A DNA stretch of 20,000 nt from an uncultured virus (IMG/VR IMGVR_UViG_3300032285_000379) (lineage: Duplodnaviria > Heunggongvirae > Uroviricota > Caudoviricetes). Shown here one piece after another: positions 1 to 20,000 of this stretch; the first letter of the stretch is position 1, and each line of letters starts with the position of its first letter. Location: the IMG/VR virus record IMGVR_UViG_3300032285_000379. One strand, given 5' to 3'. The notes under the pieces are model-generated. The model was not told the origin of the DNA. It did no database searches and was given only the letters and a program-made list of their open reading frames with translations. The position numbers were made by a program, and so were the translations under genes.

Positions 1-293
1 TGAGGAAGACAAATGAGAAAGCTAAAACTGCTGCCCAAGAGCGCGACGCTGCTATTACTGCTGGCACTTACCGGATGCGGGTTCCTGTCCAAGCGACCTG
101 CCCCGTACCAGCCACCGCAGATTCCTCAGCTCCCGCAGGAGATAACCGAGGAGAAGCTAGAGCCGAGCTTGACCCAGCGTTTGGAAAAGCTCTTTTCCAA
201 TTAACCGAAGAAGGCGACCGCGCCATCAGGCGTTTGAATGCTTGTATCAGTTTGTACAACCAAGCGATTGAATCGCAGAAGGGAATTAAATAA
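1..293 (+). CDS. Rz: Rz-like inner-membrane spanin (i-spanin), 5' truncated by window edge
   Basis: Frame 3 is open from position 3 (RKTNEKAKTAAQERDAAITAGTYRMRVPVQATCP...EEGDRAIRRLNACISLY), so ORF 75..293 is only its C-terminal part. The Rz-like C-terminus has two Cys, the frame contains a lipoprotein gene in another frame, and the stop overlaps the endolysin start (TAATG). Confidence 0.85.
   Translation, partial: RKTNEKAKTAAQERDAAITAGTYRMRVPVQATCPVPATADSSAPAGDNRGEARAELDPAFGKALFQLTEEGDRAIRRLNACISLYNQAIESQKGIK
13..204 (+). CDS. Rz1: Rz1-like outer-membrane lipoprotein spanin (o-spanin), nested in Rz
   Basis: GAGGA RBS at 2-6. Basic N-terminus, hydrophobic stretch and lipobox LALTG-C, then a Pro-rich segment (PAPYQPPQIPQLP). 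Fully embedded in the i-spanin frame, as in lambda Rz/Rz1. Confidence 0.88.
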   Translation: MRKLKLLPKSATLLLLLALTGCGFLSKRPAPYQPPQIPQLPQEITEEKLEPSLTQRLEKLFSN

Positions 294-757
294 TGCAACT
301 CTCAGCCAACTTCAGCCTGCATGAGCTGACCAAATCAGAAACTGCCCTGCGCATGGGCTTTGACAATACCCCCCGTGATGCCGAGACAGAGAGCTTGCGT
401 TTGCTGTGCGAAAAGGTTCTTCAGCCCGTGCGCGACCACTACGGCAAGGGTGTCAAGGTGAACTCTGGGTTCCGCAGTCCTGAGTCAAATGCAGCAGTGG
501 GCGGAAGTAAGACCTCAGACCATTGCAAGGGCCAAGCAGCCGATATTGAGATACCCGGAGTCCCTAACGCCGAGCTTGCCCAGTGGATCATGGATAACTT
601 AGAATACACCCAGTTGATACTGGAGTTTTACACTCCGGGCATTCCAGACAGTGGATGGGTGCATGTCAGCTACGACCCAGACAACTTAAAGAAGCAGGAG
701 TTGACCGCCATGAAAGTCGCTGGTAAAACTCAATATGTTCCCGGACTCGTAGCCTGA
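293..757 (+). CDS. Endolysin, peptidase M15A-type Zn D-Ala-D-Ala/L-Ala-D-Glu peptidase fold
   Basis: Motifs NSGFRSPESNAAVGG, SDHCKGQAADI and WVHVS supply the H, D and H zinc ligands typical of Peptidase_M15_3. Adjacent to the spanins. Confidence 0.9.
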   Translation: MQLSANFSLHELTKSETALRMGFDNTPRDAETESLRLLCEKVLQPVRDHYGKGVKVNSGFRSPESNAAVGGSKTSDHCKGQAADIEIPGVPNAELAQWIMDNLEYTQLILEFYTPGIPDSGWVHVSYDPDNLKKQELTAMKVAGKTQYVPGLVA

Positions 758-761
758 TGCC

Positions 762-3140
762 ATGCCATTACAAAAAGTACTGTTTAAACCCGGTGTAAAC
801 AAGGAAAACACCCGCTACACCAACGAGGGAGGCTGGTACGACTGCGACAAGATTCGCTTTCGTCAAGGAACTCCTGAGAAGATTGGCGGGTGGCAACAGA
901 TTTCCACTTACACATATGAAGGAACTTGCCGTTCTTTGTGGTCTTGGGCCTCATTGGGCGGCATTATCTACATAGGGGTTGGTACTTACGCAAAGTTTTA
1001 TATTGAGCAGGGCGGGGCTTATTACAACATAACTCCCAACCGGGCAGTACAGATGGGCTTGAGCGGCCCATTTGCGGCAACTTACAACTCAACAACAGTA
1101 ACCGTTACAGACGCAGCGCATGGATGCGCTACTGGAGACTACGTAAACTTTCTTGGTGCGGTTGCGTTGAGCAATCAAACGTTTACACGATCCACAGCCA
1201 CAAACTTCACATTAACCACGGCGCTGGTTGCAAACACTCCGGTGCGTTTATACACATCTACCGGCGGCTCTTTACCGACCGGCTTGCTGGAAGGCGTTGA
1301 GTACTACATCAAAGTGGTATCTGGCACAACGGTTCAGTTTGCTTCTGTTGTTGGTGGATCTGCCATCACCACAACCACCGCAGGCTCAGGCACTTTCTAT
1401 CTGTATGTAAACAGAGGTTTAACGGCAGATGTATTGAATCAGAGCTTTGCAGTCACAGTACTCACTGCAAACACATACACAATCACAACCCCTGTTGCAG
1501 CCGGTGTGTACGACACAGGAAGCGGTGGAACTGTAAACGCTTACTATGAGATTCCAATAGGAGCTGATGAGCCGCAGGCTATCAGCGGCTGGGGTGCAGG
1601 ATCATGGAGTTCTGGCGCTTGGGGCATAGGAACATCAAGCATTACAGGCGCACGAATTTGGTATCAGAATAACTTTGGGCAAGACTTGGTATATGGTTAT
1701 CGTGGCGGTGTTATGTACTATTGGAATCAATCTTATGGTACTTACCCAAGCGCAGTCACTATTACTATTGCCACTCCGGGTGTTTTTACATACCAATCAG
1801 CCGTTCTTATCAACGGCATGGCGATAACTTTGTCTACAACTGGAAGCCTGCCAACAGGCTTGACTTCAGGTACGGTTTATTATGTTGGAGGCGTATCAAG
1901 CACAACGTTTAAACTGGCAACAACTTATGCCAACGCAATTGCTGGGACATACATAACCACAAGTGGAACGCAGAGCGGTACACATTATGTAATATCAAAC
2001 GGCATTCCGGTCACATCCTTGGGTGGCGCATCAGATGTTCCTGCATATGTGAATCTGGTGATGGTGTCAGATGCCAGCCGTTTCACCATTGCATTTGGAT
2101 GCTCCGCATACGGAGCAACAGACACACAAATAGATCCGATGTTGATTCGTTGGTCAGACCAAGAATCAGTGGTTAACTGGACTCCTGCGGTGACAAACCA
2201 AGCGGGTTATCTAAGGCTGTCCCACGGATCGCAGATTGTGACCGCTGTGCAGACCCGTCAGGAGATTGTTGTCTTTACAGACACATCCATGTATTCGCTC
2301 CAGTACCTTGGCCCACCCTATGTGTGGGGTTCTCAGCTTTTGGCTGACAACGTTTCTATTGCTGGGTACAACACAGCCATCGTGGCTTCTGGTGTTATCT
2401 ATTGGATGGGAGTAGACAAGTTCTATAAATACGATGGTAGAACTCAGACATTGCGCTGCGATCTGCGTCAGTTTATTTATGGCGACATCAATCTTGACCA
2501 GCAAACCCAGTTCTTTGCTGGAACAAATGAGGGCTTCAATGAGGTCTGGTGGTTCTATTGCACCGCAGGATCTATGGTGATTGACCGTTATGTCGTCTAC
2601 AACTACGTAGAAGATGTTTGGTATTACGGATCTATGGGCAGGACAGCATGGCTGGATTCCGGTTTGACAAACTACCCTGTCGCAGCCACATACAACAACA
2701 ATCTGGTTTTCCATGAGTATGGGATTGACGACAATGCAACCAGCACAACCCAGCCAATTGAGGCATACATCACCTCATCGCAGTACGACATTGGCGACGG
2801 ACACAATTTTGGGTTTGTTTGGCGTATCGTGCCTGACCTTACCTTCCGTGGATCGTCTACCTCTGGGGAGACTCCGCAAGTCACAATGTACTTATTGCCG
2901 CTTCAGAACTCAGGATCTGGATACAACGATCCGGTTGAATCAGGCAATCAGTCTATCGGCGGGGTCAGCTATGCCAACGTAGACCGTATCGGTACGTATA
3001 CGGTGGATCAGTTTACCGGGCAGATCTACACAAGGGTGCGTGGTCGCCAGATGGCTCTGAAGATCTCATCCAATCAGATCGGCACAACATGGCAGCTTGG
3101 CGCTCCTCGTATTGACATCAGACCGGACGGTAGACGCTGA
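762..3140 (+). CDS. Tail hub / packaged-DNA stabilization protein (P22 gp10 / T7 gp12-like beta-propeller) with inserted beta-rich domains
   Basis: 792 aa, rich in beta-strands and aromatics. Motifs IRWSDQE, AGYLRLSHGSQIV, EVWWFY, YNYVEDVWYYG and a terminal R-GRQ...WQLG-PRIDIRPDGRR are typical of podoviral gp10-like proteins. First gene of a tail/ejection block. Confidence 0.75.
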   Translation: MPLQKVLFKPGVNKENTRYTNEGGWYDCDKIRFRQGTPEKIGGWQQISTYTYEGTCRSLWSWASLGGIIYIGVGTYAKFYIEQGGAYYNITPNRAVQMGLSGPFAATYNSTTVTVTDAAHGCATGDYVNFLGAVALSNQTFTRSTATNFTLTTALVANTPVRLYTSTGGSLPTGLLEGVEYYIKVVSGTTVQFASVVGGSAITTTTAGSGTFYLYVNRGLTADVLNQSFAVTVLTANTYTITTPVAAGVYDTGSGGTVNAYYEIPIGADEPQAISGWGAGSWSSGAWGIGTSSITGARIWYQNNFGQDLVYGYRGGVMYYWNQSYGTYPSAVTITIATPGVFTYQSAVLINGMAITLSTTGSLPTGLTSGTVYYVGGVSSTTFKLATTYANAIAGTYITTSGTQSGTHYVISNGIPVTSLGGASDVPAYVNLVMVSDASRFTIAFGCSAYGATDTQIDPMLIRWSDQESVVNWTPAVTNQAGYLRLSHGSQIVTAVQTRQEIVVFTDTSMYSLQYLGPPYVWGSQLLADNVSIAGYNTAIVASGVIYWMGVDKFYKYDGRTQTLRCDLRQFIYGDINLDQQTQFFAGTNEGFNEVWWFYCTAGSMVIDRYVVYNYVEDVWYYGSMGRTAWLDSGLTNYPVAATYNNNLVFHEYGIDDNATSTTQPIEAYITSSQYDIGDGHNFGFVWRIVPDLTFRGSSTSGETPQVTMYLLPLQNSGSGYNDPVESGNQSIGGVSYANVDRIGTYTVDQFTGQIYTRVRGRQMALKISSNQIGTTWQLGAPRIDIRPDGRR

Positions 3141-4018
3141 TGGCTACGTTTACACCCAAAACGCTTGACTTTACCAACCCGGTAGCGCCTAACTTACCAT
3201 TGGCTCCACAGGAGTATGAACGTCAGTTTCAAGATCAATTTGAAAACATTCTGCGTCTGTACTTTAATCAGCTTGATAATACGTTTGGCTCGTTACTTGG
3301 GCCAACCGGCGGCAAGTATTTAAAGTTTCCGTATGGTGCATTTCATCAAGATGGATACACAACTTTAACTAACGCTATACCAACTTCAGGGTCAACTGCG
3401 ACTATTGTTGTTGGTTCAACTGCTGGGTTTGAATCTGCCGGAACTATAATTATTCAAAAAGAGTTAATTAGCTATACAGGTAAAACTGCCACCACATTTA
3501 CGGGCATTACCAGATCGCAGTATGGTTCATCCGGCGCTTCACATGCCGCAGGTGTTTATGTAACAGAAGCTCAGGCAGTGCCTTCCGCAACTACGGCTTT
3601 AGCTGTTCCATTCGATACAACCGATTATAGTAATGAAATATCTTTAGATACCACAGATAGTAGTAAAGTTGTTTTTGCTGTTTCTGGGTTTTACAACATC
3701 CAGTTTAGTATTCAGCTTTTAAACGGTAAAAGTTCAATAGATAACGTAACTCTTTGGTTTAGGCAAAATGGTGTTGACATTCCAAATACGGCTGGAATTG
3801 CAACTGTTCCCATTGGCCCCGGCACTACTCTAGGCGCTACTATCGTAGCTTGGAATTTAGTTATATCTATAACTGCTGGTGATTATATTCAGTTGATGAT
3901 GGCTTCAGATTCTGGAGACACGGTAGCTGGCACTTACCCACCCGGAACAGCACCCGTACACCCGGTATCACCTTCTGTTATTTTTACTGCAACATTTGTG
4001 TCAAGGCTGCCATCATGA
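3140..4018 (+). CDS. Probable tail needle/plug or tail-tip protein with C-terminal C1q/TNF-like knob
   Basis: N-terminal amphipathic helix (PQEYERQFQDQFENILRLYFNQLDN). C-terminal jelly-roll pattern (SGFYNIQFSIQL...LWFRQNG...ITAGDYIQL). Follows the gp10-like gene with a TGATG overlap, the position of gene 26 in P22-like phages. Confidence 0.6.
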   Translation: MATFTPKTLDFTNPVAPNLPLAPQEYERQFQDQFENILRLYFNQLDNTFGSLLGPTGGKYLKFPYGAFHQDGYTTLTNAIPTSGSTATIVVGSTAGFESAGTIIIQKELISYTGKTATTFTGITRSQYGSSGASHAAGVYVTEAQAVPSATTALAVPFDTTDYSNEISLDTTDSSKVVFAVSGFYNIQFSIQLLNGKSSIDNVTLWFRQNGVDIPNTAGIATVPIGPGTTLGATIVAWNLVISITAGDYIQLMMASDSGDTVAGTYPPGTAPVHPVSPSVIFTATFVSRLPS

Positions 4019-4024
4019 TACGAT
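3996..4024 (+). promoter_or_regulatory. Candidate sigma70-type promoter with extended -10 upstream of the ejection-protein genes
   Basis: TTGTGT (3996-4001), a 17-bp spacer, TG at 4016-4017 and TACGAT (4019-4024). It overlaps the upstream stop and lies at the largest intergenic gap of the + strand block. GAGG RBS at 4044-4047. Confidence 0.4.
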
Positions 4025-4052
4025 CAACTACCCCTGTTTAAATGAGGCAAAT

Positions 4053-5774
4053 ATGAGTTTACAGCACACTGCCAACAACTTAGCTGCTCATGGCAGAGGC
4101 CCGGACACGATCCTTGTCCACATGACTCCCGGAGAGCTGAAGAGTTTAAACGACTTGGCGATGGCTCACGGCGGGCATATCACTATCAACCCTGATACGG
4201 GTTTACCCGAAGCAGGCTTCTTGTCATCCATTCTTCCTATGGTTGCTGGCGCAGCACTTGGCCCGGCAGGTATGGGTTTATTTGAATCTGCGGGTATGGC
4301 TGGCCTTGGTGTAGGCGCTTTAACTGGATTGGCTACAGGCAGTCTTTCTAAAGGCTTGATGGCTGGCATGGGCGCTTATGGCGGCGCAGGTTTGGGTGAA
4401 GCGTTGGCTAAATCAGGCATGGAAGCCTCAACAGCGGTGGAAGCACAAAAGCAAGCATTAGCAGAATCCAATAAAGCATTAGCTGACGCAGCACAACGAA
4501 ACACATTGTTCCAAGACTCCACAGCCTTAAAACCTGAACTTACATCGCAAGGCGCAGATTTAATGGCAAAGCAACAAGCCGCAAATCAAGGTTTGAGCAA
4601 TGTCGTGGAGAATGCCAGACAGTCCTATGCCGATAGCGGGATCATGGGCAAATTTGGCACTATGGGTGAAGGTCTGAAAACAGGCTTTGGCAATATTGCA
4701 AGCAATGCCGGTGGCAATATGGGCTTAGCTAAATACGGGTTGGCTGCGGCTGCTCCTGCTATTGGGGAAATGATGCAACCCAAAAAGCAAGAGCCTATGA
4801 AGATGGACAACAATCCCGGACAACAATATAACTACACGCCCGGCACGTTGCAAGGGCCGTATACAGCCGACCCAAGCGGTAGAGAGCGGCAGTATTTCAA
4901 TCATCAGTACACCCCACGATATGCTGATGGCGGTACGGTTGAACCGGGTACTCCTACGAAGTACTCCTATGACCCAATGGCGCAGATGTTCAATAAAATT
5001 GAATCCACACCATCGGATGACCAGAATAAACAAAAAGCTGAAACCCAAGCACAAATAGAACATAGCAGTGGCGGGAAAAATGCCAATTCTTATACCCCGC
5101 CGGGCGATCCGTCAGGTTTTCAAACGCCCGGAGAATTAGCTTCCAATAGAGCAATGTTTTTACCAACTGTTTTGAATCTTTTAACGCCATTTCCAATTAA
5201 ATTAGCAATGGATGCTCTTGGCGTTTCACCATTTGGATCAACTTCATCCGGCGGTGTAAGCAAAAGCAGTGGAAGTCCTATGGCTGGCGTTTCGTTTAAA
5301 GGTGATGTTGGTCAGGTGGCTAATGCCGTAACAACGGGCAATCTTGCAGCCGCCGCTGGTGGTAGTGGCGGCATGGGTAATGTTGGCATTGGTAATGGCG
5401 CTACAGCATCTGGCGTAGGAACAGGAATTGGTAGTGTTGGAAGTAGCGGCGGCGGCTTGAAAGACGGCGGTTTATCTGATGGTCACTTCAACCTTGGCGG
5501 TTACTCAGACGGCGGCAGATTATTGCGTGGCCCCGGTGATGGCGTATCAGACTCTATTCCTGCGACCATAGGTCATAAGCAACCAGCTCGACTGGCTGAT
5601 GGTGAGTTTGTTGTACCCGCTCGGATTGTTTCTGAGTTGGGCAACGGATCAACTGAAGCTGGCGCACGCAAGCTGTATGCCATGATGGACAGAGTTCAGT
5701 CCGCACGCAGTAAGACCGTCGGCAAGGGAAGAATTGCAAAAAACAGCAGGGCTGATAAGTATTTGCCAGCATGA
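4053..5774 (+). CDS. Probable internal virion / DNA ejection protein (573 aa)
   Basis: Start moved to ATG 4053 (GAGG RBS upstream). N-terminal GRGPDTILVH...INPDTGLPEA domain, then Gly/Ala hydrophobic helices. The C-terminal RGPGDGVSDSIPA...LADGEFVVPA domain resembles the C-terminal region of tape-measure proteins. Confidence 0.7.
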   Translation: MSLQHTANNLAAHGRGPDTILVHMTPGELKSLNDLAMAHGGHITINPDTGLPEAGFLSSILPMVAGAALGPAGMGLFESAGMAGLGVGALTGLATGSLSKGLMAGMGAYGGAGLGEALAKSGMEASTAVEAQKQALAESNKALADAAQRNTLFQDSTALKPELTSQGADLMAKQQAANQGLSNVVENARQSYADSGIMGKFGTMGEGLKTGFGNIASNAGGNMGLAKYGLAAAAPAIGEMMQPKKQEPMKMDNNPGQQYNYTPGTLQGPYTADPSGRERQYFNHQYTPRYADGGTVEPGTPTKYSYDPMAQMFNKIESTPSDDQNKQKAETQAQIEHSSGGKNANSYTPPGDPSGFQTPGELASNRAMFLPTVLNLLTPFPIKLAMDALGVSPFGSTSSGGVSKSSGSPMAGVSFKGDVGQVANAVTTGNLAAAAGGSGGMGNVGIGNGATASGVGTGIGSVGSSGGGLKDGGLSDGHFNLGGYSDGGRLLRGPGDGVSDSIPATIGHKQPARLADGEFVVPARIVSELGNGSTEAGARKLYAMMDRVQSARSKTVGKGRIAKNSRADKYLPA

Positions 5775-6232
5775 GTTACGTAATCACTTTAGAAAAGTTC
5801 ACCGATACATACTTGGAGCTTGAACCCTTGTATCGGCAGCACTATAAAGAGATGACGGATCGTTTAAACGCTGAAGGATTTGAGTATTCTCCGTATAACC
5901 CAAGGCTGGATGAATATGGAAATGCTTGTGAAAGAGGTGATTTGCTGACCTTTGTGCTTAGGCTAGAAGGTGTTGCCTGCGGTTACATCAACGTTTACAT
6001 ATCAAGAGATATGCATAACCAAGACTTAATCGCAATGGAAGACACCATTTTTGTGGTCAAAGAACATCGCAACGGAGTTGGCAAAAAACTTGTTCAGTTT
6101 GGGTTAGATGAATTGAAGAGCCGGGGAGTAAAACGGTTGCTTGTGTCAGCAATGACTGATTTGCGTGTGGCAAAACTTTGGGGCCGGATGGGCTTCAAAG
6201 AAGCAGCAACACAAATGATTTATAGATTTTGA
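5771..6232 (+). CDS. GNAT-family N-acetyltransferase (virion-assembly associated)
   Basis: Motif A (FVVKEHRNGVGKKLVQF) and motif B (LWGRMGF) of GNATs. ATGA-coupled to the upstream gene. Similar position to P22 gene 14 / T7 gene 13, next to the ejection genes. Confidence 0.85.
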   Translation: MSYVITLEKFTDTYLELEPLYRQHYKEMTDRLNAEGFEYSPYNPRLDEYGNACERGDLLTFVLRLEGVACGYINVYISRDMHNQDLIAMEDTIFVVKEHRNGVGKKLVQFGLDELKSRGVKRLLVSAMTDLRVAKLWGRMGFKEAATQMIYRF

Positions 6233-6241
6233 GGTTTAAAC

Positions 6242-8341
6242 ATGTGCCAATCGTCACCATCAGTTCCATCTAGCACCACATCAGTTGCAGAGTTGCCAGA
6301 TTGGGCAAAAGATTACGCTAAAGATACGTTAGCTAAAGGCGCAGCCTTAACTGACATCAACAAGAACCCATACCAAAAATTTGGCGGCGAGCGTGTCGCA
6401 GGGTTTCAGCCGCTTCAAGAGCAGTCGTTTAAAACAGTAGCCGGTTTAGATGCTGGGCCAGAAGGCTTCTCCAAAGGCATTAGCAGCTACATGTCTCCGT
6501 ACATGCAGAATGTGGTGGACATTGAGAAGCGTGAAGCTGGTCGTCAGTCCGCTATTGCTGGCACTCAACAGCAAGCCCAAGCCACACAGGCTGGCGCTTT
6601 TGGCGGCGGCAGAGATGCAATCATGCGTGCGGAGCGTGAACGCAACCTCGCTCAGCAAATGGGTGACATTCAATCCAAAGGCTCTCAGGCCGCATTTGAG
6701 CAAGCAGCCAATCAATTCCGTCAGGGCGTTACTCAGCAATCAGGTCTTGCTGGACAGCAGGCTGCACTTGGTCAAGTCCAACAACAGCAAGCTCAGCGAC
6801 CAATGGATATTGCGTATCAAGATTTTTTGAACCAGCAAAACTATCCATACAAGCAAATTGGATTTATGTCCGACTTGATTCGTGGTTTGCCACTGGGTCA
6901 GAAGTCCACTCAACAGACGTACGAAGCCCCGGGTAGTTTGATGGGCCAACTTGGTGGTTTGGGTATGGGTGCGTACGGCTTGTCCAAGATGGGAGCATTT
7001 GCCGAAGGCGGATTGACCTATGCAGATGGCGGCGTAACCGACCCCAACAATATTGAATCAATTCTTGCAAAGCTAAGCGATGCACAATTGCAACAAGCCA
7101 AGAAATCCGCTCTTGACCGCAGAGACATAAATGAAGCTCAAATGATTGATGCAGAAATTGCCAAACGGGCAAATATGCGTCAGTCCACTCCGCCAAACAT
7201 GGGTGGTATTGCCCCCGCAGTGACAGATCAATTCGCCAACGACATGGAACAAAACATGGCAACCGGCGGTATTGTTGCTTTTGCTGATCGTGGCGTGGTT
7301 ACCGCAGGTGATGATTACAGCCATGAGGGCATGAGGACATCTGACTCCATCAGTGTGCCTAAAGCTAAAGCCAAAACAGCCGCAGTTCCTGAGTCTATTA
7401 AACCTGCTGTTACCGCCCTATCTCAGCAAACTGGGCAACCAGAAGAAGACATCATGGCTAGAGTTCCCGGCCTGATGGATATGTTCCAGAAGCAATATGC
7501 TCCTTTGATTGAGCAGCAAAGGGCTATGGTTGAGCAATCTAAGCCTGATACACAGGCTATGAAAGAGCAAGGCTTGGCTCAGGCGTTAACTCAGTTTGGT
7601 TTCAAGATGGCGGCTAATGCCGCCCGTCCCGGAGCAAGATTCTTGGAAAGCGCATCTGCTGCAACCCCAGAAATCTCCAATGCAGTGATAGACATGAACA
7701 AGTTAATGTCTGCCAAACAAGACAACTACAACAAGATGAAGATGGAGCAGGCAAAGTATGAGAACGCTTTGCAGATTGGCAACATGAAAGATGCCACCGT
7801 CTTGGCTGGTCAGATCCGTCAAAGCCAACAGACCGACAAGCAGATCAGAATGCAGCAAGACCAGCTTGCTGAGCAAATCCGTGCGCATGGTGTTAGTGAG
7901 AGTCAAACTGATAGACAACTTGGCATCATGGCTCAAAATGCCGCCACATCTGCGGCTAACAAACCAGAAACATTGCAAGGACTTGCTGCCTTGTACATGA
8001 AAAACAATCCCGGCATGGACTTCAACACCGCTATGGAGAAAGCCTCCAGAAGCAGATACGGCATGTCGGCAGACATCAGAAGCAATACAGCCTTACTGCA
8101 AGCGCAGGAGAAGGCCAGAGAGGCTGTGGATAAGTTGCCAAAGTACGCAATACTTGGGCTTATGTCTCCATCTGACCCCAAATATCCAGCCTTAAAAGCT
8201 GAATATGAACAAGAAATCGCAGCAAGAACACAGGCATTGATGCCACAAGATAGCGGCATTAGCTCGGCCTTGCCAACCACAAAAGCTCCAGCAGGCGGAG
8301 CGACTATCATGCGATTTGACTCCAAAGGCAACCCCATTTAA
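6242..8341 (+). CDS. Probable DNA ejection / pilot protein (699 aa)
   Basis: Gln/Ala/Met-rich and helical. Contains YMSPYMQNVVD and GAFGGGR motifs, a Gly-rich hydrophobic segment (LMGQLGGLGMGAYGL) and a coiled-coil C-half. GAGG RBS at 6231-6234. Confidence 0.7.
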   Translation: MCQSSPSVPSSTTSVAELPDWAKDYAKDTLAKGAALTDINKNPYQKFGGERVAGFQPLQEQSFKTVAGLDAGPEGFSKGISSYMSPYMQNVVDIEKREAGRQSAIAGTQQQAQATQAGAFGGGRDAIMRAERERNLAQQMGDIQSKGSQAAFEQAANQFRQGVTQQSGLAGQQAALGQVQQQQAQRPMDIAYQDFLNQQNYPYKQIGFMSDLIRGLPLGQKSTQQTYEAPGSLMGQLGGLGMGAYGLSKMGAFAEGGLTYADGGVTDPNNIESILAKLSDAQLQQAKKSALDRRDINEAQMIDAEIAKRANMRQSTPPNMGGIAPAVTDQFANDMEQNMATGGIVAFADRGVVTAGDDYSHEGMRTSDSISVPKAKAKTAAVPESIKPAVTALSQQTGQPEEDIMARVPGLMDMFQKQYAPLIEQQRAMVEQSKPDTQAMKEQGLAQALTQFGFKMAANAARPGARFLESASAATPEISNAVIDMNKLMSAKQDNYNKMKMEQAKYENALQIGNMKDATVLAGQIRQSQQTDKQIRMQQDQLAEQIRAHGVSESQTDRQLGIMAQNAATSAANKPETLQGLAALYMKNNPGMDFNTAMEKASRSRYGMSADIRSNTALLQAQEKAREAVDKLPKYAILGLMSPSDPKYPALKAEYEQEIAARTQALMPQDSGISSALPTTKAPAGGATIMRFDSKGNPI

Positions 8342-8352
8342 ACGAGGAAACT

Positions 8353-11300
8353 ATGACCATTCAAGCCCAATTAGCAGATGGTCGTGTTCTTGAATTTCCC
8401 GACGGCACTGATCCGTCAGTTGTTCAGGCTACCGTCAAAAAGGTCATTGCTAACCCAATGGCGGCTCAGTCAACCGCATCTTTGGAATCAGCTAAAGCCG
8501 CACCATTTTCCTTTGGAGATATAGCCAAATCATTTGGCGCTGGCGTAGTTGGCGGGGCGAAGAGTCTGGTTGACGTGGTTGGCGCTGGTTCTGGTGTTTC
8601 CCAAGGATTGGGCGAAGCCCAAGATTACCTACAGAGAAGTCTTTCTCCTGAGCGTCAAGCTGAGATAGCTAGAGATCAGGAACTAATGAACCGTGCGCAG
8701 GATAAAGGTATTGGCTCTGAAATCATGGCTGGCCTCAAGACTGTTGCCCATGCTCCGTTCCAAAGCATTGCGCAGGGCGTAGGATCGTCCTTGCCTGCGA
8801 TTGTGGGTGGACTTGTCACTTTGCCGGAATCGGCCCCTGCTGCGCTTGCATTGGGTGTCCAAAGGGCATCTAGCTTATTGATCGCCGCAGCCCAAGGTGT
8901 TGGTGAGACAAAAGGAAACATCCATGATGAGGTTAAGAAAGCCTACATGGATCAAGGTGTGCCGGAAGCTGAAGCCGCCAAGCTTGCCGTCAAGGCTCAG
9001 GAATACACCCTTGAAAAAGCCCCAATGCTTATCGGTAGTGCCGCCTTTGGTGCTTTGGATGCACTGACCGGCTTTGAGAAATCTACATCCCGGGCATTAA
9101 AAGATGCGTTTAAAGGCGAAGAGCGTAAGCTTGAAGGTAAAGGTTTAAAAGCTGCAATAGCCGCATTGCCAGAAAAGGCTCCAGAACTACCTACGCTTGC
9201 CAAGTCTGCATTACATACAGCGGGTGAAGAGGGTCTTACAGAAGCGTTGCAGGGCGGATATGGACAGGCCGCACAGAACATCGGCATGTCTCAGGCTGGG
9301 TTTGAAACTCCAACGATGCAGGGTGTTGGTGGTGCAGCCGCACATGATGCGCTGATTGGGGCCTTGACCGGCGGAGCAATGTCCCCCTTGCATTTCCAAG
9401 GAGCCAAAGCTGATTACGCCGCAGATCAGTTTCTGCGGGAAGTTAAAGGACAACAAGAGCAGGAAAAAGCAAAAGCTGATGCCCTCAAAGAACAACAGGA
9501 AACGCGGGCCAAGACCGAGCAGGGTTTAAACGTACCCAAGATGCTGGCCCTACCAGCCCCTGCCAAGGCCGCAGAAGAAGAGAAAGACCCGCTTCAAAAT
9601 CCTGTTGGTCGTGTGACTGAGGATGAGTTGGGTAAAGCGATTGGCAACAACACGGTTGTCAATTACTTAAACAAGTACCGCAAGGACAACAATCTCCCTA
9701 AGTTGAAGTCATACAGCATCGAAGACATCAAAGATGCCATGACCGCTCAGAACCCAGAGGGTGAAGAAGGTGCTTTAAACGCCATTCTGGCGTACAAGAC
9801 CAATTACCAGAACGAAACCTACACGCCCGAAGATATTCAGAACCGCGCTGTAGCCAAGAATGTTGCCACGGAAACCAAGGGCTTCTCTGATTTCTTGACC
9901 CGGGCCACTGGCAAGTCTGATTTAAACACCATGACGCAGCCGGAATTGCATTCCGTCGCTACGGCTTTGGATGCTTTGCCCCGTACAGGCAAAGAGCAAC
10001 AGCTTGTCTTGCCTGAAGGCTCTAACGCCACAAGGTTTACACAAGACCAATACAACCAAGGCGTAACCCAAGCTTTGATGAATGTCAAAGAAGGCAAGCC
10101 TGTAACTTTGGATCAAGCCAGAGAAGCAATCAAAGCCCAGACAGATCTCAAGACCGATAGAGATGCTGATCATCTTTTGAAGACCGCAGCTTCAAATGAA
10201 GATTTGATTGTTGAAAAAGGAACAGGCTTTCAAGCTGTCAGCCCCGGAGGCACAGTCCTTGGCACATACGGAACAGAAGCAGAGGCCAAGCGTAAACATC
10301 GTCGTGCAGACATTCTGCCTGTTGAGACTCAGTTGGTACGTGCGCCAGAGGAAGTTAATCAAGAGAAGGTTGCTCAACTGCCAGAAGGCTATGAGATCAA
10401 CAAGAAAACCGTGGCTGGAGAAGCTGGCCCGGCGGCATATGTTGTTCGTGAAGATGGCTCACAAACAAACGCATCGCAGACATTTGCAGATGAGGCTGAT
10501 GCCAAAGATCGTTTAAACATTCTGGCCCGCAAACGAGAAGCCAATGCCGTTGCCGAGGAAGCTGCTGCCGACCGCATTCGTCAAGATCTTAAGAAGAGAC
10601 AATCCAAAATTGCCCAAATGGAAGCTGATGGGCAGACTGACACTGCTGAACACAAGAACGCAGTTGCCGCATTTCAAGCCGCCAATGTGGCTGGCAGTGC
10701 CAAAATCACTGAACATTTGGATAAGGCTGAGGCTTTCCGCAAGCCGCTGAAAATTGTTCCGCTTGGCAAAAAGACAGCCAAGGTAGAGAAACATACGGTC
10801 ATCAAAAAAGGTAAAGAGGTTGCCAGCTTCCCTGACAGAGTTAAGGCTGAGCAACATATTCTTGCCAGCGCCAGCGAAGCAGAGCTTCAAGCTATTGCCG
10901 ACCGTGGCGGTATCTTTGGTAAACGTGCGCAGACTGAACTGCAAGATCGTCAACGCACTGAGCCGGGCATCAAGGTCAAGGGAACCGCTGAAGGTTTAGA
11001 GAAAGCCGGTGTTCGCACGCCGGAGGTGGAAGCCAAGCTTAAAGAGCTGGAAGCCAAGCTCAAGCCAATGTTGGACAAGTTTGGTCTGGGCGAAGTTGGT
11101 TTAAACGTTGTGCGGGCCATAGAGAATGACGCAGAAGGCGCTTGGGGTGGCTTAAACAACCTGATCCGTATTGCCTTTAACGCAGACAATCCTATCCGCA
11201 CTATGCGCCATGAGGCGCTACACGCACTAAAAGATCTTGGGTTCTTCACTCCCCAGCAGTGGGAAGCTCTGAAGCGTGAAGCCAAGAAGACTTGGGTAGA

Positions 11301-14300
11301 CAAATACCTTAAAGGTGTTCCATTCAATGACACCATGTCTAGGTTTGATGCCTATACAAATATGGGTTTGTCTGATGAGGCAATCCTTGAAGAAGCCATT
11401 GCTGATGCATTTGGAAGCTGGGAAGGCGGAGCTAAACCACCTCCCGGGATGATGGCTGCACTGTTTAAACGTTTGCAGCAGTTCTTTGCTGCACTGCGTC
11501 AAGCATTGACCGGCGCAGGCTTTGAATCTGCGGATGAGATTTTTGGCAAGATTGAACGTGGCGAACTGAAAGCTGGCAAGGAAGCCGCTGGTACTGAGGC
11601 CAAGCTATCGCTTGCAGAAAAAGAGAGTAAAGAAAAGATTGACCCTAATGATGTGTCAAGGGTTGTGATTGACGGGCCTTATGCCGATGCCGCAATTAGA
11701 ACAATGAACTCTCAAATCACGCAGACCTCTAAACCTTTGGAGGTTGATGATGTTGGCAGATTGTTTGACAAAGCGTTTATGGATCAGTTTAAACGCAAGG
11801 GCGACTGGAAAAGTCCGGCAGACTTCCAGAGAGCGGTAGCTCAAGCTGTTACAGAACTCAAGCATCAACTTCAACAAACCAAGTCCGGGCTGGACTGGTA
11901 CGAAGAAGACATTGCAGATGCGTTTAAACAAACACAGAAATACATACCAAGCCTGAAAAAACCTGAGAAGCGTGCGCTGTTCTCTGTAATTGCAGGAATT
12001 ATGTCTCCTAGCGTAAACGCTAGAGACAACTGGGTCATTGCCGCTCAGGCTTATCAGCACTACGAAAAGACAGGCATTCTGCCCGGATCTAACCCCGCGA
12101 CAGGTAGCTTATGGCAAGGTGGTTTGGAATCTGCAAATAAGAAGAAGCAACTGGACATGCTCAACGCCATGCTCCAACCAAAATCAAAAGGTGGCCTCGG
12201 AGAGAAAGCTACGGTTGAATGGTTGCAGGGCGACCACACTGTTGCGGAAATCACGAACTTCCGCAAAAAATATGGCGGCATGGGTAAGTCCAGTACCGGT
12301 GGTAAGGCATCAGATATTTTGCCGGGCTTTACTGCGTTTGGCCCAAAGGTTGGCCCATTTGTAATGAATATAAACGGCATACACGATGTAACCGTGGATG
12401 TCTGGATGACCAGAACTTTCAATAGATATTTTGGACAAATGATGGGGCCTGATGGTACGATGCTTCGATCACCAACAGAGCCGCAACGGGTTGCAATCAA
12501 GAAGCTTGCAATAGATGCTGCCGCTCAGCTTGGCATCAAGCCATATCAGGTACAGTCTACCCTTTGGTTTTTTGAGCAACAGCTTTTCAACAAACTTGGA
12601 ACAGGAGCGAAAAGTTATGGATTCAGCGACGGCGCAATCAAATTCATCGAGTCCCAAGGAGGAACTGCGCCAGCAAAAGGCGCTCCTGCAAATGTCGGCG
12701 CTAATGCGCCAGCGAACAAACCAGCCGGAAAGCAAGCTGTCGGAAATAGCGCACAAGCGGCTAGACCATCAACTGGGCAACAAGGAGTAAGCGGTGAACA
12801 AAAACTCAGCCTTGGAAGAAATGCAGACAGAGTTAGCTTTGTCGGCCCCGCATTCGACGAACGAAAGCTCAGAGGAGCCGGAGACAGAGGAAGAGGGTCT
12901 GAAGTACGGAACCTTGCGCCTCTTGAAGGCTCGCCATCAGTCAAGGGCTTTTCAGGCCCAGACCCGCGCCTTGTCTCAATCGCAGAACAATACGCAAAAG
13001 ACAACGGAATAGACTACAGAAGACAGAAAGAATATGTCCAAGTAGATGAAGACCGCGCTCGTCGTATTGCTGATGCGTACGACAAGATGGAACATGCTCC
13101 TCAAGACCCAGAGGTCAAAGAGGCTTATCAAAACCTAATCCGTCAGACCCGCGCACAGTATGATGCGCTGGTTAAGAACGGTTATAAATTCTGGTTTACA
13201 GACTACAACATTCCTGACAACGCAGAGTATCTGTCTTCTCCTTGGAATGCTATGCGCGACATTCGCGCAAACAAAACAATGGGTGTGTTCCCAACAAACG
13301 AAGGCTTTGGAACAACCGAGTTTGATCCTGCCGCAAATCCACTGTTGGAAGACACAGGCTTGGAATGGCCTGTCGGTAGCCCTAACAGCACAAAGAAAAG
13401 CCCTGTGCTTGCCAATGACCTGTTCCGTGCGGTGCATGATGCATTTGGTCATGGACTTGAAGGTGCGGGTTTCCGCGCCAGAGGTGAAGAGAACGCATGG
13501 CTTGCTCACAGCAAGCTGTTTACAGGTAGCGCACTTGCGGCAATCACATCTGAGACAAGAGGTCAGAACTCTTGGCTGAACTACGGCCCACAGGGTGAGA
13601 AGAACAGAACCGCCAAGATTGAAGACACCACATTTGCCGACCAGAAAACTGGGCTGATGCCAAGTTGGACATGGCAAGAGGGTCAAGATAAATACTCTCT
13701 GAAATTTGCTGAGCCAGCACTTAAACCAAAGCAAGGTGAAGGCATTGTGCTTGGCGAGAAACAACCTGACGCACAAACCTTTGTTGGCTTGCACTATGGT
13801 CAAAACAAAGTTGATGAGCTGTCAGGCTCTAAATATGGAACTGGCATCAAGGGTGCAGAGCGTCGCCGGTTGGCTGACACTGACGACCAGCGCATCAAGA
13901 AACGCATCTACTTCTACATCCCTAAAGAAGACGGCTCCATGCCACGCAACGAAGCTGGGCTGGGCGGACATGTTTACACGCAACAGTTTGACAACATTGC
14001 TGCTGGGCCAGTGGTTGATCGTTTGTTCAGTGAAGCTGGCGGAGATGCCAATCAGTTTGAATCCAATGTTGTAGACGCAGGTTACGACGGCTATGCCATG
14101 CCAAGCATGGGCATGATGGTTATTCTGAACCATGACACACCTGTTCAGTACCACGGCACGATGGGTGAGTTGGTTGAAAGCGACAAGAAGTTCAGCCTGC
14201 GTGCCGCACCAGATACGCCTGAATTTAAACGCTGGTTTGGCAACAGCGATGCTATTGACAAAGATGGCAAACCTTTAGTTGTTTACACTGCAACAAATAA

Positions 14301-17300
14301 AGATTTCACAGTCTTTGAACCCGGTCGCGGTGCATCAAAGGATGCAATTGCCGCATGGGTCACCAGCGACAAAGATTTTGTTAATAACTACGCCTCAGTA
14401 AGATATAGATATTGGAAAACAATGCATCGCCCTTGGGAAGAGGATCAAATGATCCCCAATGGCGTACATATTGTTCCGGCTTATGTCAATCCCAAAAACC
14501 CGCTCGACGTAACAAATTTAATCAGCGATTTGGCTGCGCCAATAAATGACTCTGAGGCAGAAAAGGTCGCAGACCAACTTCAAGTTTCTAAAGATGACCT
14601 TCTGGATGCAATACCAGAAAAAGATATTTACCCTAACGGGCGAGAGCGCGATCACACAAGAATAAGTTCTGACCTTGTCAGAACAAAATTTGCAGTGGAT
14701 GCTATGCGCAGACTTGGTTTTGATTCGGTAAAAGCGCGGGAGTCAGGAGCTTCTGTTTACGCTCTTTTTGATAGCAATCAAATTAAATCTGCTATTTCAA
14801 ATAAAGGGACATACAGCGGCCCCGACATTCGTTACAGCTTGCGCACATATTTCCCTACCGCAGAAGAAGCAGAGAAAGCTGCGTACCAGAAAGCTCCGCC
14901 CGCCACACCAGAATTTAAACGCTTCTTTGGGGCTAGCAAGGTCATGGAAGAAGGTCGCCCGCAGGTTATGTACCACGGTTCGCCTAATGAGTTTGATACA
15001 TTCCGTGACGGTATGCCAATCTTTGTCAGCCCAGACCCAGAATTTGCTGAACAGTTTGGTAGAGATAGGGCTAAAGATGACGGAAAAGATCCCAATGAAG
15101 CAAAGGTTTATCCATTGTGGGTACGGGCTGAGACACCGTTTGATTACGAAAACCCTGACCATGTAAAGAAAATTGCTGACGCAATTATTGCGGAGCATTA
15201 TTCAAAAACAGACGAATCAATTGTCCGTTTAAAACAATCAAGACCGACAGTTAAAAAGTTCCGTGAAGAGCTGGCTGATGGGTTGTGGTCTGTTATTGAA
15301 GATCCAATTGTTCAGACTAAATTAAAAGAGCTTGGCTTTGACTCATTCAATGTCAAAGAAGGTGGTAACAAGAACCTTGCCGTCTTCAACGCCAACCAAG
15401 TCAAATCTGTCACAGGAAACATTGGTGATTTTAGTGAGAACAAGAGCATTAAGTACAGCCTGCCAAACATTGGCGCTGCCGCTGATGCCCGTGTAAACGA
15501 AACAACGCAAACCCGGGAACACAAAGGATGGCTGGAACGTGTCACAGATTGGCTCAAGCCTGAGAACATGGCTGACCTGCGTGCCAGCTTTATCCACCGC
15601 TACAACCAGCTTGGCGTTTACGACAGACTGCTTGCAGAGAAGATGGGTGGCAAAGTCCTGCTGGCTGACATGAGCGCAGAAGCGGCGGCAAACATGTCTG
15701 ACCTGTCTGCTTCAGTGACTGCGTCTGTCTTTGGTATCGGCAACCGCAAAGGTGGTATCCCTGTTTACAAGAACGGCATGACGACCGTCGATACATCTGT
15801 GCGTGGCCCTCTGCAAATCCTTGCCCCACTGGCGCAGTTCAATGATCCCAAAGCCTATCAACACTACCAATACTGGGCAGGTGTCAAGCGCGGTATGCGC
15901 TACGAAGCTGACGGCAAAGAGAAGAACTTTGATAAGGGCGACATCGCCTTGGCAGAAAAGGTGCGTCAAGAGTACCTAGCCAAAGGTGTTGACTTCAACG
16001 CCATCCAAAAGGAAATGAATGTCTACAACGATGGTCTGGTGGACTACATGGTTCAGACCGGAGTCATCGCCCCTGAGCGTGGCGCAGAGTTCAAAAAGCA
16101 CATGGACTACATCCCGTTCTACCGCCAGATCAACGGCGAAGATACGGTCGGCCCAAAGATCTTCAACTCCATCTCAGGTGTTAAGCCACCCAAGAAACTT
16201 AAGGGAAGCGAAGCTCCTTTGACGGACTACTTGGAATCCATTGTTCAGAATACGCAGGCCGCAATCAACGCTGGTATGAAGAACATGGCGGCACAACGAG
16301 CGATCAATGTTGCTATACAGCTAGGCCCAAGGGCTGGCGCACAGCGTTTAAACGTTGTCAATAGCGCCCCGGACTGCGTTCAGGTGCTGGAAAACGGAAA
16401 GCAAGTCTCTTACCGGGTGGCTGATCAGTTGTTCATCAATGCGGTCAAAAGTTTAAACATGGCTGAGATGCCTTTCTTGGGTATTTTCTCTGCGCCGTCC
16501 AACCTGCTCCGCAACTTGGTTACCAAGGATCCGGGCTTTATGTTGGCTAACTTGGCAAGGGACTCATTGTCTGCTTGGGTGACCAGCGGGTCAAAGATGA
16601 CTCCTATCGCAGGGACAGTGTCGAAGTTTGTAGAGGCTCTGGGCGGTAAGTCTCCTGCCCTCCATGCTTTATTAAACGCAGGCATCTTGGGCGGCTATGA
16701 GTTCTCCTCTGGCGTAATTAAGAGTGGTGAAGTCCTAGAGAAGGACTTGAACAAGAAGTACGGCGCTAAGGGCGGCTTCAAGCCGCTGAAGACATTCACA
16801 GGAATCTGGGATGCCTTAGAGCATGGCACTGAAGCATCTGATGCGGCAACCCGCATGGCTGTCTATGAGCGTGTTCTGGCTGAGACAGGCAACGAAACAG
16901 AGGCTCTGTACCGTGCGCTTGAGGTGATGAACTTCAACCGCAAAGGAAGCTCACCTGTCGTGCGCATTCTGACCGCCGCCATTCCATTCCTCAACGCACG
17001 TATCCAAGGCTTGGATGTGTTCTACCGCACAGCGATGGGTACGAACGTATCCGCCAACGCTAAGGAAATGCAGAAGGCATTCTTTGTGCGTGGCGCTACG
17101 CTGATGGCTCTGTCTGCGGCTTACTTCCTTGCCGTCTCTGATGATGATGAATGGAAGAAACAAGAGCAGGAAACCAAGGACAACTACTGGATCGCTCCGG
17201 GAATAGGTAAATTCCCTACCCCGTTTGAGGTTGGCTTCTTGTTTAAGACAGTTCCTGAGCGCATCATGGCTTACACAATGAAGGATGACACCGGTCAGGA

Positions 17301-18003
17301 CTTTATGGCTTCCATGCAGCGTGGACTCTTAAACACATTTGCGTTTAACCCAATCCCTCAGATTGCCAAACCAATCATTGAGTACAACGCAAACTACAAC
17401 TTCTTTACCGGACGACCTATCGTCGGTCAGGGTATGGAAGGGCTGGAGCCTAAGTATCAGGTTGGCCCAAACACAACCAAGACCGCAGAAGCTCTGGGTA
17501 ACTTATTGGGTATGCCGCCTATCAAACTGGATCAGTTGATCAACAGCTACACCGGAACGATGGGCATGTATGCCATGTCGGTAATCGATGCGGTTCTGGA
17601 TACACAAGACAACAGCCCACATGCGTCTAAACGCTTTGAGCAACTGCCAATCATCAAGAGATTTGCGCTTGACCCAGAGGCCAGAGGAAACATCACTCAG
17701 TACTACGAACTGAAGAAAGCCGTAGATGCGGCAACTCAGACCGAGAACTACTTACTCAAAGCAGGTAAGCCAGATGAGTTCAGAGAGTTCATGGAGCAGA
17801 ACAAAGGGCTGTTGGCAATCAAGCCGTACGTTTCCAGTGTGGAAAGTACCATGAAACAAATGCGGGAGATGCGCAAGATGGTTCAAGGTGCAGAGATGTC
17901 TGCTGATGAGAAGCGTGATACCTTGACCGCCATCGGGCAGGCCGAGAATAATTTAAACGCCAACATCCAAACCATCAAGAAGATGATCAGCGAAGTCCAA
18001 TAA
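8353..18003 (+). CDS. Giant polyvalent virion-injected protein (3216 aa): membrane-like N-region, metallopeptidase, glycosylase-like, ART-like modules, LPD38-like C-terminus
   Basis: Uninterrupted 9.65-kb ORF with GAGGA RBS. HEALH at 11209-11223 with downstream EEAIA. GPKV..VDVWM. HDAFGH..GEENA. Two TPEFKRxFG..GFDS..QxKS repeats. C-terminal MNFNRKG..IPFLNARIQG..PTPFEVG..NFFTGRPIV. Last gene of the ejection block. Confidence 0.85.
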   Translation: MTIQAQLADGRVLEFPDGTDPSVVQATVKKVIANPMAAQSTASLESAKAAPFSFGDIAKSFGAGVVGGAKSLVDVVGAGSGVSQGLGEAQDYLQRSLSPERQAEIARDQELMNRAQDKGIGSEIMAGLKTVAHAPFQSIAQGVGSSLPAIVGGLVTLPESAPAALALGVQRASSLLIAAAQGVGETKGNIHDEVKKAYMDQGVPEAEAAKLAVKAQEYTLEKAPMLIGSAAFGALDALTGFEKSTSRALKDAFKGEERKLEGKGLKAAIAALPEKAPELPTLAKSALHTAGEEGLTEALQGGYGQAAQNIGMSQAGFETPTMQGVGGAAAHDALIGALTGGAMSPLHFQGAKADYAADQFLREVKGQQEQEKAKADALKEQQETRAKTEQGLNVPKMLALPAPAKAAEEEKDPLQNPVGRVTEDELGKAIGNNTVVNYLNKYRKDNNLPKLKSYSIEDIKDAMTAQNPEGEEGALNAILAYKTNYQNETYTPEDIQNRAVAKNVATETKGFSDFLTRATGKSDLNTMTQPELHSVATALDALPRTGKEQQLVLPEGSNATRFTQDQYNQGVTQALMNVKEGKPVTLDQAREAIKAQTDLKTDRDADHLLKTAASNEDLIVEKGTGFQAVSPGGTVLGTYGTEAEAKRKHRRADILPVETQLVRAPEEVNQEKVAQLPEGYEINKKTVAGEAGPAAYVVREDGSQTNASQTFADEADAKDRLNILARKREANAVAEEAAADRIRQDLKKRQSKIAQMEADGQTDTAEHKNAVAAFQAANVAGSAKITEHLDKAEAFRKPLKIVPLGKKTAKVEKHTVIKKGKEVASFPDRVKAEQHILASASEAELQAIADRGGIFGKRAQTELQDRQRTEPGIKVKGTAEGLEKAGVRTPEVEAKLKELEAKLKPMLDKFGLGEVGLNVVRAIENDAEGAWGGLNNLIRIAFNADNPIRTMRHEALHALKDLGFFTPQQWEALKREAKKTWVDKYLKGVPFNDTMSRFDAYTNMGLSDEAILEEAIADAFGSWEGGAKPPPGMMAALFKRLQQFFAALRQALTGAGFESADEIFGKIERGELKAGKEAAGTEAKLSLAEKESKEKIDPNDVSRVVIDGPYADAAIRTMNSQITQTSKPLEVDDVGRLFDKAFMDQFKRKGDWKSPADFQRAVAQAVTELKHQLQQTKSGLDWYEEDIADAFKQTQKYIPSLKKPEKRALFSVIAGIMSPSVNARDNWVIAAQAYQHYEKTGILPGSNPATGSLWQGGLESANKKKQLDMLNAMLQPKSKGGLGEKATVEWLQGDHTVAEITNFRKKYGGMGKSSTGGKASDILPGFTAFGPKVGPFVMNINGIHDVTVDVWMTRTFNRYFGQMMGPDGTMLRSPTEPQRVAIKKLAIDAAAQLGIKPYQVQSTLWFFEQQLFNKLGTGAKSYGFSDGAIKFIESQGGTAPAKGAPANVGANAPANKPAGKQAVGNSAQAARPSTGQQGVSGEQKLSLGRNADRVSFVGPAFDERKLRGAGDRGRGSEVRNLAPLEGSPSVKGFSGPDPRLVSIAEQYAKDNGIDYRRQKEYVQVDEDRARRIADAYDKMEHAPQDPEVKEAYQNLIRQTRAQYDALVKNGYKFWFTDYNIPDNAEYLSSPWNAMRDIRANKTMGVFPTNEGFGTTEFDPAANPLLEDTGLEWPVGSPNSTKKSPVLANDLFRAVHDAFGHGLEGAGFRARGEENAWLAHSKLFTGSALAAITSETRGQNSWLNYGPQGEKNRTAKIEDTTFADQKTGLMPSWTWQEGQDKYSLKFAEPALKPKQGEGIVLGEKQPDAQTFVGLHYGQNKVDELSGSKYGTGIKGAERRRLADTDDQRIKKRIYFYIPKEDGSMPRNEAGLGGHVYTQQFDNIAAGPVVDRLFSEAGGDANQFESNVVDAGYDGYAMPSMGMMVILNHDTPVQYHGTMGELVESDKKFSLRAAPDTPEFKRWFGNSDAIDKDGKPLVVYTATNKDFTVFEPGRGASKDAIAAWVTSDKDFVNNYASVRYRYWKTMHRPWEEDQMIPNGVHIVPAYVNPKNPLDVTNLISDLAAPINDSEAEKVADQLQVSKDDLLDAIPEKDIYPNGRERDHTRISSDLVRTKFAVDAMRRLGFDSVKARESGASVYALFDSNQIKSAISNKGTYSGPDIRYSLRTYFPTAEEAEKAAYQKAPPATPEFKRFFGASKVMEEGRPQVMYHGSPNEFDTFRDGMPIFVSPDPEFAEQFGRDRAKDDGKDPNEAKVYPLWVRAETPFDYENPDHVKKIADAIIAEHYSKTDESIVRLKQSRPTVKKFREELADGLWSVIEDPIVQTKLKELGFDSFNVKEGGNKNLAVFNANQVKSVTGNIGDFSENKSIKYSLPNIGAAADARVNETTQTREHKGWLERVTDWLKPENMADLRASFIHRYNQLGVYDRLLAEKMGGKVLLADMSAEAAANMSDLSASVTASVFGIGNRKGGIPVYKNGMTTVDTSVRGPLQILAPLAQFNDPKAYQHYQYWAGVKRGMRYEADGKEKNFDKGDIALAEKVRQEYLAKGVDFNAIQKEMNVYNDGLVDYMVQTGVIAPERGAEFKKHMDYIPFYRQINGEDTVGPKIFNSISGVKPPKKLKGSEAPLTDYLESIVQNTQAAINAGMKNMAAQRAINVAIQLGPRAGAQRLNVVNSAPDCVQVLENGKQVSYRVADQLFINAVKSLNMAEMPFLGIFSAPSNLLRNLVTKDPGFMLANLARDSLSAWVTSGSKMTPIAGTVSKFVEALGGKSPALHALLNAGILGGYEFSSGVIKSGEVLEKDLNKKYGAKGGFKPLKTFTGIWDALEHGTEASDAATRMAVYERVLAETGNETEALYRALEVMNFNRKGSSPVVRILTAAIPFLNARIQGLDVFYRTAMGTNVSANAKEMQKAFFVRGATLMALSAAYFLAVSDDDEWKKQEQETKDNYWIAPGIGKFPTPFEVGFLFKTVPERIMAYTMKDDTGQDFMASMQRGLLNTFAFNPIPQIAKPIIEYNANYNFFTGRPIVGQGMEGLEPKYQVGPNTTKTAEALGNLLGMPPIKLDQLINSYTGTMGMYAMSVIDAVLDTQDNSPHASKRFEQLPIIKRFALDPEARGNITQYYELKKAVDAATQTENYLLKAGKPDEFREFMEQNKGLLAIKPYVSSVESTMKQMREMRKMVQGAEMSADEKRDTLTAIGQAENNLNANIQTIKKMISEVQ
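11050..11570 (+). other. Zincin metallopeptidase domain (MPTase-PolyVal-like) within the giant protein; boundaries approximate
   Basis: AEGAW...IRIAF...TMRHEALHAL...EEAIADAF: HExxH plus a downstream Glu ligand. Confidence 0.75.
14200..15450 (+). repeat. Tandem pair of ART-PolyVal-like ADP-ribosyltransferase domains (14200-14829 and 14842-15450)
   Basis: Both copies have TPEFKR(W/F)FG, P-V-Y(TA/HG), a central Y/W-V..P, LGFDS and F..NQ(I/V)KS. The DNA GAATTTAAACGCT is shared at 14221 and 14911. Confidence 0.75.
16800..17700 (+). other. LPD38-like (large polyvalent protein associated) C-terminal region; boundaries approximate
   Basis: NFNRKG, IPFLNARIQG, DNYWI, PTPFEVGFLFK-PER and PIIEYNANYNFFTGRPIV are recalled as motifs of this family. 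Confidence 0.65.
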
Positions 18004-18277
18004 CATCGTTGTCAAAAAGCCAGCCTACCGTTGCCCGGTGGGCTGCCTCCCACATGTTTAAACGCTCTTCCCGGCTCATCCTATGACCTTGATCTAATTC
18101 AGCGTGGCAGGTAAAACATAGCGCAGCGATGCGGTAATCATGGGCTTTAAGACTTCTGCCCTTGCCGTCCCGACTCTGATTGGAATGAGCGGCTACAACC
18201 GTACCATCTTCTTTCCCGCAATGCTGGCACGGCGAAGCACGTACAGCTTCAAGCAGTTTCTGGTTGCGGTACATCAA
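17987..18277 (-). CDS. DUF1364/YbcO-like Zn-binding HNH-type putative nuclease
   Basis: YRNQKLLEAVR..PCQHCG..TVVAAHSN..GKG..KAHD..AALCFTCHAELD: the CxxC...H...CxxCH pattern of this prophage family. Confidence 0.75.
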   Translation of the reverse strand: MMYRNQKLLEAVRASPCQHCGKEDGTVVAAHSNQSRDGKGRSLKAHDYRIAALCFTCHAELDQGHRMSREERLNMWEAAHRATVGWLFDNDVIGLR

Positions 18278-18552
18278 CGGGCTTTGGCTTTGACAATGTC
18301 TTTAACTGGTTGCCATTTGGAGGCCACCACTTTAGTAATTCTCTCTGGCACAGTACTGTGGTAGCGCAGGTTCTGTCGGGCTTTTTTTCTGTTTTCTTTT
18401 TCAAGGCTCTGTAATTCAAGTGTTGCTTTCAATTCTGCGCTATGGCGCAGGTACAGGCGAAACCATGTGATCCCGCCTATCCGTAGGTACTCCTCATATT
18501 CGGAGTCCGATAGTCTAGCATTGATAGAGTTAACTGCCTTCTCTTTTCTCAT
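18274..18552 (-). CDS. Hypothetical protein, possible ribbon-helix-helix-like DNA-binding N-terminus
   Basis: SINARLSDSEYEEYLRIGGITWFRLYL resembles a strand-helix-helix arrangement. ATGA overlaps at both ends. Confidence 0.6.
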   Translation of the reverse strand: MRKEKAVNSINARLSDSEYEEYLRIGGITWFRLYLRHSAELKATLELQSLEKENRKKARQNLRYHSTVPERITKVVASKWQPVKDIVKAKAR

Positions 18553-18770
18553 GGTTTGCCAATCATCGTAGGTGATCTAGGCTGGAGAATTTTTGATGTA
18601 ACTCCGTAGACCGTGCCGTGGCTAGGCTTGGTTTCTCTAATCTTCTCAACAGCCACCGATGTGCGCTTACTGATGGCAGCACCACGCTTTACATGTTTAA
18701 ACGGATCGCCACGCTTCGCACGCTCCTCGTCCGTATATTCTTTCCAGTCAAATGCGTTCACGGCAGTCAT
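18549..18770 (-). CDS. Hypothetical basic protein (73 aa)
   Basis: GGAGAACAGC-ATG RBS and ATGA coupling to the next gene. Confidence 0.65.
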   Translation of the reverse strand: MTAVNAFDWKEYTDEERAKRGDPFKHVKRGAAISKRTSVAVEKIRETKPSHGTVYGVTSKILQPRSPTMIGKP

Positions 18771-18900
18771 GCTGTTCTCCGGCTGTCTTCGTTGTAAAAA
18801 TTAAATGGCACTTAATGCATCGGTAGAGCATTCCCTCTTCCACAATGACCCTACCCCTGCCTCTGAGCTTTCCCCAAAATGTTCTTATCAGTTCAAGCAT
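18748..18900 (-). CDS. Small Zn-finger protein (50 aa; CxxC-x12-HxC, C2H2-like)
   Basis: Start reassigned to ATG 18900 after AGGAGAAGAACA. Sequence YRCIKCHLIFTTKTAGEQHDC. Confidence 0.65.
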   Translation of the reverse strand: MLELIRTFWGKLRGRGRVIVEEGMLYRCIKCHLIFTTKTAGEQHDCRERI

Positions 18901-19162
18901 TGTTCTTCTCCTTGAGTTTGGCTTCAATCTTGCGTGCATCTGCCAGTAGTCGTATAGGGTTGACATCTGAGTTTGATGTACCAATTCGCCCACCAAATGC
19001 GTCCCAAATATCATCATCAGTCAGCCCTACCCATGTGCGCTGCGCCGCTTTCCACGCAAACTTAAACGCATCCGTCTGCCCATGCAGCCTGCCTTCCATA
19101 GAAGCCACATACTCATCCCATGCAAGCTCAATGGGTTCTTTGGGTGTTGTTCGCTCAACCAT
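18893..19162 (-). CDS. Hypothetical protein (89 aa) with RTWVGLT...IEAKLKEKN C-terminal module
   Basis: Start reassigned to ATG 19162 after AGGAGAAGAACA. 8-bp overlap with the downstream gene. Confidence 0.7.
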   Translation of the reverse strand: MVERTTPKEPIELAWDEYVASMEGRLHGQTDAFKFAWKAAQRTWVGLTDDDIWDAFGGRIGTSNSDVNPIRLLADARKIEAKLKEKNNA

Positions 19163-19172
19163 TGTTCTTCTC

Positions 19173-19373
19173 CTAATATGAGATGTGTCTGTCGTACAGT
19201 TTTGAAATTGTTTCACGGTCAATGTAATAGTCCCGCACAACCGCCAGTTGTTTGATGTCCTCAATCAATGCAAGCATTGCAGCCTTGTGATGCCTGTCAT
19301 CAATGTCGTAGTCTTCTACCAGCTTGGCTCGCCACGCAGATTTATCGCCGGTTACACGCAGGTGTCTAGCCAT
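19173..19373 (-). CDS. Hypothetical protein (66 aa)
   Basis: GGAGGAACACA-ATG RBS. Its TAG stop is part of the next gene's RBS. Confidence 0.65.
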   Translation of the reverse strand: MARHLRVTGDKSAWRAKLVEDYDIDDRHHKAAMLALIEDIKQLAVVRDYYIDRETISKLYDRHISY

Positions 19374-19563
19374 TGTGTTCCTCCCATCGTTTACACATCT
19401 GCTTTACTGTCTTGCTTTGCTTCTTACCCTTGCGCTCACACACTGCGCTCACGGATTTGTACACTGCCTTTTGTTTCAGTGTCAGTGGTGCTGGCGGCTC
19501 TGGGTTTAAACCATTCCAGCCGACCGTGCCAAGAATGGCGCTTAGGATTAGGCGGTCAATCAT
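19366..19563 (-). CDS. Hypothetical small protein with N-terminal hydrophobic/signal-like segment and two Cys (65 aa)
   Basis: AAGGAGAACAC-ATG RBS. Begins MIDRLILSAILGTVG. ATGA-coupled to the upstream gene. Confidence 0.65.
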   Translation of the reverse strand: MIDRLILSAILGTVGWNGLNPEPPAPLTLKQKAVYKSVSAVCERKGKKQSKTVKQMCKRWEEHNG

Positions 19564-19763
19564 GTGTTCTCCTTCTTGTTAAACCCACCAAAGTGCGCAC
19601 CTACATTCAAAATTGCCGCTCGCTTGACGAACTCCTGTTCTGCTGGTGTCAGGTCGTTGTACCCTTCAGCTTTGTTGCAAAGATCGTCAGTTATTTTCTT
19701 CATTGATTCACCCAACGCCTTGGCATGGCGCTTCGCCAGTTTGCCGTATTCATCGTCTGTCAT
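19560..19763 (-). CDS. Hypothetical protein (67 aa)
   Basis: Start reassigned to ATG 19763 after GGAGAAGAACAC. ATGA overlaps at both ends. Ends KKENT. Confidence 0.65.
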   Translation of the reverse strand: MTDDEYGKLAKRHAKALGESMKKITDDLCNKAEGYNDLTPAEQEFVKRAAILNVGAHFGGFNKKENT

Positions 19764-19999
19764 GTGTTCTTCTCCATCTCGTTGATAAGTTCGCCGCACA
19801 ACGTTCGCGCCTCATCGTTGCCGCCTTTGACTGTAATGATTACAGCGTTGCCTTCAACTCTTACGCCACGCATCAGACCTACCCATGTGCGTTGTTTTAG
19901 GCGTTTAATCTCTGCTCGTAACTCAGCATTGATTTTGTGTTCTTCAATACCCTTGCGAATTAACTCGCTAGTCACCTGCGTTTCCCGATGTTCCCAATC
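19760..19999 (-). CDS. Hypothetical protein with QRTWVGL motif, probably 5' truncated by window edge
   Basis: The frame is open beyond GTG 19975 to the window end (DWEHRETQVTSELIRK...). Ends EMEKNT with ATGA coupling. Confidence 0.65.
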   Translation of the reverse strand, partial: DWEHRETQVTSELIRKGIEEHKINAELRAEIKRLKQRTWVGLMRGVRVEGNAVIITVKGGNDEARTLCGELINEMEKNT

Positions 20000-20000
20000 G

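Follow-up and report, generated by a model that had tools for sequence, protein, structure and literature searches.

A giant protein encoded in the window, by which we mean the whole 20,000-nucleotide stretch of DNA that was analysed, is divided into modules by six copies of the short motif [KR][LYF]SL. We are nearly certain that this motif is a module delimiter. The copies lie in linkers, the motif is conserved among homologues, modules are exchanged from motif to motif, and the motif is associated with an HExxH domain in the same protein. The explanation that we favour overall, with a likelihood just short of even, is that of a self-processing polyprotein cut at the motifs by its embedded zincin-like domain, the motif serving as an exchange joint as well.

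Translation of the window gave an ORF of 3,216 amino acids in a single frame on the + strand (nt 8353-18003). It closes the structural operon on the + strand, downstream of the tail tube and ejection genes in the slot of T7 gp16 (IVP-D), and was annotated as a putative internal virion/ejection protein. The ORF consists of an N-terminal region ending in HExxH...EEAIAD, a variable cargo train and a C-terminal LPD38 region. Residues 1-884 (nt 8353-11004, +) are conserved and almost motif-free across the family. The conserved C-terminal region (nt 15463-18000, +) is common to giant virion proteins of many podophages, and its LPD38 domain (residues 2931-3100, nt 17143-17652) was matched in Pfam with 126.6 bits against a cut-off of 27. 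The same region was matched to its counterpart in Thalassomonas phage BA3, and a BA3 protein, possibly not the gene matched here, was listed as an IVP-D homologue by Hardies et al. 2016 (PMC4819975); in that study internal virion proteins of the T7 gp16/IVP-D type were described to harbour domains destined for the cytoplasm. A weak fold match of the ORF model was obtained to a pre-ejectosome chain of cyanophage A4 (9k3a_B, Z 6.7). Two ART-PolyVal modules, an HhH-GPD-like module, an HDxxGH module and a family-specific LPD domain (LPD38) are found together in one polypeptide of a phage structural operon, features by which polyvalent proteins are recognised. In the favoured explanation the ORF is an internal virion protein of the polyvalent type, encoded by a T7-like podophage. 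By analogy with gp16, whose position it shares, the protein would be packaged and ejected together with the DNA.

The preliminary description had reported six motifs, and their coordinates proved exact, all within this one ORF. They are KLSL (residues 1084-1087, nt 11602-11613), KLSL (1484-1487, nt 12802-12813), KYSL (1780-1783, nt 13690-13701), KFSL (1946-1949, nt 14188-14199), RYSL (2160-2163, nt 14830-14841) and KYSL (2367-2370, nt 15451-15462), all on the + strand. They had been supposed to lie in interdomain linkers, and in two AlphaFold models six of six fell into segments with pLDDT<50 between confidently folded blocks. These segments comprise residues 1070-1092 for motif 1, which the model placed nowhere with confidence, 1780-1794 with motif 3 at its start, and 1943-1951, 2149-2163 and 2356-2374 for motifs 4, 5 and 6; motif 2 had low pLDDT in both models. 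By chance 0.21 motifs were expected from the composition of the ORF, shuffling gave a mean of 0.22, and six or more motifs occurred in 0 of 5000 shuffles. No further x[LYFIVMW]SL was detected in the ORF beyond the six, and the sole additional [KR]xSL was RDSL at residue 2736, within the conserved C-terminal region. The motif was absent from the six other ORFs of at least 100 amino acids taken as genes in the window. Since the pattern was picked after reading the sequence, the homologues provide the fairer test.

Motif 1 was confirmed to lie just past an HExxH sequence. HEALH (residues 953-957, nt 11209-11223) is found 131 residues ahead of it, in a domain spanning residues 885-1075 (nt 11005-11577, +) that is a candidate zincin peptidase. 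In 46 sequences H953, E954, H957, E1013 and E1014 were invariant. HEALH is helical in the model (model residues 133-141), and EEAIAD (residues 1013-1018, nt 11389-11406), with the two invariant glutamates, lies on a model helix at 188-204. In zincins of the gluzincin type the third zinc ligand is a Glu on a downstream helix, in an ExxxD-type motif. The domain matched 1795 library clusters (50% identity) at E<=1e-3. It had no Pfam match at E<=1 and no match among PDB sequences, and an atlas search returned unnamed clusters only; the best structural match over the domain, folded as part of a larger model, was weak (AdnA, Z 5.2), and a clear match to a zincin fold was not obtained.

The cargo train is encoded on the + strand. 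Cargo 1 (nt 11614-12801) was matched to Pfam DUF7178 with 32.2 bits, and the module of residues 1084-1483 is predicted to have an HhH-GPD glycosylase-like fold, with a folded core at about residues 1093-1441 followed by a long linker of low confidence in the model. Its fold matches were AGOG (3n0u_A, Z 10.2, rmsd 4.0 over 198 aa), the queuine salvage enzyme 7ugk_A (Z 9.4), 1xqp_A (Z 8.6) and many HhH-GPD glycosylases at Z 6-8, with a Foldseek probability of 0.97. Cargo 2 (nt 12814-13689) carries the invariant HDxxGH as HDAFGH (residues 1695-1700, nt 13435-13452) and shares 66% identity with a module of phage record MW202722. Cargo 3 (nt 13702-14187) is a module of 166 amino acids, fused to cargo 2 without an intervening motif in most relatives. 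Cargo 4 (nt 14200-14829; residues 1946-2159, Pfam match 1969-2153) and cargo 5 (nt 14842-15450; match within residues 2160-2366) scored 72.5 and 69.1 bits with ART-PolyVal (PF18760; cut-off 31.2). For cargo 4 (model residues 495-680) the fold matches were MbcT (6fkg_B, Z 6.9, rmsd 3.8 over 126 aa) and ParT (6d0h, Z 6.9), for cargo 5 (model residues 720-885) 6kyf_A (Z 6.9); PARP family members matched the ART modules at Z 6.0-6.5, and the Z values for the ART fold were all moderate. The ART alignments fell between motifs, at model residues 480-680 and 702-886.

The module order proposed previously held for the metallopeptidase-like HExxH domain, the glycosylase-like module, the HDxxGH module, the two ARTs and LPD38. 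It failed for residues 1780-1945 (cargo 3), which had been called a divergent ART. When 22 sequences of this module were compared with 60 ART modules in hhalign, the probability was 7% over 18 columns and only GYDGY/GFDGF was shared; a Pfam match was not found for these residues. The proposed release of five separate effectors is uncertain as well: modules 3 and 4 of the series (cargo 2 and cargo 3) are separated by a motif in only 21 of 83 relatives, and may therefore normally act as one unit.

Among 120 giant homologues 105 contained at least one strict motif, with a mean of approx. 3 copies each, where 0.10-0.32 were expected per protein. Fifteen proteins had none, 8 had one, 20 two, 30 three, 23 four, 14 five, 7 six and 3 seven. 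In 306 distinct instances the four core positions carried 2.9-4.2 bits of information, each of them being specific and the Ser invariant; position +4 carried 1.8 bits, with R, K or P in 82%, and the flanks less than 0.85 bit. The extended motif is thus [KR]-[YLF]-S-L-[RKP], within linkers that are otherwise unconserved. It adjoins the candidate peptidase, glycosylase-like and HDxxGH modules and at least 10 other module families, downstream of each, which bore out the expectation that it would be conserved at module boundaries. The 120 giant proteins alone contained approx. 46 segment clusters, most of them without a Pfam family. No cultured phage in the collection examined carried the motif.

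It had also been predicted that domains would be gained or lost precisely between motifs, and this was observed. The ORF (P0001) and its 96% identical relative P0002 differ by a single indel of 214 amino acids, residues 1948-2161, cut inside both motifs, so that P0002 is missing cargo 4; in P0003 an extra module is inserted with a motif on either side. In alignments (HSPs) of at least 80% identity, 126 of 453 endpoint clusters fell within 5 residues of a motif against 7.8 expected, an approx. 16-fold excess. Modules are ordered differently from protein to protein, and motif residues 1 and 2 move with the upstream module; Arg at motif position 1 travels with the ART modules. The Ser and Leu codons vary among the six sites, and because of this difference we concluded that selection acts at the protein level. 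The suggested recombination joint was accordingly supported at the protein level, but not as a conserved DNA site.

Occurrence of the motif followed that of the HExxH domain. Of 119 homologues, which represent few independent lineages and were counted without regard to kinship, 100 had both domain and motif, 9 neither, 6 the domain only and 4 the motif only. The six with the domain only showed KLSV, KASLR or RKSLR at the aligned sites. In 114 further diverse domain-bearing representatives of at least 1800 amino acids the strict motif was present in 87 (mean 1.95 vs 0.23 expected), and many of the remaining 27 had RKSLR, KKSLR, RASLR or KPSLR. Across 244 proteins 920 motifs lay downstream of HExxH and 50 upstream, and in 57% the first motif followed it by 100-170 residues. 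In a sister clade the domain is missing; its 114 giants, which share cargo modules with the domain-bearing giants, were near background (75 proteins with no strict motif, 26 with one, 11 with two and 2 with three). The motif followed the ART-end signature in 199 of 256 copies with the domain vs 3 of 55 without, and the end of the HDxxGH module in 21 of 83 copies vs 1 of 79.

In the favoured explanation the embedded zincin-like domain would recognise and cut the motif in disordered linkers, either in the capsid or after ejection, and the cut would free the cargo modules as separate proteins from the ejection scaffold. From the pattern described above we infer an active peptidase in this domain and cutting at the motif, as well as the bond and the time of the cut; for the motif as a putative cleavage site of the built-in candidate peptidase we consider the chances about even or slightly lower. 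The motif would double as an exchange joint for cargo cassettes, recombinants joined at it staying functional because every module starts and ends with the same few residues. In picornaviruses and flaviviruses a polyprotein encoded by one ORF contains its own protease, and a motif recurs at the junctions of its functional units. Such a repeated motif between folded units is found in the giant ORF too, here in a dsDNA phage and in a putative delivered effector package instead of a replication proteome. In T4 and phiKZ-like phages a short motif tells a prohead protease where to cut head-internal and ejection proteins. That protease is a separate enzyme acting during capsid maturation, whereas the candidate protease here lies within the substrate; we know of no prohead protease in T7-like phages. 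In polymorphic toxins a short conserved peptide, such as VENN in CdiA, marks the start of the variable toxin modules and coincides with recombination breakpoints. Such toxins have one delimiter and one C-terminal toxin, in contrast to a train of modules with as many as seven delimiters in the phage virion proteins described here. The ORF shares its operon slot with T7 gp16/IVP-D and differs from it by the repeated junction motif. Processing by proteolysis was not seen for the virion proteins of phiRIO-1 (Hardies et al. 2016, PMC4819975). Like the polyvalent proteins of Iyer, Burroughs, Anand, de Souza and Aravind 2017 (PMC5512222), as far as described in the main text, it combines many effector domains, including ART-PolyVal and LPD38, in a putatively virion-delivered polypeptide; it differs by the repeated delimiter and by an HExxH domain that matches no Pfam model. 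These authors proposed that an embedded zincin-like metallopeptidase processes polyvalent proteins into units, and their main text does not name a cleavage or delimiter motif.

The motif could instead stay uncut and have another job once per module. It might dock the module to a partner in the capsid core or ejectosome, assist its ordered unfolding and threading along the tail channel, or be modified as a [KR]-x-S site. We consider an uncut motif of this kind somewhat improbable. The disordered linkers and the conservation at the protein level resemble those of docking motifs, and the invariant Ser would suit such a role. Giant virion proteins with a metallopeptidase can moreover be packaged whole: the main text of Iyer et al. 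2017 (PMC5512222) states that the metallopeptidase-bearing N4 virion RNA polymerase, ArdC and TraC1 stay whole and that N4 gp50 is packaged unprocessed. The available excerpt on phi24B gp47, which has LPD38 and a metallopeptidase domain, describes it as abundant in the virion and mentions no fragments. However, a partner is not known, the motif does not occur in the window's remaining virion genes, and the tight association with HExxH and the fixed first site directly past the domain would be left unexplained.

A cut by another protease, acting from the host after ejection or encoded by the phage outside the window, is unlikely in our view; the HExxH domain would then have another role, e.g. 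an attack on host proteins or the cell wall. Its failure to match a peptidase family in Pfam, PDB and fold searches is consistent with this, as is the lack of a recurrent motif in some domain-bearing giants (P0310, P0122 and several more), and the main text of Iyer et al. 2017 (PMC5512222) allows for host-targeting metallopeptidase domains. Three giants have motifs without the domain, but their whole N-terminal region is missing too, which suggests truncated or split ORFs. Sister-clade giants with the same cargo and no motif would be odd for a general host protease, and apart from the HExxH domain the one peptidase encoded in the window is an M15 cell-wall enzyme. We consider it very unlikely that the motif is functionless, an inherited ART-PolyVal tail (DIR[YF]S) copied to other junctions by tail-tail recombination. 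DIR[YKLF]S ends ART modules also in giants without the HExxH domain, so a part of the motif predates that domain and does not depend on it; the movement of Arg with the ART modules and the motif-to-motif indels fit such an origin too. Against it, the motif follows many module families other than ART, its core is nearly invariant while flanks and codons drift, and its S-L-[RK] half is specific to the domain-bearing clade.

A bolder version of the cleavage explanation, which we regard as highly improbable, makes the motif a timer as well as a cut site. The zincin would cut between [KR] and [LYF], as metalloproteases with a P1' preference for hydrophobic residues do, and the released cargo, starting with Leu, Tyr or Phe, would then be destroyed by the host N-end rule. 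At the N-terminus, Leu, Tyr and Phe are recognised by bacterial ClpS/ClpAP as primary N-degrons. If true, toxic early effectors would be confined to the first minutes of infection, ARTs and nucleic-acid enzymes would be injected by the phage as one polyprotein with exchangeable cassettes, and the motif would be a universal splice grammar by which cargo is swapped between phages.

For self-processing at the motifs as such, the proposal in the main text of Iyer et al. 2017 gains a specific candidate site that is widely conserved, together with a candidate family of proteases, and therefore becomes a simple experiment. With the motif as a sequence rule, uncharacterised cargo modules can also be parsed from thousands of metagenomic giant phage proteins, and the same rule accounts for the shuffling of cargo among phages.

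The + strand of the window carried a run of virion genes, comprising an M15 peptidase (293-757), a 792-aa virion protein, a fibre-like protein, a 592-aa ORF, a GNAT acetyltransferase (5771-6232), a 699-aa ejection-like protein and the giant ORF of 3,216 aa (8353-18003). The protein at 293-757, at the upstream end of this run, matched Peptidase_M15_3 with 75 bits and is probably a cell-wall endopeptidase or endolysin. The GNAT acetyltransferase gene lay between the tail and the ejection genes, and gp13 of Octadecabacter BD virus 1, also an acetyltransferase, occupied the equivalent place. Among named phage records the closest were MW202722 and Octadecabacter BD virus 1, and in both the giant gene was equally placed, after the tail-tube, acetyltransferase and 'lysozyme' genes; the position of the giant ORF is the T7 gp16 / IVP-D slot. 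Homologues of IVP-D host domains destined for the cytoplasm, according to Hardies et al. 2016 (PMC4819975), and the phi24B preprint describes an abundant virion protein of 2,811 aa with LPD38 and a metallopeptidase domain. Downstream of the giant ORF the coding strand apparently switches. Between 18003 and 20000 the GC and AT skew reversed sign and small ORFs occupied the minus strand; the structural operon probably has its border here. Pfam assigned two ART-PolyVal domains, LPD38 and a weak DUF7178 to the giant ORF, and its DNA gave no matches among 50,697 phage records.

The strict motif [KR][LYF]SL was found six times in the giant protein, starting at aa 1084, 1484, 1780, 1946, 2160 and 2367, exactly where the preliminary description had placed it. 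Only 0.21 copies were expected from composition and none of 5000 shuffles reached six. Beyond these six no further x[LYFIVMW]SL was present in the giant protein, and the motif was absent from the six other large window ORFs taken as genes. The Ser and Leu codons varied among the six sites, thus the conserved element is the peptide and not a DNA site. When aa 1084-2370 were used as query, 1765 giants were retrieved at E<=1e-3. Among the best 120 of these the strict motif was present in 105, mostly in 2-5 copies compared to an expectation of about 0.2; as judged by sequence, the motif is a family-wide feature. The flanks of 306 distinct instances had nearly no residues in common, except for the fifth position, which was R, K or P in 82%. 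Substitution counts showed that each of the four motif positions is specific: the first takes K or R (363 of 495), the second L, Y or F, the third S and the fourth L.

No enrichment of the strict motif (counts of 0-2) was detected in the giants of ten named records, namely MW202722, Octadecabacter BD1, Pondi, Pag-Yong1, Vibrio 1.232.O, Bcep22 gp75, Palmer, Vibrio 41E34.2, the LPD23 protein of P. aeruginosa megaplasmid p382 and Dolichospermum Dfl-JY45, and no cultured model phage bearing it was found among the named records checked. As for other recurrent junction motifs, N[IL]L[AN]Q occurred at most once per protein in the giants of the first eight of these records. The p382 protein (L009, 322-15324), a 5,000-aa 'LPD23 domain-containing protein' found on Pseudomonas megaplasmids, contained an ART-PolyVal-like module with 28% identity, and neither the delimiter motif nor a copy of the HExxH domain.

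Two AlphaFold2 models, of aa 1470-2400 (pLDDT 72) and aa 821-1516 (pLDDT 76), were built from alignments of 41 and 46 sequences. All six motifs fell in stretches with pLDDT below 50 that separated confident blocks, such stretches making up about 20% of each model, and the proposed location of the motifs in interdomain linkers was therefore borne out at the level of predicted structure. When aligned structurally, the two ART modules covered model residues 480-680 and 702-886, each filling the stretch between two successive motifs. Motif 2 sat in an unusually long linker of approx. 78 residues (window 12676-12909, aa 1442-1519), which had a high content of A, G, P, N and Q, was of low complexity and was almost identical across several relatives. 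The model of cargo 1 (DUF7178; window 11614-12801, aa 1093-1441) had an HhH-GPD glycosylase-like fold, and in the structure search the queuine salvage enzyme DUF2419 (Z 9.4) scored nearly equal to the AGOG 8-oxoguanine glycosylase (Z 10.2). From this model, the substrate of cargo 1 may be modified bases or nucleosides rather than damaged DNA. The second ART module aligned over 145 aa with PDB 9k3a_B, a pre-ejectosome chain of cyanophage A4 (Z 6.7); this solved ejection protein may also contain an ART-like domain. For module 4 (aa 1780-1945), earlier labelled a divergent ART, an ART relationship was undetectable.

Gain and loss of domains between motifs, which the preliminary description had suggested to look for, was directly visible in homologous giant proteins. 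The homologue P0002 was 96% identical to the window protein apart from one 214-aa indel, in which aa 1948-2161 were missing. The indel ends fell inside KF|SL and RY|SL, so that P0002 lacks exactly one ART module; three further homologues, P0016, P0055 and P0021, differed from the window protein by the same indel. In another homologue, P0003, an additional module was inserted between two motifs. When the window protein was compared with the other 119 proteins, alignment ends clustered at all six motif sites. In the all-against-all comparison (HSPs of at least 80% identity), 126 of 453 endpoint clusters lay within 5 aa of a motif, versus 7.8 expected. Splitting the 120 proteins at their motifs gave 444 segments in 46 clusters, the order of which differed between proteins. 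The first two motif residues followed the upstream module, with RY, RF or RL after ART modules and KL after the glycosylase-like module. We are all but certain that the motif is real and conserved, and that it both delimits the cargo modules and acts as the joint at which they are exchanged.

Upstream of the first motif lies the HExxH domain (aa 885-1075), in which HEALH (953-957) and EEAIAD (1013-1018) were invariant. The latter resembles the ExxxD third-ligand motif of gluzincins. Among 1.84 billion proteins the domain matched 1795 clusters at 50% identity, and the best 150 of these were nearly all giants. Pfam, a PDB sequence search and a structure search on longer modelled segments gave no assignment, and in the ESM atlas only unnamed clusters were matched, one with LPD23 on 18%. 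In P0122, one representative of 4,460 aa, the domain was matched in four separate stretches and the strict motif was absent. Short domain-bearing proteins, considered as candidates for genes naturally split at the motif, were uninformative and have the look of fragments.

Presence of the domain and of the motif went together. Among the 119 best homologues (of 1765), 100 had both, nine neither, six only the domain and four only the motif, as raw protein counts that include shared ancestry. The six domain-only proteins had KLSV, KLSI, KASLR or RKSLR at the aligned sites, and three of the four motif-only proteins looked truncated, with the entire N-terminal region missing. In 114 new, diverse domain-bearing representatives of at least 1800 aa, the strict motif was present in 87 (mean 1.95 versus 0.23 expected). 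Many of the remaining 27 carried [KR][KAP]SL[RK], which makes the general form [KR]-x-S-L-[RK], with x depending on the clade. Relative to HExxH, 920 motifs were located downstream and 50 upstream, and in 57% of the proteins the first motif followed 100-170 aa past the domain.

Relatives of the MW202722 giant, which have the ART, glycosylase-like and HDxxGH modules in common with the window protein (at most 66% identity), served as control, 114 of 119 being without the HExxH domain. In these 114 the strict motif was counted zero times in 75, once in 26, twice in 11 and three times in two, and looser matches were conserved sites within domains. In the presence of the HExxH domain the motif came after 199 of 256 copies of the ART-end signature, compared to 3 of 55 in its absence; for the end of module 3 the numbers were 21 of 83 and 1 of 79. 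Since the motif between modules 3 and 4 was present in only those 21 of 83 relatives, the proposed five effectors may be four in function.

The best-supported mechanism, to which we give slightly less than an even chance, is that the embedded HExxH domain would cleave the giant protein at the motif. Metallopeptidase domains were proposed to process polyvalent proteins by Iyer et al. 2017 (PMC5512222), no site being named in the sections available; the same sections report that some virion or transfer proteins with a metallopeptidase remain whole, which speaks against cleavage. Nothing relevant was found in the published literature on the motif strings or on cleavage sites of polyvalent proteins. 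Also against cleavage by the domain stand the lack of a family or fold assignment and those domain-bearing giants that have no recurrent motif. Furthermore, the [KR][YF]S half is found in ART tails of domain-less giants, where the modules still terminate in DIR[YKLF]S. A profile HMM of the HExxH domain matched only 2 of 119 proteins of this sister clade, thus the DIR[YF]S tails there are not accounted for by a distant copy of the domain, and we concluded that the [KR][YF]S half is an older ART tail. Alternatively, the motif may be read by a separate phage protease encoded outside the window. The reading in which the HExxH domain would cut at the motif is directly testable.
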